Source of the DNA: a virus
Reading direction: 5' to 3' (one strand)
IMG/VR virus record: IMGVR_UViG_3300047095_000535
Span: 19,708 to 83,707 of that record
Length of the DNA stretch: 64,000 nucleotides
Position 1 is the stretch's first letter. Every line of letters starts with the position of its first letter. This document shows, one piece after another, positions 1-64,000 of the stretch. Under the pieces are notes generated by a model. It had not been told where the DNA came from and ran no database searches. It saw only the letters and a list, made by a program, of their open reading frames with translations. Made by a program: the position numbers and the translations under genes.

Positions 1-999
1 TATAATATAGAGTCCCTGAACTATACTTTATCCGCTCAAAATCATGGCGGGGCGTTTAGGGGGTATGTTGAGTTTCCGTATGACGGAACAACCGATTTAC
101 TTCAGAACGTCATTATCGGCGTATCGTATACCGATGCTGTAGGTCCAAACATAGTTTATGGCCAGTCGAACCCTTTTAATGTATACTCGAAGAACTACTA
201 CGATATATATAAGAAGAACGAGTCTTTCAACGCTTCTCAAACTCTCATGGACTTAAGGTTTCAAGAGACTTTACTAGATAAGACTATATTGTTTGAAGAT
301 TTTTTTGGAGCAGTTTTAGGGGATAGCGGGTACGACCATGAAACAGTAGGTACCAAGCTATATGAGAAAATATCCAACTTTGTTGCAAATACCCAAGACA
401 TCGACGATTGTGAGTATGAGTTTATTGATTCATTAGCACACTTCCTAGGCTATAACGAGGTTGGTGAAGAATCTTATAATTACCCGGAAAAGGTTAAGCG
501 TATTATAAGTCTTGCGTCTGTCAATAAAAACAAGCTGCTAGGCGAGTATAACCGATTCAAGGAGAACCTAGATATCAGGGGACATACTTCTAAGGATCAA
601 TACGGGACCAACATCGGCAACCAGATCAACCCGTTCACCTACATAGTAGATAGGGACGTTCCCATTGTCGCGCTGGAGAAGTTTAGCAACACGTATACCC
701 TTATAAACACTTATAAGTCTGACATGTCATTGTATCCATTGACAGATTACTCCATAGACTGGGGTTGGCCTCTGGTATTGCCCGATAATTTTAACTTTTC
801 GGACATTGAGAAGTATTATCTATTCTTTGAATACGTTCCGGGTTATGATAATACCGTGATTGGGGGCGTAGTGGATTTTGATAACACCAAGACTACTATA
901 TCTAGAGGGTTGAACAACTCGGAGCTATTTGGGGCTGATGCGGTGTTTGAGAACATGTTCCTAGACACCTTATACCAGTCGTTGTCGCTTACCTCTTAA
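1..999 (+). CDS. Virion structural (baseplate-associated?) protein, 5'-truncated by window edge
   Basis: Frame 1 is open from base 1 to TAA at 999, so the ORF-track start at 247 is internal. Lies in the structural module; family not recognised. Confidence 0.5.
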   Translation, partial: YNIESLNYTLSAQNHGGAFRGYVEFPYDGTTDLLQNVIIGVSYTDAVGPNIVYGQSNPFNVYSKNYYDIYKKNESFNASQTLMDLRFQETLLDKTILFEDFFGAVLGDSGYDHETVGTKLYEKISNFVANTQDIDDCEYEFIDSLAHFLGYNEVGEESYNYPEKVKRIISLASVNKNKLLGEYNRFKENLDIRGHTSKDQYGTNIGNQINPFTYIVDRDVPIVALEKFSNTYTLINTYKSDMSLYPLTDYSIDWGWPLVLPDNFNFSDIEKYYLFFEYVPGYDNTVIGGVVDFDNTKTTISRGLNNSELFGADAVFENMFLDTLYQSLSLTS

Positions 1000-1838
1000 T
1001 AGTAGGTTCCGTATACGTCCGTGTCGTTCTTCGACATGTCATACACTTCATCATGGCTTATAGTGTCCACGTCGTAGTCGTATACTTTCTCCGGACTGGA
1101 AAGCGATGGGAACTCCACAGAAGATAGCTTACCAGAGAACAGGTTATCATATACTTGGTCGTTACCAAGTTCTTGTGGCGCGTTGGTCTCAGAGGAAGTT
1201 TCGTAGCGCTTGGCGGTTATTTTCCATACATAATGCCCCATGAGAGGATTGATTCCCCCACTAACCTGTTGGTCGAGTACTTCAGTGATGCGGAATATCT
1301 TAGATCCACGTGTTCCGGGTCTGTCACAACCCAATGCGGTGATTTCCACTAGATCATCCGCTTTCGGTTCGATTCTTTGTCCATGGGAGGTATGAAAGTT
1401 GTCCTCCGCTCCCACATAGTTACCATCCTCGGTGAGTATTACCAACTCAAGCTCGGTTACAAGATACTTTACAAATGCTTCTGTAAATGAGTCTATGGCT
1501 ATATACATAACCAACTCGTCATCGGATTCCATGCCATATCGGGTCAAAGAGACGGATTCTTCCAGTTCTAACATCGCTCGTACTACGAACGGGGGCGAAT
1601 ACTCCTGTGTAGGGTGTTCCCCGTATAGGATGTTACACTGGTTGAGGTTAAATCCATGTACATAAAAGTTTACATCAACTCCGTAGTTATTGATTTGTTC
1701 AATGAAAACGTGTTTAAAGACCAGTCGTTCAGCGGAGTATTTAGACGGGTCTGCGAACCCCCCGCAATTGGAATTGTATATCCCCGCGAATAGAACAGAG
1801 GGATTTAGACAGGATAGAGGTGTTACTGGACAGCCCAT
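996..1838 (-). CDS. Neck / head-completion protein, T4 gp14-like
   Basis: 'EQINNYGVDVNFY..NILYGEHP..LTRYGMESDDELVMYI..IEPKADDLV' resembles the T4 gp14 pattern; near terminase and sheath. Confidence 0.7.
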   Translation of the reverse strand: MGCPVTPLSCLNPSVLFAGIYNSNCGGFADPSKYSAERLVFKHVFIEQINNYGVDVNFYVHGFNLNQCNILYGEHPTQEYSPPFVVRAMLELEESVSLTRYGMESDDELVMYIAIDSFTEAFVKYLVTELELVILTEDGNYVGAEDNFHTSHGQRIEPKADDLVEITALGCDRPGTRGSKIFRITEVLDQQVSGGINPLMGHYVWKITAKRYETSSETNAPQELGNDQVYDNLFSGKLSSVEFPSLSSPEKVYDYDVDTISHDEVYDMSKNDTDVYGTYY

Positions 1839-1839
1839 A

Positions 1840-2169
1840 TTATTGTAGAGATAATCCTTTCTTGATTTTAACCATCGGACCCGACAGACCCATTGTCATG
1901 TAACAATCGTTTCCAGAGTTCTTATAATTCTTGTAAACCTTACCAGCTTGGAATTTCAAGCCTAGTTTCGGCAATATCCTATCTAGCTGTACTCCTTGGT
2001 ACATTCCCGGTAGAATATTCTCTTCCCGGTCTCCTTTGGTATATAGTTGTTTCTTATCAGGACCGACTATATTAGGATTTCGACCATTGTCCGCGTAGAT
2101 GGACGGAGTTGGGGTACCATCCGCAAGATTATGTCTATATTCAAGGAAGAACTGTAAGAAAGGTTTCAC
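1840..2169 (-). CDS. Hypothetical late protein (possible internal head protein)
   Basis: 109-aa ORF; TAAATA 7 nt upstream; N-terminus MKPFLQFFLE. Confidence 0.55.
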   Translation of the reverse strand: MKPFLQFFLEYRHNLADGTPTPSIYADNGRNPNIVGPDKKQLYTKGDREENILPGMYQGVQLDRILPKLGLKFQAGKVYKNYKNSGNDCYMTMGLSGPMVKIKKGLSLQ

Positions 2170-2185
2170 TAATAACTATTTAACG

Positions 2186-2215
2186 AAAAAGCCCATCGGG
2201 ACACGACGGGCTTTT
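2186..2215. terminator. Intrinsic terminator (possibly bidirectional)
   Basis: AAAAAGCCC-ATCG..CGAC-GGGCTTTT hairpin with A/T tracts, downstream of the 2240-3202 gene. Confidence 0.55.
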
Positions 2216-2239
2216 CTAAATTAGTTGTTATCGGATGAA

Positions 2240-3202
2240 TTACCGAATGAATTCTTGTCCTTTACCTTTAATGGTTGATTTAACCTTGTTATCGGTTCCC
2301 ATGTCGGGTTTCTTGCCGCTTGTAATGGCATGACCGTAGTCACCGTCATCACCAACATCATCAGTTACGGCTGAAGAGGCTTTTTTCTTATGGGGGACCA
2401 CTTTTCCGCCGACTTTGTTGCTTTTCGCTTGAAAAACCTTTTTCTTGTCGGGGGCAACGGCAGTACCTTGAACTTCTTCGTCTTCGTCAAAGTTGAATTC
2501 GTCGCCGCCTTCTTCTCCACCAAGGTCGCCTTCGTCGTCGAAGGACAGATCGTCACCTTCTTCACCAAAACCTTCTTCGTCTCCTCCTAATGCGCCTTGG
2601 AGAACATCTACAAGGGCTTGGGCGGTGGCGCGATCAAGCGTGAACGTTACGGAATCTTCTTCTCCACCAAATTCATCGTCTCCGAGACCTTCGTCTAGAT
2701 CAGAATCCGGGGTAGCGTCATCCAAACCAAGGGCGTCGAGATCTTCTCCTTCATTTTCCTGACCGAAGTTTTCTCTGAGAACCTTACTATATAGCTTATC
2801 AAAACTTGATTTACTCATGAAGTTATTTAGTATTTTTTTAGAAACTTTTTTACTTTCTTTCAATTCTTCGTCTTCTTCCGCTTCTTCTCCAGACCTGAGA
2901 TCACATTCTCTTTTCAGTTTTTTACGGGTTTCTGTGGATACGGTTGGGTCTTTGGACTTTTTATCCATCTCGGCGGTTTTCTTATTCCTCTTACTTACTG
3001 GGAGATACTTGGAAACGTCCTCCGCATCTTCCTCGTCCACGATCTTATTATACCCGTCCGTTTTTTCAGCGCCAGTCCCATTGGTTCCTTTTGCCTTTGG
3101 TTCCTCGAAGGGTTTTTGTGTGGATTCATTGATATTTCGTTTTACATCATTCAACATGGTACCGTAAATATCGCCAATTGAAACTCTGTCTGTTTGCTTC
3201 AT
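2240..3202 (-). CDS. Highly acidic low-complexity protein (prohead core/scaffold-like)
   Basis: Very D/E/G-rich. Start moved to ATG 3202, 5 nt after minus-strand TAAATA (3208-3213). Confidence 0.5.
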   Translation of the reverse strand: MKQTDRVSIGDIYGTMLNDVKRNINESTQKPFEEPKAKGTNGTGAEKTDGYNKIVDEEDAEDVSKYLPVSKRNKKTAEMDKKSKDPTVSTETRKKLKRECDLRSGEEAEEDEELKESKKVSKKILNNFMSKSSFDKLYSKVLRENFGQENEGEDLDALGLDDATPDSDLDEGLGDDEFGGEEDSVTFTLDRATAQALVDVLQGALGGDEEGFGEEGDDLSFDDEGDLGGEEGGDEFNFDEDEEVQGTAVAPDKKKVFQAKSNKVGGKVVPHKKKASSAVTDDVGDDGDYGHAITSGKKPDMGTDNKVKSTIKGKGQEFIR

Positions 3203-3233
3203 GTTTATATTTAGCATTAAATAGCATTATATT

Positions 3234-5054
3234 ATGGCAGGAAGAGGTAGACCCAAGAAAACAGTTGACGATATAAAGCTCAGTCGGAAGGAAATGTACT
3301 TAGGAAATCCTGATTTACCTTCAATTGAAGCTAAGTTCGCGTTTACTCCTGAAATGGAGGAGGAAATTATCAAATGTAAAAATGACATATTATATTTTGC
3401 GGAAACGTACTTCTACATCATTACAGACGAGGGAAAAGAGGTAATTCCCCTATTTGATTACCAGAAGAGGCTAATAGAAGCTTTCAAGAACAATCGGTTT
3501 AATATAATACTAAGTTCGCGCCAATCAGGTAAAACAACCATGTTATCCATTCTAGCCTTACATGAGGCGTGTTTCAATGAGTATAAAAACATAGTTATCG
3601 TTGCAAATAAGGAAGACACCGCCAAAATGATATTCAAACGGGTAAAGTTGGCGTATGAAGCTTTGCCGGTATGGTTAAAGCCTGCGGTTAAAACATGGGG
3701 GCAAACCAGCTTGGAACTTGCGAATGGTAGTTATATAGGTATTTCCACCACAACCGGGTCTGCTGCCCGGGGGCATACCATCCACGCACTTTTGCTTGAT
3801 GAGCTAGCCCACATCGAACCAGACTCCATTGTTGAAGACTTCATGAGGTCTGTTCTACCAACCATTTCCAGATCGAAAAAATCAAAAATCCTTATAACCT
3901 CTACTCCCAAAGGTAAGAATAATGTGTTTTATCGGATGTATACCGCCGCTACCAAGGAAGGAACCAAAGAATGGAATGGAATACACCCGGAGGTCGTTCA
4001 TTGGTCGGAAATACCGGATCGTGATGAGGCATGGAGACAGGTGGAAATCGCTAGAATGGGGTCAACAGAGGCATTCGAGCAAGAGTTTGGATGCGTTTTC
4101 ATGGACGATGGTTCTTCTGCCATTGATACAGAGTTATTTGAAGAACTTAAGAAGTTTTGTTGTGAGCCTAAACATAGTTTTGAAGACGGCCATTATAAGA
4201 TATGGGAAGAACCCGATCCATCCAGAGTGTATGTAGCGGGGGTTGATGTGTCCGAAGGGGTGAACCAAGATGCGTCCGTTATACAAATCTTGGATATAAC
4301 CGATCTGCGAGAGATTACACAAGTGGCCGAGTATCATAATAATACGATTGCTCCTGCGGAGTTCGCCAATAAGCTTTACGAAATATTATGTAATTGGGGG
4401 AAACCGCTGGTTCTAATCGAGCGTAATAATCAAGGGGGACAGGTCTGTGATAGGCTTGTACTAGACCTTGGATACGAGAAGGTGGTATCGTGGGGAGCTA
4501 AAAAGTCCCATCGGATGAATATCATGTATGGTATCATATCCCACACTAATACGAAATACACGGCGGTATTGAACGAGAGATACTTCATCAACGAAATCCG
4601 TGCGGTTAAGTTTAGAAGCTTACAGACGTTGAATGAGTTTAAAACCTTTATCAGATATCCAAATGGTACTTGGAAAGCGAAAGGCGGGGACCATGATGAC
4701 AGGGTTATGGCGTTTTTATGGGCGTTGATGATACTATACACTGAAATTACCCAATTATACTTCGAAATTGTTAAAGTGGATGACTTTGGAAAACCATTGA
4801 TCTTGGAGGTTATGGACTGGGGGACTAAGATGTTCGAAAACCCCACTTCCATATATACAAACGAGCAAGTAGATAGTATCGAAAACTCCATGTTGAACCC
4901 AATGAGCTTCGGCGCGTTCGAGGAAGGGGAAGATGAAGTATCGGGATTACTGGCGGAAGGATGGGTGTTTGTGAATGGGAGTATGCCTTATATACATCCA
5001 GATCGAAACATGACTAGGGAATCGTACGATATTATGAATAAGTGGTTTAAATGA
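3234..5054 (+). CDS. terL: Terminase large subunit (T4 gp17-like)
   Basis: Walker A 'SSRQSGKTT', Walker B 'LLLDELAH', 'ITSTPKG', nuclease motifs 'GVDVSEG' and 'HDDRVMA'. Confidence 0.95.
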   Translation: MAGRGRPKKTVDDIKLSRKEMYLGNPDLPSIEAKFAFTPEMEEEIIKCKNDILYFAETYFYIITDEGKEVIPLFDYQKRLIEAFKNNRFNIILSSRQSGKTTMLSILALHEACFNEYKNIVIVANKEDTAKMIFKRVKLAYEALPVWLKPAVKTWGQTSLELANGSYIGISTTTGSAARGHTIHALLLDELAHIEPDSIVEDFMRSVLPTISRSKKSKILITSTPKGKNNVFYRMYTAATKEGTKEWNGIHPEVVHWSEIPDRDEAWRQVEIARMGSTEAFEQEFGCVFMDDGSSAIDTELFEELKKFCCEPKHSFEDGHYKIWEEPDPSRVYVAGVDVSEGVNQDASVIQILDITDLREITQVAEYHNNTIAPAEFANKLYEILCNWGKPLVLIERNNQGGQVCDRLVLDLGYEKVVSWGAKKSHRMNIMYGIISHTNTKYTAVLNERYFINEIRAVKFRSLQTLNEFKTFIRYPNGTWKAKGGDHDDRVMAFLWALMILYTEITQLYFEIVKVDDFGKPLILEVMDWGTKMFENPTSIYTNEQVDSIENSMLNPMSFGAFEEGEDEVSGLLAEGWVFVNGSMPYIHPDRNMTRESYDIMNKWFK

Positions 5055-5103
5055 ACACCCATTATAATAGGATAATATATTTTTTTGAAGTAACCACATG
5101 TTA

Positions 5104-5307
5104 TCAGACATTGTTTTCTGGAATCAGCTTCTGCCCTTCTTCTGAAGAGAGAAAATCAATAATCGCCCTATCTAGGTTATCTCCAGTACAGTTAGCCGTA
5201 TTATAGGTTATACTTCTTCTTCCTACCGAAACAGTCACCTCGTCATCGGGATTTAGTGTTTTTTCATAGTCTGTTAAGATTTCTGATATTGTTCGGTTAT
5301 CGTTCAT
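5104..5307 (-). CDS. Hypothetical protein
   Basis: 67-aa ORF, start overlaps the stop of 5304-5549. Confidence 0.5.
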   Translation of the reverse strand: MNDNRTISEILTDYEKTLNPDDEVTVSVGRRSITYNTANCTGDNLDRAIIDFLSSEEGQKLIPENNV

Positions 5308-5549
5308 AATGGTGGAGTTACGTTCACTTTCATCCCTCTAGTCTTGTTGAAGGAGTCATAGATAGCATCTTCTACTTTAATTTTATCACTATCTGGTACC
5401 TTAGATATCATTCCGCCTACTATGACATTCAATATACCTACTACCTTTGTAAGAGACATGTCAGCATTATTGACGATTCTAAAGGTTATATATCCATTCG
5501 GGGTCTCCCCAATCTCGATAATTGGAGTTATGTCTTGTTGTGTTATCAT
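5304..5549 (-). CDS. Hypothetical protein
   Basis: 81-aa ORF with TAAATA motifs upstream. Confidence 0.5.
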   Translation of the reverse strand: MITQQDITPIIEIGETPNGYITFRIVNNADMSLTKVVGILNVIVGGMISKVPDSDKIKVEDAIYDSFNKTRGMKVNVTPPL

Positions 5550-5561
5550 AATTACTTTTAT

Positions 5562-5627
5562 TTAATATTTAAGTCTTCTGGGCCAGCCCATCAGATGGAA
5601 CTCTATGAAGGCTTTGAAGTTGCTCAT
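5562..5627 (-). CDS. Putative 21-aa leaderless peptide MSNFKAFIEFHLMGWPRRLKY
   Basis: Minus-strand TTGACA(5661-5656)-N16-TATCAT-N6-ATG. Confidence 0.3.
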   Translation of the reverse strand: MSNFKAFIEFHLMGWPRRLKY

Positions 5628-5685
5628 ACGGATATGATAGGGCATGGATTGGAAATGTCAAGAGGGGGATTTAAAAAATAGTGGA

Positions 5686-5698
5686 GGGGGGGGGGGGG
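5686..5698 (+). repeat. G13 homopolymer
   Basis: 13 consecutive G in the divergent intergenic region. Confidence 0.85.
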
Positions 5699-5750
5699 TA
5701 TTTGAAAATGGGGCCGGTTGAAAATTACCAACATATTAAATAGTCATATA

Positions 5751-6332
5751 GTGAACACCACAGTCCAAAGTTATTTAAACAAGGCCCGCGAAGACAAGTT
5801 CTTACTTGTTTTCGACGTTCCACCTATTCTAAAGTCCACTATTAGTGAGTACATTCGGGATAATGAGCATATCAACCCGAATAGCGTCCAATTCAGCATA
5901 TTTGGCAGCATCGTTCCTCAGATTACGGTAAAAGGAGTGGAAGCTAGATACGCGGGGTCCACTTTATACGTCTCGTCCCACTCCAAAGACAGCTACCCTC
6001 CGGTAAACGTGAAGTTTGTAATAGACTCCATGTACGACAACTGGTGGGTCATATATCAGTGGTTGAACCTCCTACATGACCAGAAAACCGGGACTTATAA
6101 CGCCAATAACATCCCGGTTGATAAGAATTTCAATGATTATATGACAAATATGACCATTTATGGGCTGGATGAGTATGGGAAGAAGCGTATGAAGTTCACA
6201 TATATAAAAGCGTTCCCTACTTCTCTGGATGAGATAGTTTTCAACCAAAAAGCCGACGCGGGGAAGGAAATTGAAAGCGGATTTACGTTTCTCTACAGCC
6301 AGCTTCATACTGAAAGACTATTGGAAGTATAA
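5751..6332 (+). CDS. Tail completion / tube terminator protein (T4 gp3-like, tube fold)
   Basis: 'PVNVKFVIDSMYDNWWVIYQWL..MKFTYIKAFPTSLDEIVF' fits gp3/gp19-fold proteins; directly upstream of sheath. GTG 5751 chosen because TAAATA is at 5737-5742. Confidence 0.7.
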   Translation: MNTTVQSYLNKAREDKFLLVFDVPPILKSTISEYIRDNEHINPNSVQFSIFGSIVPQITVKGVEARYAGSTLYVSSHSKDSYPPVNVKFVIDSMYDNWWVIYQWLNLLHDQKTGTYNANNIPVDKNFNDYMTNMTIYGLDEYGKKRMKFTYIKAFPTSLDEIVFNQKADAGKEIESGFTFLYSQLHTERLLEV

Positions 6333-6391
6333 TATTTCTCTTTTCTCTCTCCATACTTTATTTTTTTGGATGGAAAAGATTAAATAGAAGT

Positions 6392-8773
6392 ATGGCAATT
6401 AGAACAATCCAATCCCCGAACGTCGAGATACGCGAACGTGATTTATCCCTTATCGCACCACAAAACGTCGGTACCAACGTGTTTATTACGGGGTATACCT
6501 CTCAAGGTCCGATGGACGAGGTGTTACAAATCTCCTCTAAAGACGAGCTGGAAGGCATTTATGGCATTCCAACTAATAGTGCGGAGAGATACTTTTATCA
6601 CGGAGTTAAGGAACTTTTAACTTCACCAGCAACCATCTATACATATAGACTGCCCTACGGCCCAGGAACCGGAGATGGATTCGGAAGTAATTACTCCGCT
6701 TTGGTGTATCCGGTCAATTTTGTGACTACCACAGTCGCAAACTCCTTATCGCTGGTCTCTTCAACACTATCAAGTACCGCTATCAACGATTTATCTGCGG
6801 CGGTTACTACAGACCTTGACCAACTGTCCGGAACATATGTTCTAGGAAATCCGGTACACCTTACACTGACGGAGAGTCAGTATAACCAAGCTCAACAAGG
6901 AATCAATTGGCAGTCCACCGCTCTAAATGCGGCCAACCTATCTTCCATAAACCAGATGGGTTATTCCGGGGTGATCATACTGAACAAGGCCCAGACCATT
7001 ATCAACAGCCAGTTCGAAGGATTTTATGTTGGTATCATGGATAACTCCAATATCAACCCTGCTACCAACTTTACCACTATTTTAGGAGCGAAAACCGTTA
7101 GCGTATCTGCGACTACGGCGGCTACCACTTATACCACGATTCCTAATGGAACCTTGGAATTCGGTCTATCTTCCAACTACCTGACTGGACCTAAGAACAG
7201 TATTTCCCAAGTTATGGAAAACCTTACCGACTATAACATCGACGGTAGGGAAGATGACGATCTGTTAAACGTTGGAGTATTTAAACTTCGTAAGAGTCTG
7301 TTCGCTACTGAAGCGTATAAACTGGATTACGTGGTGGACGGTGCGATTGTGGGATCTATCGACTCCTACCGCAAGCGTCTGAATCCTACCGGAGGACCGC
7401 AAGTATCCTTCTTCTTGGAGAGTGAGGACACTAATGACCGTAACGTGGAGATTTTAGTCAACCCATACATTTCCAACATCTACGGCAGAACCGCAGTTGA
7501 CGCCAACGGTATTCCTCAAAAGAAAGTCCGGGTGCTGACCAATGCGCTATATTCTAGTGTAAGCGCACTTAGTACTATAGCATCCCTTTCCGCCACCAAC
7601 AAATACGGTGTTCTTTATCCTCAACTGTCATATCTAGTGGCGAACTTGGGATACGCTGATAACCTGTATCCTCTTGGAGCGTTTAGTGACGCGCAAGTTA
7701 AGCAAAAGGATCTTGGGTCTATCCCAAGCAAAGTTGAACGTGCCTTGGACACCATCCGCAATGATGAGATTTATGACATAGATGTGGTTGTGGAAGCAGG
7801 GTTAGGAACCATTTATGCTTCAACTAAAGGCAGCAACCTATCATACTACGACGATACGGAAGCGTTTAACGCGCTTAGTTCACTTAGAACTTCCAACCCG
7901 CTAGACGAAACTGGTCTGGGCGTGCGGGCCAATTATAGCACGATTTTCAACCTGTTTGAAAACTTCTGTAACCTTCCTAGTAATACCGGGGGACGTGGAG
8001 ACTGTATGTTCATAGCCGACCCGATCCGTCATATTATGATCTCTGGAAAAAACACCCGCTATCTGTCTGACAGAAGCAAGAACTTCCAAACCGATATCTT
8101 CTGGGCGATGAGACACCAGTTCGAACTTGAGAATACTTCATACGCGGCCATGTATGCAAACTGGGCGCAAACATATGATGAATACTTGGGTGATAAGATC
8201 TGGGTACCGTTCTCATCCGTGGCGGCAGCGTCCTTCGCAAGAAATGATGCGGCAGAATTCCCATGGTCCGCTCCTGCTGGATATACCAGAGGATTGGTAA
8301 GTGGTAACGTGATTGACATCGCGGTAACTCCTAATCAGAAACAACGGGACGAGTTGTATAAGACCAACTTCAACCCTGTGTTGTTCTCCCCCTCACAAGG
8401 TATAGCGATCTTCGGTCAAAAAACCCTTAGCAGAAAACCAAGCGCATTCGACAGGATCAACGTCCGTAGATTGTTCTTGGCTCTGGAAAGACCGACCAAA
8501 AAGGCAGCCATCTTCTACGTATTCGAACCTAACAACGAATACACTAGAACACGGTTTGTCAACACTCTTACGCCTTTGTTTGAGTATGCGAAACAAAACG
8601 GTGGTCTGTATGATTACCTGATTGTCTGTGACGAGCGCAATAACACTCCTCAAGTTATAGATTCTAACGAACTTGTGGCTGATATATATATCAAACCAAC
8701 CAGAACAGCAGAGTTCATAATTTGTCAGTTCACAGCAACACGCACGGACGCTAACTTTTTGGAGCTAGTCTAA
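6392..8773 (+). CDS. Contractile tail sheath protein (T4 gp18-like)
   Basis: 'SPNVEIRERDLS', 'PWSAPAGYTRG', 'FGQKTL..SAFDRINVRRLF', 'IVCDERNNTPQVID..IYIKP'. Confidence 0.95.
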   Translation: MAIRTIQSPNVEIRERDLSLIAPQNVGTNVFITGYTSQGPMDEVLQISSKDELEGIYGIPTNSAERYFYHGVKELLTSPATIYTYRLPYGPGTGDGFGSNYSALVYPVNFVTTTVANSLSLVSSTLSSTAINDLSAAVTTDLDQLSGTYVLGNPVHLTLTESQYNQAQQGINWQSTALNAANLSSINQMGYSGVIILNKAQTIINSQFEGFYVGIMDNSNINPATNFTTILGAKTVSVSATTAATTYTTIPNGTLEFGLSSNYLTGPKNSISQVMENLTDYNIDGREDDDLLNVGVFKLRKSLFATEAYKLDYVVDGAIVGSIDSYRKRLNPTGGPQVSFFLESEDTNDRNVEILVNPYISNIYGRTAVDANGIPQKKVRVLTNALYSSVSALSTIASLSATNKYGVLYPQLSYLVANLGYADNLYPLGAFSDAQVKQKDLGSIPSKVERALDTIRNDEIYDIDVVVEAGLGTIYASTKGSNLSYYDDTEAFNALSSLRTSNPLDETGLGVRANYSTIFNLFENFCNLPSNTGGRGDCMFIADPIRHIMISGKNTRYLSDRSKNFQTDIFWAMRHQFELENTSYAAMYANWAQTYDEYLGDKIWVPFSSVAAASFARNDAAEFPWSAPAGYTRGLVSGNVIDIAVTPNQKQRDELYKTNFNPVLFSPSQGIAIFGQKTLSRKPSAFDRINVRRLFLALERPTKKAAIFYVFEPNNEYTRTRFVNTLTPLFEYAKQNGGLYDYLIVCDERNNTPQVIDSNELVADIYIKPTRTAEFIICQFTATRTDANFLELV

Positions 8774-8787
8774 GCGGTTCATAAGTC

Positions 8788-8819
8788 AAAAAAAGGGGAG
8801 CATTTCTGCTCCCCTTTTT
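8788..8819. terminator. Bidirectional intrinsic terminator
   Basis: AAAAAAAGGGGAGCA-TTTC-TGCTCCCCTTTTT between convergent genes. Confidence 0.85.
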
Positions 8820-8828
8820 CGTTGTAAA

Positions 8829-10163
8829 TTATCTAGGTCTGGACAGGATCGAACACGGCCCTTGTAGGAAAGACAACAGGATGTCTCCTAAATCTTGGGC
8901 GGTTCCGAGGTTCCCATCAGGAGTCGAGAACACTATCTTTATAATACCTAGACGGGCGTTTATAGAGACCCCTTGAAAAAACTCATTGTTCCATACCAGA
9001 TGGTCGTAGAATCCATGTTGTTTGGCGATTTTAGCGAACTCTGGATCTTTCCACATTTGAGGATTGTTTTTCGGGTTAAACGACCTAACCGGACTCTTTA
9101 TGGCATGTTTTATACTACTGTCTGTGATGAGCCAGTACACTCCTCCATACAACTGGAACGTATTATCCTCTTTGTCCACATCATAGCTATAGTATATATG
9201 GACGTTGTTTCTGTTGGCGCGGGACACCGCCTGCAATGCCTCGTTTTTAAGGTTGTCCATTGCGTACACTTCTTCCCGTATCTTATCTTCTACATCAGTG
9301 ACTTTCTGCAACCCTTCGGCATTATGTGGATCAGGGTAGACGTTATTGGCTAGCTTAAACCCACTTCTGTTCTTGACTTTACTATTGAAGTTCTTCACCG
9401 CCCATTTTTTACAGAAGTTGGTAAACTCCATCATTGCCGCCCCGTACGGCTTTGCCACCCCGTACCCAAGTTCCCCCTCCATGTTGCGTAACGGTTTCAG
9501 GGTTATTCTAGATACAGGTTTTCGTAAATCCACTTTACCGTTCGGTCTTACTTCAGAAGAAGGTATTAGGTATGCCACCAATGTCCCCTCGTTGACTTCA
9601 GCAGGTAGGGTACAGGAGTTGTTGCCTTCCTTACGGTATTTCAGGTCAACACAGGATGTCCATGACCGTCCGGTTGACATGCCATATATATCATACGGGT
9701 GTCGGGATATTACAATGCTGGTTTTATTGTCTTGTACATGGCGTATGGGGTCGGTTTTAAATAAATGGGTGTACTTTGGGCGATCCTTGGACTCCTCGTT
9801 TCTTCCCATAATAGATACCATGGGCTGTTTCAATTTTTCAAGGATTCGACCAATTTTATATATATTCTTATCTCCGGGTTTTTTACATATCCCGTCAATA
9901 TAAGCTTTTACGTTAGGAATATCATACCCGTGTTGCTCTATGAAATTGGAAATCTGGTTGTATGAGCTGGTCATGTCCGATACCACATTGGAGAACGCGG
10001 CTTCAAAATCAAAGTTGAAATCGTATACTAGACGGTCCTTGTTTCCAAACACTTCGTTTATTTCCGGTATTTTATAAGCATTACTCTTGGTACGGGTCAT
10101 TTGTTTCTCTTTGGCCAAGTTTAGATCTATCGCTTCTTGGAAAAAATTTGTGAACGGCTCCAT
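8829..10163 (-). CDS. Hypothetical late protein (possible internal head protein)
   Basis: 444-aa ORF antisense between sheath and tube; TAAATA 6 nt upstream; N-terminus MEPFTNFFQE. Confidence 0.65.
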   Translation of the reverse strand: MEPFTNFFQEAIDLNLAKEKQMTRTKSNAYKIPEINEVFGNKDRLVYDFNFDFEAAFSNVVSDMTSSYNQISNFIEQHGYDIPNVKAYIDGICKKPGDKNIYKIGRILEKLKQPMVSIMGRNEESKDRPKYTHLFKTDPIRHVQDNKTSIVISRHPYDIYGMSTGRSWTSCVDLKYRKEGNNSCTLPAEVNEGTLVAYLIPSSEVRPNGKVDLRKPVSRITLKPLRNMEGELGYGVAKPYGAAMMEFTNFCKKWAVKNFNSKVKNRSGFKLANNVYPDPHNAEGLQKVTDVEDKIREEVYAMDNLKNEALQAVSRANRNNVHIYYSYDVDKEDNTFQLYGGVYWLITDSSIKHAIKSPVRSFNPKNNPQMWKDPEFAKIAKQHGFYDHLVWNNEFFQGVSINARLGIIKIVFSTPDGNLGTAQDLGDILLSFLQGPCSILSRPR

Positions 10164-10228
10164 GGATACTATTTAACGGTTTTTGATACCTATTGAGCTA
10201 AAACATACATTAAATGGTAAATACTAAC

Positions 10229-10792
10229 ATGCCAGTCGATATCAACAACTTTTTCAATGTAGCATCCCAGAAGCAATTTTCAAGAGACTTCTTCATGCGT
10301 ATCAAACAAATCACCGTTCCGGGGATGTCTCTTAACGGAGAAACAGACCTAGTGTTCGCCAAAACTGCTAAACTACCCGGGCGGGATATTGAGGACAAGA
10401 CCGTAAATTACTCTGGTCAAGTCTTCCATGTGAATGGTAGAGCAGTGTACCCCGGATCAGAGTCATATAGCATCGAGTTTTATATGGATCAGGAGTTGGA
10501 TTTACGCACCAAGCTTGAAAAAGCTTCTAGGTTGACCTTTAATAACGAAACCACGACAGGTAACATGTGTATGCCCGGACCAGAAAGCGTAATGGTAGTC
10601 GATGTTTTAGCACTTCCATGTGGAATTGGCAACCAAGCAGGTACAGGATTCCAAGTGGTCAAAGAGATCAAGTTCGTAGGGGTTTCCATTAGATCCATCG
10701 GAGAAGTGGAGTACGCTATTGCCGATGGTACAGGTGAAATCAAGACTCTAAACGCGACGTTCTCCTACCACTGGTACGAAGATTTCAGCTAA
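10229..10792 (+). CDS. Tail tube protein (T4 gp19-like)
   Basis: 'FAKTAKLPGRDIEDKTVNYSGQVFHVNG..IKTLNATFSYHWYE'. Start placed 5 nt after TAAATA (10218-10223). Confidence 0.8.
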   Translation: MPVDINNFFNVASQKQFSRDFFMRIKQITVPGMSLNGETDLVFAKTAKLPGRDIEDKTVNYSGQVFHVNGRAVYPGSESYSIEFYMDQELDLRTKLEKASRLTFNNETTTGNMCMPGPESVMVVDVLALPCGIGNQAGTGFQVVKEIKFVGVSIRSIGEVEYAIADGTGEIKTLNATFSYHWYEDFS

Positions 10793-10810
10793 TTGTATCC
10801 CCTCTTTCTC

Positions 10811-10841
10811 AATCCGGTTGTCGAAAGATGACCGGATTTTT
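10811..10841 (+). terminator. Intrinsic terminator after tube gene
   Basis: AATCCGGTTGTC-GAAA-GATGACCGGATT followed by TTT. Confidence 0.65.
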
Positions 10842-10872
10842 GTATTATATAACAGAGGCTCTAAATATTTGT

Positions 10873-11472
10873 GTGTCAGTGAGTATCGATGAGTTCTTTT
10901 CAGCGTTTTCCCAAGATAATAGGTTTTTCCTACATCTGCCTGTTTTATGGGGAGTGACCATTGACGGGGTGACGAAAGACGCCATCAACTCCGTTCTACA
11001 AGACGCGGATGAAAAATGGGTCGCTAAATCAGACCCTTCCAATTACACGAAAAGTGGTAATATCCTAGTCGCGCAAGAAGTCTCGCTGCCTAATGAAACT
11101 TCCGAGTTTACTACACTGGAGTCAGGATCAGGTATGGGTGGGTATTTTCCGGGGTATGGACTAAATGCTCGTTCTAACTTTCTAAATCGGAGTACGTCGG
11201 TCAACTTCCTACAGACGGAAGATGATATTGTCCATAACTTCTTCCGACCATGGATGATCGCAGTTGGTATAAAGGGATTGGTGGAGTACGGCCCCACCCT
11301 GAAATCTACGATGATAGTCAGGCAGTATAAGAACGATGGGGAGTTTATAAGAGGATTCCGGTTTCGTAAAGCCTTTCCAACCGCAGTTGAACCGTTTACT
11401 CTGAATTATGACAACACGGACTTTAAGATACAGTCAGTTACGTTTGCGTGTACCAACTACGAACAGTTATGA
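10873..11472 (+). CDS. Tube-fold baseplate protein (gp54/gp19-like tube initiator)
   Basis: 'QEVSLP..VNFLQTEDDIVHNFFRPW..FRFRKAFPTAV..SVTFAC'. TAAATA at 10862-10867 suggests GTG 10873. Confidence 0.65.
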   Translation: MSVSIDEFFSAFSQDNRFFLHLPVLWGVTIDGVTKDAINSVLQDADEKWVAKSDPSNYTKSGNILVAQEVSLPNETSEFTTLESGSGMGGYFPGYGLNARSNFLNRSTSVNFLQTEDDIVHNFFRPWMIAVGIKGLVEYGPTLKSTMIVRQYKNDGEFIRGFRFRKAFPTAVEPFTLNYDNTDFKIQSVTFACTNYEQL

Positions 11473-12176
11473 ATACCATTACATTTGGTAAGTTGCGGGA
11501 ACTTACAATCGCTGATAATAAAAAGCAATCGCAGGTATTGGTGGACTATTTCAACACTTTTGAAGGAGATAACACTTTTGAAAAGTTTAAGTCTATTTTA
11601 ACTGCTTGGGAGAATGATGTATCATATACGATAACACTCAACATCAATAATATTCCTACTAAAATATCTTTATCTTATATATTATCAGAATTACCATCAA
11701 CACTTAATAATGAGATTGTAATACAGAACACAGACATGAAATTAGTACTTGACATTCCCCAAAGGTATGTTAGTACTAATGATATAATTCCTATTTACGA
11801 TATTATAAAATACATAAATCTATATGGTGTTTCTATAAATCTGATAAATCTATCTTTATACGAAAAAAGTACTATTATCAACAATCTACCCGCCTATTCA
11901 TACAATCTTATAATGAATAGTATATTAAACGACACCACGAAGGTCGTTTCATTCAATAATCCCCTTCTAGAGTCGTGTAAGTTCAACTTTTTAACGAACA
12001 ACCCATATTTGTTTTTAAAGGGGATATTTTCCAGATACACGGAAGACTATTTCAGAGATACTATCTATTTATTATCCAAGAAGATCGACGGGCAGCTATT
12101 ACTGGATAGCACTTTACAGGACATTGAGTATTATATAAATAGGTTCACGGAAGAAATGAACGCCGGGACCAATTGA
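11469..12176 (+). CDS. Baseplate hub assembly-associated protein (gp26/gp51-like?)
   Basis: ATGA overlap with the previous gene; weak resemblance to the next gene; position in tail operon. Confidence 0.4.
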   Translation: MNTITFGKLRELTIADNKKQSQVLVDYFNTFEGDNTFEKFKSILTAWENDVSYTITLNINNIPTKISLSYILSELPSTLNNEIVIQNTDMKLVLDIPQRYVSTNDIIPIYDIIKYINLYGVSINLINLSLYEKSTIINNLPAYSYNLIMNSILNDTTKVVSFNNPLLESCKFNFLTNNPYLFLKGIFSRYTEDYFRDTIYLLSKKIDGQLLLDSTLQDIEYYINRFTEEMNAGTN

Positions 12177-12207
12177 CAAATGGCAATCGTGTGCTTAAAT
12201 AGTGGGC

Positions 12208-12942
12208 ATGGACGACAACGTTAAGACTCTGCTGGATAAAATCCAAGAACTAAAAGCCCCTCTGGTATCGGTATATGTGAATTCTGCCAAACCTGCGGTT
12301 GATTGTACCCCTCTATCGTTTAAACAACAGAAGGATCTTATTTCCACAGTGGCGGATGGGGTTGTTGGGTCTTTAAAGTTCCAAAAGATTCTGAACGGAG
12401 TTGTCATGGAAAATACCGCGTTGGATGATTTAAAAACCACGGACAGGCTGCCCATTATACTACAACTAAGGGCCAATGCGATTGGTGATCAAATCAGGGT
12501 TGGTGGGGAGAAAGGAAAGCTGTCACCTATTTTGAAAAAGATTAAGAAGTTCAAGGTGGTCCAATCCAAGACGATTACCGGAGACTTGACAGTGGAAGTG
12601 GAAGTTCCTACTCTCGCATCGGAGAATCGGATTATACAGGTTACGATTGATCTACTTAAAAAAGACGGAGAAGCGGAGGTTGGAAAAAATATCGGTAATG
12701 TATATACCCATGAGATTGTAAAATACATCAAATCCATTAAGTTTGGAGAACAGGAATTGGTTTTCTTGGATATCCCCGTGAGTGATAGAGCCAAAATCGT
12801 GGATAATTTGCCAATATCCATCAATAAACAGATCATCGAGTTTATTCAGGACATTAAAAAGGCTGAGACTGAGTTGCTTACAATTGAGCTTAATGGGGAA
12901 ACCAAAATTCTGGAAATTGATGTAGGTTTCTTCGATTCTTAA
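12208..12942 (+). CDS. Baseplate hub assembly protein (T4 gp26-like)
   Basis: 'PLSFKQQKDLI..DRLPIILQLRANAIGD..IDVGFF' fits the gp26 pattern; TAAATA 6 nt upstream. Confidence 0.6.
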   Translation: MDDNVKTLLDKIQELKAPLVSVYVNSAKPAVDCTPLSFKQQKDLISTVADGVVGSLKFQKILNGVVMENTALDDLKTTDRLPIILQLRANAIGDQIRVGGEKGKLSPILKKIKKFKVVQSKTITGDLTVEVEVPTLASENRIIQVTIDLLKKDGEAEVGKNIGNVYTHEIVKYIKSIKFGEQELVFLDIPVSDRAKIVDNLPISINKQIIEFIQDIKKAETELLTIELNGETKILEIDVGFFDS

Positions 12943-12962
12943 TGATCGGTTAAATATTATTT

Positions 12963-14897
12963 GTGGATGATAAACTCATACAAATAGTAGGCGAGCTTTT
13001 AGGGCTATTAGACCAGCTTGTAGAAGAAAAGGGCGTTCCCAAGGATAAAGCCCTTGCTGATAAGAACATTGTTGGTACCTCTATTGGGAGTAAGAAGCTT
13101 CCCACCAAGTTACCTCCGAATGCCAAGCGTCTTCTTGAAGAAACATTTACGTTGTTTAACAAGATGTTCTTCGATTATCAGAAGAAAATGGCTCCCGACA
13201 CCAAGGATAAAACACTAGCCAAAACTACCATTCCGCCTTCCTTATCATCCAAGAACAAGGAAGGAAAAGAACAATCAGGGGGATTTTGGAGTGGAATAGG
13301 AAAAATCTTTATGGGAGTTGGTACAGCAGCGTTGGCAGCATTGATAGGTGGACTAATGGAGAATGGTCCGTTTAAAGGAGTGGCTAAAATATTTGCCAAA
13401 GTCGGGGTTGGGTTATTCGCTAAAATGTCGGTGAAGCTTCTTAGGCACTTCGGTATTGCGGCGAAACGAATTCCGTTTTTAGGGTCAATTGTATCTCTTT
13501 GGTTTGCGTGGGACCGATATCAGAATGATGATAACGTAGGTGCGATAATCGATGTGCTTAGTGCGTTATGTAATTTGATTCCACCCCCTTTTGGCACTGC
13601 TTTATCATTAGGGTTGGACGTTCTGAATGCGTATCTGGATGTAAAGTCTGGACAATCAGCAGGAAATCCACAACAGGCTAAAAAAATAGATATTCTTAAG
13701 GATATGGCGTCTTCTATTGGAACGTTTATATGGAATAATCGAAATTATATTCCGGTATTGAGTTCTATCGACAAGTTTGCGTCGTCGTGGGATGAGTTGA
13801 AGGCGGGTAAAGTTGTGTCAGGTGTTAAACATTTTGGGTATGCGATGTTTGAGTTGCTTACTGGAATCGATGTGGATAAATTCGCTACCGGATTTTCGAT
13901 ATTGACAGGTATGACCAGCAGTACTAAAGCGGAACCTGCCGCCGTTGCCGCCAGTTCGGTCATACCGGATGGTATGATGTCCGCTATCGGGTCGTGGTTA
14001 TGGAGTAAACGTCAGTATATACCGATTTTGAGTTCAGTCAATAGATTCATGATGGCGTGGGACGATATTAAAGCGGGAAACATCATGGATGGACTAGGAA
14101 ACATCGGTATAGGTCTTCTTAGTTTCTTAACCGGAGGGGATGCCAAAATGGTTCTCGACGGAATGGGAGCGTTTATGGGTATGGTCGGTGGAACGAAAGA
14201 AACCGTACAGAAACCCGTCGCGAATTCGTCCATGTTGGAAGATATAGCGGGTTGGATGGCCAAGAAGGTTTCGGAACTCATTGGATGGATAAAAGATCTG
14301 GTATGGGATAGGTTGAAGGCTTTGACCGGAGACTTGGCGAACATGGTTAGCTCTACTTGGACCGGAGACAACGTTAAGCAAATGGTTGACACTGTTGGTA
14401 ATAAGGCCAAGGAAGCGGCGAACATTACATTCTCCTATATGAGTAATATATGGGATTCCTTCTCCATGGGATCTAAATCATTGGCGGATAAGTCCGGTGA
14501 AATGATGAAGCAGGTACGCAACACGGTTGCTTCTGCGGAGGCAGGAGTTCGGGAATCCACCAAAGGGATCATGGCGGGAGCTTATATCAAGTTGGCTGAA
14601 GATAAACAATCACTGGTTTCCAAGAGTCCTCCCGTTACTCTGGTTATGCCTGAACGGGGAGAGACGGTGGACACACTAGCCAATTTATACAAAGCGTCCA
14701 TAGAGCAGATACGCCTACTTGGATTATTGGTCGGAGTTGGTAATAGCTCATTGTCCGAATTACGCCGAATCGCTGGTATAAGCGGGGGTGGTGGAGGCGG
14801 GGGTATAGCACCTCCCCAAGCATCCAATAAATCACCTCTCATCCAAGTAGCTACTAATAGGGAAGGGTTTGCTGACAGTCCTTATGTCATCGCTTAA
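12963..14897 (+). CDS. Tape-measure / baseplate hub protein (gp29-like)
   Basis: Gly/Ala-rich amphipathic helices, 'KRIPFLGSIVSLWFAWDRY' motif, internal repeat 'W..R.YIP.LSS...F...WD..KAG'; position in tail operon. Confidence 0.6.
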   Translation: MDDKLIQIVGELLGLLDQLVEEKGVPKDKALADKNIVGTSIGSKKLPTKLPPNAKRLLEETFTLFNKMFFDYQKKMAPDTKDKTLAKTTIPPSLSSKNKEGKEQSGGFWSGIGKIFMGVGTAALAALIGGLMENGPFKGVAKIFAKVGVGLFAKMSVKLLRHFGIAAKRIPFLGSIVSLWFAWDRYQNDDNVGAIIDVLSALCNLIPPPFGTALSLGLDVLNAYLDVKSGQSAGNPQQAKKIDILKDMASSIGTFIWNNRNYIPVLSSIDKFASSWDELKAGKVVSGVKHFGYAMFELLTGIDVDKFATGFSILTGMTSSTKAEPAAVAASSVIPDGMMSAIGSWLWSKRQYIPILSSVNRFMMAWDDIKAGNIMDGLGNIGIGLLSFLTGGDAKMVLDGMGAFMGMVGGTKETVQKPVANSSMLEDIAGWMAKKVSELIGWIKDLVWDRLKALTGDLANMVSSTWTGDNVKQMVDTVGNKAKEAANITFSYMSNIWDSFSMGSKSLADKSGEMMKQVRNTVASAEAGVRESTKGIMAGAYIKLAEDKQSLVSKSPPVTLVMPERGETVDTLANLYKASIEQIRLLGLLVGVGNSSLSELRRIAGISGGGGGGGIAPPQASNKSPLIQVATNREGFADSPYVIA

Positions 14898-14905
14898 ATA
14901 ATGAT

Positions 14906-15772
14906 ATGGCTGATATAGATGTGGTAAACAATTATGATTGGACTTCTGCGCCAAAAAACTCGACGTTTAGAAAGAACGCGCCGAGGATATGGATGCGTTC
15001 ATATAAGTTGAAAACCAACAATCTAGTCCAGACTATTAAGAATTATCAAAATATAGTGGATAATAAGGACGGAAACGCCAAGTCGTTTTATGAGAGGATG
15101 TATGGGGATGTGGCGGAAGCGGACGAGACTTTCAGGTTCCCATATTTCAATGATTCTATTCGGGCGTTTTCAAACACTTTTGGAGATACTTTCCAAGATG
15201 GTATCGGGGGAGGAAACGGTATAGGAACAGCTTTAAACGATTGGACTAAATCTATGGTCGGCAATATCGCACAGGTGGGAGGGATTATAGGTACGGATGC
15301 TATGGCTACTGCTACTTCCCAAATATACAATAAAGATTTTATGGGAGCTATAAAAACTGTTTCTGGGGGAGTTGCAGGGGGAGGAAATCCTGGTTCATAT
15401 GTGGAAACTCCCATGTTCTATCAGTTTGAAAAAAATGATGGTCCGGTGGAGGTTACATTCGCGTTGTCTAATACTATCAACGAGGGAGCGATTAAACAAA
15501 ACAAGGATTTAATCACCAAGCTCACAAAGATGAACCGTCCATTGAGACATAACAGCATTTCAGTCGATCCTCCTAGAATATACAAGATAACTATCCCGGG
15601 CCATAGGTTCATTCAATGGGCGTGGTGTACCCAATTCAACGTCCAATTTTTAGGGACGAAGCGGATGATTGATAATGATATTGTTCCAGAAGGATATCTT
15701 ATTACCATGGTGTTCCAATCATTGACGCTGGAACACGGCGGGTTCATGGACCAAGTAAACACAGAAGACTAA
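14906..15772 (+). CDS. Baseplate tail-tube cap protein (gp48-like)
   Basis: 'VEVTFALSNT..PPRIYKITIPG..CTQFNVQF..ITMVFQSL'; lies between tape measure and gp53-like gene. Confidence 0.55.
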   Translation: MADIDVVNNYDWTSAPKNSTFRKNAPRIWMRSYKLKTNNLVQTIKNYQNIVDNKDGNAKSFYERMYGDVAEADETFRFPYFNDSIRAFSNTFGDTFQDGIGGGNGIGTALNDWTKSMVGNIAQVGGIIGTDAMATATSQIYNKDFMGAIKTVSGGVAGGGNPGSYVETPMFYQFEKNDGPVEVTFALSNTINEGAIKQNKDLITKLTKMNRPLRHNSISVDPPRIYKITIPGHRFIQWAWCTQFNVQFLGTKRMIDNDIVPEGYLITMVFQSLTLEHGGFMDQVNTED

Positions 15773-15773
15773 C

Positions 15774-16172
15774 ATGATAGATACAGGATTATATCAAAAC
15801 CAGATAGACGCTCTTGATACATTGGATATCATGAACTACGAGAGGATTTTCAAGATTTTTGAGCTATCTGTAAACAACAAGGATTTTTACACCTACAACA
15901 TTTTAAAGCGTGTGGATTTTCCGGAGATAGATAATGAGTATATAGAGTTTAGAGACGTGCTTAACAACACTCCTCTAACCATACTTTCCTATAAGATTTA
16001 CGGAGATATTAAAAGTTGGTGGATATTATATCTTCTTAATAAGGATAAGTTTGTGGGCGCACCATTTGTTGTAGAAGGTGGTACGCAGATAAAATACATC
16101 AAGGATTCTTTCAGAACATCCATATATCAGGACATAAATAACGCTACAACGTATGGAGGGAGACACTACTAA
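15774..16172 (+). CDS. Baseplate wedge protein (gp53-like, LysM-type)
   Basis: 'PLTILSYKIYGDIKSWWILYLLN' is typical of gp53/LysM baseplate proteins. Confidence 0.75.
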   Translation: MIDTGLYQNQIDALDTLDIMNYERIFKIFELSVNNKDFYTYNILKRVDFPEIDNEYIEFRDVLNNTPLTILSYKIYGDIKSWWILYLLNKDKFVGAPFVVEGGTQIKYIKDSFRTSIYQDINNATTYGGRHY

Positions 16173-17506
16173 TGGCTGAAGTTTTTCGTATCAATGATAT
16201 TGAATATGAGTGCGAGTTCACAATTACAAATGCGGACAGTCCTCCTATCAAGCTAACCAAGTCTGCCATTCGTGGTATGACTTTGGTGGATAACGTTTTC
16301 GATCCATTCGCTTCTGGAACAGTATCCATCGCTAACCCTTACAACTTTCTGGAAAAGGACTTTTTCATTCGGGGAGACGGGCGGGACGAGATGAAAATAA
16401 TGTTCAAAATCAAGGATACTTCTCCAACGCAGTATAATAAGCCGTATGAATATGTGTTTTCCATCGTTGATGAAATGGATATGGTAAATCCGGAAGTTCG
16501 TACAGAGAACATAAAAACCTTAACTCTGTTAGATAAGAACGCCTTACCATTCTCTGATAAAATCCCCTATGGTAAGAAATATAGCGGGTTTGTTGGGGAG
16601 ATTATAAAAGAGATTGTCACTGAGCTATTAGGGGCCGATAAGATATATAACGAGAGGTGGTCAACTGGAGATTTCGAGCTATTTGATTATATACCTCCCG
16701 CAACATATAGATATATCGACCTTATTCGGCATTTACTACGACTCTTCTACGCTAAGGATGGAGACTTATATGTTAAGGCTTTGATGGGGTATGACTACGA
16801 GGCCAAACAGTTCACCTTGGAGTTACTTTCAAACATTTTCAGGAAAAACAAACTAAATCTATTGGAAGCGTTCGTTGTGGGGGATTCATCAGACGAGATT
16901 AGAGTAAACAACCCCAACCATCCGTATGCGGAAGCACCCATCAGCAAATACTTCGGGGCGGTAAAAAACCTAGGATACTCCACTCCTCAATACGGGTGGA
17001 GTACGGACTATTTCATCAACAGTCTGGTATTTGGATATAACAAGTTTCTAGGAGTTCAAAATATACGCAAGCTCAAGTTCGAGGATATACGTAAAAAGTG
17101 GAAAACCAAGTTTGTAGACGTTTTTCAGACCCTTCAAGACGCACCAAAACCTTTCGCCGTTAAGAACAAGACGACACCTAAGAAGTTTCGTCGATTCCAC
17201 TTCCCATACCCCATTGAAAACGGGGTGAAGATAGTGGAGGCTGAGATGTATAACGTTCTAACATTTTATAATCTACAGGCGTCGTTCTCCAATGTGGGAG
17301 ACACAACCAGACGGTCAGGCAAGTTCATCGACATCATCTCTACCAGAACCAACGATAGGGACTGGAAGGTGGACCAAAAGCTGTTAGGTAGGTGGTTCAT
17401 CACGGAGTTGAGACATGTGTTTGTAGCGGACCTATATACCAATGAAATGATGTGTTCCAAGACCTACGTTGGGCCACACGCGAAGATATCGGAGGGAGTT
17501 GAATAA
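16172..17506 (+). CDS. Baseplate hub protein (gp27-like)
   Basis: 'TLVDNVFDPFASGTVSI..GDTTRRSGKFIDI..GRWFITELRHVF'. Confidence 0.6.
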   Translation: MAEVFRINDIEYECEFTITNADSPPIKLTKSAIRGMTLVDNVFDPFASGTVSIANPYNFLEKDFFIRGDGRDEMKIMFKIKDTSPTQYNKPYEYVFSIVDEMDMVNPEVRTENIKTLTLLDKNALPFSDKIPYGKKYSGFVGEIIKEIVTELLGADKIYNERWSTGDFELFDYIPPATYRYIDLIRHLLRLFYAKDGDLYVKALMGYDYEAKQFTLELLSNIFRKNKLNLLEAFVVGDSSDEIRVNNPNHPYAEAPISKYFGAVKNLGYSTPQYGWSTDYFINSLVFGYNKFLGVQNIRKLKFEDIRKKWKTKFVDVFQTLQDAPKPFAVKNKTTPKKFRRFHFPYPIENGVKIVEAEMYNVLTFYNLQASFSNVGDTTRRSGKFIDIISTRTNDRDWKVDQKLLGRWFITELRHVFVADLYTNEMMCSKTYVGPHAKISEGVE

Positions 17507-18432
17507 TGACTAATAAAATCGAGACCCTGCGAGCGATATGCTTCACCCAAGAAGACCTACAAAATGTTGTAGGTATTCAGGATAGTCAATTCACGTCAGT
17601 TGATATCGACTTCATGGTGGAGTTTAAGAAGGTGTTTGAGCTGGGATTGCCGCAACTCAAAAAGTTCATAAGCAAGCTGGACGAGGAAGGCGCGGCATTG
17701 GACCCATACTCCATTCAGTACTATGTGGATAATTTGAACAATTGTGCGCTAACCGAGTATGTGAAGGAGTACTCCGCGAATAAGAAGTATTTCCGCCAGT
17801 CGCCCGATTGTATGGGATGCACGGGTAATGTGTCACGGTCATGTGCCAGCACTTCCGCCATCGGGTCGGATTATTACCCTACTGGATGCGGGTTGGACAC
17901 GTTTGTAAAGCTCCCGCCAATCGTACAGAACTCCCTTACCAATGCGGTAAAGCAGGTTGAGAATGTCTTTAGAAGCAGTATCGCGGGTTGTCTAGCTTTG
18001 GACAATACCCTCCCATTGGTTGATAAAAGTCCCCAATATCGATACATGGAAGAACCAAGAGGTGGAATGGCGCTATCCCCTGCGGGCAACTATCTGCTAA
18101 AAGACAGTCGTGCCTATGATAACGTGGCGGAATCGTTCTCTGATATAGCGGGTCAGGTACAATCGTATCTGGGATCTGAGGATTATAGAATGTACACCTC
18201 TAAAAAGCAATATTCTCCATTTACATTGGCACAGAATGAGTCCACTTCCACTAATATGCAGGTCACAGTCAAGGTGGCGGATAAGGACGAGGCGAAGGAG
18301 CTTGCATTTGACCTAATGGGTGATATATTCGATTCCGATGAGCGGAGGAAGTCCGAGATTGTGGTTCCAGTCGAGAACTCCAATAGTAAGATATATAAAT
18401 TAAATACTAATACAGGACAGCTAGGAACATGA
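17506..18432 (+). CDS. Hypothetical protein (structural operon)
   Basis: 308-aa ORF coupled to the hub gene. Confidence 0.6.
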   Translation: MTNKIETLRAICFTQEDLQNVVGIQDSQFTSVDIDFMVEFKKVFELGLPQLKKFISKLDEEGAALDPYSIQYYVDNLNNCALTEYVKEYSANKKYFRQSPDCMGCTGNVSRSCASTSAIGSDYYPTGCGLDTFVKLPPIVQNSLTNAVKQVENVFRSSIAGCLALDNTLPLVDKSPQYRYMEEPRGGMALSPAGNYLLKDSRAYDNVAESFSDIAGQVQSYLGSEDYRMYTSKKQYSPFTLAQNESTSTNMQVTVKVADKDEAKELAFDLMGDIFDSDERRKSEIVVPVENSNSKIYKLNTNTGQLGT

Positions 18433-18437
18433 CCGTT

Positions 18438-18911
18438 TTAAACGTCTATAACCGCTTTTTCCTTTTCAGAGTCCGTAGGTAAAAGTTTTGTTCTAAGTAG
18501 TTCTTCCCTACTTAATAGGTTTTCAGTGCCAATGTTCATCAGTTTCATTACATTGTTCTTGGAGTCGATATCCATCTGCTTGATCTCTTTTTGTCCCTTC
18601 AGCTTATCCTCCGCTAACTTCAGCTTGGAAAGAGCGTCAATAGCGGAAGTTGTGGCTTTTGCTAATTCGGCAATGCTTTCTACCATTTTGGCGTCTACCG
18701 CCCCGGTACCAACGTCTTTTGACAGGGTTTGTAACATGTCAACACAATTAGAGATTACAGAGGACGCATTATCTATTACAAACTTTTCAATATCGTCTTT
18801 TGATAAATCTGGTCGATCTTTTTCAATGGTAGAAGTTTTATGATTATGGTTTTTCAATTGGGATATAATATCCTCAACGTCCCGGTCCAAATCTTCATTA
18901 TAATCATTCAT
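18438..18911 (-). CDS. terS: Terminase small subunit (T4 gp16-like)
   Basis: Helical 'AKMVESIAELAKATTSAIDALSKLK..NN..LSREELL' resembles T4-type gp16; TAAATA 5 nt upstream of ATG 18911. Confidence 0.55.
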   Translation of the reverse strand: MNDYNEDLDRDVEDIISQLKNHNHKTSTIEKDRPDLSKDDIEKFVIDNASSVISNCVDMLQTLSKDVGTGAVDAKMVESIAELAKATTSAIDALSKLKLAEDKLKGQKEIKQMDIDSKNNVMKLMNIGTENLLSREELLRTKLLPTDSEKEKAVIDV

Positions 18912-19015
18912 GAAAATATTTACCCTTGACTTAGGGAAATGATAGGGTAAACTACTCATATGGTTGATTTAAATAACAAGACGATCCTTGTTCATCGTCG
19001 GGATAAATATAGTAG

Positions 19016-19393
19016 ATGAAAACCAAGAAACTTATCGAGGAGTTGATGAAAATCGACCCTGCCGGGGAATGTGAGGTCTATTCCATAGGAGATATAGAGT
19101 TTTTACAAAGGTTGCCTTGGTACTACGATGGAAGGCCGGGGGTTCTCATACGCGATTTAGACAATACCTTTGAAATGGATGGCAATGTGGTGGGTATCCG
19201 GCAACACACTGAAGAGGATGGAGATAAGATTTATCTACATTGCAAATGCTTGGATGATTTCGCGTGGGATGTGGTTGTAGACAAGGCAGATCCGGTTATA
19301 ATCGGGGATGAACATTTCATTGAAAAATGGAAAAGGTACAAAGAAGAAGTGGCTACAACCATGGCCGGGATAAAAGGTTCGTGCGGCGGCTGA
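19016..19393 (+). CDS. Hypothetical protein
   Basis: 125-aa ORF; TAAATA 6 nt upstream. Confidence 0.6.
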   Translation: MKTKKLIEELMKIDPAGECEVYSIGDIEFLQRLPWYYDGRPGVLIRDLDNTFEMDGNVVGIRQHTEEDGDKIYLHCKCLDDFAWDVVVDKADPVIIGDEHFIEKWKRYKEEVATTMAGIKGSCGG

Positions 19394-19406
19394 CTAAATA
19401 GATGAA

Positions 19407-19634
19407 GTGAAAGACTTCAAATCCCACATAAAATATGCGATTAGGAGACAGGAAGATGGTTCCTACGCGATTCTACAAAAATACCGGAACAGGGTTGACA
19501 TTCACTCCCACTATGATACCTTGGAGGAAGCTCAAGACGCATTTGACGACTTACACACCAAACCTTCTCAAGCAGAGACATTAGATTTTTTCCACGGATT
19601 AAAAGATGCTATGGATTTTAAACATAAGATATGA
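19407..19634 (+). CDS. Hypothetical protein
   Basis: 75-aa ORF; TAAATA 6 nt upstream. Confidence 0.55.
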   Translation: MKDFKSHIKYAIRRQEDGSYAILQKYRNRVDIHSHYDTLEEAQDAFDDLHTKPSQAETLDFFHGLKDAMDFKHKI

Positions 19635-20680
19635 ATATACAAACACAAGTAGTTGAAGCCCGAAACAGTGGAAAAACTTATACGGAGATATATCAGGAAT
19701 TTGGAGTAGCCAAATCCACCGCACAAGATTGGGTGAGAAAATCACAGACGTCGGGGTACCCTACGGTCACTCCTTATATCAATCATAATTTGGACCGGGA
19801 CGGTAAACAAAAATTTCGTAGAACGGAAGAAGAAGTGTTGGACTTCTTGGAACAACTGGCCCCTATAAATCTTCCCGCCCTTAAAGCTTCTGTTCCAGAA
19901 GTGGAGCTGTCGTCCTATGCGGTGGTTTGTTCCGACTTACACTTTCCTTTACAGTGTGAGAAGTCCGTGGCGATATTATTTGAGACTATCAGGCGTCTAA
20001 ACCCCTCTACTATAATCATCAATGGCGATAGCTGCGATATTCTAGCTCTATCGAGATTTCCAAAAGATATTGTCAAGGGATATGACCTCTTGACAGAGAG
20101 AGTCGCCTACCAGAACTTTTTACATGAGTTGATTTCCATTAGTAATGGTGCAACCATTTATGAAACCAACGCCAACCACTCGTCCGGTGGAGTTGAATCA
20201 AGACTTAGACGGTACTTAAATGAACGGATTCCTGAGCTAGCCAAACTGCCGGAAGTGGTGGATATGTTGAGCTATGAGAACCTGTTTCTTGGTCCCTATA
20301 GAGAGTATGTTCAGTTGGTGGACTACGTTGATCTGAACGGGCTATATGTCATGCATGGCACTACAGTAAGGAAGAACCCGGGGAGTTCGGTGATGGGCGA
20401 AATGGAGCGATTCCGGGCGTCTATAATGATGGGACATGTTCACCGCATGGGATGCGTGAGTTTGCGTCAGCCTTCCATCGGTGCTAGAGAAGAACATCAG
20501 CTTCGCGGGTATGAAATAGGATGCATGTGCGACCTAAACCCGATTTATGCGAGTAGTCCGAATTGGACCAATGGGTTCGCGATTGTAGCTTTAGGAGAAG
20601 ACACGTTCGGAGTCGAACTGGTTTCTATTATAAACGGCGCGGCAACCATTTCAACATTAGGTGCAACAATTGTTGCGTAA
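19631..20680 (+). CDS. HTH-fused calcineurin-like metallophosphoesterase
   Basis: N-terminal HTH 'TYTEIYQEFGVAKSTAQDW'; MPP motifs 'SDLHFP', 'NGDSCD', 'ANH', 'MHG', 'GHVHR'. Confidence 0.8.
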   Translation: MNIQTQVVEARNSGKTYTEIYQEFGVAKSTAQDWVRKSQTSGYPTVTPYINHNLDRDGKQKFRRTEEEVLDFLEQLAPINLPALKASVPEVELSSYAVVCSDLHFPLQCEKSVAILFETIRRLNPSTIIINGDSCDILALSRFPKDIVKGYDLLTERVAYQNFLHELISISNGATIYETNANHSSGGVESRLRRYLNERIPELAKLPEVVDMLSYENLFLGPYREYVQLVDYVDLNGLYVMHGTTVRKNPGSSVMGEMERFRASIMMGHVHRMGCVSLRQPSIGAREEHQLRGYEIGCMCDLNPIYASSPNWTNGFAIVALGEDTFGVELVSIINGAATISTLGATIVA

Positions 20681-20690
20681 ACATTATCGT

Positions 20691-20708
20691 TAAACACTAG
20701 GATAATTT
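20691..20708 (+). promoter_or_regulatory. First of ~30 copies of phage promoter TAAACACTA-N3-TANNNT
   Basis: Copies start at 20691, 23984, 25295, 26196, 27369, 28628, 29782, 31755, 35517, 38963, 40414, 40874, 42748, 43999, 44849, 47012, 48168, 49887, 52162, 52874, 53170, 55596, 56236, 57493, 59418, 60481, 61193 (variant), 61814, 62564 and 63274. All are + strand at gene junctions; those at 25295, 26196 and 44849 read AAAACACTA. Confidence 0.85.
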
Positions 20709-20714
20709 GAGGGC

Positions 20715-21017
20715 GTGAAAAAGAAGATTACCAAGATCAACCTCAGTGAAACCACGACAGCGGAATCCGCTAAGTCTGTGGAGGAATATAGAAGCTCCGA
20801 TCACCTATCCCCCAATGTGGGATATTGGATTTTAGGGGAGATACAGGTCGAACCTGTGGTGGATGGTCATATGGTGGTTTATAGGACTGTTCGAAACGGT
20901 GTGGCTTGTCCCGGCGTTTTTGTATCGTCCAAGGTTGAAAAAGTAGAGGAAAAACACGGGGTTACATATGTGACCACTGCCAACAGCATTTATTTGATAG
21001 CGGATTACGAGAAATAA
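20715..21017 (+). CDS. Hypothetical protein
   Basis: GTG exactly 24 nt after the promoter motif start. Confidence 0.65.
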   Translation: MKKKITKINLSETTTAESAKSVEEYRSSDHLSPNVGYWILGEIQVEPVVDGHMVVYRTVRNGVACPGVFVSSKVEKVEEKHGVTYVTTANSIYLIADYEK

Positions 21018-21022
21018 ATTGT

Positions 21023-21511
21023 ATGGAATTTTTAAGAACCAATATAACCCAAGAGTGGAAAGATCTCGTAGAAGAGTTTCCAGAAATCTTTTTAGAACCT
21101 TCCCCTGAAGTATTGGAGGACTTTAAAAGGTGTAAACGAACGTTTGAGGTTGATCAGATTTGCAACCTACGATACGGGTTTGAATGTGGCATTGGTTGGA
21201 AGGACATAATTCGGGATTTTTGTGTAAAAACCCGGGAACTTGTAAACACCGCTAAAGCGAACGGGCATGAGATTCATTTTAAAACCTTTATACTGAAGGA
21301 AAAGTTGGGCGGGCTTAGAAACCAAGGATTTTTCTATGGACCGGACTATAGGTTGTACTATGAGCAATTCCGGAAAATAGATTCCGAGTTGGAGTCCAAA
21401 TCTTACCATGTTTGTGAATGTACTGGCCTTTCAGGAAGTTTGGTCTCCCTCCCCGGTGGATGGTTACAGGTTTTAAACCCGGAGTTAGCTAAAGCGGCAA
21501 ACGCTAAGTAA
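21023..21511 (+). CDS. Hypothetical phage protein (GFECGxGW..KEKxGxLR..CExxG type)
   Basis: Motif pattern common among phage hypothetical proteins. Confidence 0.65.
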   Translation: MEFLRTNITQEWKDLVEEFPEIFLEPSPEVLEDFKRCKRTFEVDQICNLRYGFECGIGWKDIIRDFCVKTRELVNTAKANGHEIHFKTFILKEKLGGLRNQGFFYGPDYRLYYEQFRKIDSELESKSYHVCECTGLSGSLVSLPGGWLQVLNPELAKAANAK

Positions 21512-21519
21512 ATATTGGC

Positions 21520-22419
21520 ATGATATTTTCCACCTTATTAGAGAAGATTAGAAATCCTCTACGAAAGCAGGAGTTGGCGCGTACTGGCGGGAACATAGAT
21601 TACCGTAAAGTTAAAACGCCAACTGCGGACGACTGGAAGAATAAGGTTATTCAAGGGGAAGGTCTGAACGATGAGGAATCAATCATTAGAGCGAAATATA
21701 CGGCTCTACATAAGGTGTTTCCAGATAGGGCGGAAAAATGGCTTGATAACCTAGCCTTTGATAAGGGTCTTGGAATACTAAGAACCAAGCTGGACCCGTC
21801 TGTTCGAAAGCTTTATGAGAAGTATGGGGTTCAGGTTTTTGTGGATAAGTACGCGACTGGTAAGTACGCTCCAACCTCGTACGAGTATCGGGTATTTATT
21901 TACGCATTTAATAACTTTCTAAGTTCAATAACTGGACTTCTCCCTAATAAAAAGCCAAAAATAATAATTACGAATAAATACCAAAATCCTTTATTTAAGG
22001 CGTATACGAAGGATACCCCAATTGCGTTATATTATGATAGGATGATATACGTGGATGAATACGCGGCGGAAGATCCCGAATCCTATATACATGAGTACGC
22101 GCATTACCTTGCGGACCTGATTCCCAAGCAATCCGAACCTATGCTGGAGAAAGCGTACAATGATATGCTTGACTTTTACTGGAGACGTGCTAAAAAGAAG
22201 AGGTATGACGTATCGGCCAAACTAAGATCCAAGGAAGAGGAAGCGATTGCCGATAAATGGAGAAAGAGGATTTCCACTAAACTAGGAATCCCTGAGTATG
22301 GACTGACCAACAAGGACGAGTTTTTTGCGGTTCTGATTCAAAAATGGAATACGCTGCCCAACAATATGGCAACCTATCGGTATAAACAAACTGTGAAAAC
22401 GTTACTTTCAAGACTCTAA
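21520..22419 (+). CDS. Zincin-like metallopeptidase
   Basis: HExxH 'HEYAH' plus downstream 'YGLTNKDEFFA' supplying the third ligand; TAAATA 5 nt upstream. Confidence 0.7.
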   Translation: MIFSTLLEKIRNPLRKQELARTGGNIDYRKVKTPTADDWKNKVIQGEGLNDEESIIRAKYTALHKVFPDRAEKWLDNLAFDKGLGILRTKLDPSVRKLYEKYGVQVFVDKYATGKYAPTSYEYRVFIYAFNNFLSSITGLLPNKKPKIIITNKYQNPLFKAYTKDTPIALYYDRMIYVDEYAAEDPESYIHEYAHYLADLIPKQSEPMLEKAYNDMLDFYWRRAKKKRYDVSAKLRSKEEEAIADKWRKRISTKLGIPEYGLTNKDEFFAVLIQKWNTLPNNMATYRYKQTVKTLLSRL

Positions 22420-22442
22420 TCCAGACAAAATGAAACAAAACA

Positions 22443-22637
22443 ATGAATAAGGTGCTATATGAAGGCAATATAGGAAGCTACAGCTTCATCATGACTAGCG
22501 AAGACGTGATCGATGTATGGAACGATGTAAGTAATGAACGACCAGACTCTTTTATCTTCATAAAAGAGGGATGTATCAAGAACCAGAAGGATTTTGATAT
22601 GGAGATTAGTTATTGGTTCTTGAAAAACGTAGGATAA
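22443..22637 (+). CDS. Hypothetical protein
   Basis: 64-aa ORF in operon. Confidence 0.55.
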   Translation: MNKVLYEGNIGSYSFIMTSEDVIDVWNDVSNERPDSFIFIKEGCIKNQKDFDMEISYWFLKNVG

Positions 22638-22641
22638 AAAT

Positions 22642-23040
22642 ATGAGAGTTATAAACAAACAAGTTAGTGATACATGTAAATGTCGCCATTGTCATGTAGG
22701 AGATTTTACATTAGACCCGGAGCTACAGGAATATTTTGATTCCATTCCGTCCTTTACGGACGAAGATCTTGTAGATTTCTTAGAGGCGATGCGAAGCATA
22801 CATGAAAAAGACGTCAAGTCTGAACAAGAAACCTTAATCGAGGAAGCCAAAGAAACCATAGAGTATACGCAGGGGTTGATAGATAACTTCTATGATAGCG
22901 TGATCGTCGATCTTAAACTTAAGGATGGGGGAGAAGATTGGGTATTTGATTACCTATTCAATAATTCCGAGGGAGAGACTTTCGAAGAATACTTGGCCCG
23001 ACACGGACGCCTCGTAAACGATGTATTGGAGGATTCATGA
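22642..23040 (+). CDS. Hypothetical acidic protein
   Basis: 132-aa ORF in operon. Confidence 0.6.
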   Translation: MRVINKQVSDTCKCRHCHVGDFTLDPELQEYFDSIPSFTDEDLVDFLEAMRSIHEKDVKSEQETLIEEAKETIEYTQGLIDNFYDSVIVDLKLKDGGEDWVFDYLFNNSEGETFEEYLARHGRLVNDVLEDS

Positions 23041-23510
23041 GTAAGGATATCACGTTACCTTCGGAATTGATTGAACATGACCTGACTCCATCGGAGATAG
23101 GATCTATTTTTATACTGTTTTCGTTAGTTGATACTAACGAGTACTCTCCGGAAGTAGTAACTGATTGGGCGTCTAATAGGGATTTTTTAGAAGCGATTCA
23201 AAGTATAAGCCGTAAGGGTATTTTAGAATACGGTGACGACGGTAAATGGACCATAGACTTGACCCGACAAGAAGTTTTTTGGGAAAAGGGTACGGATAGT
23301 CTTACAGGCAATACCATTTATAAACATGAACGTTATATAGCGTTACCTTACTTATGGAAGGATTCTATACGCTGGATGTTGATGGATGATATTCATGTGA
23401 ATAGTCCAAGCAACAGGTTATTTGAAACATTGGAGCTGGCTAGAGAGGAAATAGAACGTAATGAGCGAATGGAAAGGGAAACAAAGCTGGGTTCGTCCGA
23501 GGGATCATAG
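23037..23510 (+). CDS. Hypothetical protein
   Basis: 157-aa ORF with ATGA coupling. Confidence 0.6.
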   Translation: MSKDITLPSELIEHDLTPSEIGSIFILFSLVDTNEYSPEVVTDWASNRDFLEAIQSISRKGILEYGDDGKWTIDLTRQEVFWEKGTDSLTGNTIYKHERYIALPYLWKDSIRWMLMDDIHVNSPSNRLFETLELAREEIERNERMERETKLGSSEGS

Positions 23511-24003
23511 AAAGTATTGGGAAAGGTACGATAACATCGATTTTACAAAGGGTAAAAAACCACCAGACCTTCCAATACCCCCTAAACAAAAATACGAGTC
23601 AAAACCATCCTCAACAGGGGGTTTTCTGTTTTTAGACGATGTTAGGATGCCTTCAAGTGCGTACGCATATTCTCATAACCAGTATCTCCTCGCTGCGAGC
23701 GGGATTCCATACGGAAGTTGGGATATCGTACGGTCATACGAAGAGTTCGTGAAATACATCGAGGAAAAAGGTATTCCTGCCGTGGTGTCGTTCGATAACG
23801 ACTTGTACCACAACGGAAATCCCTCTTGTACGGAGAGAGTGAAATCCGGTTGTGACTGTGCGCGGTACTTGGTGGAACGGTGCAAGGAGCTTCAGCGGGA
23901 AATCCCGGTGTACTATATCCATTCGGCCAATCAACAAGCCCGTCTGGTAATTGAGAGAACGATGGAAATCGGACGAAAGCAGATAAACACTAGGACATCA
24001 TAG
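23461..24003 (+). CDS. Cyclic-phosphate processing receiver (cREC) domain protein
   Basis: 'LFLDDVRMP..VRSYEEF..VSFDNDL..SGCDCARYL..YIHSAN' matches the receiver-fold family linked to RNA repair. Confidence 0.75.
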   Translation: MSEWKGKQSWVRPRDHRKYWERYDNIDFTKGKKPPDLPIPPKQKYESKPSSTGGFLFLDDVRMPSSAYAYSHNQYLLAASGIPYGSWDIVRSYEEFVKYIEEKGIPAVVSFDNDLYHNGNPSCTERVKSGCDCARYLVERCKELQREIPVYYIHSANQQARLVIERTMEIGRKQINTRTS

Positions 24004-24007
24004 CGGC

Positions 24008-24736
24008 GTGACTTACAACTTTAGAAAAAATGAAATTATCCTGCTTGGGGATACACACTCTTTGGAGATCACGCGGGATATCTTAAAAACCCGTGAGGTA
24101 ATAGAGGGCAGCGATATCTGGCATTGTGGGGATACGGCGTTGGGGTTTGGCGATATAGCTTATTCTATAAACAATGCCCTTACTTGGCTGGGAATGTATA
24201 ACCAGATATGTAAGGATTTGGATATCCGACTGTATATCAATCACGGAAATCACGACGCTACATATCCTGAGATTTGGGATTCCATATGGTGTAATGTAAC
24301 CATGGTCAAGACCGGAGACGTTGCGACATTCCCCAATGGAAAGACCGCACTTCTAGTAGGTGGTGGAATCAGCGTGGATAGGGTTACTCGAAAAAACAAT
24401 TTTGATTATTGGGCGGGTGAAGCCACTCCGATTCTTGAGGACGTTCCGAAGTGTGATATTGTGTTCTCTCATGATTGTCCTGAGAAGTTCAATCACCCCA
24501 CGGCGACCTTACCCAATCATTATGGATGGTATGTGGATAGAGATCCTACCTTAATGGCGGATTGTGCTAATCAGCGCAAAACCATGACTGATATTGTGGA
24601 TAGGTCTGAAGCGAAGACTTTGTTCTACGGACATTTTCACAATTCAATGACTCAGAAGATTGACGGGGTTTATGCGCGTTGTTTGGATATCAACGAATTG
24701 TTCTTTTTTGACGCGGAGAAGGAGTACACGGTATGA
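24008..24736 (+). CDS. Calcineurin-like metallophosphoesterase
   Basis: 'GDTH', 'CGD', 'GNHD', 'SHDCP', 'GHFH'. Confidence 0.85.
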   Translation: MTYNFRKNEIILLGDTHSLEITRDILKTREVIEGSDIWHCGDTALGFGDIAYSINNALTWLGMYNQICKDLDIRLYINHGNHDATYPEIWDSIWCNVTMVKTGDVATFPNGKTALLVGGGISVDRVTRKNNFDYWAGEATPILEDVPKCDIVFSHDCPEKFNHPTATLPNHYGWYVDRDPTLMADCANQRKTMTDIVDRSEAKTLFYGHFHNSMTQKIDGVYARCLDINELFFFDAEKEYTV

Positions 24737-25296
24737 GTGAAAGGTTTTTATTCTTAGATCTTGACGAGACTCTGATTTCCACTTTATATGCCAATAACGA
24801 GTATCATGCGGATCAGTTGTTGGAGATATATACCCAACATTGGAAAGGGGAGAAATATACCCTGTCTGATGGGTGGTATGTGTCTTTCTTACGGGAATGG
24901 TCGAAGGACTTGATAGCTTATTATCAGGCGATACTAGGACACAAGAACGTTGGCATTTTATCATGGGGAACAGTGGAGTATATTACGTATGTAAATCAAC
25001 TAATGGAGTTGAATGTAGCAGGATATAATATATATGGCCGGGAAGACATGGGGGCGAACGTTCCCAAGTTAAAAGGTCTTAACAAGGTTCTGGTGGATAA
25101 CGAGGATTATAACCATCACCTTAAAATGGGGTATCCATACACGAAGATAAACTTTTTAGAAGAGTTGCCAGCAAACAAATTGGTTACGGTTCGGTCGTTT
25201 GACGTACGGTACTCCTATGGGGATTTGTGGGATACGGAGTTTGAAGATTTAACGGTCCAGATTGATCTTGCGTTTAGGGCGGGCCAACCAGAGTAA
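24733..25296 (+). CDS. HAD-superfamily (NIF-like) phosphatase
   Basis: DxDxT 'FLDLDETL' and 'LVDN'. Confidence 0.7.
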   Translation: MSERFLFLDLDETLISTLYANNEYHADQLLEIYTQHWKGEKYTLSDGWYVSFLREWSKDLIAYYQAILGHKNVGILSWGTVEYITYVNQLMELNVAGYNIYGREDMGANVPKLKGLNKVLVDNEDYNHHLKMGYPYTKINFLEELPANKLVTVRSFDVRYSYGDLWDTEFEDLTVQIDLAFRAGQPE

Positions 25297-25318
25297 AACA
25301 CTAGGAGATAATAAAAAC

Positions 25319-26197
25319 ATGAAAGCATATAAGGCAACTATAAATATGAAATGCTGGGAGCTTACTTATGAGGTAGGCAAGACGTATTCGATAACCCGTA
25401 TGGAAATGTGTGACCACGGGTTTCACTTCTGTCCGGTAGTGAGGGACGTTTTCAACTACTATCTATATACCAAGGATATTGTGGTGATAGAAATTGAGAT
25501 TCTTGGTAGTGTGGCCATCCTTGGAGATAAGGGGGTCACGGATAAGATGAAGGTTCTACGAGTCGTTCCAAAGGAAGAATATGGGGCGGAAGCACCTACT
25601 CTTGTATATGATGAGAGAGGAAACGTGGTTTCTGAAAATATTCGTGTTTGCTCGAAGTTTGAAAACGGGTTGTATACGTATGAATATGACGAGCGTAACA
25701 ATATGACTCGTAAAACTCTTCCCAACGGTGTTGAATGGGTGTACGAGTATGATGAGGGAAACCGCATGACCAGACAGACTTGTTCGAATCGTGGTACTGA
25801 ATGTGAGTACGCGTATAATGAGCGTGGCAACATGATTTCTAAGACCTCTAGCCATGGCACATTGACGTTTGAGTATGATGAGCGCAACAATCTAATCTCT
25901 GAATCATCTTCCGGGGGAAATGCTCCAACGACACATAAATATGATGAGCGTAACAACCGGATCTCGACAGACCGGAACGGTAGCTTTACTACTTGCGAGT
26001 ATGACGAACGAGATAACAAGATTTCGGAAACAGATGGAAGTGGGCATAAGAGTGTGTTTGGTTATGATGATCAAAATCGACGCGTTTCTTCTATATACGG
26101 TCCTTACGGTGATACATACCTCAATAGGTATGACGAAGCGGGCAATTTGGTGTTTTCATCCACTCCTAGATATCATTGGGCCATAACAATCGAGTAA
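25319..26197 (+). CDS. YD/RHS-repeat protein with conserved N-terminal phage domain (paralog 1)
   Basis: N-terminal 'AYKA..YEVGKTY..CDHGFHFC' followed by about 9 'YxYDERxN' repeats; ATG 24 nt after promoter motif. Confidence 0.8.
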   Translation: MKAYKATINMKCWELTYEVGKTYSITRMEMCDHGFHFCPVVRDVFNYYLYTKDIVVIEIEILGSVAILGDKGVTDKMKVLRVVPKEEYGAEAPTLVYDERGNVVSENIRVCSKFENGLYTYEYDERNNMTRKTLPNGVEWVYEYDEGNRMTRQTCSNRGTECEYAYNERGNMISKTSSHGTLTFEYDERNNLISESSSGGNAPTTHKYDERNNRISTDRNGSFTTCEYDERDNKISETDGSGHKSVFGYDDQNRRVSSIYGPYGDTYLNRYDEAGNLVFSSTPRYHWAITIE

Positions 26198-26224
26198 AAC
26201 ACTAGGATATCATGGCGTCGTCAC

Positions 26225-26252
26225 TTGACAAATGGGATTTTAATAGTAGAAT
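26225..26252 (+). promoter_or_regulatory. Sigma70-like promoter upstream of rIIB
   Basis: TTGACA-N16-TAGAAT. Confidence 0.55.
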
Positions 26253-26260
26253 AAGAAGGT

Positions 26261-27262
26261 ATGAAGTACATTACAAACACAGCAGCAATCGTGCTTTTTC
26301 TTGACGGGAAAAGCGTTCGGGTGGAAAAAACGGACAGACGTTATCCACTAATTGTCAAGGTTTTCCAACTTCCGTTGGAAGATCAAGAGGCGGAAGTCAA
26401 TCGTATCCTTGGGATACCGGAGGATAAACTGGAAGATGTTATCGCGGATGAGGAACATTTCGATGTGGTAGACGGCAACGTGTATTACAATGGGGAGGAA
26501 CTCCCGCCCGCACTTTCAACGAAAGTGAAGTCCATTATCAAGGATGGTCTCCCACTAGGACACTTTGAAGCGTTTTGGAAGAAACTGTCTCTTAACCCTA
26601 GTTCCACTTCCGTTAAGGAGTTGGTGGACTTTTTGGAGTATAAGGAACTCCCTATTACGGAAGACGGATGCTTCCTTGCTTACAAGGGCGTTTCCCCTAC
26701 TCTTTATTCCATCCATGGAAACAAGGAAACTAAGGTTGTTAGAGGTCAGGTGGATGAAACCGGGCATATTTACAACGGAGTTGGTGAGATCGTGGAAGTT
26801 CTTCGTCGGGACGTCGATGACAATCGTCACAACGAATGTTCACACGGTCTCCATGTCGGTTCACTGGATTATGCTTCGGGATGGGGCCATATGATGGTTG
26901 TCGTCAAGGTCAATCCTGCGGATGTTGTGTCGGTTCCTGCCGGCTGTTCATTCCAGAAGTGCCGCGTTTGTAAGTATGAAGTGGTTTCCGCGTATGGACA
27001 GGAAATCACCGCATCCGTGGTTGACGAGAAGGGCGAATCCACGTTGGTTCCCGATGTTCAAAAGGAACGTTCCGCTACGGTGGATCGTATCGAGAAGTAT
27101 CTCACTGGAAAACGCGAAGACGGGTATGATGAAGTCACTGTTCGTCAGATTCAGAATATTTTCTCCCCTAATTGGGTGACTCGCATGGAAGTGTTGGACG
27201 CTTTACAAGAGTTGGATGAGTATTGGGAGTCTTATGACGGAGCGGACTACGTGGAACTGTAA
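26261..27262 (+). CDS. rIIB: rIIB-like protein
   Basis: 'LPITEDGCFLAYKGV..VDDNRHNECSHGLHVGSLDYA..VKVNPADVVSVP..CRVCKYEVV'. Confidence 0.85.
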   Translation: MKYITNTAAIVLFLDGKSVRVEKTDRRYPLIVKVFQLPLEDQEAEVNRILGIPEDKLEDVIADEEHFDVVDGNVYYNGEELPPALSTKVKSIIKDGLPLGHFEAFWKKLSLNPSSTSVKELVDFLEYKELPITEDGCFLAYKGVSPTLYSIHGNKETKVVRGQVDETGHIYNGVGEIVEVLRRDVDDNRHNECSHGLHVGSLDYASGWGHMMVVVKVNPADVVSVPAGCSFQKCRVCKYEVVSAYGQEITASVVDEKGESTLVPDVQKERSATVDRIEKYLTGKREDGYDEVTVRQIQNIFSPNWVTRMEVLDALQELDEYWESYDGADYVEL

Positions 27263-27283
27263 GTTCTAAGCGGACAAAACAAG

Positions 27284-27320
27284 GGGATGGGAGAGCGAAA
27301 CATATCTCCCATCCCATTTT
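27284..27320 (+). terminator. Intrinsic terminator
   Basis: GGGATGGGAGA..TCTCCCATCCC followed by ATTTT. Confidence 0.7.
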
Positions 27321-27392
27321 AAGAAAAAAAAATACTAGCTTGGTTTATCGAGCAATAAGATTTCACATTAAACACTAGAATACTATAAACAT

Positions 27393-27719
27393 ATGGAAAA
27401 CGTATTAAAACTATATATCAGAAACGAGAAGAATCAACCAAGAGGCGTCGTGGTGGCGGTAAAAGTCGGTGATCAGATGTGTTACGGATTTTCCCTTCTA
27501 AACACTCGTCTTGACAAGTGGGATAGGGTGAAAGGTACTGCGATTGCGATGGCGAGAGCAGCGGCGGCATCTTATAAACTGCCTGTTGTTCCGGAACGCG
27601 AAAAGATGGTTGTTGATGGTTTTAACAAGCTTCAGGATCGGGCCTTGAAATACTTCAAGGACATTCCACCGGAAAACATTCGCATCGATCTTACGGTTGA
27701 TGAAGAAGAGGAGTGGTAA
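27393..27719 (+). CDS. Hypothetical protein
   Basis: 108-aa ORF; ATG 24 nt after promoter motif. Confidence 0.65.
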   Translation: MENVLKLYIRNEKNQPRGVVVAVKVGDQMCYGFSLLNTRLDKWDRVKGTAIAMARAAAASYKLPVVPEREKMVVDGFNKLQDRALKYFKDIPPENIRIDLTVDEEEEW

Positions 27720-27728
27720 CAGTTTTAA

Positions 27729-27797
27729 TGCTCTCTGGAGTCCTGCATGTCGCGATCAGGATAGCCTGTCATGTGAGAACCATGCGGAGGGCAACCA
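27729..27797 (+). ncRNA. tRNA-like small RNA (single 5' arm, CCA end)
   Basis: 9-bp acceptor stem TGCTCTCTG/CGGAGGGCA plus ACCA; T-arm CATG-TGAGAAC-CATG; one further arm TCCTG/CAGGA. Confidence 0.6.
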
Positions 27798-27851
27798 ATT
27801 TCGTCCATCAAAGGCGGGTTATTCCCATCCTGTCAATATAATAGGAATACC

Positions 27852-28076
27852 GTGAATAAAATAAACGGTCCCTTTAGACGATTTGATTTTATGAATAAAA
27901 GCGACTGGAATAAATACCAAGTCACCAATGTCAGTTTTGGTACGAAACTCGTATCCGAGCTGACATTGGCGCAGGCGAAAACAGAACTTTGTATTGCCAT
28001 AGACATGATCGAACAGATGGTCGAACATAATAAAAAAGCAATGCAGGTAGTTACAAAACAATACGACAATGATTGA
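27852..28076 (+). CDS. Hypothetical protein
   Basis: 74-aa ORF in operon. Confidence 0.5.
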   Translation: MNKINGPFRRFDFMNKSDWNKYQVTNVSFGTKLVSELTLAQAKTELCIAIDMIEQMVEHNKKAMQVVTKQYDND

Positions 28077-28231
28077 CATAGAAGCAGGAGTTGATAAGGA
28101 CGGAAATCGATTTGTACAGGTGTTACAAGATAGATGGTTACAGTTTATTCGGGAGCAACCTTTAACAGCCGAAAGATATCAGCTTTGGGAAAAGTTGAAA
28201 GCGGATTATCTTGATGGACGGGAGGATTCCA

Positions 28232-28630
28232 ATGACTAATAGACTACCCAAACTAACGGGGCGGGAAATGCGGAAGTTTGATTTTTTCGGATGGTTTATG
28301 TGCGCGGTTGGAGGTCTTCTACTCTATGTTTATACGAAACATGCCATGGAGTTCGACTCCCATTCGTGGTGGGGAGTGGTTCTTGTCTTATGGGTCTTTT
28401 ATGACTATGTGACACGGGTAGCCTTCGGACGAGTCTACCAGTTCGTGTTTTTTGACACTATTCTGCGGAAGTTGTACAAGATACAGTCGTCTTCAGATAT
28501 GTATTACGTATGTGCCGAGAATGAAGAGGAGTTGGCCTTATACATGCACCTTCATTACCCGAATGTCAAGTATACGATTGAAGAGGAATCACACGTCGAG
28601 TCGTTTATCAGAACGGACGAACATCAATAA
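28232..28630 (+). CDS. Hypothetical membrane protein
   Basis: Two hydrophobic segments; ATG start 'MTNRLP' within the ORF-track call at 28211. Confidence 0.55.
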   Translation: MTNRLPKLTGREMRKFDFFGWFMCAVGGLLLYVYTKHAMEFDSHSWWGVVLVLWVFYDYVTRVAFGRVYQFVFFDTILRKLYKIQSSSDMYYVCAENEEELALYMHLHYPNVKYTIEEESHVESFIRTDEHQ

Positions 28631-28651
28631 ACACTAGCGGATAATACTCAC

Positions 28652-29152
28652 ATGTTACTGAAATACACAGACGGGGATTTGTTGGATATGCTGGATGAGG
28701 GAAGGGTAAACTATGTCCTTCATTGTTGCAATTGTCAGGCTATAATGGGGTCTGGAATTGCGGTTCAGATCAAGAATCGATATCCAGCGGTCTATCAGGC
28801 TTATTTAAATCATCACGATCTCATGGGTCTTGAATTGGGTACGGTATCATACGGTAAAATAGGGGATATCGCAAGTATGATGAGGCGTTATATTTTTAAC
28901 TTACACGCACAACATTTATTTGGAACCGGGGATCGGTTTGTCGATTACGAGGCATTGTATAAATCGATGGAGCGGGCTAGGGATATTATCGTTAGTAATA
29001 TCGGGGGAGTTGGCACTGTAGGAGTGCCGTATAATATGGCGGCGTTTAGAGCGGGGGGAGATTTTCGCATCGTCGAGACTATGTTGGAAGTAATTTTTGA
29101 GAATACCAGTTTGGATGTAATGATAGTAAAATACAACGGAAAAAACGTATGA
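28652..29152 (+). CDS. Macro domain (ADP-ribose processing) protein
   Basis: 'GDLL..HCCNCQAIMGSGIAVQIKNRYP..FNLHAQ..GVPYNMAAFRAGGD'. Confidence 0.85.
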   Translation: MLLKYTDGDLLDMLDEGRVNYVLHCCNCQAIMGSGIAVQIKNRYPAVYQAYLNHHDLMGLELGTVSYGKIGDIASMMRRYIFNLHAQHLFGTGDRFVDYEALYKSMERARDIIVSNIGGVGTVGVPYNMAAFRAGGDFRIVETMLEVIFENTSLDVMIVKYNGKNV

Positions 29153-29784
29153 AAAAGACAGCAGTAAAGAAAACAGTGGCGAAAAAAACAGCGAAGAAAG
29201 TGGCGACCAAAACCTCTCCTAAAGACCCAAGAAAGGAAGCAGTGCGGGCGTTTTACAACTTCTTCAAGAAGTATGACCAAGCGGAATTATCTACCAAGGT
29301 GATTCCAGTTGACGGGGTGGTGATCAATGCGACTTACCAAATATGTATATATGAGGACTATATGGATATCGATTGGTGTTCGTATGACGACGAAACCGTA
29401 TCCCCTACGGTTAGAAAATTCATGGACGTGATGAACATGGAAAATTGGGAGTGCTGGTTCGACGATAACGTGGACTCGTCTTCTTTGGATGAGTATTCCA
29501 AGGAAGTCGATGCTATCTGTAACGAGTATAGAACCTTGATCAATGCTCTTATAAAACATGGGTTCTCCGTCGAAGGGGTGTTGGATATTTTCGAAACCGT
29601 CGATAACTTCGAGACTGCTTACAAGCAATGCTCGTCTAATAACGTGCGGACCATTTACCTGAACTCTTCGTATAGTGCGGAAGTTCGTGAAGGGTTCGGC
29701 TACGTCAAGGTCGGGTGTCAGAAAATTGACATCGACTCAGTGAGAGGCATTCTCGCCGCGTATGACGAGCTTAATCCTCAATAA
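29149..29784 (+). CDS. Hypothetical protein with Lys/Ala histone-like N-terminus and shared C-terminal module
   Basis: 'KKTAVKKTVAKKTAKK'; C-terminal 'YLNSSYSAEV..VKVGCQ'. Confidence 0.65.
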   Translation: MKKTAVKKTVAKKTAKKVATKTSPKDPRKEAVRAFYNFFKKYDQAELSTKVIPVDGVVINATYQICIYEDYMDIDWCSYDDETVSPTVRKFMDVMNMENWECWFDDNVDSSSLDEYSKEVDAICNEYRTLINALIKHGFSVEGVLDIFETVDNFETAYKQCSSNNVRTIYLNSSYSAEVREGFGYVKVGCQKIDIDSVRGILAAYDELNPQ

Positions 29785-29804
29785 ACACTAGGATACCATA
29801 AGGT

Positions 29805-31202
29805 ATGAAGTTAAGCGTATCAAAGGATGCAGACCCTAACTACCTTGCGGTTGTTGTAACTATTCCCGAAATCAAGCCTCACCCCAACGCAGACAAGTTG
29901 AGTTGTGTGGAGATTTTCGGGAATAGCATCATCATCGCCAAGGATATGTATGCGGTTGGTGAGAAGGTCGTGTATTTCCCGGTGGAATCATGCTTGAAAC
30001 CCGAGTTTTTGTCTTGGGCGAATCTGTTTGACAAACCGGAGCTGAATGCGGATGAAAAGACCAAGGGGTTTTTCCATGTCAAGGGTTGTCGTGTCAAAGC
30101 GATCAATCTGCGGCAGATGCCCTCTCAGGGATTTCTATACAAGACCGAACAACTGGCCAAGTACTATAAGATTTCCGATTCGGAGTTTAAAGTCGGGGAA
30201 TCCTTTGATACGGTGGGCGACCACCAATTAGTTACCAAATACATTAGACCGGAGAGTAACAGTGGTCAACAGAACTTCAAGAAGAGTAAGATCCCAGCAT
30301 GGGTGAACAACACTCTAGGATATCTTCCTAGACCCGTTCGTAGGATGGTATATCCGCCTATCAAGTGGTACTACAAGGTGGATGCCCAAGAGGGGTTCAA
30401 ATCCAGAATTGTCGAAGGGCAGTTTCATTACCACTATAAAACCGAGCATCTTGGCAAGAATATCTTCGCGCTGAATCCGGATGATAATATCACGATTACC
30501 CACAAGTGTCATGGTACATCCGCAATTTATGGAAACCTGCTTTGTAAGAGAAACCTGTCCCTTCTGGACAGATTATATAAGGCTTGTGGAAAAGCGGTAA
30601 AAGAAACTGAGTATAGATTGGTATACTCTTCTCGTTCCGTGGTCAAAAACCGGAAGGATGGAAGATACACGGACGATCTATGGGGTAAACACGCGGAAGA
30701 ATTGGAAGGTAGGATTCCAGAGGGGTACACCGTGTACTCCGAGATTGTTGGATGGGCGTCTTCCGGTAAAATGATCCAGAAGGACTACGACTATGGTATT
30801 ACTAGAGGCGAGTCCGAGCTTTGGGTGTATAGAATCACTCATACCGATGCCGAAGGGGTGATCAAAGAATTGTCTTGGAACGCTATCGATGTTTTCTGCA
30901 CCGAGTATGAACTGAAGATGGTCCCGGTTATTTGGGACGGATTCGACGGAGACGCCAAGGATGTTTTTCCTGATATCGTCATAGATGACAACTGGAGGGA
31001 TAACTTCCTACACAGGCTCAAGGAAACTTACCTAGACAAACCATGCGCGTTCTGCTCTACTGGCGTAGTCGGGGAGGGTATCGTGGTTAAAATCAATTCC
31101 AAGGAAGCTAAACCAGCGTTGAAGTTCAAATCTCCTTTATTCACAATTAAAGAATCGTCTGCTAGAGACGCAGGAGAAGTTGACATGGAGGAGGAAAGCT
31201 AA
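29805..31202 (+). CDS. RNA ligase (DRB0094/Rnl2-like, N-terminal OB domain)
   Basis: 'IKPHPNADKL', motif I 'ITHKCHGTS', 'YSEIVG', 'EGIVVK', 'LKFKS'. Confidence 0.85.
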   Translation: MKLSVSKDADPNYLAVVVTIPEIKPHPNADKLSCVEIFGNSIIIAKDMYAVGEKVVYFPVESCLKPEFLSWANLFDKPELNADEKTKGFFHVKGCRVKAINLRQMPSQGFLYKTEQLAKYYKISDSEFKVGESFDTVGDHQLVTKYIRPESNSGQQNFKKSKIPAWVNNTLGYLPRPVRRMVYPPIKWYYKVDAQEGFKSRIVEGQFHYHYKTEHLGKNIFALNPDDNITITHKCHGTSAIYGNLLCKRNLSLLDRLYKACGKAVKETEYRLVYSSRSVVKNRKDGRYTDDLWGKHAEELEGRIPEGYTVYSEIVGWASSGKMIQKDYDYGITRGESELWVYRITHTDAEGVIKELSWNAIDVFCTEYELKMVPVIWDGFDGDAKDVFPDIVIDDNWRDNFLHRLKETYLDKPCAFCSTGVVGEGIVVKINSKEAKPALKFKSPLFTIKESSARDAGEVDMEEES

Positions 31203-31441
31203 TGAGTACTCTAAAGCTAGTAAAAATTAAAACAATCTGCGGATGCGAAGGATGGGCGGGCTTTTTCGGCTATAATGAAAACGGTGATCAACCGGAATGT
31301 AACGCGGACGTTGTATTGGAGGTAGAGGAAGATTGTCTTTATGAAGAAGATGGAAGACTCTACTTGGCTTATGATGAGACTTGTCCGGTATGTGGGGGCA
31401 ACTTGGTATGGCCCCAAGAGTGGGAGATAGTGAAGGAGTAA
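31202..31441 (+). CDS. Small Zn-ribbon-like protein
   Basis: CxC, C and CPVC cysteines. Confidence 0.55.
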   Translation: MSTLKLVKIKTICGCEGWAGFFGYNENGDQPECNADVVLEVEEDCLYEEDGRLYLAYDETCPVCGGNLVWPQEWEIVKE

Positions 31442-31456
31442 TAACAAGGAAGTACT

Positions 31457-31747
31457 ATGGATAGAATATACTGTGGCCATACAAAGTTGATTTTTTATAG
31501 AAACCCCAACGGAAGGGTAGTTTGTTATTCTGATTCCGGAGACTCTCTCTCTTTATTGATGGACACTGGTCATGACGTTCCATATATAGTGAATAAACGG
31601 GCAAAAGTCCCAAGAGTGAAGTATAAATGTTGTTCGGTTTCACCGGAACCTTTATATGATCATTATTGGTGGATGGAAACGCTTCGAAATAATCCCGTTC
31701 CCGAGTATAAACATCAGCCAAAATCATTTAGGTGGGATCTCGACTGA
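31457..31747 (+). CDS. Hypothetical protein
   Basis: 96-aa ORF in operon. Confidence 0.5.
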   Translation: MDRIYCGHTKLIFYRNPNGRVVCYSDSGDSLSLLMDTGHDVPYIVNKRAKVPRVKYKCCSVSPEPLYDHYWWMETLRNNPVPEYKHQPKSFRWDLD

Positions 31748-31778
31748 AGAGAGATAAACACTAGGATATCATATGACC

Positions 31779-32258
31779 ATGACGACAACAAAAACTTGCT
31801 CACACCCCTTTCAGATAGACGGGGAACCGTGTGGAATGTGTGAGTTATTAAACACCGCGCCTTCGGGCTTGAGAATGTATTTTTTTGTAATGGGGAATAT
31901 ATCTGGTCGGCAACAGGGTATTCAAGCGGGTCATGCCGCACTGGAATATGCTCGTAAGTATGGCCACCAAAAACAGTATCAGGAATTTGTAGACCTTGAC
32001 AAGACTTTTATCCTGTTGGATGGGGGCGGTTCCCGGGATATGGTGACTAGGGTTCAGGAGTTGTTTGTACACGGCATACAACATGTCACCTTCAGTGAAC
32101 CCGATCTAAGCAATTCTATAAGCGCAATCGCGTTCATCGTTCCCGAGGTTATATACAACTTCGACGTTCAGGCGTATTGTGATGGCGATCCACGCTACCC
32201 CGAGGAAAATTACACCATCTTTCAATACTTAAGATCATTTAAACTGGCGAGCAACTAA
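31779..32258 (+). CDS. Peptidyl-tRNA hydrolase type 2-like protein
   Basis: 'ISGRQQGIQAGHAALEY..TFILL..FSEPDLSNSISAIAF'. ATG 31779 is 24 nt after the promoter motif. Confidence 0.7.
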   Translation: MTTTKTCSHPFQIDGEPCGMCELLNTAPSGLRMYFFVMGNISGRQQGIQAGHAALEYARKYGHQKQYQEFVDLDKTFILLDGGGSRDMVTRVQELFVHGIQHVTFSEPDLSNSISAIAFIVPEVIYNFDVQAYCDGDPRYPEENYTIFQYLRSFKLASN

Positions 32259-32259
32259 T

Positions 32260-32487
32260 ATGTCCAGATTCAACCTCAACAACGGCGTTACCCATGAGAA
32301 GCATGGGGATGGGCATGTCATCGCGACTGGCGATAGAGTATATGTTCGTTTCTTGTCCGGTGTGGTTGAGGTATGTTCGGAAGACGAGCTGATATCCAAT
32401 CCCAAGATTGGTCTTACTAGGAGTTTTAACAGGGGAAAGCGTCAATACGGAGTTTTTTCCAAGAAAGGGAGTAGAAAATATGAGTGA
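32260..32487 (+). CDS. Hypothetical protein (SH3-like?)
   Basis: 'VTHEKHGDGHVI..VYVRF' pattern. Confidence 0.5.
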   Translation: MSRFNLNNGVTHEKHGDGHVIATGDRVYVRFLSGVVEVCSEDELISNPKIGLTRSFNRGKRQYGVFSKKGSRKYE

Positions 32488-32653
32488 GGGTTCTTGTAAA
32501 ACAATGAGGGTGATGGCTAAGGAAGCGATTGATAATACTGATTGGGATTCTTATTGGAAAAAGGTGGACGTGGAAGTTGCCAAAGATGCGGAGGCGTATA
32601 GAGAGTCTAGACGAAGGTCTGTAAAGGATATGAACAATATAGTACTAGACTAA
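32480..32653 (+). CDS. Hypothetical protein
   Basis: Likely start 'MSEGSC', overlapping the previous stop. Confidence 0.45.
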   Translation: MSEGSCKTMRVMAKEAIDNTDWDSYWKKVDVEVAKDAEAYRESRRRSVKDMNNIVLD

Positions 32654-33513
32654 TATCTATTTGGATGTTTTTCATAATAATTAATAATATATGTTTCCAT
32701 TTCTTGAAGCTTCTCCAATTTTCTTGTTAGGTAACAATCTTCCATATCGGTGTATAGAAAGTTTTTAATTTTTAGTATATCCTTCCTATCGTTAATCGTA
32801 TATTTAAAAATCGATTTCTTAGTTAAAATCTTAGTGTTGGAACGTAGTTGTAACGTGTCTTGTAAATAATTTTTAATAAATGAACATATGCTATATGTTC
32901 CCAAAAAGGAAATAGACGTCGAGGTTTGACTTTTATATGTTTTAATAAACGCACAACCATCTCCATCAAAATATCCTCTAATAAAATGTTTTATATAATA
33001 TGGTTCTAGGCTTGGTGGTTTAAGGGTGAAGGTTTTATTATCATGCAATCCTTGCTTACGGGCGTTTTCATAAAATCCTTTACTATATATTTGTAACAGC
33101 TTTTGGTTTTGGTGATTTTTTGATGCCCCTTTTCGAAAAAGAATTGGTCCGTTAAACTCACAATAAAACGATAGTCGTTCTAAAATATATGAGTCCCTCT
33201 CTTGTAATCCTATTTTAACTCTATAACCATCTTTTGTTTTGGATATATTTCCATCGGCGTATAATAACCCTAGAAAGTAAGCTTTGTCTATACTATTAAT
33301 ATCATTAAAATATTCTTCATTTAAGGTATATCGCCTACGAGGTGGTCTCAGTGCTACTCGGTATCTTTTTAAATTGCTGATAACGGTTGGAACGGGTATG
33401 TCCAACTGAGTAGATATCTCTTTAGTAGTTCGTCCTTCTTCATATAAAGAGATTATACTCTTTACAGACTCAATTCCCAACTTTTTACATGATCGTTTTC
33501 TCCTAATGTTCAT
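32650..33513 (-). mobile_element. Free-standing LAGLIDADG homing endonuclease gene with N-terminal HTH
   Basis: 'KAYFLGLLYADGNI' and 'HFIRGYFDGDG'; AT-rich; antisense; own TAAATA promoter at 33519-33524. Confidence 0.85.
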
Positions 33514-33544
33514 TTATATATTTAACCAAACCGAATAGATTTTT

Positions 33545-34246
33545 ATGGAAACATACCAAATTATTACCGACGAGAAGGCTTTGAGAGAGTACATTGACTG
33601 GCTTCCTGATTGTCAAGAACATGAACAATTTTATCTGACTTTATTCGCTAGAAAAAAGTATTGCCCGTCAGTTAAATGGATTAAAAGCGATAAAGGACAG
33701 CTTTGTAGAAAAACGTCTAAAAAAGAGTTTATTTTTGATAAGATCGCACAGATGGAATGTAAGCTCGGTGCTTATAAGATGGACGGAAATCCAGTTCCTC
33801 AAGAAGCGTTAGCGTGTTATATCAGCGTATCTCCAAGAGATTTATGGAAGGCTACAGTGCGTAGCATTGGGCAATTGGCGAAGGTATTGGAGTGTAATGG
33901 AAAGAACTCCAATCCCCATCAGGAGGTAATGAGTGAAATCCAGCGGGTTCCCGGTACCCGGAAGTTTGTAATGTTCGATATCGACGAGAAGAACGATGAT
34001 GTTTTAAGAGAGGTTGTCTCTACCGTGGATGGATATTGTGATGTGGTGGAAACCCGTGGAGGGTACCATGTCTTCGTTCGCAAGGACTCTATCGACAAGA
34101 TCACTGATAAGATGTGGTATAAGAAGATCGCGAACCATTCCGACGTTACAGGCGATGCCATGTCCGTCCCATGTGGGACTTTTCAAGGGGGCCACACTCC
34201 CAAGTTTGTATACAAGTATAGAGAGGCACCATATGATACCGATTGA
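33545..34246 (+). CDS. Hypothetical protein with AEP/primase-like motifs
   Basis: 'VMFDID' (DxD) and 'VETRGGYHVF' (T/SxxGxH). Confidence 0.5.
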   Translation: METYQIITDEKALREYIDWLPDCQEHEQFYLTLFARKKYCPSVKWIKSDKGQLCRKTSKKEFIFDKIAQMECKLGAYKMDGNPVPQEALACYISVSPRDLWKATVRSIGQLAKVLECNGKNSNPHQEVMSEIQRVPGTRKFVMFDIDEKNDDVLREVVSTVDGYCDVVETRGGYHVFVRKDSIDKITDKMWYKKIANHSDVTGDAMSVPCGTFQGGHTPKFVYKYREAPYDTD

Positions 34247-34415
34247 TATTGACACTAATACGTTTAGACGTAGATCAAAGATTTCTATTATGTATGTTTG
34301 CCTTTGGGTTTACTTACCATTTGCAATGGTTGCTGCATGGAACACCCTTAGAGGTCCATCAGGAGCGGAATATGATGTTTGTGGTATGAGGAACGATCTA
34401 ATGAAATACTGGTAA

Positions 34416-34687
34416 TGAAAGATGTAGTATATACTAGTTTTTACGAGTTACAACAGGTCTTAGAATCTGTTTCATCGGGGCATTATGAATATAATGATAG
34501 GTATGCCGAATACGCTTGTGCTTATTGTGGGGGCAACCAGCATTGGCGAGACGCCACGGAAGAGGCTCAAGATGGTTCTATGCATAGGCCGGATTGTATT
34601 AGGTTGGTTGCACAGAGGTTATTAGAAGAAACTGTTTTAATCGAGCCAGAGGAACCTATAGAAAATGAAAGCCAACATGACAGTTGA
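34416..34687 (+). CDS. Hypothetical protein (CxxC..H..C, Zn-binding?)
   Basis: 'CAYC..HRPDC'. Start uncertain: ORF track gives 34379, and 'MKDVVY' begins near 34415. Confidence 0.4.
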
Positions 34688-35084
34688 AAAGACATTAAAG
34701 CTGATACACCGTCTTACTGACAAGCTCAACGAGTTAAAGGGTAGTATAGACGATCAGGTGTGTAAGGCCGCGTTTAAATACGCCATGGCCGATCCTAGTA
34801 AGCATGGGAATCCTAGTCATGCCGCTGATTTTGGCAATAGGTGGGACGTGGAGAATCCACAGACAGTTTCATGTAAATGGGATGATAGTTGGTCCTATGA
34901 AGGGTATGATAGCGGAGAGATTTATGTTCCTATTGCCTTTATATATGACGAGCAGGCTTTAGACCAGTATGTGCAGAAGTGTACAGAGGATCGACTTTCA
35001 AAGGAAGAACAGCAACGCGAACTTGAGCTACGCAACAAAAAGAAGCTGCTCGAAAAGCTTAAGAAAGAACTTGGAGAATCATGA
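34665..35084 (+). CDS. Hypothetical protein with C-terminal coiled coil
   Basis: Ends 'KKKLLEKLKKELGES'. Confidence 0.6.
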   Translation: MKANMTVEKTLKLIHRLTDKLNELKGSIDDQVCKAAFKYAMADPSKHGNPSHAADFGNRWDVENPQTVSCKWDDSWSYEGYDSGEIYVPIAFIYDEQALDQYVQKCTEDRLSKEEQQRELELRNKKKLLEKLKKELGES

Positions 35085-35512
35085 AAGTTAAACTAATTAT
35101 AGCAGATGTGGTAACTACTGCCACATACAACCCTGACGACTATGACGATTACAGTGAGGTCTCTAAGATTTTTGCGGACGAATATAGTCAGTGGGAGGAA
35201 GTGGATGTGTATACACAGCTTGGCGACTTGAGGGGGTTCGTCTGTGATTTCAATACACAAGCTAGACAAACTAAGAGTCATAAGTTCGCTTTTATAGTGG
35301 AGGAGTCTACGCAGATCCCTATCAAATCCGCCCTCGCGGAAATGGTGGAGAAACGGAGAAAAGAACTAGAGGCGGCGAAAGCAGCGAGAGAAGAATATGA
35401 GAAGAGGGAAGCGGATAAAAAGAAGGCGAAGGCAATGAAAAAAGCCGCGAAGACTGAAGCAGAGCGAAAGAAGCTTTTAGAGGAACTGAAGAAGGAATTC
35501 GGGGAAGCTTGA
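35081..35512 (+). CDS. Hypothetical protein with C-terminal coiled coil
   Basis: Ends 'RKKLLEELKKEFGEA'. Confidence 0.6.
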   Translation: MKVKLIIADVVTTATYNPDDYDDYSEVSKIFADEYSQWEEVDVYTQLGDLRGFVCDFNTQARQTKSHKFAFIVEESTQIPIKSALAEMVEKRRKELEAAKAAREEYEKREADKKKAKAMKKAAKTEAERKKLLEELKKEFGEA

Positions 35513-35540
35513 GAGTTAAACACTAGGGTATAATCACAGT

Positions 35541-35741
35541 ATGAAACTACCTAAAGGCAAACCTACATTGGATCATTTAAACGACTACGCCAGTTTGTTT
35601 AGCTTTATTGGTAACGGGTTGGATTCGGCTAGAAATATACAAGGGTTGTCAAAAGGCGATAAGGAAGAACTTTGGGACATGGTGCTAACTTGCGCGAGAT
35701 GCTCTGCCGTGTTAGACAGAATAGAGATGCTTAACAGGTAA
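35541..35741 (+). CDS. Hypothetical protein
   Basis: ATG 24 nt after promoter motif with a perfect TATAAT. Confidence 0.6.
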   Translation: MKLPKGKPTLDHLNDYASLFSFIGNGLDSARNIQGLSKGDKEELWDMVLTCARCSAVLDRIEMLNR

Positions 35742-35746
35742 CAATT

Positions 35747-36151
35747 ATGATCAATATAAACGCATTTAATAACGTAATCACCGGGACGTTCGACGAATGT
35801 CATACTGCTTTCGATAAGGTTGTGGGAAAACTCGAAAAGAGGAGTTGGCCGCTTAATGGTGGTGGATGCGCGGAGGAATGGGTGTATTTTTCAATGTATG
35901 ACTATGTTGACAACGACAGCGTTGATGCGGGTGTTATATATCCTGATTTCGAGGCGAATCCGTTGATTACCGAAGGTACCTTGAAAGTGGTTATCGATGA
36001 TTGGCTTAATACGTCTGTGTTTTTAACCAATCCGAGAATAAACGATGTTTTCCGGTTTTTCGCGAACAACCACGACGGCCATCACGGGTTTCTTGAAGGA
36101 GTGTATTATAGTTACAATGATGGTGCGCTACACTTGATATCGGGATCATGA
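35747..36151 (+). CDS. Hypothetical protein
   Basis: 134-aa ORF. Confidence 0.6.
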   Translation: MININAFNNVITGTFDECHTAFDKVVGKLEKRSWPLNGGGCAEEWVYFSMYDYVDNDSVDAGVIYPDFEANPLITEGTLKVVIDDWLNTSVFLTNPRINDVFRFFANNHDGHHGFLEGVYYSYNDGALHLISGS

Positions 36152-36315
36152 ACATAATCGTTAAAACTTTTGAATGGATTAAAGGTATCGTCCTACCTAC
36201 TCCCAAACCGCCTATTAGATACGGTGGATGGCATTTTTGTTATGAGTGTGGGCAGATAGTGATGAACGGAACTCCACATACTTGTACTAAACGTAAACCA
36301 TAAAAACATAAACAT

Positions 36316-36510
36316 ATGATAATAACTATCTATTTTTTAATAAGTGCGGTGTTCGGGCTAGGGACATGGGTTTACATGGGAATGAACCCAATAGAAAGGT
36401 CGGCAGGTGGACTGGTTGTGATATCTATAGCTTGGCCGATTGTCCTTATTCTTGGGTTGGTTATAGGTTTTGACTACCTTATAAAAAAGAGCTTTACAAT
36501 TTTTGACTAA
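36316..36510 (+). CDS. Small membrane protein
   Basis: Two hydrophobic helices, 'WPI' motif. Confidence 0.55.
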   Translation: MIITIYFLISAVFGLGTWVYMGMNPIERSAGGLVVISIAWPIVLILGLVIGFDYLIKKSFTIFD

Positions 36511-36514
36511 TCAT

Positions 36515-36790
36515 ATGAAAGAAACTTTGAAACTAACAGGAGAACGAGGACAGGATATTGTATACGGATACGATGATGAGTATGTACTCGTAGAAGAGAA
36601 GATCGTAGGTACTTCGCGATGGTGTACTATCCATGAGATAGTAGTTAAAAGGGTTGAGGATGGGAAATTTTTCAAATCCGGGTATCGACAGGGGGCCACG
36701 GAAATACAGGACGAGCGGCCATATGAGTATGGTGATGCGTTATTTGAAGAGGTTTCTGCGGTGGAGAAAACGGTAATAGTTTACGAATAA
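36515..36790 (+). CDS. Hypothetical phage protein
   Basis: 'SRW..EIVV..GKFF..YRQGATEIQDERPYE' pattern common in phages; ATG at 36515. Confidence 0.6.
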   Translation: MKETLKLTGERGQDIVYGYDDEYVLVEEKIVGTSRWCTIHEIVVKRVEDGKFFKSGYRQGATEIQDERPYEYGDALFEEVSAVEKTVIVYE

Positions 36791-36809
36791 TAGAACACGA
36801 ACTAAAAAT

Positions 36810-37757
36810 ATGGGATGCTGGAACGGTACATGCGCGATTACGAATCTTCCGATTTATGCGGGGGAAAAGGTATATGTTTTCTTCTTGAGGGAAGGGGCGT
36901 TTTATGATAAATATATAGGCAATCATTGTGACCCTGATAACTACTATTCCCTAGACCCTCTATATTTTGAGGGGGAGTACAATGACTATGGATCGGTTGA
37001 AAACATCACCGGAGACCTTGTGGATGTCATATTAGATAGACTCAAAGACGAATTGGTGGAAATGGAACAGGGAGAGAATCAGTACCATGACGTCGAAGTT
37101 AAGAAAGAAGGGCTGACGTTGGAGAAGGTTCTTGACATAGACCATGAAAGTCGTCTGTTCGTGGTTGCTGATGGTTTTGATCAACAACACGGAGCGGATA
37201 AACAGCGGTTGACCCATATTACCATTCGCAAGGGGGTGTTGGATAGGATTCTTGAAACTTATAAATGGGAGAGTTACGTCGAAGTCTCAGACGGCAAATA
37301 CGAGGACGTGGTTATGTCTTTTTCCAGTCTTTATGACGAAGATATAATCGAGTCAATTAGACTGGACCTGCAAAAAGCTTGGGAAAGTAAGACCAAGTTT
37401 AGAGAAATGTACGTGGCATTTCCTGAGCTTATATTCTCGTCGGTAGAGTCGGCAGTTTGGAGAGGTATTATTGCAGGTCGTTCTAATGGTAATGGAATAG
37501 ATCGGCTGGCGTGTCGGCTGGCGAGTCAAATGTGTAATGATCCGATAAAGTTTAAAGCCCTAATGCGGCAGGTTTTAACCCGGGTATGGTTGAACCGGTT
37601 CTATAATGATAGTCGTAGAATGTGGTTCAAGCCATCAGGGTGCGGTAGTCAAAACTCTAACACCGAAGCACAACGAATTATCGCACAAGTTACTATGGAC
37701 GGTATTCAGGACATGAAGCAGTATGGTATTGATAACGGGTGGGAGGAAGATGAATAA
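36810..37757 (+). CDS. Hypothetical protein
   Basis: 315-aa ORF beginning 'MGCWNGTCAITNLPI..GEYNDYG'. Confidence 0.65.
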   Translation: MGCWNGTCAITNLPIYAGEKVYVFFLREGAFYDKYIGNHCDPDNYYSLDPLYFEGEYNDYGSVENITGDLVDVILDRLKDELVEMEQGENQYHDVEVKKEGLTLEKVLDIDHESRLFVVADGFDQQHGADKQRLTHITIRKGVLDRILETYKWESYVEVSDGKYEDVVMSFSSLYDEDIIESIRLDLQKAWESKTKFREMYVAFPELIFSSVESAVWRGIIAGRSNGNGIDRLACRLASQMCNDPIKFKALMRQVLTRVWLNRFYNDSRRMWFKPSGCGSQNSNTEAQRIIAQVTMDGIQDMKQYGIDNGWEEDE

Positions 37758-37984
37758 TGACAATAGAAGTACCAACAGAACTGGAAGAGGACTTTATCAA
37801 CTTTCTTATCGTATCCCTCAATATGTTCGCTGAAGACGAATTGACGATGATGACGGAATCGGAACGAGAGGTTATAGACTTTTTGGAGAACCTAGTCGGC
37901 AAGGGAAATATCGGTCGGTTTACTTCATTGGAGGATAAAAGCAAGGCCATGCGAATGATAACGTCTATAATGAATAGGGTATGA
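37757..37984 (+). CDS. Hypothetical protein
   Basis: Coupled ORF. Confidence 0.55.
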   Translation: MTIEVPTELEEDFINFLIVSLNMFAEDELTMMTESEREVIDFLENLVGKGNIGRFTSLEDKSKAMRMITSIMNRV

Positions 37985-38355
37985 AGAAGAAAACCGTAAA
38001 AAATAAAGAGGGCGACATGAAAGACCGGGAATATTTCGCGGCCTATATTGGACCTATTGATCGGGTGGAGTTGGATAAAACAAATCCTATGGGGGAGGGC
38101 AAGCTTCGATCCTATTTACAACAGGCGTTTCATGAGGTTGCGGGACATTGGGCGGATACGTGTTCTAGTGGATGGGGAGTTAAACCTGATATGATCCATC
38201 ATCTTAGTTTTGCCCATTGGGACGAAGATACTAAAAAAGGAGTAGTGGATTCTTACATTTGGGAAAGTAAAAAGATGCCTAGATGTGTTAAGGCATGGTA
38301 CCTGTTACTGGAATCCGAAGGGGTGTATAAGAAAGGGGATAATAAGGGATTATGA
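37981..38355 (+). CDS. Hypothetical protein
   Basis: Coupled ORF. Confidence 0.55.
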   Translation: MKKKTVKNKEGDMKDREYFAAYIGPIDRVELDKTNPMGEGKLRSYLQQAFHEVAGHWADTCSSGWGVKPDMIHHLSFAHWDEDTKKGVVDSYIWESKKMPRCVKAWYLLLESEGVYKKGDNKGL

Positions 38356-38972
38356 GACTGTTTTTAATTAGGCACGGCCAGTCCGAAGGCAACGTTGATA
38401 AAACCAAGTACTTTGAGAAGTTGGATTGTGAAATCGAACTTACGGAGTTGGGGGGTACCCAAGCGGTGACAGCGGCGTTGGATATAGCTGATTATTGTGA
38501 CGAGTCCCGATTTGCAGGCAACATATTCTACAGTCCATATATACGGGCGGAACAAACGGCCCATATCATATGTGATAAGCTGGAGAGCTATGGCAGCTAT
38601 GTTATATGTTATGAATGCGACCCGAGACTTCGTGAGAGGGAATGGGGAGGACTCAGGGACATTGTAATGTCTGGGCAGAAAACGGAAAGTCACTTCAATT
38701 TCTTCTATAGACCGGATGGAGGCGAGTCGTTCGCTGATTGTTATGATCGGGTGGCGTCTTTCCACCAATGGTTGCTTACTTATCACCCACAGGACGACAA
38801 TATCATTGTGGCGCATGGCGAGTTCAACAAGCTTTATGCGATGTATCTGATGCGGTGGACTTTGAAGGAATTTGATAAATGGAGGACTCCTAGAAACGGA
38901 GAAGTCATGTATTTCAATGACAGTGATTTAAGTGCGGAAACTCCACTCGCTCTAAAGGTCGATAAACACTAG
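38352..38972 (+). CDS. Histidine phosphatase (phosphoglycerate mutase-like)
   Basis: 'LIRHGQSEGN', 'SPYIRAEQTA', 'LREREWG', 'GGES', 'VAHG'. Confidence 0.9.
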   Translation: MRLFLIRHGQSEGNVDKTKYFEKLDCEIELTELGGTQAVTAALDIADYCDESRFAGNIFYSPYIRAEQTAHIICDKLESYGSYVICYECDPRLREREWGGLRDIVMSGQKTESHFNFFYRPDGGESFADCYDRVASFHQWLLTYHPQDDNIIVAHGEFNKLYAMYLMRWTLKEFDKWRTPRNGEVMYFNDSDLSAETPLALKVDKH

Positions 38973-38986
38973 GATATTATCAACAT

Positions 38987-39349
38987 GTGTCAACTGAACT
39001 TTACGCTATTACATTTAAGGAAACTGGAGAGGTTTTAAACGCCAAGTTGTTTTCACAGTATTGGAAGACCTATGGCGGCAGCCAGTTATACGGATGGAGA
39101 ATGCCGAAGAAGATATACACTACCTTGGGAAAAGCCAAGAGTGGATTCGCACATGTTCCATATGACTTGAAACCCCACTTGGAGATATCAATTTTCACTC
39201 GCTCGTCTGCTGTGATGGACGGAGAAACTCTGAGAGACGACCAAGAGGAACGACGGGCTAAGAAGGATCAAGCTAGAAAAGAACGTTTAGCTAAGTATAG
39301 ACTTAAACAGGCGCAAGAGGAACTGAATAAAGCACAAGCGGCGTTTTGA
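38987..39349 (+). CDS. Hypothetical protein
   Basis: GTG 24 nt after promoter motif. Confidence 0.6.
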   Translation: MSTELYAITFKETGEVLNAKLFSQYWKTYGGSQLYGWRMPKKIYTTLGKAKSGFAHVPYDLKPHLEISIFTRSSAVMDGETLRDDQEERRAKKDQARKERLAKYRLKQAQEELNKAQAAF

Positions 39350-39364
39350 AACAGAAGGGTACTA

Positions 39365-39898
39365 ATGTCTAAGAAGTTTTACGCGGGGATCGGGAGTCGT
39401 GAGACACCTACATATGTTCGGCGCGACTTGACCGAAATAGCGAGAATCTTGGAGGGAAGGGGATATACTTTAAGATCTGGAAACGCCATAGGCGCGGATC
39501 AGGCGTTTGCTATGGGCGCGAAAAACGCTCAAATATGGTTGCCATGGGCGGGATTTGAAAACGATTTCAAACTATGTTATCCTAATCATGATTATAGACT
39601 GGTTGATATATCCACGGATATGGAAGCGGTTGAATCGGTCCATAAGTTCCACAAGTCACCATATAGGTTGACCCCAAACGGGGTGTTTTTCATGCAACGG
39701 AATTATAGACAAGTGGTAGGGTTGAATGAACCCGATTCATTGTTTATCGTATGTTGGACTCCCGAGGGGGAAGAGACCGGAGGAACTGGTCAAGCTATTA
39801 GAATCGCGAAAAGCCTATATATACCTGTTTTTAATGTTTTTAATTCAACTGCCAAACAACTTTTTTCAGAAATCGATAAATTGGAGATGTTATCATGA
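39365..39898 (+). CDS. SLOG/DprA-like protein
   Basis: 'YAGIGSRETP..LRSGNAIGADQAF..QRN..GGTGQAIRIA..IPVFN'. Confidence 0.8.
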   Translation: MSKKFYAGIGSRETPTYVRRDLTEIARILEGRGYTLRSGNAIGADQAFAMGAKNAQIWLPWAGFENDFKLCYPNHDYRLVDISTDMEAVESVHKFHKSPYRLTPNGVFFMQRNYRQVVGLNEPDSLFIVCWTPEGEETGGTGQAIRIAKSLYIPVFNVFNSTAKQLFSEIDKLEMLS

Positions 39899-40413
39899 AT
39901 ATATTCACAAGCCCTTACTATAGGCACGATTCATGGAGACGAGTTAAGGCGTGGTTCAACCCTCGTCAAAAATGGCTGACCAAGGCGATTGGAAACACAT
40001 GGATGGATCTGGATGGGGTGATCGAGACTACTCTATTTGAATGTATCAAGAGATATGTTGAAGCGGAAGAAGGATTGATAAGGGATTGGACTGGAAAAGA
40101 ACTAGTAAAAGCTGAATTGGAAAGAGCGTATAAATATGCCAAACACGATAGACCTTTATTGCAAAAGGAGTTGGATGAGTCGTATCCTAAGTGTGTCGGG
40201 AACGGTGATATGTTTGCTCGCGTTGCTGTACCTATCGATAAAGGTGATGGCAAAACTAGCTGCTACTACCAAATGAAATCCTGCGAGGAGTTATATGGGA
40301 TGCCCTATGAAGAAGCTTATCGGGAAGTCAACAGACTGGAGCAGTTGATCAAAGAGACCGATGATGATATATTGGGTACCATCGTGAAGTATAGGGAATA
40401 TATGTGGACGTGA
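39895..40413 (+). CDS. Hypothetical protein
   Basis: 172-aa ORF ending 'YMWT'. Confidence 0.6.
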   Translation: MNIFTSPYYRHDSWRRVKAWFNPRQKWLTKAIGNTWMDLDGVIETTLFECIKRYVEAEEGLIRDWTGKELVKAELERAYKYAKHDRPLLQKELDESYPKCVGNGDMFARVAVPIDKGDGKTSCYYQMKSCEELYGMPYEEAYREVNRLEQLIKETDDDILGTIVKYREYMWT

Positions 40414-40436
40414 TAAACACTAGGCCATACTTCGGC

Positions 40437-40883
40437 ATGTTGAAAGCGGAAGGTAAAGTATTCGTAGATATACGAAAGAAGCGAGTGGTCGTTACCACTA
40501 CGTATGACTTCGTGCGGTACTACCAATGGTTCATACATAGGGCTTATTGGGTGTGGGTGGACCTTCCCTTCCATGGCAGTCATATTACCATAGCCAATGA
40601 CAAGTTACACAAGAATGTGAATTGGGCATGGGCGTATAAGAAGTACCATGGAAAGACCATTGAATGGGAGTATGACGAGGATATGATTATCGGAGGTTTC
40701 CGTAAAGGGTTTTATATGTTCTATATGAAGGTCTTTTCCAAAGACATGGAGGATATCAAAAAGGATATCGGAGTTCGTGAGAACGATGAATATCGCGGAC
40801 TTCATGTGACCCTTGGAAGTATTATGAAAGCTGGTGCTGTAGTAAGGTATTGGTGGCCCCCTATGATTGAGGTTAAACACTAG
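40437..40883 (+). CDS. 2H phosphoesterase-like protein
   Basis: Two HxT motifs 'SHITI' and 'LHVTL' about 75 aa apart; ATG 23 nt after promoter motif. Confidence 0.6.
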   Translation: MLKAEGKVFVDIRKKRVVVTTTYDFVRYYQWFIHRAYWVWVDLPFHGSHITIANDKLHKNVNWAWAYKKYHGKTIEWEYDEDMIIGGFRKGFYMFYMKVFSKDMEDIKKDIGVRENDEYRGLHVTLGSIMKAGAVVRYWWPPMIEVKH

Positions 40884-40897
40884 GATACGCTGAGGGC

Positions 40898-41302
40898 ATG
40901 AAACGACGATGTATCATTTTGAGAGGAACTGCGGGAGTGGGGAAGTCCACTTTCTGCGATCTTATCGCGGAACCAAAGGTTGTATGTTGCGCGGATTTTT
41001 TCTTTGAAAAAGATGGTGAATATAATTGGGACGGGGCGAAGTTGAGAGAAGCGCATGAACAGTCCGTCAACGCTTTTAAACAGGCGTTACTAGACCCTCA
41101 TGTGGATAATATCATTGTTGCTAATACCAATTGTAAGGAGCGTGACCTTTCAGTGTATATTGAAGAAGCCGAAAAGTTGAACATACCAGTTACGGTAGTG
41201 GTGTTGGAGAAAAGACATGACGGTGATAATCTTCATGGGGTACCTGATGAAGTGATTGCCCGACAAGAACAAAATCTAAGAAACAGTTTAAAGCTAAAAT
41301 AA
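40898..41302 (+). CDS. P-loop kinase (polynucleotide-kinase/AAA_33-like)
   Basis: 'ILRGTAGVGKST', 'CADFFF', 'IVANTN', 'NLHGVP'. Confidence 0.85.
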   Translation: MKRRCIILRGTAGVGKSTFCDLIAEPKVVCCADFFFEKDGEYNWDGAKLREAHEQSVNAFKQALLDPHVDNIIVANTNCKERDLSVYIEEAEKLNIPVTVVVLEKRHDGDNLHGVPDEVIARQEQNLRNSLKLK

Positions 41303-41303
41303 T

Positions 41304-41711
41304 ATGAAAGACATAGACACGGCTCAACTAGCCAAGGATATATATAAGGCTAGAAAATATTTGGGCAAACCAATGAAATGGAGGTTTTCCAGTCCTTATG
41401 AAATGGATTTTACCGGACACACTATTTTAGTGGCGGTTGATCATACTACTGCTTCATCGTCGTCCGCGTTGGTAAGCAACGAGTTTAATAAACAAGGATA
41501 TTGTGTGGCTCTGATTGGAGATATTGGTAGGGTGATCCCTGTCAATAACTTGGTCGAGGAATCCCCGTACGAAGATGTATATTTAAATGAGAACTATAAA
41601 GCCCGAGTCTTTGCCGATAAGATTATGGTGGACGGTAACGAGTTTCCTATAACCATCTTACAAGAATTACGGCTTGCCCATAGTGATGTGTTAGAAGCAC
41701 TCTCCGACTAA
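41304..41711 (+). CDS. Hypothetical protein with shared C-terminal module
   Basis: C-terminal 'VYLNENYKARV..IMVDGNEFP'. Confidence 0.6.
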   Translation: MKDIDTAQLAKDIYKARKYLGKPMKWRFSSPYEMDFTGHTILVAVDHTTASSSSALVSNEFNKQGYCVALIGDIGRVIPVNNLVEESPYEDVYLNENYKARVFADKIMVDGNEFPITILQELRLAHSDVLEALSD

Positions 41712-41721
41712 GAATAACTAT

Positions 41722-41994
41722 ATGACTACACATACTGAAGATTTTTTACAAACCCTAAAAACTCGCGAACTTTTATCAACACTGAATGATGTTAGAGCGT
41801 ATAAGCAGAAACATGCGGATTCGATAGATAATTGGGTGGTTGAGTATAGGGAACGCCTACAAAACCAGTTATCGGACTATGACCATAGCATCGCCTTACT
41901 TAAGAAGGTTCTAGCCACTAGGGAACACGTTCCTAATAAGGTTGAACGCGCAAAGACCCGTAAAGAAAAACAACTAGCCAAACAGAATCGATAA
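41722..41994 (+). CDS. Hypothetical protein
   Basis: 'LKKVLATREHVPNKVE' motif. Confidence 0.6.
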   Translation: MTTHTEDFLQTLKTRELLSTLNDVRAYKQKHADSIDNWVVEYRERLQNQLSDYDHSIALLKKVLATREHVPNKVERAKTRKEKQLAKQNR

Positions 41995-41996
41995 TT

Positions 41997-42413
41997 ATGG
42001 CAAAACCTAAACAGATAGTTTTTCCTCCGGGGTTTGACCCGAACCGTAAACCACAGTTTCTTACAAGAAAACCTGTGGAGTTTATCGACGACAACACGGA
42101 GAAAGCGCGTGTGGAGATATATGATGAGGATTGGGTGGATCTCGATCCCGGGTTGAAATGGCGGTTTACAGCAGAGCGTTACCCATACGATGATTATTAC
42201 ACGTATTACATGGTTGGATACGTTAGAAATCGGGAGAAAAATCCTAATTATGAACGGGATCTGACCAATTACGAGTACCAGAAGGTCAAGCATGAGGAAG
42301 CTATTAAGTTTTGGGAAGACTGGAAATCGATTTGGGATAAAGAACAACAAAAGAAAGCAGAAGAGAAAGAACGAGAAATACTTAAACAACTAAAAGAAAA
42401 ATACGAAAAATGA
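41997..42413 (+). CDS. Hypothetical protein with C-terminal coiled coil
   Basis: Ends 'EREILKQLKEKYEK'. Confidence 0.6.
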   Translation: MAKPKQIVFPPGFDPNRKPQFLTRKPVEFIDDNTEKARVEIYDEDWVDLDPGLKWRFTAERYPYDDYYTYYMVGYVRNREKNPNYERDLTNYEYQKVKHEEAIKFWEDWKSIWDKEQQKKAEEKEREILKQLKEKYEK

Positions 42414-42757
42414 ATGCTATTATGATGCTAACACCTTATAAGGACCGGGGAGTATGGATGTTTGATGACCCTTCGGTTGGACTATTACGCGAACCCTTCG
42501 TGTTGGGTATCGGGGAAATCTTGGATAAGATGACCGAGGATATTGCCGATGCCGTTAAGGGGTTTAACCTGTTTTTCTCCTCTACTGAGTTTCCCGCATG
42601 TCAAGGGTTTCTTAATCGGTGGAAAGCGGACTCCGGAGGTACTTGGTATGTTTGGGTGACGGAAGAAATGGCAGGATGGTTATGCCCCGCATTGTTCAAA
42701 TATTTTCAAATCGCTCCTGATGAATTGTACTTCCGAGCGGAAGCGATTAAACACTAA
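42410..42757 (+). CDS. DUF6717-like protein
   Basis: 'PYKDRGVWMFDD..LLREPFV..GWLCPALFKYF..APDELY'. Confidence 0.65.
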   Translation: MNAIMMLTPYKDRGVWMFDDPSVGLLREPFVLGIGEILDKMTEDIADAVKGFNLFFSSTEFPACQGFLNRWKADSGGTWYVWVTEEMAGWLCPALFKYFQIAPDELYFRAEAIKH

Positions 42758-42888
42758 GGTATGATTGGCACATGATTCTCCCTGTATAGGGAATCTATAT
42801 GCTTCATGTTTACGTCAAGCATTGTTGGTGACATTTCCAACTTGCCACATTATTCATATAGTATATTTAACACCGAAGTCCATTCATA

Positions 42889-44001
42889 ATGAAAATATCT
42901 GAACAAATACTCCATTTTTTAAAAGCTCCTTCTGACGAGTTTAAGCTTAAGTATGGTCAGGTGTTTGGTAGAGACTGTGTGTTGATTACGCCTTCCGATA
43001 TGGGAACACATTGGAACGCGGAAAACTCAATTTTTCGTAGTTGTTTATGTGATTGTAACAGCGGGCAGATTTATAATATCGGGTTTCGAAAGTTTGTAAA
43101 CTTCTCCGAACGTCCGGAATATGAACCTTGGGATAACGAGTGGAAGGTAGAGGCTCGCCACAAAATAGATGGTTCACTGCTATGTATTTCAAAAATAGAT
43201 AAAAATGTATTGGCTAGAACCAGAGGGGTGTTTGATGCTACAGTTCATGAGACTGGAGACGAGATAGAAACGTTTAAAAATAAGTATCCCTTGGTTTTTG
43301 ATAATGAATATATAAACTCAGAAAGATACACGATATTATGCGAACATACTACACCAAATCGTGTCATAGTTATTAGAGAGCATTCAATACCTACTCTAAC
43401 CCTATTGGGTATTATATCCCACGACACTTGTAAATATGTGTCACAAGACGAGTTGGACGAGTGCGCTATTCGATGGGGAGTGAACCGTCCTGAAAAATAT
43501 GAATATGCTTCCGTTTCGGAATGTCTCGCGGATGTGGCGGCTTGGAAAGGTAAGGAAGGGGTGGTACTATGTTCTCCTGATGGACAAACCCTGAAGAAAA
43601 TCAAGGCGGATTTGTATCTGGAACTCCACAAGGTTTCTACGGGGTACACCAACATCAATCAGGTTTTGGACCTGTTCATGACCACTCCTCGATTTCCTGA
43701 TTGGAAGGACTTCTACACATATGTCGAAACCACTTTGGATTACGAGGTTGCGGAGAAGCTGTGTGGTCATATTGGCAAGATCAGCGACTCTTATAAACTG
43801 GTTCTGGAGCATATCGACAAGATTCACAAGGCGGTGGACATGGTTCGTGGACCTTCGTTCACCCGTAAGGATCAAGCTTTGTTTATTACAGGGCGTTGGG
43901 ACGATTGGAGAAAGGTAGCGGCGTTCCAGATACTTGACAACCGGGAATTGGATGATAAGGTTATCCGGAAGGGAATTGAGACTTACCTACTTTACGATTA
44001 A
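42889..44001 (+). CDS. RNA ligase 1 (T4 RnlA-like)
   Basis: 'GFRKFVNFSE', motif I 'HKIDGSL', 'CEHTTPNRVIV', 'KEGVV', 'KKIK'. Confidence 0.85.
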   Translation: MKISEQILHFLKAPSDEFKLKYGQVFGRDCVLITPSDMGTHWNAENSIFRSCLCDCNSGQIYNIGFRKFVNFSERPEYEPWDNEWKVEARHKIDGSLLCISKIDKNVLARTRGVFDATVHETGDEIETFKNKYPLVFDNEYINSERYTILCEHTTPNRVIVIREHSIPTLTLLGIISHDTCKYVSQDELDECAIRWGVNRPEKYEYASVSECLADVAAWKGKEGVVLCSPDGQTLKKIKADLYLELHKVSTGYTNINQVLDLFMTTPRFPDWKDFYTYVETTLDYEVAEKLCGHIGKISDSYKLVLEHIDKIHKAVDMVRGPSFTRKDQALFITGRWDDWRKVAAFQILDNRELDDKVIRKGIETYLLYD

Positions 44002-44022
44002 ACACTACAATACAATAACAAC

Positions 44023-44850
44023 ATGAAAGCATATAAAGCAACTTACAACATGAAGTGTGAGACCCTTACCTATGAGGTAGGGAAGACGTATTCAATAACC
44101 AGTATGGAAATGTGTGACCACGGGTTTCACTTCTGTCCTGTCATGAGCGACGTTCTTGAGTTTTATCCTTATCATAAGGACTTCATTCTAATGGAAGTGG
44201 AGATTCTTGGGAAGAGGGTGATTAAAAGGGAGAAAGGTCTTACTGATAAGATGAGGGTGGTTCGCATCGTTCCCCCGGAAGAGTATGAGTTTGATATTCC
44301 CGAGCAGGAGAAGGCTGACGAAGTTACATGTGTATATGACGAACGAGGAAATGTGATATCCAAGACTTATCACAATAACATCGTGTATACTTATGAGTAT
44401 GATGATCGGAATAACGTTATCGTGGAAGGGTTACCGAACGGGCGTAAAAAGTTTAACACATACGACGAGAGAAATAATCTGATTCGTCGGGAGGATGGTA
44501 GAGGGTATAGAGCGTATACATATGGATACGACGAGAGGAATAATAAGATTTTCATGAAGTATCCATCAGGTGAGCAGTGGGCTTATGGGTATGACGAACG
44601 TAATAACAATACTTACTGTATATCTCCAGAGGGTCTCACGACGAGGTATGAATATGATGAGCGGGGTAATATAACCCGTAGGATTGATCATGATGGTCGT
44701 TGTGCGTGTTTGACATATGATGAACATAACCGCAGGGCTTCCATTAGGTACTCGGATGGGGATATCACCACATGGAATTATGACGAGCAAGGAAACCTTA
44801 TCGAATACTCTACCACTGATGGGTCTACTTGGAGGATAACAATCGAGTAA
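44023..44850 (+). CDS. YD/RHS-repeat protein (paralog 2 of 25319-26197)
   Basis: Same N-terminal domain, about 8 'YxYDERxN' repeats, same C-terminus 'WxITIE'. Confidence 0.8.
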   Translation: MKAYKATYNMKCETLTYEVGKTYSITSMEMCDHGFHFCPVMSDVLEFYPYHKDFILMEVEILGKRVIKREKGLTDKMRVVRIVPPEEYEFDIPEQEKADEVTCVYDERGNVISKTYHNNIVYTYEYDDRNNVIVEGLPNGRKKFNTYDERNNLIRREDGRGYRAYTYGYDERNNKIFMKYPSGEQWAYGYDERNNNTYCISPEGLTTRYEYDERGNITRRIDHDGRCACLTYDEHNRRASIRYSDGDITTWNYDEQGNLIEYSTTDGSTWRITIE

Positions 44851-44872
44851 AACACTAGGTTATAATAACCAC

Positions 44873-45070
44873 ATGATCACACAGTTGCTAAAGGAACTCC
44901 AAGACACTTGGGGGTACACCACGGAAGAGTTGAATGATATCGAGGAAAAGATGAAGGAGTTTGGCAACTCCTGCTTCTGGGAAGGGTACGCGGAAAAGAA
45001 CGATGAATTGGATAAAAACATTTCTCCGACTTTTTACGCTAAAAAGTCGGATATGGACGGGTATGAGTGA
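44873..45070 (+). CDS. Hypothetical protein
   Basis: ATG 24 nt after promoter motif. Confidence 0.55.
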   Translation: MITQLLKELQDTWGYTTEELNDIEEKMKEFGNSCFWEGYAEKNDELDKNISPTFYAKKSDMDGYE

Positions 45071-45254
45071 TATTACCATAGATCAGGAAATCTTCGATAA
45101 CGACGAAGCACTAATTGCCTTGAAAAAGAGGTATTTTAGGATTTATAGGCAAGAAGACTACCCCCATACCAAGGAAATCACTTCCAAACTGGACGAACTG
45201 GAGAAGGTTATAAATCTTAGAAAACAAGAAATTATAAAGGAAAACACACCATGA
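45063..45254 (+). CDS. Hypothetical protein
   Basis: Likely start 'MSDITID', overlapping the previous stop. Confidence 0.45.
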   Translation: MSDITIDQEIFDNDEALIALKKRYFRIYRQEDYPHTKEITSKLDELEKVINLRKQEIIKENTP

Positions 45255-45371
45255 CTGCGAAACACAAACGAGATATCAGACGGAAAATAATGAGGGCGTT
45301 GTATCACAACGACTCTCTTCAACCAACCACACCAAAAGGCACTGTTGTCAAACTTCCAACCTTGAAATAAT

Positions 45372-46244
45372 ATGGACATTCTCAACTTAGATGCGAATTT
45401 TAAACCTTTCTCCGACTTGGACCTATTGGTAGGGTTTGTGTTGGAACATAAAACGTTCAACTTCTTAGGGGGAGAACCACACATCCAGATCCTATCGGAT
45501 AGAATAAGTTCGGAGTTGGTTATCACTCAAAGGTTCAATAACATTGCCGACCTGTTCAACATCGTTCTAGCCAATGATGCGGCTAAACGGAAGGGGTACG
45601 AGACGATTCACTTATATCTTCCATACTTCCCTGCTGCTCGTCAGGATCGTGTATGTAATCCCGGGGAACCTCTCACGGTTAAGGTTTTCACGGATATTAT
45701 AAACTCCTGCGGGTTCAAATCCGTGAAGATTTTCCGCCCACATAGTGAGGTTGTGGTGGCGTTGTTGGATAGGGTGATTGTGGTTGATCTTGAGAAGTAC
45801 CATGTCCAGAAAATCGTGCAACAAAATTCAGATGGTCGCTATTTCAACATCGTTTGTCCTGATGCGGGTGCTGGAAAATCTACAGAGAAGATCGTTCGGT
45901 TCTTAATAGAACAAGACAAACATAGGACGTATAACCTGATTCGTTGTGAGAAGATTCGTGACGTTACGGATGGTAAACTTCTAGGGTTCACTGTTCATGA
46001 AACAGATGATCTTAGAGGATATCCAACATTGATCGTGGATGATATCTGCGCCATGGGCGGAACGTTTATCGGACTCGCTAAGAAGCTGCGTACGATAAAC
46101 TGTGGAAAGCTTATGCTTTATACCAGTCACGCGGATTGTATGGCGGGTCTTAACAACGTCGCTTCGGTGTTTGATAAGGTTTATATCACTAACAGCAAAC
46201 AGGACTGGCCTTCGGATTCGGTTATCAACGTTATAAATCTATGA
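45372..46244 (+). CDS. Ribose-phosphate pyrophosphokinase-like (possible ADPR-PP synthetase)
   Basis: 'FLGGEPHIQ', 'PYFPAARQDRV', 'PDAGA', PRT motif 'IVDDICAMGGTF'. Confidence 0.85.
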   Translation: MDILNLDANFKPFSDLDLLVGFVLEHKTFNFLGGEPHIQILSDRISSELVITQRFNNIADLFNIVLANDAAKRKGYETIHLYLPYFPAARQDRVCNPGEPLTVKVFTDIINSCGFKSVKIFRPHSEVVVALLDRVIVVDLEKYHVQKIVQQNSDGRYFNIVCPDAGAGKSTEKIVRFLIEQDKHRTYNLIRCEKIRDVTDGKLLGFTVHETDDLRGYPTLIVDDICAMGGTFIGLAKKLRTINCGKLMLYTSHADCMAGLNNVASVFDKVYITNSKQDWPSDSVINVINL

Positions 46245-46795
46245 TACTATATAAAAATCAACTATTAGGCGCGACGATGAACGTCACGCAGTGTCGGATC
46301 TATTTTTTGGGAGGCGTCTTCTCACAATGGACAAAGTGTAATATTTATGACGCGAATCTGGATATCACATTCAATTGTGCGGAACAGGCGATGATGTATG
46401 CCAAGGCACTCACGTTTTTCGATCAAGATGCGGCTCAACAAGTATTAGATACTTTAGATCCAAGGGAGCATAAGGCCATTGGGAGGTCCATTAAAAACTA
46501 CGATGATGCCAGATGGTCGGAAGTACGGTTTGATATCGTTAAGAATATCAACTATATGAAGTTCAACCAAAATCCTACGTGGAGGGAGCTGTTGATCATG
46601 ACATATCCATACGAATTGATTGAGGCGAATCCTAGTGATACGATATGGGGAGTTGGACTTCATGAAGACGACCCTCTTATTTTATCAAAGGATAACTGGA
46701 AGGGAACTAACTTATTGGGGCAAGCTATTATGGCTGCCAGAGATATGATTCTGAAAAACTATACTGTAAGCTTGAAGAACACTTATGAACGCTGA
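46241..46795 (+). CDS. NADAR (YbiA-like) protein
   Basis: 'FSQW..AEQAMMYAKA..KAIGR..KFNQN..LIEANPSDTIWGVG..GTNLLG'. Confidence 0.9.
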   Translation: MILYKNQLLGATMNVTQCRIYFLGGVFSQWTKCNIYDANLDITFNCAEQAMMYAKALTFFDQDAAQQVLDTLDPREHKAIGRSIKNYDDARWSEVRFDIVKNINYMKFNQNPTWRELLIMTYPYELIEANPSDTIWGVGLHEDDPLILSKDNWKGTNLLGQAIMAARDMILKNYTVSLKNTYER

Positions 46796-47009
46796 ACATG
46801 CGAGGGCGATGTCTGATGACGCGAATCGAGCGAAGTATTCTAAAGACTTGAACAACATCGCTACCGCTATAATGGAACGTGCTAAAGACGGGTGTTATAG
46901 CGTTACGGTTCCTCCTACTGATGGGTATTCGTTCTTCGTCCAAGGGTATCTTCGTGCGATGGGGTATAAGGTTACGATGTATCAAGGAAGGTACGAGATA
47001 GATTGGTGA
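46785..47009 (+). CDS. Hypothetical protein
   Basis: 74-aa ORF ending 'GYKV..IDW'. Confidence 0.55.
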   Translation: MNAEHARAMSDDANRAKYSKDLNNIATAIMERAKDGCYSVTVPPTDGYSFFVQGYLRAMGYKVTMYQGRYEIDW

Positions 47010-47034
47010 GTTAAACACTAGAATGACATAAGAT

Positions 47035-47310
47035 ATGGATATGAAATTAGAAGACATGAACTCCACCCAGCTTCGGGAGTATGCTAATGAACTGGACCGA
47101 CAGGAAAGGATTAAAGATATTCCAACTCCGAAAGACGACATAGACTTCGAGGAGGTAAAAAACGTGGCAAGGGAACATTTAGAATCTTTGGCATGTGGCC
47201 ATGTCTCCGAGTTAGAATGTTTCCATGAAGAACTTTATGATGAAGTCATGGAGGCGATTTATGGCGGCGATATTTTCAAGTGGATCATTGGACACACTGA
47301 ACGATCATGA
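47035..47310 (+). CDS. Hypothetical protein
   Basis: ATG 23 nt after promoter motif. Confidence 0.6.
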   Translation: MDMKLEDMNSTQLREYANELDRQERIKDIPTPKDDIDFEEVKNVAREHLESLACGHVSELECFHEELYDEVMEAIYGGDIFKWIIGHTERS

Positions 47311-48170
47311 CCAGCATCGAATTATTCAAGACAGAACTCCGTGAGTTGTTGGCAGGAATGAGTGATGAGGAACTTCTCAAATCGTTGGAAGATATCAGAA
47401 TCAAAAACGAAAACGCTTCCCCTACTTTCAAGTTTTATCGGGTATGTAACACCGATATAGAGCAAGGGTTATGGTATGATTACACCGGAAAGTTCCTTGG
47501 GTTGATCCACGATGAATTTTCATTCTGTTCCAACTCTTCTCTTAAAATGGATTATGATGAAGATTTGGTAGGGTGGCTATCCGCTACTTCTTCAATAGAA
47601 GACCTTTATAAATGGTTTACGGTTGACGATATATTAAAACTGCAATCCTATGGGTGGTGTATACATGAGTACAAAGTCCGTAGTTTTTGGTTTTATGAAC
47701 CGTTCCAACATTTTGTCATTTGTCAGGAAACCAGTGTACCAGTAAGAAAGATTATGCTAATAAAAACAAAAGAAGACATCCCTTCCGATTGGAAGGTTCT
47801 AAACGTAAGAAAAACAACCACGGTTGAAATGCGCCCATGTCAGGGTGTTGAAAGGTTCAAGGTATCTTGGTCCGACTCCGAACTGGTCAGTGATCCCGAA
47901 ACGGACGTCATTGTTATTTCCAGTGATAACGAGTACCCGTGTAAGAAGGACATTTTCATAGAGACTTATACTCCGTTGAAATGGATTAAGAAAGCGGTCA
48001 ATCAGATCGTGGAAATACCGCAAGGGGTTACTCTGGAAGTTGCGACTCTGGAAGGTACTGTCAGTGACGTGACTTATCCAGATTATATCGCAATTGGAGC
48101 TAGGGGAGAGGTGTACGTGAACACCAAGAAGTTCTTTGACGAGAGTCTTGAGGTTGTGAACGATGAATAA
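47307..48170 (+). CDS. Multi-domain hypothetical protein (C-terminal PGDYG-like duplicated domain)
   Basis: 'EYPCKKDIFIETY' and 'TLEG..PDYIAIGARGEVY..FFDESLE'. Confidence 0.55.
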   Translation: MTSIELFKTELRELLAGMSDEELLKSLEDIRIKNENASPTFKFYRVCNTDIEQGLWYDYTGKFLGLIHDEFSFCSNSSLKMDYDEDLVGWLSATSSIEDLYKWFTVDDILKLQSYGWCIHEYKVRSFWFYEPFQHFVICQETSVPVRKIMLIKTKEDIPSDWKVLNVRKTTTVEMRPCQGVERFKVSWSDSELVSDPETDVIVISSDNEYPCKKDIFIETYTPLKWIKKAVNQIVEIPQGVTLEVATLEGTVSDVTYPDYIAIGARGEVYVNTKKFFDESLEVVNDE

Positions 48171-48191
48171 ACACTAGGCTATACTATAAAT

Positions 48192-49820
48192 ATGAAAATG
48201 TTACCATGTCTGAATGAGGACGCCTATAAAATTGACCATCGGAGACAGTATCCGAGTAATTCACAATTAGTCTTTAGTAATTTCACTGCCCGTGGCAGTA
48301 GGGTCGAAGGAGTGGATAAGGTTATTTTCTTCGGGTTACAATATTTTATTAAAAAGTACTTGATTGACGAGTGGAACGATAATTTTTTCAATGTCGATGT
48401 GGAAGAAGTAGTGGCGAAGTATAACCGGAGAGTCCGTAACTACCTTGGCCCTAACTTGATTGGTGATCAACACATTCGGGAGTTGCATTCATTAGGATAT
48501 CTACCATTGGAGATACGGGCGGTTCCCGAAGGATCTAATGTCAATTTACGGGTTCCGATGTTGGTGGTATGGAACACCGATCCTAGGTTTTTCTGGTTGA
48601 CCAACCTCATTGAGACCATTCTTTCAACAACTATTTGGATGCCTTGTACCAGTGCGACTACTGCTTTAATGTATCGGAAAGAGTTGAACGAATGGGCAAA
48701 TAAGACTAACCCGGAAATGATTGATTTTGTACCTTGGCAAGGTCACGACTTTGCTTTTAGGGGACACGGTTCATTCGAATCCGCTTGTAGTAGTGGGGCG
48801 GCACACCTATTAAGTTTTTCCGGTACGGATACCGTACCTGCCGTTGATTTTCTCGAAGAGTATTATAATGCGGATAGCGATAACGAGCTTGTTGGAGGTA
48901 GTGTAGCGGCATCAGAACACTCTGTGGCCTGTATGGGGTCTACATATGATAAAGATGGCAACGCGAGTGATTACGCATATTTTGAAAGAATGGTTACGGA
49001 GGTATACCCATCCGGTATTGTCAGTCTTGTTTCAGATACTTTCGATTTTTGGGGAGTCATAAATCCTGACGGGGGTACTCTTGTCAAACTAAAGGATATC
49101 ATCTTGGCCCGCGACGGCAAGGTGGTGATTCGTCCTGATTCCGGAGATCCGGTGAAGATTGTCACTGGATGGACTGATAAGGAATTATATTTCGAAGACG
49201 GTAAGGCATACGAGAATCTTAGTATTCCTGCGGAAGGACCGCATGGGAGACCTACGAAGATTGATAGTAAGGGCCGTGCGATTTCCGAGGTTGAACGCAA
49301 GGGATTGATTCAATGCCTATGGGAAATCTTCGGTGGTACTGTGTCTTCTACTGGATATAAACAGTTGGATAGCCACATTGGAGCGATCTATGGTGATAGT
49401 ATCACCCTCAAGCGTTGTAAGGATATCTGTGATCGATTGGCTGCGAAGGGATTCGCGTCCACCAATCTTGTGTATGGTATTGGAAGCTTTACCTATCAAG
49501 GGGCGGTTACACCCAACGCAATCGTTACACGGGACACTTACGGGTTCGCTGTGAAGTCAACCTATGGGGAAGTTCTAGAGGATGGAAACATCGTGGGTGT
49601 GGAAATCTTCAAAGATCCCATCACCGATGATGGACTCAAGAAATCCGCCAAGGGACTGATTGCGGTTTATGAAGATGAACACGGCGAGTTCTATATGAAG
49701 GATCAGGCCACATGGGAAGATGTCAAGAATTGTGCGTTCGTTCAAGTCTTTAAGGATGGAAGCCTAATTACCGACCACACTTTGGGTCAAATTAGGGAAC
49801 GAGTTAGTAAGAATTTTTAA
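48192..49820 (+). CDS. Nicotinamide phosphoribosyltransferase-like (NAMPT / Namat)
   Basis: 'DAYKIDHRRQYP', 'HDFAFRG', 'ASEHS', 'SLVSDTFD', 'IRPDSGDP', 'IYGDSIT', 'KKSAKG'. Confidence 0.92.
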   Translation: MKMLPCLNEDAYKIDHRRQYPSNSQLVFSNFTARGSRVEGVDKVIFFGLQYFIKKYLIDEWNDNFFNVDVEEVVAKYNRRVRNYLGPNLIGDQHIRELHSLGYLPLEIRAVPEGSNVNLRVPMLVVWNTDPRFFWLTNLIETILSTTIWMPCTSATTALMYRKELNEWANKTNPEMIDFVPWQGHDFAFRGHGSFESACSSGAAHLLSFSGTDTVPAVDFLEEYYNADSDNELVGGSVAASEHSVACMGSTYDKDGNASDYAYFERMVTEVYPSGIVSLVSDTFDFWGVINPDGGTLVKLKDIILARDGKVVIRPDSGDPVKIVTGWTDKELYFEDGKAYENLSIPAEGPHGRPTKIDSKGRAISEVERKGLIQCLWEIFGGTVSSTGYKQLDSHIGAIYGDSITLKRCKDICDRLAAKGFASTNLVYGIGSFTYQGAVTPNAIVTRDTYGFAVKSTYGEVLEDGNIVGVEIFKDPITDDGLKKSAKGLIAVYEDEHGEFYMKDQATWEDVKNCAFVQVFKDGSLITDHTLGQIRERVSKNF

Positions 49821-49910
49821 GGGTATTGGTTGTATACTTGAAATGTCTCGACGAGATTAAACCCTCGTCGAGACGACTTAATTTGATAAACACTAGAGGA
49901 TAATAAAAAC

Positions 49911-50153
49911 GTGGAGAAGATCCTATGTAATAACCCATGGGAAGGTCTGTGCTTTATGATGAACAAGGCACTTATTCGAGAAAAGCTGGACCTTCCGGTG
50001 ATGAAAAGCTTCAAGGACGATCCTAAGTTTTTTAAAAAATACGAAGTGCGGACATGTCCGGTGCTATTGGTGCTTGACAAAGGCAAGGTCGTTGATAGGA
50101 TTAAGGGGATTCAAGAAATTATAAACCATTTAAAAGAAGATGTACAAACTTAA
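49911..50153 (+). CDS. Thioredoxin-fold protein lacking canonical CxxC
   Basis: 'KYEVRTCPVLLVLDKGKVVDRIKG'; GTG 24 nt after promoter motif. Confidence 0.6.
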   Translation: MEKILCNNPWEGLCFMMNKALIREKLDLPVMKSFKDDPKFFKKYEVRTCPVLLVLDKGKVVDRIKGIQEIINHLKEDVQT

Positions 50154-50878
50154 TAATACCTCTCTCCTACTGGATACTTCTTTTTGCGGTTGTTGATGTT
50201 TTCAACTAATTTTAAATACTTATCATATTTTCTAACTAACCCTTTACTCTCTTTATCATAAAACAAGGAAAGAATGTTGCGTATGCTGTTTGTATTTTTT
50301 ACACCAAGGCAAGATGACCTATGGACGACTCCTGATGGTTTTTGTCTTTCATACTTCCATATTTTATACGAGGTATCATGCTTTTGTAGAAAAGTAGTGA
50401 GAGGGGACCAGTCTTGGTCTATACCTGACCAAAATTGTAAGGTTATTGATTTATTCGCCCCGTTTCCTATGTATAAACACCCATCCCCATCAAAGAAACC
50501 ATGCCAAAAGCAAGTCTCATACTGGTCTCCGATATGTTGTAATATTTTTCTAGGGCCGACTGTCTTATTTTTATAATCCATACTTATTAAAAAGTTCACC
50601 AAATGTTTATTTGAAGTGTTTAGTTGTGATTGTACGCTTCCGAACGGGAGTCCTTTCTTAACTCTTTGCCGTTCATAATAGTTCCAACTTCCTATAGATT
50701 CAAATGTAGGTAACAATGCCAACATATCTTCTTTTTTTAGTTCTACATTTATAGCGTTTTTATAAATTGTTCCATCTGCCCATAATAATCCTAATATATA
50801 TGAAAGTTCTTCGTTTATACTGGTTAAAAATTGAGTGTGGTCTACTCGATAAATTTTGGTTGGTTTGTCAGTCTTCAT
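50150..50878 (-). mobile_element. Free-standing LAGLIDADG homing endonuclease gene
   Basis: 'SYILGLLWADGTI' and 'FWHGFFDGDG'; antisense; AT-rich; TAAATA at 50884-50889. Confidence 0.85.
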
Positions 50879-50908
50879 ATTATTATTTAGTCATTCACGA
50901 AACGAAAT

Positions 50909-51580
50909 ATGGTTAAAATCATAAAATATCCTTGGGACGCTAGAAACACTATCTTTTTTAGTAGCGATTGGCATATATTTCATAATCCATCTTGGGACGT
51001 TCCTATTTGGAAAGCGCGAGGGTATTCTTCCGCAGAGGAACACGCGGAAGAAGCGTTGGCGACTATCAATTCGCGAGTAGGTGAAAACGATATATTATAT
51101 TTTCTAGGAGACATGTTTTTAAACGCTACAGACGAGCAGTGTATAGAGTGGTTGTCAAAGATCAAGTGTCAAAACATTATTAAGCTGTGGGGCAACCACC
51201 ATTCAAATATGTATAGGCTTTATAAGCAGGCGGTCAAGGATCGGTTCGCGTTTATCGATGATGTTACCGAGGTTTATCCTATTCGGATGAACAACGTTGT
51301 TTTCGCTGGTAATCATGTGGAGATCCGAGTCGGGAAGCAACACATTTCCATGAACCACTTTCCACAACATAGCTGGAACCACATGAATCCTAGGGCCAAG
51401 AGCTGGTGTCTATCCGGCCATTCCCATAACAGTGACCGTACGCGGAATCCCGACTCCCCAACCAACAGGTGTTTGGATTGTTCATGGGACTGGAAGAAAG
51501 ACGTTTGGTCGTGGACTGATATTGAGGACGTTATGTCCACAAAAACTTTTGTGGCGGTTGACCACCACAAAGACACTTGA
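50909..51580 (+). CDS. Calcineurin-like metallophosphoesterase
   Basis: 'SDWH', 'LGD', 'GNH', 'NHFP', 'GHSH'. Confidence 0.85.
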   Translation: MVKIIKYPWDARNTIFFSSDWHIFHNPSWDVPIWKARGYSSAEEHAEEALATINSRVGENDILYFLGDMFLNATDEQCIEWLSKIKCQNIIKLWGNHHSNMYRLYKQAVKDRFAFIDDVTEVYPIRMNNVVFAGNHVEIRVGKQHISMNHFPQHSWNHMNPRAKSWCLSGHSHNSDRTRNPDSPTNRCLDCSWDWKKDVWSWTDIEDVMSTKTFVAVDHHKDT

Positions 51581-51605
51581 CATTGCCCCTTGTCCGTGGT
51601 AAGAT
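51577..51605 (+). promoter_or_regulatory. Sigma70-like promoter
   Basis: TTGACA-N17-TAAGAT with extended -10 TG, 6 nt before ATG 51612. Confidence 0.65.
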
Positions 51606-51611
51606 ACTCTT

Positions 51612-51839
51612 ATGAATGCGATAGACAATGAAACACGACTAACGACTCTAGATAACAGAGTTCAGGAAATAGCCGCCATCTTATCTGGAGGGAATACGTA
51701 TGTTTCTTCCGAGAGGTATGACGAGTTGATGGACGAACTTAAGATTATACAAGCGAAGTTGGAAGACATGGAGATAGAACTACAGGTGGAAGACTTCTTA
51801 GCCAATGGTGCGGGGCGGTCAAGAGACGTGGAATACTGA
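51612..51839 (+). CDS. Hypothetical coiled-coil protein
   Basis: 75-aa ORF after the sigma70-like promoter. Confidence 0.6.
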   Translation: MNAIDNETRLTTLDNRVQEIAAILSGGNTYVSSERYDELMDELKIIQAKLEDMEIELQVEDFLANGAGRSRDVEY

Positions 51840-51847
51840 TTTCATAT

Positions 51848-52111
51848 ATGGAAACACAAACAATGAATACACAAAACAGATCGACCAAGAGCAGTCGTAA
51901 AAATAGACGGTGGATGCGTAATCCAAACCAATTAAAGAACCCTAAGATTTACTCCATGAAGGTTCTTAGAAACCCTGATGGATCGTTCCATGTGATCGGT
52001 GGCAATACACAGGTTCTCATGCGGAAGAACCAACACGCACTGGAATGGGTCAATGTGGACACCCGAGACTTTACCCGCGAACTGAAGAGTTCACGTATTA
52101 CTAGCTTCTAA
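51848..52111 (+). CDS. Hypothetical basic protein
   Basis: 87-aa Arg/Lys-rich ORF. Confidence 0.6.
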   Translation: METQTMNTQNRSTKSSRKNRRWMRNPNQLKNPKIYSMKVLRNPDGSFHVIGGNTQVLMRKNQHALEWVNVDTRDFTRELKSSRITSF

Positions 52112-52116
52112 CCTCA

Positions 52117-52149
52117 TGCTGGCAAATCTCTTAAGTGGGGATGCCAGCA
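52117..52149 (+). terminator. Hairpin / possible terminator
   Basis: TGCTGGCA..TGCCAGCA stem, weak U tract. Confidence 0.4.
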
Positions 52150-52202
52150 ACTTTACCTCAATAAACACTAGAACATAATAACAGCACAACACGACAGACA
52201 AT

Positions 52203-52658
52203 ATGAATATCGCACAATCGCTTAAGGAAAAGAACCGAATCGCTGGCAGGATCAACAAGCTTCAGAAGAAGGTTGAGGATTACAACGTCAAGGAGATCAA
52301 TGAGGTTAAGGACTTTGATAGTCTGGAGCTTTTGAAGGAACTACAGACGGAATGGGCGTACCTCATTGATATCAAGTCCCGGTTGGCTAGAGCCAACATC
52401 GGCATTTGTGAGAAACTTGTGCGATTGGCGGAAGCTAAGAGCGAACTGTCTTTCTGGAGTTGTTTCCATAACGCGGGACAAGCGGCGGAAACCTATCTCC
52501 ATCGGTACAACGACGGAGAGAAGATCGTTTCCGAGCAACGGACGAAGGTTTCCTTAATTACTTCCAAGGAAGTTACGGATCACCAAGAGCGGGTTCAAAC
52601 CATGATCGACACACTCCAAGACGAGATCGACATTTACAACGGAACCACACAGATTTAA
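52203..52658 (+). CDS. DIP1984/DUF6847-like coiled-coil protein
   Basis: 'MNIAQSLKEKNRIAGRINKLQ..ELLKEL..LIDIKSRLARAN..IDTLQDEIDIYNGTTQI' follows the family pattern. Confidence 0.65.
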   Translation: MNIAQSLKEKNRIAGRINKLQKKVEDYNVKEINEVKDFDSLELLKELQTEWAYLIDIKSRLARANIGICEKLVRLAEAKSELSFWSCFHNAGQAAETYLHRYNDGEKIVSEQRTKVSLITSKEVTDHQERVQTMIDTLQDEIDIYNGTTQI

Positions 52659-52664
52659 CCCCCT

Positions 52665-52863
52665 TTTCAGACTGGTTGGACAAGAAGAAGGATATTACCT
52701 CATTCGGTCTAATGAACTACATAATAGATAACGATATTGACATTGAAACAGTGCGTCTTCGGACTATGCGCTACAAAATTCAAGATTCAAAACTTTGTGT
52801 TCAACCCTTAAAGATGAAAAAACAAAAATTAGCTTTCTTTCTAATTTGAAAACCAGTCTGAAA
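52665..52863 (+). ncRNA. Putative ~200-nt structured RNA
   Basis: Perfect 13-bp closing stem TTTCAGACTGGTT/AACCAGTCTGAAA; internal C(UUCG)G hairpin at 52755-52764; no ORF in the track. Confidence 0.6.
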
Positions 52864-52913
52864 CCCTCTTCATTAAACACTACAATATACTAAATATATA
52901 ACAACAAGCTTTC

Positions 52914-52972
52914 GTCACCAGCTACCAGATGGGATATTATCTGTAAACAATCCTCCTGTCTAATCCGGTGAC
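52914..52972 (+). ncRNA. Structured RNA repeat, copy 1
   Basis: GTCACC-AGCTACC-AGATGGGA-loop-TCCTGTCT-AATCC-GGTGAC. Confidence 0.7.
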
Positions 52973-52981
52973 AATTTATTT

Positions 52982-53044
52982 AGGTTCAGCTACCGATAGG
53001 GATATTATTTATTAGGAAACAACACTCCTTATCTATTCGAACCT
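52982..53044 (+). ncRNA. Structured RNA repeat, copy 2
   Basis: AGGTTC-AGCTACC-GATAGGGA-loop-TCCTTATC-TATTC-GAACCT. Confidence 0.7.
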
Positions 53045-53053
53045 TTTTTCTCA

Positions 53054-53086
53054 CCCGTTCATTTGGTGAAAATCTAAATGAGCGGG
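53054..53086 (+). other. 13-bp hairpin with T-loop-like 7-nt loop
   Basis: CCCGTTCATTTGG-TGAAAAT-CTAAATGAGCGGG. Confidence 0.6.
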
Positions 53087-53092
53087 CCTTAT

Positions 53093-53156
53093 CCACCAGC
53101 TACCAGAAGAGATATTTTAACCTCAAATTAAACAACACTCTCTTCTAATTCGGTGG
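53093..53156 (+). ncRNA. Structured RNA repeat, copy 3 (followed by T10)
   Basis: CCACC-AGCTACC-AGAAGAGA-loop-TCTCTTCT-AATTC-GGTGG. Confidence 0.7.
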
Positions 53157-53193
53157 TTTTTTTTTTCGTTAAACACTAAAGTATAAAACACAC

Positions 53194-55263
53194 ATGAACA
53201 TCGCAGCTAATAGATACTATATCGCGAATAAAGGGGCAACCAACAAGGTTTCATGGGCTATCGCCAATGCGATGGCTACGGAATTGGCTTGTTATAATAT
53301 CGGTGTAAGCCGTCCCCTGATGGAAGCTATCGCATCCAATACCAACAAGGACGCGATGGATTTCTGTAAGCAGATTCTCAAGGACTATACTGTAGGAAAA
53401 CTCAATCCGCCTTTGTTCAAGAATTGGGAGGATCGGGCCTATTTTTCCTTCGATGAAATGATTGTGCAGATTTTCGGATACATTCTTCAAATCTCTGGCA
53501 ACGATCTGGAAAGCGAAGGGTACATGGAAGATATCTTATCCAAGGCGCAATACACCAAGGCTAAGACTCTTCAATTGGTTACTCTGGACGAGGCGTTGGA
53601 CAAGTTCCAAAGTCTAGTCGATGTGAGGGTTTCCTTGGGTAAGAAGGCACAAAAGACCTTACAGGAAGCGGGAGAAGACTTCGCGGATGTTATCAGTATT
53701 TATAATAAGCGGATTTATAGCGACGAAGCTAGGATCGCCGTGCTTATGGGACTTCTTAATAGAGTCTCTCTTTACACCGCGTTGGGTATGCTGAAGTGCA
53801 AGCCCGCCGACGTACTTCGTTATGCGGCGGCATTACATGACTTCGGCGGTGTTAAGCTACCCTATGACGTTATCTATGGTAAGCTGTCATGGGCGGATCG
53901 GGTTGCCTTGTTGGGATATCTCAACGATTACTTTGAACATGACGAACTCATGGAAGCAATGGGTAACAATCGGGAAGCTTGGAACAGATTCTTCAAGCAT
54001 CTTCACGTCTTCCAACAAAAGGGATTTGTAAATAGATTCCCCTATGTCGGGGTTTCCGCAAGGGTTTCCAATGGACATAAGATGGATAGTTTTCCCTCTG
54101 CGTACGCTGGTATTCTAAAGACTTTGGCGGGGGAAGACCTGATCGAAGTTTTACCTACTGGTAACACGGTGTATAGAACCTTCGCGTCCCGTATCACTTC
54201 AGCTATCGAGGAAAAGAGTTTCGATAAGATCTATAAGCTTCTGAATAAGAACGCCGGATATCTTCTTCGCAATCTTGCTTCTGTTTCCAATGGAATCGGT
54301 AAGAAGGATGAGAAGGACTTCGTAGGGTTTGTCCGCACCAAGTTGAACACCGCGTCTCCTGATGTATTGTTCTCAATTCTTAGTCTTGATATGGACGCGG
54401 AATACCGTGTAATCGATGTGAAGGGTAATACTGTCATCCAACCCGCGAGTTATCCTAAAGTCATTGGAGATATCCAAGGGGATATCCGTAGGGTTATCCA
54501 TGAACGCTGGGGATATAAGGGCAAGGTGATCGTTGAGGATGGATTGGAAGATAACATCGTTCCGTTCTTGGCTAAGAACACCAACCTACAACGTGGAACG
54601 CGGATTCCTTTCGAAGATAAGGACAGTATTTACTTCTACATGCATTGGGTTCAATCTCAAAAATGTCGGACGGATCTGGATTCCAGTTATATCGCGTTCG
54701 ACAAAAACTGGAACTCCACTACGATCTACTTTGGTAATCAAGCCAACTCTTTCATAACTCATGGTGGAGATATCACCAGTGCTCCCGCACCTAATGGTGC
54801 TACGGAGTATGGAAGAATCCGGTTGGATCGTATTCCCAAAACAGTGAAGTATATTGTTCCGATTATCAACGTATACACCGGGGAATCATTCTCCGAGTTG
54901 AAGGAAGCGTATGCGGGATTCATGTTCTCCAATAGCAACAGTTTTAAAATCAAAGACTCCCATGTTCGGTATGACCTAACTAATCCTGCTAACTCCAATG
55001 TCCCCTTCATTGTGGATGTGGATAATCGGGAGATCATCGTAATGGATTATAATAGTCGGACGAGACTTGGGTTCACCGCCCATTCCGAGATCGACAATAT
55101 GAAGAAGCTGATTTCTGCGGTTCAAACCAAGAACTATATCACTATCCAAAAGCTGGCGGATATGCTGTCGGGAGATAGTGACGAGGTTTCATTGGAGATT
55201 CGCAAATCTGTCAGGAGAGACGATGAAATCGCTCCCGAATCACTGGCGACCTTGTTTAAATGA
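53194..55263 (+). CDS. Large helical (TROVE-like) protein with C-terminal TerD-like domain
   Basis: C-terminal 'YMHW..RTDLDSS..THGGDITSAPAPNGATEY..INVYTGESF' is TerD-like. N-terminal helical region has 'LNPPLFKNW', 'PADVLRYA', 'AGYLLRNL'. Confidence 0.7.
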   Translation: MNIAANRYYIANKGATNKVSWAIANAMATELACYNIGVSRPLMEAIASNTNKDAMDFCKQILKDYTVGKLNPPLFKNWEDRAYFSFDEMIVQIFGYILQISGNDLESEGYMEDILSKAQYTKAKTLQLVTLDEALDKFQSLVDVRVSLGKKAQKTLQEAGEDFADVISIYNKRIYSDEARIAVLMGLLNRVSLYTALGMLKCKPADVLRYAAALHDFGGVKLPYDVIYGKLSWADRVALLGYLNDYFEHDELMEAMGNNREAWNRFFKHLHVFQQKGFVNRFPYVGVSARVSNGHKMDSFPSAYAGILKTLAGEDLIEVLPTGNTVYRTFASRITSAIEEKSFDKIYKLLNKNAGYLLRNLASVSNGIGKKDEKDFVGFVRTKLNTASPDVLFSILSLDMDAEYRVIDVKGNTVIQPASYPKVIGDIQGDIRRVIHERWGYKGKVIVEDGLEDNIVPFLAKNTNLQRGTRIPFEDKDSIYFYMHWVQSQKCRTDLDSSYIAFDKNWNSTTIYFGNQANSFITHGGDITSAPAPNGATEYGRIRLDRIPKTVKYIVPIINVYTGESFSELKEAYAGFMFSNSNSFKIKDSHVRYDLTNPANSNVPFIVDVDNREIIVMDYNSRTRLGFTAHSEIDNMKKLISAVQTKNYITIQKLADMLSGDSDEVSLEIRKSVRRDDEIAPESLATLFK

Positions 55264-55598
55264 ACAAGTTCCATAAACTATTCAATGTAAAGCCCGCCCA
55301 TTTCAAAGATGGGTGGGCTTTCTTCGATCAAATCGACAAGCATACCATACAACAGGCGATGGCCATGGGTGGGAAGTTCGTACCCAATGGCAGTTTTATC
55401 AAGATCGTATTATTGTTGAAGGTATTTCCCGAGCTTATGGTATTCGGGCGGGTACATGAAACCAGCATGGATATCAAACTGGAAGGTTTGGTAGGCTTTG
55501 TGTTGGATGGTAAGAGTACCTCCCCTTTGAACTGGTTCTTTCCTGATGTCGAGAAGAAGAAGGTCACTACCAATTACGTATACGTGGATGTGAGTTAA
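55260..55598 (+). CDS. Hypothetical protein
   Basis: ATGA coupling; contains a strong hairpin near its start. Confidence 0.45.
   Translation: MNKFHKLFNVKPAHFKDGWAFFDQIDKHTIQQAMAMGGKFVPNGSFIKIVLLLKVFPELMVFGRVHETSMDIKLEGLVGFVLDGKSTSPLNWFFPDVEKKKVTTNYVYVDVS
55289..55321 (+). terminator. Terminator-like hairpin after the TerD-domain gene
   Basis: AAAGCCCGCCCAT-TTCAAAG-ATGGGTGGGCTTT. Confidence 0.55.
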
Positions 55599-55619
55599 AC
55601 ACTAGATTATCATAGGGGT

Positions 55620-56252
55620 ATGCTCTGCAAGTACAAACGAACCTACCATCTGCCATGGTCATTGGGTATTACCAGTGACGATAAGATGTTGAAGGATGTT
55701 TCATGCTTCGATGGAAAGACAGTGGTAATCACTGAGAAGATGGATGGTGAGAATACCACCCTATATAGGGATTATTACCATGCCCGATCATTGGATAGCA
55801 AGCATCATCCTTCGCGATCATACGTGAAGCAGATTCACGCACAAATCTGTAGGGACATTCCTACGGGATGGCGGATCTGTGGAGAGAATCTTTACGCCAA
55901 ACATTCAATCGGGTATGACAATCTGAGATCATACTTCTATTGTTTCTCCGTTTGGGATGAGAACAACCTTTGTTTGTCTTGGGCTGACACACTGGCATGT
56001 TGTGAGGTTTTGGGTATAGAGGTCGTTCCGGTCATTCGTCCTGATATGTTATGGGACGAAGCGGTTATTCGGGCGATTGATGTAGACCCTATCTTACAGG
56101 AGGGATACGTGGTAAGAAACGCGGACGCCTTCCATTATGATGATTTTGAAAACAACGTGGCGAAGTATGTTCGTCACAACCACGTTGTCACAACCGAACA
56201 CTGGATGCACTCTACTATAGAACCAAACAAACTAATAAACACTACAACATAA
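55620..56252 (+). CDS. ATP-dependent RNA ligase family protein (stand-alone adenylyltransferase domain)
   Basis: 'KYKRTYHLPWS', motif I 'TEKMDGENTT', 'CGENLYAKHSI', 'EGYVVR', 'AKYVR'. Confidence 0.85.
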   Translation: MLCKYKRTYHLPWSLGITSDDKMLKDVSCFDGKTVVITEKMDGENTTLYRDYYHARSLDSKHHPSRSYVKQIHAQICRDIPTGWRICGENLYAKHSIGYDNLRSYFYCFSVWDENNLCLSWADTLACCEVLGIEVVPVIRPDMLWDEAVIRAIDVDPILQEGYVVRNADAFHYDDFENNVAKYVRHNHVVTTEHWMHSTIEPNKLINTTT

Positions 56253-56259
56253 TACACGT

Positions 56260-56625
56260 ATGCAAATTGGAATATATCTATTGATACTCGCGTTTTTAAT
56301 CATTTTAACCACGGGAGGCTTTTGGAAAGACAACCTAATGGTCTTGTTCATCATACCTGCGATATGTTTCGCTGTTGCCGGATTTATCGCTCCGATGGGA
56401 AAACTTGAAACATATACGGTTCCTGCGACTGTAACAAGAGTTGGAAACGAGTTTGTGGTCCAATCAGAGTTTCCGACTCTTCTTACAACTTCTGTGAAGT
56501 TTCTAACCGCGACAAAGGTATCAGTTACCCGTTCAGTTAGACATACTATTTGGGGATATAGGGTTTATAATCCTACATACCAAATCAAGGGGAGTTCCAC
56601 CACTAATACCACGCCCGAAAAATGA
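56260..56625 (+). CDS. Membrane protein
   Basis: Two N-terminal hydrophobic helices; ATG 24 nt after promoter motif. Confidence 0.6.
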   Translation: MQIGIYLLILAFLIILTTGGFWKDNLMVLFIIPAICFAVAGFIAPMGKLETYTVPATVTRVGNEFVVQSEFPTLLTTSVKFLTATKVSVTRSVRHTIWGYRVYNPTYQIKGSSTTNTTPEK

Positions 56626-57023
56626 TAACAAAACTATTTAGGATATGGTCGAAGGACACAGGTGAACTTTTGTTCCCCAATCCGGAGATCGGGGATTGGA
56701 TGGGGGGTAGTGGTACGTGTGTAAATCTATGGATGTATGCGGATGGTACACTGACTATGTCCGGTGTCAGTGCATCCACTCTTATTTTTCAACAGCTTAC
56801 AGGATTGAAAGATAAGAACGGGATTGATATTTATGAGGGGGATATCATGGAGAACGATAAAGGGAATAGACGACATGAAGTGGTCTGGAAGGATTATGGA
56901 TGGTTCGGTCATTCCATCTGCAACGATTTTAAGTATTATTGTTCCTTGTCAAGTAACGGAGCGGTGATTGGCAATATTATCGAGAATCCAGAACTTTTAA
57001 ATGAATTTGTTCCCCTTACATGA
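56622..57023 (+). CDS. YopX-family protein
   Basis: 'FRIW..QQLTGLKDKNGIDIYEGDI..VIGNIIENPELL'. Confidence 0.85.
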   Translation: MITKLFRIWSKDTGELLFPNPEIGDWMGGSGTCVNLWMYADGTLTMSGVSASTLIFQQLTGLKDKNGIDIYEGDIMENDKGNRRHEVVWKDYGWFGHSICNDFKYYCSLSSNGAVIGNIIENPELLNEFVPLT

Positions 57024-57495
57024 AAATCCCTTGGAAGCTGCCAAGCTTAATTGCGACACGCATCTTAACAAGATTCTAATTGAAGCGGCACAGATGTTAT
57101 GTATCCCATTTCATCTACAGAATATCGTCGCACCTTACAAACCGTCCCATGTGAATCATCCGGTTTCGAAGTGGGTGCGGGAGTCTCGCGAGAACTTCTT
57201 ATGGACGCTTCAACACGCCTATAAGTTATACTCAGAAAGGTACTATAGATTTACTAAGGGTCATAAGACAGGCGAGGTACTGGACTGGATAGCTAATAAC
57301 AGGTCGTCTCTGGTGTTTCTAAAAGAGGGAAGGACTCCGTTCGCCATAGCGATATCCGACGACAAACTTTGTCGTAAAGATCCCGAGTGGGATGAATCAA
57401 ACCCTGTGAAATGTTACCAGTTATTATATAAACACGATAAGAAGAGTATAGCCAAGTGGACGAATCGAGACATTCCCGAGTTTATGGGCGGTTAA
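57001..57495 (+). CDS. Pyrimidine-dimer DNA glycosylase / endonuclease V-like
   Basis: 'MNLFPL..CDTHLNKILIEAAQML..YKPSHVNHP..WVRES..W'. Confidence 0.8.
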   Translation: MNLFPLHENPLEAAKLNCDTHLNKILIEAAQMLCIPFHLQNIVAPYKPSHVNHPVSKWVRESRENFLWTLQHAYKLYSERYYRFTKGHKTGEVLDWIANNRSSLVFLKEGRTPFAIAISDDKLCRKDPEWDESNPVKCYQLLYKHDKKSIAKWTNRDIPEFMGG

Positions 57496-57521
57496 ACACT
57501 AGGATACAATAACGGCACGAT

Positions 57522-59417
57522 ATGAAACTGCAACTTAAATCTTCGCCCAATATTACTTCCGGTGATATGGAGTACTCCAAGATGGAGCTAGACCCGGACA
57601 GCATGGACATGTTCACGTTGTTCCTACGGAATCAGGTTTATACTGACAAGGTTCTGGCTTGTGTTCGTGAGTATATCAGTAATGCCATGGATGAGCATAT
57701 CAAGTTTGATATTGATCGTCCAGTTGAAGTATCCTTGGTACAGGAAGATGGAGCATATATCTGGCGGTGTCGGGATTATGCTAATGGTCTGGATGATGAT
57801 GGTATCCGTAAGATCTTCGGGATGTATGGAAAGAGTACCAAACGGGATGACAACCGTCAGCATGGCGTGTATGGTATCGGTTCCAAAAGCTTTTTCTCCT
57901 TCACTGATACTTTCTATGTGACTTCCCATCACCAAGGTACGAAGACCAGTTACATCTGTATTCTTGGAGCGGGGGATAAGGGCGTTCCGGTTGGTGAGAT
58001 CTATAGAATCTCCCAAGAACCTACCACTGAAACTGGTATTGAAATCAAAGCGGATGTTTCCAGTGATTCTTGTAACTTTAACAGGGTAACTAAGAACTTC
58101 GTCCAGAGATTCACCAAGGCAAACTTACGCTATGAGGATGCCGCGAACGAGGTATGGTATCCCGAGACTCCCATTCGTACGAAGGAAGTGAATGGATATA
58201 CTTTTTCTCTATATCCAAAAAGTGGTCTTGGTCTGTTTTCCGACCCATACGTTGCAATACGCATGGGCGGGGTGATGTACGAATCAAGGGCGATTCCTTT
58301 GCGTCAAAGCCCGCTTGGTAAGGTTGTGGTGGATGTTCCCATTGGCAAGCTTACCGTTCCAATGTCCCGCGAAGGGATTGAACAAACTCCTACCAATTTA
58401 AAGGTGTATGAGGAAATCAAGAAAGCCTTGGCTATTCTGGAAGATGACGACATGAAGGCGGTGAGTGCCAACATTCCTAAGTTTGGAGAACATATGCTCT
58501 CCAGTTGGGGGATGATAGATAACAGGTATAATGGGGAGTGGGGGCAATATAATATACGTCAACTGTTTCCTGATACGGTTTATCTAAAAAACCTAATGAG
58601 TTGTTCTACTTATGCGACGACAGTCCCCAAACAACCTAATGGGAAGTGGGTTGTCTATGTGATTCCCAAGGTTAAGAACAACAAGAGTTGGTTGGCCCGT
58701 CTTAAAATCTGTTTGGATTCCATGCCCAACGGTCCTGCACCGTATTACTACGTGAATAATTCCGAGGCGTTTCCTTCGCTGCGTAATGGTACTAGTACCT
58801 TGGACGTGTCTGATTGTATGTTCGTGGATATCAAAGGTCTTGGTCTCCCCAAACTACCTACAAAAGGTCCACAGATGGCATACCAATGTATTTTCCGTAG
58901 TTGTAAGAAGGGTCCATGGACTCCTGACCAACTGGAAGATTATGTCACCAGTAAGGAATGTAATGGGGTGGAGATTGAGGATGAATGGTGGAAAGATGCC
59001 AAGACTATCGAAGAGTTGAATGCCCGCACCATTGCGATGCGGGAGGCGTACCCTTCCCATTGTTCGTTCTGGATCGTCAACAGTAAAAAGATGTACGATG
59101 CCATGTTGGAGATTGGATGGATCGCCCGGGATGGCGTGGAATATAGAACCCGTTACACGGAAATCCAAGAAGAACGTCAGCGTCAACGGGATCGCGAACA
59201 GGCGCAGGAAAAGCTTACCTCTGGATATTTCCGCACCACGTTTTCTCCATATCTTGTGAAGGCAATCGGAAACAAACCGGACAGGCTTCATAAGCTGGCG
59301 GCAGCGAAGGAAAAGATTACCGAAGAGAACTCTTTCCGTGGACGGATTCTTTCCAACTTTGGTTGGTCTACCGTTCCTCGCGAGGATATACGGGTTATTT
59401 TGAAGATGAAGGATTGA
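57522..59417 (+). CDS. rIIA: rIIA-like protein (GHKL ATPase N-terminus)
   Basis: 'YTDKVLACVREYISNAMDEH', 'RDYANGL', 'YGKSTK', 'GVYGIGSKS', 'PMSREGI'. Confidence 0.8.
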   Translation: MKLQLKSSPNITSGDMEYSKMELDPDSMDMFTLFLRNQVYTDKVLACVREYISNAMDEHIKFDIDRPVEVSLVQEDGAYIWRCRDYANGLDDDGIRKIFGMYGKSTKRDDNRQHGVYGIGSKSFFSFTDTFYVTSHHQGTKTSYICILGAGDKGVPVGEIYRISQEPTTETGIEIKADVSSDSCNFNRVTKNFVQRFTKANLRYEDAANEVWYPETPIRTKEVNGYTFSLYPKSGLGLFSDPYVAIRMGGVMYESRAIPLRQSPLGKVVVDVPIGKLTVPMSREGIEQTPTNLKVYEEIKKALAILEDDDMKAVSANIPKFGEHMLSSWGMIDNRYNGEWGQYNIRQLFPDTVYLKNLMSCSTYATTVPKQPNGKWVVYVIPKVKNNKSWLARLKICLDSMPNGPAPYYYVNNSEAFPSLRNGTSTLDVSDCMFVDIKGLGLPKLPTKGPQMAYQCIFRSCKKGPWTPDQLEDYVTSKECNGVEIEDEWWKDAKTIEELNARTIAMREAYPSHCSFWIVNSKKMYDAMLEIGWIARDGVEYRTRYTEIQEERQRQRDREQAQEKLTSGYFRTTFSPYLVKAIGNKPDRLHKLAAAKEKITEENSFRGRILSNFGWSTVPREDIRVILKMKD

Positions 59418-59441
59418 TAAACACTAGGATACACTACACAT

Positions 59442-59942
59442 ATGAAAAACAGTTTTGATTGGGGTGATGACATTATCGACTCCCGCGATATTATAAGCAG
59501 ACATGAGGAACTTACCGATGAACTGGACGGTCTGAAGGAGGCTATTACAGACGTCAAGAAGGATTTAGAAGCGGCGAAGGTGGAAGATGATGAAGATTTG
59601 GTGGAAGAGTTGGAGGATGATCTGGAATCCGCTGAGACTGATCTATCAACCTTTCTGGATGATTATTTTACTGAAACTGAAATGAAGATCCTTGCTGAAG
59701 TGATCGAAGAAGGTGAATCTTCGCCGGATTGGTCTCATGGAGAAGGGTTGATTCATGAAAGGTATTTCACGGAGTACACTGAACAGTTGGTGGATGATTG
59801 CTGGGAAATGCCGAAAGAGTTTAAGTCCGGTGATTGGCCGTGGAATCATATGACTATGGATTGGGAGGCGGCGGCTGAACAATTAAAGGATGATTACCGT
59901 GAGTTCACAGTGGCGGGCGAAACCTATTATATTAGAGCGTAA
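59442..59942 (+). CDS. Highly acidic hypothetical protein
   Basis: Very D/E-rich; ends 'DWEAAAEQLKDDY..GETYYIR'. Confidence 0.65.
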   Translation: MKNSFDWGDDIIDSRDIISRHEELTDELDGLKEAITDVKKDLEAAKVEDDEDLVEELEDDLESAETDLSTFLDDYFTETEMKILAEVIEEGESSPDWSHGEGLIHERYFTEYTEQLVDDCWEMPKEFKSGDWPWNHMTMDWEAAAEQLKDDYREFTVAGETYYIRA

Positions 59943-59944
59943 CC

Positions 59945-60202
59945 ATGAAAGATGTTTTGGGTCTTATACAACTATACGAAACAAAACTTCGCGAAAACAA
60001 GTTGGCATGGCAGGAATACCGAGCGCACTATGCGAAATACCGGAGGCATATGTCTAAAAACGCGTTAAGGCATTGTAATGTAGACAAACACATACCAGAC
60101 CCCCCGCACTCCTACGAGTATCTTGAAACGAATGAAAAAAACCTTAGAGTTAGACTAAATCAATACAAACAACAATCATGGACTTCAAAGAACTTACAGT
60201 AG
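59945..60202 (+). CDS. Hypothetical protein
   Basis: 85-aa ORF. Confidence 0.5.
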   Translation: MKDVLGLIQLYETKLRENKLAWQEYRAHYAKYRRHMSKNALRHCNVDKHIPDPPHSYEYLETNEKNLRVRLNQYKQQSWTSKNLQ

Positions 60203-60483
60203 AAGATATCAAGCGGGACTACTCCGCTAGACACGGGTTTATATTCACCCATCCACAACCTTCCGATAGGAAGAACTGTGAGTTGGTGGAGAAGACTTTA
60301 ATACAAGCGGAGTTTACCACTTCCGACGTGGACTTTGTAGTGGTTCTAAACCCCAACACGTTTGTCTTTGTATATCCTGAAGGAATTTCTTTCGACATGC
60401 CAAGGTTTATGGCCATGGCTACTGGTTTTAGTAGGATGTTCGGTTGGCAGGTAGAAACCCTTATCAACTTTTCGAAACGATAA
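60178..60483 (+). CDS. Hypothetical protein
   Basis: 101-aa ORF. Confidence 0.55.
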   Translation: MDFKELTVEDIKRDYSARHGFIFTHPQPSDRKNCELVEKTLIQAEFTTSDVDFVVVLNPNTFVFVYPEGISFDMPRFMAMATGFSRMFGWQVETLINFSKR

Positions 60484-60521
60484 ACACTAGGATATAATAA
60501 CTTTATACTTCTGATAAACTT

Positions 60522-60935
60522 ATGAGTATACCACAAACAATTAAACTTTACAATCTTATTTCAATGTCCCAAGAACACGTTGATGCGTGGGTGCGCTCAT
60601 ATGAAGAGAATAGGTTATATACATTGATGAGTGAGCCGGAACGAGAGGTTGCTAAAAAGAATCGCAAGGATCGTGGGTACGACCCATTTTTGGATTGTGG
60701 TAGGTCTTTCCGTGGTACCTTTCTAACCAAGGAAGCCGCGTTTGAGGTAGCCGAACAGTGGGCGGAAGGATTGCATGAAGGTTATTACAACCATCTATTG
60801 ATTGAGTCTTGTAACGCCAATGAGGTTGATTGTTCAGATCGGGAGGAGTATTGGTTCAAGTTGAATGATGACTGGAACGAGTACAGTCCCATTGAACGTC
60901 CGGAATGTTTTATTGGAACTTGTTGTCATTTATGA
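60522..60935 (+). CDS. Hypothetical protein
   Basis: 137-aa ORF after promoter motif 60481. Confidence 0.6.
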   Translation: MSIPQTIKLYNLISMSQEHVDAWVRSYEENRLYTLMSEPEREVAKKNRKDRGYDPFLDCGRSFRGTFLTKEAAFEVAEQWAEGLHEGYYNHLLIESCNANEVDCSDREEYWFKLNDDWNEYSPIERPECFIGTCCHL

Positions 60936-61195
60936 TACCCCCAACTTTTAAACGGAGGACACGTCCCCCTGATCCTATGTCCAAACCTCCCATACAAGGT
61001 AGATATAGTACCTGTGACCTTGAAAAGTTTATATTAGTTGTTTGGTATTGTGGTAAGAATAATATTCCATTGATTCGTAATTGGGATGATCAATATTGTC
61101 ATAACTTTGGTGGTGGGCCGATAATATCATATGACCTATCAATGAGGTTCAAATCACAAAAACAATTTCAATGCTTTCAAAAAAGATTTGGTTAA
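60932..61195 (+). CDS. Hypothetical protein
   Basis: Likely start 'MIPPTF' by ATGA overlap. Confidence 0.45.
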   Translation: MIPPTFKRRTRPPDPMSKPPIQGRYSTCDLEKFILVVWYCGKNNIPLIRNWDDQYCHNFGGGPIISYDLSMRFKSQKQFQCFQKRFG

Positions 61196-61216
61196 ACATT
61201 ACACAATAATAACGAC

Positions 61217-61816
61217 ATGACAACGAGATACAAAGAAGGCGACATTCTAAAATGCGTGAACGACGTTGATACCAATGGGTATTTAACTTACGGTGGTACA
61301 TATACATTTATCAAATATGCTTCATATCCAGATGATCATGTAATGGTGGAGTATAATGGTAAACCGTCTTCGGCTGCGTGGAGAGCTGATAGGTTCGAAC
61401 CAGTAGTTGTGGCTAGTACTTTTCCAGAGAAAGAGAAGACTCTTAGTATGGAGGAACAGTTTAAACTCGCAAAGAGTTTGGTGGGAAGACGTGTCTACTA
61501 TTCTAGTAATACGGTGGATATTTGGTTTACTGCCGCGCAAGCTCTCATATATACTGAAGACTTTCAAGTGGGTAGGTCTTCCAAACTGGTCAGGGAAGAG
61601 TTTGATAAAACCGGATGGGTTGTTGTATTGGTTGGTGATAACAATGAAGTCCCTGTCGGTCAGGTTAAGGAGAGTACCTCAATTGTGGTTAAGCTGAATG
61701 ATAAGTATGAAGCTGTAATTGACGAGCGTACTGTGGTCGTCGGATGCCAAACTTTTCCTCATAGTGTTATCGCGGAGATTCAAGCCGCGATTGATACGGT
61801 GACACAGAAAAGTTAA
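61217..61816 (+). CDS. Hypothetical protein with shared C-terminal module
   Basis: C-terminal 'VKLNDKYEAVI..VVVGCQTFP'; ATG 24 nt after the variant motif. Confidence 0.65.
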   Translation: MTTRYKEGDILKCVNDVDTNGYLTYGGTYTFIKYASYPDDHVMVEYNGKPSSAAWRADRFEPVVVASTFPEKEKTLSMEEQFKLAKSLVGRRVYYSSNTVDIWFTAAQALIYTEDFQVGRSSKLVREEFDKTGWVVVLVGDNNEVPVGQVKESTSIVVKLNDKYEAVIDERTVVVGCQTFPHSVIAEIQAAIDTVTQKS

Positions 61817-61837
61817 ACACTAGCCTAGGATACATAC

Positions 61838-61948
61838 ATGACAATGATGTTTTTAGCTGCTGCTGAAATGAGTCCAGCGGGAGAAGTAGCAATGGCGTTC
61901 ATGATTGGGTGGATCGTGACAACCCTTATTAAAGCGGTTTTAACATAA
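61838..61948 (+). CDS. 36-aa hydrophobic peptide (not in ORF track)
   Basis: ATG exactly 24 nt after motif 61814; MTMMFLAAAEMSPAGEVAMAFMIGWIVTTLIKAVLT. Confidence 0.55.
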   Translation: MTMMFLAAAEMSPAGEVAMAFMIGWIVTTLIKAVLT

Positions 61949-61955
61949 TAATAAC

Positions 61956-62384
61956 ATGCCATTTCATAAAAACTACAAGAACGCCGCTGGCGAGGAAATC
62001 GACTTCGAATTGCGGGTCTATACCAGACCTAATCTTCGTTCCGATGATATGATGGTCTATATGGGGAAATCTTATGTGGACAACGCTTTTGACGGGGAAA
62101 AGGTTGATAAAGATACTACAGATATATACATCCAATACCCGGAACGGTGGACTAACCTTTTAGAACAACGGGTATTGGTTTATCGTCTTATGAGGTTTTA
62201 TCCAAATCTTAAGAAGATGACGATTACCACTCATTCTGTTTACACTATTCAATGTGTTCATCATGAGGTTATTCGCATCTATGATGATGCTTTACAATAT
62301 CCCGAGGAAAATACGGAAACTTCCACCTGTCGGTATTGCCCGCCACTGGTTGTAAACACAGGGTTGCAAATCTTTGGACTATGA
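61956..62384 (+). CDS. Hypothetical protein
   Basis: 142-aa ORF; 'YPE..ITTHS' is weakly reminiscent of an ATPase C-terminal fragment. Confidence 0.55.
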   Translation: MPFHKNYKNAAGEEIDFELRVYTRPNLRSDDMMVYMGKSYVDNAFDGEKVDKDTTDIYIQYPERWTNLLEQRVLVYRLMRFYPNLKKMTITTHSVYTIQCVHHEVIRIYDDALQYPEENTETSTCRYCPPLVVNTGLQIFGL

Positions 62385-62566
62385 ATGCTATACTCAACTA
62401 CTTTAAATGGATATTCCGGATTGGGTGGACCCAAGTAAGATATTGGGATAAGACTATTCGGAGAAATGATGGATCGATTGCGGGAGTGGTAGTTCATCGT
62501 ACTTATATAAACAACATAACCGGGGAAGAAAAAACCTCGATTAGTTACACCCAATTCTATTGTTAA
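62381..62566 (+). CDS. Hypothetical protein
   Basis: Likely start 'MNAILN' by ATGA overlap. Confidence 0.45.
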   Translation: MNAILNYFKWIFRIGWTQVRYWDKTIRRNDGSIAGVVVHRTYINNITGEEKTSISYTQFYC

Positions 62567-62587
62567 ACACTAGGCTACAATACGGGC

Positions 62588-63283
62588 ATGTCCTTGCTAA
62601 CCACCAATACCAAACTTAAGAAGTCTCTAAAGGATGGGTATAAGTCTTTTGGTATCCATCTTGCACCGTATAAGTTATCGGGTAGAAACGTTTGTACCTC
62701 CGCGAGTAAGGGATGTGCGGCGGCTTGTCTATTCAATGCGGGGCACGGTGCATATGATAAGGTCAAGACCGCCCGTATCAACAAGACCATAAGATTTTGG
62801 GAAAACAAACAATTGTTCCTACAAACATTGATAAGCGAAGTGGAGACACAAGTGAGACGTTGTAGCAAGAATGGGTATATCCCAACGTTTCGACTGAACC
62901 TTACTTCCGATCTACCATGGGAAACCATGAGAATCGGAAAGAAGAACATCATGGAAATGTTTCCCAACGTACAGTTCTATGACTACTGTAAGAACATGAA
63001 GAGGATGTTGAGGTTTATAACCGGGAAGTTTCCCAAGAATTATCATCTTACATTCTCCCGTTCCGAGAAGAATCAATCGGATTGTGATATCGTGGCAGGA
63101 TGCGGGGGGAATGTGGCGGCAGTCTTCCTCGATAAGCTTCCCGAAACTTATATGAACCGTCCCGTTATCAATGGGGATATAAATGATCTGCGATTTTTGG
63201 ATAATAAGAATGTTGTTGTCGGTCTTATTGCCAAGGGAAAAAAAGCTAGACAAGACGACACAGGATTTGTAATTAAACACTAG
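62588..63283 (+). CDS. GP88-family (radical-SAM-like) protein
   Basis: 'NVCTSASKGCAAACLFNAG', 'FRLNLTSDL', 'QFYDYCK', 'NYHLTFS', 'NGDINDLRFLD'. Confidence 0.75.
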   Translation: MSLLTTNTKLKKSLKDGYKSFGIHLAPYKLSGRNVCTSASKGCAAACLFNAGHGAYDKVKTARINKTIRFWENKQLFLQTLISEVETQVRRCSKNGYIPTFRLNLTSDLPWETMRIGKKNIMEMFPNVQFYDYCKNMKRMLRFITGKFPKNYHLTFSRSEKNQSDCDIVAGCGGNVAAVFLDKLPETYMNRPVINGDINDLRFLDNKNVVVGLIAKGKKARQDDTGFVIKH

Positions 63284-63297
63284 AATACAATAAGCAC

Positions 63298-63825
63298 ATG
63301 GAAACCACTAAACACAATCCGCTTCCTGCGGAGTTCATTCGTCAAAAGATTCTCGATGCCAAGGGCAATTTTGTCAAGGCATATTGGAAATCAAACCCAT
63401 CCCCCGCCTCCTTCTATAAGAAGACCGGAGTGGTACTTGAAAAGGTTACTGCGGGCGTTGTTCGCGCTGGTATCAATTACGCCAATCTTTCAGCGGTGAA
63501 GGATGCCATTGAAGCGGGTGAACGTGGTGAAGTAGAACCTTTGCCGTGGGGCGAATGGAAGACCGCTTCCGATGGTACTTCCCTCTTTCCTTATATCATC
63601 ACCCATAAGGGCAATGATTATATCCGTCTTTACCCTAGTGAGGGTACCAACCATATCCCGCGTTCGACTTATTACGTCAATGGTAACGTGGTGGATAAGG
63701 AAACGTTCGCAACGTATCTTACGCCTAGTGACGCCAAGAAGTTGTTGGACCCTGAGACCACTCCTTTGTGCTTCACAATCAAAGCCGAGAATGTTCTTGG
63801 TGAACCGGAACTCTTTGAGGAATAA
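63298..63825 (+). CDS. Hypothetical phage protein
   Basis: 'LPWGEW..FPYIITHKGNDYIRL'; ATG 24 nt after promoter motif. Confidence 0.65.
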   Translation: METTKHNPLPAEFIRQKILDAKGNFVKAYWKSNPSPASFYKKTGVVLEKVTAGVVRAGINYANLSAVKDAIEAGERGEVEPLPWGEWKTASDGTSLFPYIITHKGNDYIRLYPSEGTNHIPRSTYYVNGNVVDKETFATYLTPSDAKKLLDPETTPLCFTIKAENVLGEPELFEE

Positions 63826-63853
63826 TACAATCTAACCAATAAAAAACAAACAT

Positions 63854-64000
63854 ATGAGTAATAATACAAATAGCGGGGGATCGTCCATAGGACAAATCGT
63901 TCTACTTTTAATTTCGTTGTTTACGGGTATTCTAGGGTACCATATCAACGTGGTTGCGAATAGTGAATGGCCTAAGTTTTGGGCGGTCATGGACTTCTTC
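63854..64000 (+). CDS. Membrane protein, 3'-truncated by window edge
   Basis: Open frame MSNNTNSGGSSIGQIVLLLISLFTGILGYH.. runs to the end of the window. Confidence 0.5.
   Translation, partial: MSNNTNSGGSSIGQIVLLLISLFTGILGYHINVVANSEWPKFWAVMDFF

What the first reader, a model, noticed from the sequence alone, without database searches (positions are those of the whole stretch)
52203..52863. DIP1984-like gene followed by a ~200-nt closed structured RNA with short periodic repeats
Seen: 6 nt after the stop, a perfect 13-bp stem (52665-52677 with 52851-52863) encloses about 175 nt of non-coding sequence. Inside are a possible inner stem AGAAGAAGG/CTTTCTTTCT, a C(UUCG)G hairpin (52755-52764, extendable to 52751-52771), and tandem units ATTGAC-ATTGAA and CAAAATT-CAAGATT-CAAAACT. 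Its 'AGAAGAAGGA-TATT..AAACAA..TTTCT-AATT' frame echoes the three small repeats downstream, but it lacks AGCTACC. Inference: an ncRNA partner for the coiled-coil protein, perhaps with one subunit binding each short repeat, or a large member of the adjacent RNA family.
Basis: partly seen in the sequence, partly recalled or inferred. Interest (0 to 1): 0.72.

Follow-up and report, generated by a model that had tools for sequence, protein, structure and literature searches.

The report
Phage heptad-repeat RNA with partner protein
Right behind a small helical-protein gene, this phage encodes a real, conserved, folded RNA of about 200 bases that carries a row of 7-base units; the same uncatalogued gene-plus-RNA pair recurs in other phages and in bacteria, several times beside RNA-repair genes, so the two are probably halves of an undescribed protein-RNA particle.

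Summary
A perfect 13-bp stem (52665-52677 with 52851-52863) starts 6 nt after the stop of a 151-aa gene and encloses 173 nt. Inside are an inner stem, small hairpins, a GAUAAY-type hexamer motif, a UUCG hairpin and about 9 heptads.

Comparison shows it is a genuine RNA family. A covariance model finds one copy on the gene's strand, downstream of the gene, in 34 of 62 sources. All 19 modelled pairs show compensatory changes (87% paired; 27-46% when slid). UYAR units are spaced exactly 7 nt apart in 68% of cases (5.6% in shuffles). No Rfam family matches, and no paper was found on the protein family.

The protein is a distant DIP1984/DUF6847 relative (best fold match 3KDQ). Bacterial relatives sit in Rtc RNA-repair operons (RtcR, Ro60-like, RtcA, RtcB). 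The phage copy lies among a phosphoesterase and RNA ligases.

Best reading: a dedicated protein-RNA particle, with protein subunits on the heptad array, acting in RNA-damage handling. Binding and function are inferred, not shown.

The link to the three small hairpins downstream is not supported. The window's own heptad periodicity is weak taken alone.

This scan has noted the same pair before on other DNA (at least 8 genomes).

The parts
52162..52182 (+). Phage promoter-like motif (TAAACACTA box) upstream of the 151-aa gene. It is the only such box before the RNA, so gene and RNA are probably one transcript.
   Evidence: TAAACACTA occurs 26 times in the window, all on the + strand; 0.62 expected. 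The boxes sit at gene starts. Transcription itself was not shown.
52203..52658 (+). Gene for a 151-aa helical protein, a distant relative of the DIP1984/DUF6847 family and the presumed protein partner.
   Evidence: ORF listed. 22 close homologues. 1490 cluster representatives at E <= 0.001. AlphaFold2 pLDDT 91, four long helices plus a beta-hairpin. Best PDB fold match 3kdq, prob 1.0, TM 0.48-0.55, E 0.018. DIP1984_fam matched by 22 of 22 members at E <= 1, all below the cut-off.
52665..52863 (+). The whole heptad-repeat RNA element (199 nt), from the 5' arm to the 3' arm of closing stem P1.
   Evidence: Covariance models R1 and R2 hit 52663-52865 at 181 and 150 bits. It is the only significant copy in the 83.7-kb record. 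Fold z = -3.17.
52665..52677 (+). P1, 5' arm (13 nt).
   Evidence: Perfect complement of 52851-52863. All 13 family P1 pairs show compensatory change, 91% paired.
52851..52863 (+). P1, 3' arm (13 nt). Its first base is A here and G in L016/L017, which turns a U-A pair into U-G on the + strand.
52678..52682 (+). 5' side of the conserved internal loop between P1 and P2 (GGAYR or GAGUA type in the family). It faces the GAAR-type 3' side at about 52843-52850.
   Evidence: Alignments A4, A5 and A6. The likeness to loop-E/sarcin-ricin motifs is recalled, not tested.
52683..52691 (+).
   Evidence: Pairs with 52833-52842. Family helices 2 and 3 have 6 of 6 pairs with compensatory change, 75-86% paired.
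52833..52842 (+). P2, 3' strand (CTTTCTTTCT).
52689..52714 (+). Two small variable hairpins: AGG/CCU with an AUAUUA loop, and CAUU/AAUG with a 6-nt loop.
   Evidence: MFE structure. The differences from L016/L017 here fall in the loops. This region varies in number and length of hairpins across the family.
52727..52749 (+). Conserved purine-rich hexamer motif (GAUAAY-GAUAUU-GAYAUU-GA), probably single-stranded.
   Evidence: Best conserved block of the family alignment. No consistent pairing partner was found in a column-pair scan.
52751..52771 (+). P4 hairpin with a UUCG tetraloop.
   Evidence: A hairpin of at least 4 bp at this position in 29 of 32 elements, with differing stems. UUCG is present in 16 of 32.
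52774..52836 (+). Heptad tract of about 9 units of 7 nt. Four units carry an exact UYAR core (UUCAAG, UUCAAA, UUCAAC, CUUAAA); the others are degenerate.
   Evidence: In the family, 109 of 161 successive UYAR spacings are exactly 7 nt, against 5.6% in shuffles.
52874..52894 (+). Next promoter-like box, 10 nt after P1. It marks the 3' boundary of the unit and heads the three small hairpin RNAs, not this RNA.

Best explanation
The 199-nt stretch 52665-52863 is a non-coding RNA made as the tail of the mRNA of the 151-aa gene (promoter-like box at 52162; no box in between).

It folds into a closed shape. A 13-bp stem P1, a conserved internal loop and a second stem P2 clamp the two ends together. 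Within that frame lie small hairpins, a conserved hexamer motif, a UUCG hairpin and a probably unpaired row of about 8-9 heptads with a UYAR core.

The most likely working model is a dedicated ribonucleoprotein. Several copies of the DIP1984-fold protein made from the same transcript bind the evenly spaced heptads, one unit or one pair of units per subunit. The clamped ends protect the RNA and fix the geometry.

The company the pair keeps suggests what the particle does. In bacteria it sits with RtcR, RtcA, RtcB and a Ro60-like protein. Here it sits with a phosphoesterase and RNA ligases. This points to sensing or handling of damaged RNA or tRNA, and in a phage presumably to countering RNA-cutting host defences.

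Shown: the structure is conserved, gene and RNA are genetically coupled, the heptads are periodic, and the repair-gene neighbourhood exists.

Inferred: transcription, protein binding, stoichiometry and function.
For: Gene-RNA coupling
- Model R2 finds the element at E <= 0.01 in 34 of 62 sources, always on the gene's strand and downstream of the gene. In 16 of 34 it begins within 7 nt of the stop codon.
- The protein gene and the RNA diverge together from 89% down to about 30% protein identity.
- RNA-first test: R2 run over 151 bacterial genomes hit 3. Two of these lie next to the gene or its C-terminal end; the third is a plain satellite.

Structure
- 19 of 19 pairs show compensatory change. 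87.2% of cells are paired, against 56% in column shuffles (0 of 500 reach it) and 27-46% when partners are slid.
- A naive helix search, with no model, found perfect 10-14-bp enclosing stems of unrelated sequence in at least 15 loci.
- G-U pairs outnumber A-C 31 to 15, favouring the + strand RNA.
- Against the nearest relative the RNA region is 93-94% identical while the gene is 87%.
- It carries two 1-nt indels that would break the 57-codon ORF.

Heptads
- Lag 7 is the best lag in 25 of 31 elements.
- UYAR spacing is exactly 7 nt in 68% of cases, against 5.6% in shuffles.

Context (Pfam, unless stated)
- L062: RtcR upstream.
- L065: Ro60-vWA protein upstream, RtcB downstream.
- L069: RtcA downstream.
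- L070: RtcA and RtcB downstream.
- Window: phosphoesterase 50909-51580 and RNA ligase 55620-56252, plus two more ligase-like genes.
- The order phosphoesterase, 87-aa gene, this gene, RNA is kept in L002, L004, L022/23, L025 and L016/17.
- In GC-rich bacterial loci a classical terminator follows the element, so it lies inside the gene's transcript (read by eye).

The protein family is large and uniform in size: 1490 representatives, about 145-160 aa.
Against: - No experiment or RNA-seq shows the RNA exists, is stable, or binds the protein.
- The window's own heptads are degenerate: only 4 exact UYAR cores, and the periodicity is not significant alone (787 of 5000 shuffles).
- 28 of 62 sources gave no R2 hit at E <= 0.01. 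Six of these have too little sequence after the stop. For the GC-rich ones the element was recognised only by eye.
- The covariation counts come from alignments fitted to the model.
- The protein has no recognised RNA-binding domain, and its fold match is to a protein of unknown function.
- The repair-gene neighbourhood was checked by Pfam in only 4 bacterial loci. In phage loci tRNA genes lie within 3.5 kb in only a minority: 8 of 56 loci scanned.
Confidence: 0.6

Rival explanations
1. Cis-acting regulatory tail, on the model of HutP or TRAP. The protein binds the periodic units in its own transcript to control termination, read-through into the downstream genes (rtcB/rtcA in bacteria), or its own mRNA stability and translation. 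No free-standing particle is formed.
For: The layout matches the hut operon as recalled: a small regulator gene, an RNA with short units at 7-nt spacing, a terminator, then structural genes. In bacterial loci a strong terminator follows the element directly, ahead of rtcB/rtcA. In several phage loci a U-run follows the 3' arm of P1 (by eye).
Against: In the window no terminator-like site follows the element on the + strand, and the next genes have their own promoter-like boxes. The heptads lie inside a closed P1/P2 frame and do not overlap the terminator hairpin in the bacterial loci (by eye). Downstream genes differ widely between phage loci. No HutP or TRAP domain is present.
Confidence: 0.2
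2. The RNA works on its own or with a host factor, as a decoy, sponge or small regulatory RNA, for instance soaking up a host RNA-binding protein or an RNA-cutting toxin. It is merely co-transcribed with the neighbouring gene.
For: A row of short A-rich single-stranded units in a stable frame resembles sponge RNAs such as CsrB or CrcZ (recalled). Many heptads read like 7-nt anticodon loops (Y-U-YAA-R-N; my own reading, untested). RNA-repair genes nearby suggest a conflict over RNA cleavage.
Against: Gene and RNA stay coupled in the same order and strand from phages to Verrucomicrobiota-type bacteria. A host-factor sponge would be unlikely to keep that coupling across such different hosts. The UYAR core is kept across these hosts.
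Confidence: 0.12
3. Toxin-antitoxin-like pair of type III. The protein is harmful and the repeat RNA neutralises it.
For: A repeat-bearing RNA is genetically fixed next to a small protein gene. The pair occurs on mobile elements (phages).
Against: The gene order is reversed relative to ToxIN as recalled (RNA repeats first, then a terminator, then the toxin). The units are 7 nt, not about 36 nt. The fold is helical, not an endoribonuclease fold. There is no PADLOC hit. In bacteria the pair sits inside Rtc repair operons.
Confidence: 0.04
4. No dedicated function. The stretch is a plain terminator or mRNA-stabilising 3' structure, a miniature inverted-repeat mobile element, a degenerate small gene, or a large member of the neighbouring small-hairpin family.
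For: There are terminal inverted repeats of 13 bp. A 57-codon ORF spans 52676-52849. One 11-nt and one 14-nt match link it to the small repeats.
Against: There is a single significant copy in the record. Its position and strand relative to one gene family are fixed across distant genomes. Internal motifs are conserved far beyond a closing stem. The ORF is broken by two 1-nt indels in the nearest relative and has no PHROG hit. The small hairpins are not hit by the models and fold differently.
Confidence: 0.04

Closest known systems
Ro60 (Rsr) with Y RNAs in bacterial rsr-Y RNA-rtcB-rtcA operons. This is recalled; the review by Sim et al. 2020 was seen only as a reference in PMC7824862. The abstract start of PMC7790460 on the RtcR operon was seen.
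   Same: A non-coding RNA whose two ends pair into a long stem is encoded next to its protein partner's gene, inside RtcR/RtcB/RtcA RNA-repair operons. In locus L065 the pair lies between a Ro60-like gene and rtcB. Phages carry such modules too (PMC7824862, passages read).
   Different: The protein is a 151-aa helical DIP1984-fold protein, not a TROVE ring. No Y RNA or other Rfam family matches. The RNA carries a heptad array rather than a tRNA-like module. In L065 a separate tRNA-like RNA follows rtcB, so the two systems coexist and do not replace each other.
HutP with hut mRNA, and TRAP with the trp leader, in Bacillus subtilis (recalled).
   Same: A small protein of about 150 aa is encoded just upstream of an RNA that presents short conserved units at regular spacing. 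HutP sites also repeat every 7 nt. This suggests that an oligomer reads the array.
   Different: There is no HutP or TRAP domain. The core is UYAR, not NAG. There are 8-9 units in one run inside a closed two-stem frame. The pair occurs in phages without a following terminator. A regulatory role is unproven.
DIP1984 family / Pfam DUF6847 (NF038048, PF20935); crystal structure 3KDQ of a Corynebacterium diphtheriae protein of unknown function.
   Same: Same length class and same best-matching fold. The family models match 22 of 22 and 17 of 22 close homologues at weak E-values. One bona fide member (L204, 168 bits) is also followed by a 330-nt non-coding tail, with heptad-like CACA units seen by eye.
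   Different: The window's protein scores far below both curated cut-offs. A profile of the family does not find 3KDQ by sequence. No function is known for the family: papers found for DUF6847, 0; for DIP1984, 1 irrelevant; for 3KDQ, 2 irrelevant. 'Septicolysin' was seen only in search listings, whose titles are mostly genome and plasmid surveys.
Type III toxin-antitoxin systems such as ToxIN (recalled).
   Same: A repeat-bearing RNA is genetically tied to one small protein gene on mobile elements.
   Different: The order is reversed, the units are 7 nt rather than about 36 nt, the fold is helical and non-nuclease, and there is no PADLOC hit.
Large ornate phage RNAs (GOLLD, ROOL) and the RAGATH-27 motif. 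These were named as closest by earlier notes of this scan.
   Same: Structured non-coding RNAs of unknown function in phage genomes, often near tRNA genes.
   Different: None of these Rfam families matched here at E <= 10 in the window region, nor in 28 related loci. No paper holds the term RAGATH-27 in the library searched.

Membership tests
DIP1984 family (NCBIfam NF038048) | Whole-protein score at or above the curated cut-off of 70 bits | tested here: not met
   Window protein: 12.8 bits, E 0.099. All 22 close homologues match at E <= 1 (best 3.3e-9) but below the cut-off. The model found nothing at E <= 0.01 in 5 genomes that hold relatives of this protein.
Pfam DUF6847 (PF20935) | Match above Pfam's gathering score | tested here: not met
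   No Pfam hit for the window protein at E <= 0.1. 17 of 22 homologues match at E <= 1, best 3.5e-06. 3 of 22 carry a precomputed PF20935 label.
DIP1984 fold (PDB 3KDQ) | Structural similarity of a confident model to the solved family member | tested here: inconclusive
   AlphaFold2 pLDDT 91. 3kdq is the top Foldseek hit: prob 1.0, TM 0.48-0.55, rmsd 7.3-7.6, E 0.018, above the 0.001 line. The second-look aligners were not available.
Any Rfam 15 RNA family | Covariance-model match to the element | tested here: not met
   The only match in 50000-56000 at E <= 10 is a chance bantam hit at 18.7 bits against a gathering score of 61. Nothing lies on the element in 28 related loci.
Ro60 / Y RNA module | Partner protein with a TROVE domain | tested here: not met
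   The 151-aa protein has no TROVE hit and a different fold. The neighbouring 689-aa protein also lacks one: Pfam finds TerD only, and Foldseek finds TerD only among significant hits.
Ro60 / Y RNA module | RNA encoded within an rtcB/rtcA repair operon beside its partner gene | tested here: met
   Met in the bacterial relatives L062, L065, L069 and L070. In the window the neighbours are a phosphoesterase and ATP-dependent RNA ligases, not RtcB.
HutP-type antiterminator system | HutP protein domain | tested here: not met
   No Pfam hit. The model is a helical bundle plus a beta-hairpin.
HutP-type antiterminator system | Short RNA units at regular spacing, read by an oligomer, controlling a terminator | tested here: inconclusive
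   The regular 7-nt spacing of UYAR units is met. A terminator follows in bacterial loci (by eye) but not in the window. Binding and control cannot be tested here.
Type III toxin-antitoxin (ToxIN-like) | Tandem RNA repeats upstream of an endoribonuclease toxin gene | tested here: not met
   The RNA lies downstream of the gene. There is no nuclease fold or PADLOC match.
The neighbouring small-hairpin RNA family (52914-53160) | Outer stem, AGCUACC internal loop, 8-bp inner stem, large loop | tested here: not met
   The large element lacks AGCUACC. It folds differently. Models of the large element do not hit the small hairpins.
Miniature inverted-repeat mobile element | Multiple dispersed copies per genome | tested here: not met
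   One significant copy in the 83.7-kb record; two other hits at E 0.09 and 0.22. The record is estimated to be only 41% complete.

The most novel reading that the evidence does not exclude
The DIP1984-fold protein and its heptad RNA form a second, so far unrecognised ribonucleoprotein module of RNA-repair systems, alongside Ro60/Y RNA. An oligomer of the protein is laid out on a ruler of 8-9 UYAR heptads held in a clamped RNA frame. The particle would recognise or present damaged tRNA/RNA to ligases such as RtcB or the phage Rnl enzymes. Alternatively it would offer anticodon-loop-like heptads as bait for RNA-cutting toxins. Phages would have taken it over to survive tRNA-cleaving host defences. 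Because P1 brings the two RNA ends together beside ligase genes, the RNA might even be sealed into a circle.
Probability: 0.3. Interest if true: 0.88.

Novelty: categorically new. Interest (0 to 1): 0.8.

Why it matters
The protein family has about 1500 representative clusters at 50% identity and a crystal structure, yet no known function. This finding would give it a concrete partner: a structured RNA with an unusual, almost crystalline row of 7-nt units.

The pair sits in RtcR/RtcB/RtcA operons of bacteria and among RNA-healing and sealing genes of phages. It therefore offers a new, directly testable entry into how cells and phages sense and mend cleaved RNA, a field where Ro60/Y RNA has been the only known RNA-protein module.

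For RNA biology it adds an uncatalogued family with clear covariation. It may also be a new way for a protein oligomer to read an RNA.

Tried and rejected
Coding reading. The 57-codon ORF 52676-52849 has a TTG start and no PHROG hit. Two 1-nt indels break it in the nearest relative. Rejected.

Mobile element or DNA repeat. There is a single significant copy at a fixed place and strand. Rejected.

Known RNA family. Four Rfam searches gave nothing on the element.

Same family as the three small hairpins. Rejected.

Pairing between the hexamer motif and the heptads. A column-pair scan of alignment A5 gave only isolated pairs outside P1 and P2, with no run of neighbouring pairs. I treat both tracts as unpaired.

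First alignment attempt. RNAalifold on the MAFFT alignment A3 gave no structure at all because one row (L019) was misaligned. Dropping that row gave P1 and P2.

RNA-first scan of viral contigs. A degenerate 20-nt pattern of the hexamer motif was non-specific. It also reads as Asp-Asn repeats in giant-virus genes. Only 1 of 80 loci gave an R2 hit, and that one lies in coding sequence with no partner gene.

The idea that the neighbouring 689-aa protein is Ro60/TROVE-like. Pfam and Foldseek find only its TerD domain. Not supported.

Defence-system membership. No PADLOC hit for 7 local proteins.

Named phages. The 151-aa protein finds only two unannotated 'uncultured phage' records, and the DNA finds none. 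So no link to a studied phage could be made here. The phage T5 link in earlier notes was not tested.

Rows dropped before the model searches: L001, L017, L021, L023, L029, L038, L041, L042 and L049. They are the same contig as, or near-identical to, L005, L016, L003, L022, L008, L036, L039/L040 and L048. For the counts I used the 34 best rows of A6 (E <= 0.01) with identical rows merged. The 9 weaker rows were left out. Four of them lie at the expected place (L035, L063, L043, L046) and five elsewhere.

Supplementary files of papers were not asked for. The jumbo-phage survey PMC7824862 points to supplements that might list this gene family.
Full report
What is in the window.

The 151-aa ORF 52203-52658 ends with TAA. 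Six bases later a perfect 13-bp inverted repeat (52665-52677 with 52851-52863) encloses 173 nt. The + strand of 52660-52868 folds at -44.7 kcal/mol, with z = -3.17 and 0 of 200 shuffles as good. The - strand is unremarkable, with z = -1.57 and 14 of 200.

Reading inwards from the closing stem there are:
- a short internal loop;
- a second stem (52683-52691 with 52833-52842);
- two small hairpins (52689-52714);
- a purine-rich hexamer motif (52727-52749);
- a UUCG-capped hairpin (52751-52771);
- a tract of about nine 7-nt units (52774-52836).

Tandem Repeats Finder sees only 2.7 copies of the heptad. The window's lag-7 signal alone is matched by 787 of 5000 shuffles. The periodicity claim therefore rests on the family, not on this copy.

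Setting in the phage.

The record is an 83.7-kb fragment of a tailed phage, with a tail sheath and a T4-type terminase. CheckV estimates it to be 41% complete. The 9-mer TAAACACTA occurs 26 times in the window, all on the + strand, against 0.62 expected. It almost always lies just before a start codon, so I read it as a phage promoter; this is inference.

One box lies at 52162 before the gene. None lies between gene and RNA. The next is at 52874, 10 nt after the closing stem. So the RNA is most simply the tail of the gene's transcript. No terminator-like site follows it on the + strand.

The neighbouring genes are:
- a phosphoesterase (50909-51580; phrog_547, 3.3e-33);
- a 689-aa TerD-domain protein (53194-55263);
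- an RNA ligase (55620-56252; PF09414, 2.7e-31);
- farther away, an Rnl1-like ligase and an OB-fold ligase-like gene, and NAMPT.

The protein.

Pfam, PHROGs and PADLOC give no hit for the window's copy. Its 22 close homologues match NCBIfam DIP1984_fam in 22 of 22 cases (best 3.3e-9). They match Pfam DUF6847 in 17 of 22 (best 3.5e-6). All scores are below the curated cut-offs.

An AlphaFold2 model (pLDDT 91) shows four long helices and a beta-hairpin. Its best PDB match is 3kdq, an uncharacterised Corynebacterium diphtheriae protein: prob 1.0, TM 0.48-0.55, E 0.018. A profile search of 1.84 billion representatives finds 1490 relatives at E <= 0.001; the 150 listed are nearly all 140-165 aa.

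I call it a distant DIP1984-fold relative, not a member by the curated tests.

The RNA is a family.

I collected loci encoding relatives: 1 plus 14 viral, 45 metagenomic and 10 from genomes. Most have 200-500 nt without an ORF after the gene.

A naive search for perfect helices found 10-14-bp stems of unrelated sequence in at least 15 loci. Each encloses 160-260 nt. Most start right after the stop codon; the others lie 240-320 nt further downstream.

An 11-sequence alignment gave P1 and P2 by RNAalifold. Model R1, built from it, found 34 matches in 62 sources. The rebuilt model R2 found 34 matches at E <= 0.01. Each is on the gene's strand and downstream of the gene.

R2 also gave nine weaker matches (E 0.08-0.93). 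Four lie at the expected place and five elsewhere.

Of the 28 sources without a good hit, six have too little sequence after the stop. In the GC-rich ones I see the same layout by eye only: closing stem, GAUAUUGA-type motif, hairpin, heptads, then a terminator.

Covariation and strand.

On the 33 distinct rows of A5, all 19 modelled pairs show changes on both sides. 87.2% of cells pair, against 56.0% in column shuffles (0 of 500 reach it) and 26.9-45.7% when partners are slid by 1-3 columns. A6 gives the same picture. These alignments are fitted to the model, which inflates pairing. The slid controls and the model-free result argue that P1 is real.

Other points:
- G-U pairs outnumber A-C 31 to 15, as expected if the gene's strand is the RNA.
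- A hairpin of at least 4 bp sits between the hexamer motif and the heptads in 29 of 32 elements, with differing stems. UUCG occurs in 16 of 32.
- Against the nearest relative (protein 89% identical), the coding DNA is 87% identical and the RNA region 93-94% identical.
- The differences there fall mostly in loops or linkers, or turn a U-A pair into U-G. Two 1-nt indels rule out the 57-codon ORF.

The heptads.

Lag 7 is the best autocorrelation lag in 25 of 31 elements. In 32 elements the core UYAR occurs 4-8 times (median 6). 109 of 161 successive spacings are exactly 7 nt and 25 are 14 nt. In shuffles the shares are 5.6% and 3.6%.

The window has four exact cores, at spacings of 7, 14 and 7 nt. 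I found no consistent pairing of the heptads or of the hexamer motif with anything else. They are probably displayed single-stranded inside the P1/P2 clamp.

Coupling tested from the RNA side.

R2 run over 151 genomes of the phylum of locus L065 hit three:
- one next to the gene;
- one next to the gene's conserved C-terminal end at a contig break;
- one plain CTTAAAA satellite.

In a 201-genome sample of that phylum the gene occurs in 7 genomes. The five loci new to me all show the element by eye, two of them by R2. In the phage's own record there is one significant copy.

Company it keeps.

Pfam on bacterial neighbours shows:
- L062: RtcR upstream.
- L065: a Ro60-vWA protein upstream and RtcB downstream. 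A further tRNA-like RNA follows rtcB.
- L069: RtcA downstream.
- L070: RtcA and RtcB downstream.

In phages, the order phosphoesterase, 87-aa gene, this gene, RNA recurs in five further lineages. A homologue of the window's 689-aa TerD protein lies just upstream of the gene in bacterial loci L037/41/42. tRNA genes lie within 3.5 kb in 8 of 56 loci.

The jumbo-phage survey PMC7824862 (passages read) describes RtcB, Rnl1/Rnl2, phosphoesterases and ROT/TROVE with a tRNA-like partner as phage RNA-repair kit. The passages I saw do not mention this pair.

What it most likely is.

The fixed order, strand and distance, and the co-divergence from phages to bacteria, show a functional pair. So do the conserved closing frame and the ruler-like array of short cores next to a small, highly conserved protein.

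I put a dedicated ribonucleoprotein acting in RNA-damage handling first (0.6). A HutP/TRAP-like cis-regulatory tail comes second (0.2). It fits the bacterial layout with a terminator before rtcB/rtcA, but fits poorly with the phage, where each gene has its own promoter-like box and no terminator follows. A stand-alone decoy or sponge RNA (0.12), a type III toxin-antitoxin-like pair (0.04) and trivial readings (0.04) follow.

Binding, stoichiometry, stability and function are all inferred.

Known or new.

No Rfam 15 family matches the element here or in 28 related loci. Literature searches gave:
- DUF6847: 0 papers.
- DIP1984: 1, a hospital surveillance paper seen in the listing only.
- 3KDQ: 2, unrelated by title.
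- RAGATH-27: 0.
- 'Septicolysin': 34, seen as a listing only; the titles are mostly genome and plasmid surveys.
- A search on RtcB with noncoding RNA and heptamer repeats gave nothing relevant among the 10 papers listed.

This scan's own earlier notes describe the same gene-plus-RNA pair in at least eight other genomes. I read those notes after searches had given me the same picture. They agree with it, but they are not independent evidence.

One bona fide DIP1984 member (L204, 168 bits) also has a 330-nt non-coding tail. It has a weak tRNA-like match (20 bits against a gathering score of 47) and CACA heptads seen by eye. Its fold energy is not special (z = -0.99) and R2 does not hit it. Whether the RNA accompanies the whole family therefore stays open.

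Noticed in passing
window 20691-63282 (26 sites), e.g. 52162, 52874, 53170, 55596: The 9-mer TAAACACTA occurs 26 times, all on the + strand (0.62 expected). It usually lies 24 nt before a start codon, so many mRNAs may be leaderless or nearly so. Similar boxes precede genes in related loci (L001/L005, L004, L061).
   Followed up: partly
window 52914-53160: Three 59-68-nt hairpin units lie behind their own promoter-like box, with no ORF. Each has a covarying outer stem, an invariant AGCUACC internal loop, a covarying 8-bp inner stem and a large loop. The third ends in a run of 10 T. They are conserved in L016/L017 only, among the loci seen here.
   Followed up: partly
window 53054-53086: An 11-bp hairpin sits between small-hairpin units 2 and 3, unrelated in sequence to them (I8).
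   Followed up: no
window 53194-55263; L037 205-2937: The 689-aa protein has a helical N-terminal part of unknown fold plus a TerD domain (AlphaFold2 pLDDT 85; Foldseek finds TerD only, no Ro60). A 910-aa homologue lies directly upstream of the DIP1984-like gene in bacterial loci L037/41/42, so it may be a third component of the system.
   Followed up: partly
L065 843-2423 and 4445-4578: A Ro60-vWA/TROVE-like gene precedes the DIP1984-like gene. A 134-nt match to the Rfam tRNA model (45 bits), not called by ARAGORN, follows rtcB. It is possibly a Y-RNA-like tRNA mimic in the same operon.
   Followed up: no
L003, L004, L006, L020 (and, less clearly, L061), between the stop codon and the large RNA: In these loci a further small conserved structured element sits between the gene and the heptad RNA. 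It is a closing stem with a short hairpin whose 7-nt loop is conserved (by eye).
   Followed up: no
L204 1954-2285: A bona fide DIP1984 family gene (168 bits) in a GC-rich genome is followed by a 330-nt non-coding tail. It has a T-arm-like hairpin (weak tRNA-Sec match, 20 bits), a run of CACA heptads and a terminator. Model R2 does not hit it.
   Followed up: partly
window 29805-31202, 42889-44001, 55620-56252: There are three different RNA-ligase-like genes in one 64-kb window: OB-fold plus RNA_ligase, T4 Rnl1-like, and a short RNA_ligase. NAMPT and a phosphoesterase are also present. This is an unusually rich RNA-repair kit.
   Followed up: partly
window 52774-52815 and family alignment A6: Many heptads read Y-U-YAA-R-N, the layout of a 7-nt anticodon loop with leucine-type anticodons (my reading, from recalled tRNA rules). 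A first-reader note on this genome sees anticodon-loop-like heptamers in the loops of the small hairpins too. This could be chance in A/U-rich sequence.
   Followed up: no
control genomes: Among 14 well-known control genomes only Deinococcus radiodurans holds a DIP1984_fam member above the cut-off. It is the classic organism for Ro60/Y RNA work and would be a convenient place to test the pair.
   Followed up: no
L201 (G069:C133) about 1400-1570: A plain tandem satellite of about 25 CTTAAAA units in a bacterial genome gave a false partial match to the heptad part of model R2.
   Followed up: yes
whole record G000: The record is estimated to be 41% complete. A protein identical to the 151-aa one is on record on a 141-kb contig. 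So the phage genome is probably much larger than the 83.7 kb held.
   Followed up: no

Follow-up and report, generated by a model that had tools for sequence, protein, structure and literature searches.

Our analysis of a stretch of lake-phage DNA shows that three repeats within it belong to a real, previously undescribed family of structured RNAs that is coupled to the gene of one TerD-domain protein, and that the apical parts of these RNAs mimic tRNA in many related phages. We lean slightly towards the view that the RNAs, each of about 60 nt, and the TerD-domain protein form a Y-RNA-like particle that presents parts of tRNAs, perhaps as a decoy or tether. In the literature that we searched, which left out most subscription journals, we found neither the RNA family nor a TROVE-TerD protein nor anticodon-loop decoys described. 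The window, which is the whole 64,000-nt stretch that was analysed, is part of an 83.7-kb viral contig with an estimated completeness of 41%, and its gene content includes RNA ligases, NAD-salvage genes, a RIIA-like gene and a LAGLIDADG endonuclease.

The three related units lie between an ORF at 52203-52658 and an ORF at 53194-55263. At the head of the array is a promoter-like or gene-start box (TTCATTAAACACTACAATATAC..., 52869-52895, + strand), which holds one copy of the core word AAACACTA and shares the direct repeat D4 with a box at 53165-53185; the form of the box 5' of the array is TTCATTAAACACTACAATATA, with a near copy 5' of the downstream gene. The window has a single copy of the core word AAACACTA on the - strand and 31 on the + strand, most of which lie about 25 nt before an ATG, so that the word appears to be the promoter or gene-start signal of this phage. 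A neighbouring RNA of ~205 nt, either a circle or a tandem copy, maps to 52662-52866, just 5' of this box. The first RNA repeat (52912-52974, + strand; 74.1 bits with R1 and 57.9 bits with R2, also identified by its fold and in alignment A1) consists of P1 (52914-52919 with 52967-52972), the J segment AGCTACC (52920-52926), P2 (52927-52934 with 52954-52961), the loop (52935-52953) and the J segment AATCC (52962-52966). Copy 2 (52981-53045, + strand; 67.9 bits with R2, and fold) has P1 at 52983-52987/53039-53043, AGCTACC at 52988-52994, P2 at 52995-53002/53026-53033, its loop at 53003-53025 and TATTC at 53034-53038. Copy 3 (53091-53158, + strand; 66.6 bits with R2, and fold) is built likewise, with P1 at 53093-53097/53152-53156, AGCTACC at 53098-53104, P2 at 53105-53112/53139-53146, the loop at 53113-53138 and AATTC at 53147-53151. 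Between copies 2 and 3, and outside the repeat family, is a 13-bp hairpin with a 7-nt loop (53054-53086, + strand) whose minimum free energy of -19.3 kcal/mol (z -5.07) was equalled by none of 200 shuffles; it is also found in the related locus L228, where one stem pair has changed from G-U to A-U.

Immediately 3' of P1 of copy 3, a run of ten T (53157-53166, + strand), read from the sequence, is the likely end of the array transcript; a simple terminator scan missed this run because the enclosed loop exceeds the length that its rule allows. A second promoter-like box (53165-53190, + strand), recognized by the direct repeat and the AAACACTA count, precedes the protein gene (53194-55263, + strand), which encodes a 689-aa partner protein with a helical domain at residues ~130-450 and a TerD domain at residues ~463-640, as delimited by Pfam, homologues and models. 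Having its own promoter-like box and T run, the array therefore resembles a separate unit. Among the RNA contigs of four metatranscriptomes there was no cover of the array from 52892 to 53107, and one low-depth metatranscriptome contig spans 53114-53314 only. No Rfam family was present at the gathering threshold anywhere in the window, a search of 52600-53250 at E values up to 10 returned only miRNA and snoRNA matches at chance level, and ARAGORN found no tRNA in the window or in the whole 83.7-kb record.

In each window copy the fold comprises a P1 of 5-6 bp, a P2 of 8 bp, an asymmetric internal loop between the two, in which a 5' strand of AGCUACC faces a 3' strand of UAAUC, UAUUC or UAAUU, and an apical loop that starts with UAUU and ends with AAACAA(C/U)(A/C)C. 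P1 and P2 covary already among these three copies, including G-U pairs that fit the + strand only. The family as a whole keeps the same handle, with a P1 of 5-6 bp, an internal loop of 5'-AGCUA(A/C)(N) facing 5'-(A/U)AUUC and a P2 of 7-8 bp, topped by a fast-changing apical element that begins UAUU or UAUA and ranges in loop length from 10 to 96 nt. In a 57-row alignment, 12 of the 13 modelled pairs have changed on both sides and 93.0% of the 727 cells are paired, compared with 34-46% after displacement of the partners by 1-3 columns; fitting of the alignment to the model favours the structure, though the margin is large. The observed covariation score was reached by none of 500 shuffles, and 43 of the 727 cells are G-U pairs, which are compatible with the + strand only. 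The closing C-G pair of P1 is invariant (56/56) and the innermost pair of P2 is unpaired in 29 of 56 rows, while the conserved single-stranded words are CAGCUA(A/C), (G/U)(A/U)UAU(U/A) at the start of the loop and (A/U)AUUCG.

The covariance model R2, rebuilt from the first matches, detects 65 copies in 22 loci, with one to six copies per locus, each on the same strand as the protein gene (57 of the copies come from 19 sources, the window among them, and eight from three genome-contig loci; L236, which is the same contig as L226, was excluded from the count). These loci were fetched with a protein alignment of 33 homologues (A2), which gave four viral loci, 80 of 370 metagenomic loci and three genome-contig loci; a first locus search with the single protein had found no relative, and the alignment-based searches succeeded. 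The last copy ends no more than 154 nt upstream of the start codon in 20 of the 22 loci and no more than 50 nt away in 17 of them. At L241 the copy lies downstream of the protein gene, and at L247 a tRNA-Lys gene stands between the array and the protein gene. L208, a locus found via its NAMPT gene, has four copies directly 5' of a 687-aa homologue of ORF 53194-55263; its gene order around the module is unlike that of the window, and the RNA and the protein stay together. Throughout the family the only constant partner of the array is this TerD protein, the flanking genes varying between nucleotide metabolism, a methylase and tRNA clusters (tRNA genes occur in six of the 20 loci scanned).

About 1.2 Mb of control loci gave no match, comprising 60 loci (L248-L307) in which the protein has only a distant, partial relative and 96 related large-phage loci (~1 Mb) picked via RNA ligase or NAMPT. 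Among the loci of the protein itself, L242 is a close homologue without a match, and the copy of its relative L241 lies downstream, past the end of L242; L243 is also without a match in the only 144 nt of upstream sequence that it covers, as are L240, L244 and L245, which carry C-terminal fragments of the protein homologue. Searching 50,697 phage records by blastn with the region and 8 kb around it gave nothing useful. Two scans of viral contigs with DNA patterns derived from the fixed words of the window yielded 119 and 4 stretches, all of them chance matches by the covariance model; the patterns were too narrow because relatives have AGCTAA and AAATAAC. The first-pass annotation of this DNA had suggested that the RNAs might serve as guides for the ligases encoded by the phage, and the distribution of the family does not support this: no copy was found in the 80 loci picked via the RNA-ligase homologue, the modules of 16 relatives have no RNA-ligase domain closer than 1.5 kb, and the RNA ligase two genes 3' in the window is not a conserved neighbour.

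The partner protein has 95 homologue clusters, and Pfam recognizes in it only TerD (residues 463-600; E 7.6e-7). An AlphaFold model of the full protein (pLDDT 84.8) matches TerD structures best (Z 15.6 and 13.9), followed by the Ro60 of Thermus phage phiLo (Z 8.4, with 252 residues aligned over model residues 133-439), Deinococcus radiodurans Rsr (Z 7.3) and Xenopus Ro60 (Z 4.8). When residues 1-460 are modelled alone (pLDDT 81.4), ranks 1 and 2 among 48,161 chains are both Ro60 chains, phiLo Ro60 (Z 8.3, 261 residues aligned) and Rsr (Z 7.2, 265 residues aligned), with Xenopus Ro60 at rank 19 and no other chain within the top 18 aligning over more than 148 residues; Z values of 7-8 are in the range that the fold-search tool flags as a possibly generic helical arrangement. 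With Foldseek, only phiLo TROVE entries reach a TM of 0.36-0.37 to the N-terminal model (E 0.36-0.96), and entry 9kop has a probability of 0.98 and a TM of 0.37, but an E of 0.36. For the full protein Foldseek returned TerD only, the other matches being noise (probability at most 0.25, most near 0.2; rmsd mostly above 17 Å). No match to Pfam TROVE (PF05731) was obtained for residues 1-460 at E values up to 10 or in a six-frame search of the genome, and hhalign of the N-terminal alignment A6 against a TROVE alignment of 27 canonical members (A7) gave a probability of 0.4% (E 0.17). A canonical TROVE gene was likewise absent from the window's record and from the records of four relatives, all of which are incomplete. 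Since there is no match to TROVE by sequence and the Z values are possibly generic, we label the protein Ro60-like in fold, unproven: in the models, Ro60 rings, which are built of HEAT-like helical repeats, appear to be the best match of the helical domain in fold and not in sequence. The C-terminal domain of Ro60, a vWA with a metal site, is absent and TerD stands in its place.

Other searches place the protein among uncharacterized relatives. Residues 1-460 match only unnamed or TerD-named viral clusters in the ESM Atlas (scores 0.84-0.88), and residues 122-629 have their best family match in the bacterial NCBIfam family NF041916 (MXAN_6230/SCO0854 RING domain-containing; E 2.4e-54), with which the 689-aa protein has a helical and TerD core in common. 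That match covers profile positions 179-715 of 842, leaving the ~178 positions at the N-terminal end of the profile unmatched, and its 185 bits fall far short of the 600 set as equivalog cut-off; our literature search found no paper on the family.

Tandem structured RNA repeats 5' of a protein gene, with a terminator between the two, are also the arrangement of type III toxin-antitoxin systems such as ToxI/ToxN, and in a module of that type the repeats would neutralise the downstream protein. The order of promoter, tandem repeats, T run and protein gene is the same here, but no match of the ToxN or AbiQ kind was found in Pfam, PHROGs or PADLOC (0 families with PADLOC) and no other defence model matched, so that the protein, for which Pfam gives TerD alone, is unrelated to ToxN or AbiQ, and its gene has a promoter-like box of its own. 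The repeats, too, are longer than those of type III systems, at ~60 nt, and they differ from one another instead of being exact tandem units. To our knowledge, apical tRNA mimicry is not a feature of type III systems, and we regard a toxin-antitoxin function as highly improbable.

It is the apical element that ties the family to tRNA. There are 63 distinct loops, of which the 58 that are no longer than 30 nt were tested and the five longer ones excluded. In many of the loops, seven nucleotides of the form CU-NNN-AA cap a short A-U helix in which UAUU typically pairs with AAUA, and 33 of the 58 are able to form a helix-closed 7-nt loop. A 7-nt loop that is closed by at least 3 bp and has both U33 and R37 is present in 21 of the 58, against means of 4.2 in mononucleotide shuffles, 8.6 in a position-specific null (resampled position by position, which preserves the U-rich 5' and A-rich 3' halves) and 4.8 in shuffles of the loop interior only. 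CU-NNN-AA closed by at least three pairs occurs in 11 of the 58, against 0.3, 0.8 and 0.2, respectively. None of 2000 nulls reached the observed count under any of the three models for either measure, although the copies comprise both paralogues and orthologues and the shuffling nulls therefore overstate their independence. The enrichment of anticodon-like loops among homologues, which the first-pass annotation had put forward as a check, is thus real at the level of the family.

A test that is free of any chosen loop pattern gave the same result. The reference consisted of 81 distinct natural anticodon loops from 169 tRNA genes, the total detected by ARAGORN across all the loci fetched, and 11 of the 58 loops hold a stem-closed heptaloop identical to one of these, against 0.28 in mononucleotide shuffles and 0.89 under the position-specific null (0/2000 in each case). 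The identical loops are CUUUUAA (Lys), CUCUUAA (Lys CUU), CUGUUAA (Asn), CUUGUAA (Thr), CUGUAAA (Tyr), CUGCAAA (Cys), UUGCUAA (Ser) and UUUUGGU (Gln), so that the anticodons matched are Lys UUU and CUU, Asn GUU, Thr UGU, Tyr GUA, Cys GCA, Ser GCU and Gln UUG. CUUUUAA is found in three copies on three different stems (UAUU/AAUA, AUUC/GAAU and AUUAA/UUAAU) and CUGCAAA on two different stems, and four of the loops (CUUUUAA, CUGUUAA, CUUGUAA and UUUUGGU) are those of Lys, Asn, Thr and Gln tRNA genes within the family's own loci. The stems under these mimics are the A-U helices of the family itself and those of the matching tRNAs are G-C-rich, which suggests selection on the loop and not recent copying of tRNA genes. 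About two thirds of the short loops are without a clean anticodon-like hairpin, and apical stems of A-U pairs only are marginal, being formed by RNAfold in four of the seven mini copies tried.

The loop is also a hot spot of change, as seen when the window is compared with L228, whose array is 96% identical and whose partner protein is 91% identical. Copy 1 is the same in both and the loop of copy 2 differs by a G-to-A change (AUUAGAA in L228), while in copy 3 the loop has been replaced by a wholly different one between unchanged flanks.

In the window itself the evidence is of another kind. The first-pass annotation had pointed to three heptamers resembling anticodon loops within apical loops of unequal length, and it had located them exactly: CTGTAAA at 52941-52947, ATTAGGA at 53011-53017 and CTCAAAT at 53122-53128, in loops of 19, 23 and 26 nt that carry the fixed flanks TATT (52935-52938, 53003-53006 and 53113-53116) and AAACAA (52945-52950, 53017-53022 and 53130-53135). 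It had assigned them to tRNA-Tyr and to two tRNAs for Leu, and the first assignment holds, CUGUAAA being a natural tRNA-Tyr loop, but AUUAGGA and CUCAAAU are absent from the 81 natural loops. At least one identity to a natural loop among three window loops is expected by chance with P = 0.43-0.47 (81 loops from 169 phage tRNA genes). No heptamer of the three has three or more base pairs closing it, nor does any lie within a 7-nt loop that is stem-closed and combines U33 with R37: CUGUAAA of copy 1 is the stem-closed loop of the copy at L237:1418-1483, but lacks a closing helix in the window; ATTAGGA of copy 2 is closed by two pairs only; and in copy 3 a 5-bp stem is possible around CCUCAAA, one base out of register with CUCAAAU and with a C at position 33. 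The pattern N-U-NNN-R-N is present in 50 of 50 real loops and in a mean of 48.5 of 50 mononucleotide-shuffled loops, and its presence is uninformative because nearly every shuffled loop contains it. As evidence by themselves, then, the window heptamers are within chance. The idea of interchangeable anticodon-loop mimics on a fixed scaffold is supported by the repeats of related phages and not by the window's own loops, and that the Tyr-like and the two Leu-like loops of this phage still work as mimics is doubtful, if conceivable.

Variable loops of this type might also act as antisense or kissing-loop regulators by pairing with transcripts of the phage or the host. An 11-mer complementary to the loop of copy 3 occurs at two places in the genome, one of them ~20 nt upstream of the ATG at 40898, but 10-13-nt matches were estimated, informally, to be near the chance expectation for 84 kb of A/T-rich sequence. 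There is no conserved target, and the loops of relatives equal anticodon loops and are complementary to nothing identified. We give such pairing very little credence.

Beyond the short loops, the family has five loops of 40-96 nt. Two of them, in the copies L227:1331-1458 and L227:910-1046, contain a T arm, a closed acceptor stem and a D arm inside the shared handle. From 5' to 3', these loops begin with a short stem and a variable region, which in one of the copies includes an additional hairpin, and continue with a T arm of the GGUUCAAAUCC or GGUUCGAGUCC type, a 7-bp acceptor stem with a 6-nt closing loop, a D arm and the return strand. The tRNA-like domain of YrlA, the bacterial Y RNA, has this same permuted order. 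The Rfam YrlA model aligns with L227:1365-1435 over model positions 23-88 at 41.2 bits (E 1.2e-7 in a search of 721 nt), a score that is below the gathering score of 69 and a match that does not include the Ro-binding stem. Tandem tRNAs are a known source of false YrlA matches, according to a warning by Chen et al., 2014 (PMC4201824). A tandem tRNA pair was ruled out for the L227 domain because the two acceptor strands of the domain form a helix with one another and ARAGORN detects no tRNA in L227. T-arm-like hairpins alone occur in L231:700-768 and L225:991-1071. The full tRNA-like domain is confined to two of the 65 family copies, both in L227, and is absent from the window copies with their loops of 19-26 nt.

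These observations bear on whether the apical loops have any function at all. They might be functionless and drift in an A/U-rich background, with the handle alone mattering, for example as autoregulatory binding sites of the protein or as processing or termination signals. The chance-level heptamers of the window, the spread of loop lengths from 10 to 96 nt and the position of the array against the start codon of the protein are all consistent with such drift. It is difficult to reconcile with a family enrichment that holds under three nulls, one of which preserves position-specific composition, with the insertion of whole tRNA-like domains in L227 or with an array that has its own promoter-like box and T run, and we consider it distinctly unlikely.

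The RNA-protein pair is set out like Y RNA and Ro60, yet no copy of the family reaches the 69 bits of YrlA (RF02553), the window giving no match at all, and the protein is unrecognisable as TROVE by sequence. YrlA Y RNAs are likewise small RNAs, often in several copies, beside a protein gene, in their case that of a ring-like RNA-binding protein (Ro60 or Rsr), and they likewise combine a stem handle with a tRNA-mimicking module, which two copies of relatives share in YrlA arm order. The partner of YrlA is Ro60/TROVE, whereas in the protein studied here TerD replaces the vWA domain. Most members of the family are ~60 nt long and carry a tip that resembles an anticodon arm, for which YrlA has no counterpart. 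The motif of the YrlA 5' strand that is thought to contact Ro60 is given as GNCGAAN0-1G (PMC4201824); the handle motif of this family, CAGCUA(A/C)(N)G opposite AAUUCG, has a similar layout but is a different sequence. In phage phiLo, two Y-RNA-like genes (Yrl1/Yrl2) are described just 5' of the Ro60 gene (PMC12135203), the same locus layout as the array and protein gene of the window. In a comparison of jumbo phages, mention is made of TROVE proteins that have a tRNA-like partner and, separately, of TerD genes (PMC7824862).

By analogy, the RNAs could have a role of the Y-RNA type, gating the ring-like protein or tethering it to an enzyme of RNA decay or repair, for instance PNPase, in the quality control of damaged RNA, with the anticodon-like tips being merely tolerated caps or a trace of descent from tRNA without anticodon-specific meaning. 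Several of our observations agree with this: the YrlA-type domains of L227 sit on the same handle, Ro60 structures are the best fold matches, and many loops are not anticodon-like. In addition, phiLo Ro60 and its two upstream Y-like RNAs are reported to assemble with host PNPase (PMC12135203). The 11 natural-loop identities among the 58 loops and the recurrence of the same loop across different stems are hard to explain without selection on the loop, however, and simple descent from tRNA does not account for stems that are family-specific A-U helices instead of G-C-rich anticodon stems. A Y-RNA-type role without anticodon meaning is, in our judgement, unlikely, and the role of the tRNA-like half of bacterial Y RNAs is itself described as unsettled (PMC4201824).

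The particle that we favour would work as follows. The three repeats would be genes for structured small RNAs of ~60 nt, and the 689-aa protein would bind their conserved handle, by analogy with the binding of Ro60 to the stem of Y RNA. Their tips, to judge from relatives, may be an A-U stem with an anticodon heptaloop, a T-arm-like hairpin or a complete YrlA-type domain; because these are look-alikes of tRNA, the particle would offer tRNA parts to proteins that recognize tRNA. The tips copy the anticodon loops of particular tRNAs and change fast, which favours a decoy or tether for tRNA-directed host enzymes, and we infer both the binding of RNA to protein and such a role, the targets presumably being host anticodon nucleases or other tRNA-directed defence enzymes. 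Lys and Tyr tRNAs are reported targets of tRNA-cutting defences, and known phage answers to these defences include repair ligases and replacement tRNAs. Like phage rescue tRNAs, the array RNAs are phage-borne, tRNA-related RNAs in or beside tRNA clusters, with anticodons that include those of Lys and Tyr. They are not tRNAs (ARAGORN detects none), however, and could not be charged or decode, so that, if they are anti-defence elements, they would be decoys and not replacements. There is precedent for the latter, a virally encoded tRNA having been reported to neutralize the PARIS antiviral defence (PMC11464382).

A bolder form of the same proposal, which we put forward only tentatively, is that of a programmable tRNA-part display, in which a Ro60-like TerD protein would carry tips that are exchanged like cassettes and disarm the tRNA-cutting nucleases of the host. 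Each tip would copy either the anticodon loop of one particular tRNA (Lys, Asn, Thr, Tyr, Cys, Ser, Gln or Pro) or the elbow and acceptor half of a tRNA, and close relatives would swap the tips among themselves. By soaking up or disarming the nucleases, the tips would jointly amount to an RNA-based counter-defence that mimics substrates.

The repeats constitute a new family of structured RNAs that is a candidate for Rfam, and they assign an RNA partner to a family of TerD-domain proteins for which the literature searched held no described function. In these phages a Y-RNA-related module appears to be reduced to a handle and a swappable tip, which in many of them is letter for letter an anticodon loop. 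The hypothesis that we offer is that one tip addresses one tRNA-specific enzyme, in a compact system of a 60-nt RNA and one protein. If this is true, substrate-mimicking RNAs would join the answers of phages to tRNA-cutting defences, and the display of tRNA parts, should it exist, would be a missing link between Y RNAs and tRNA-targeting immunity.

Immediately 5' of the promoter box of the array, the three tandem small-RNA repeat copies, lies an element of approximately 205 nt (52662-52866, plus strand) with a fold z-score of -3.1. The stem that closes this element comprises 10 bp without a mismatch, CAGACUGGUU pairing with AACCAGUCUG, and sits inside a longer inverted repeat. The element is common only to L228, the near-identical relative of the window (93% identity), and an Rfam search with it returned no match. 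In three lake metatranscriptomes the element is covered by RNA contigs at a depth of up to 75, and these contigs are circularly permuted, running from 52794-52866 through 64 other letters into 52726-52819 with a period of approximately 205-207 nt. Their source is a circular RNA or, alternatively, the element repeated in tandem in a relative. Within the element, the plus-strand words GGATATTACCT and TCATTCGGTCTAAT (52690-52713; direct repeats D5 and D6) are similar to the loop start and 3' junction of the repeats. They may be what is left of a fourth copy that has decayed, although this segment is not picked up by the covariance model of the repeat family.

Between repeat copies 2 and 3, a plus-strand hairpin of 13 bp with a 7-nt loop (53054-53086) is highly stable (-19.3 kcal/mol, z -5.1) and is conserved in L228 with a G-U to A-U change. 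This hairpin could mark a site of processing or pausing, or it could be a small RNA in its own right.

In six related phages (L225, L226, L232, L241, L242 and L247), the gene for the helical-TerD protein, which in the window lies directly downstream of the array, is found within or adjoining a phage tRNA gene cluster (1 to 6 tRNAs per locus), and all of these loci except L242 also carry RNA repeat copies. Elsewhere in the window, an NAD-salvage block (45372-49820, plus strand; ribose-phosphate pyrophosphokinase, NADAR and NAMPT) neighbors genes for an Rnl1-like RNA ligase (42889-44001) and an RHS-repeat/DUF7666 protein (44023-44850), and a LAGLIDADG-type homing endonuclease gene (50150-50878) lies on the minus strand among genes otherwise on the plus strand.

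The motif (T/A)AAACACTAG(G)ATAnnAT occurs at 31 plus-strand sites in the window (for example 20692, 25296, 44000, 52875, 53171 and 63275), most with an ATG approximately 25 nt downstream; on the minus strand the core word occurs once. In this phage the motif probably acts as the promoter or marks gene starts, and its positions could serve to map the transcription units.
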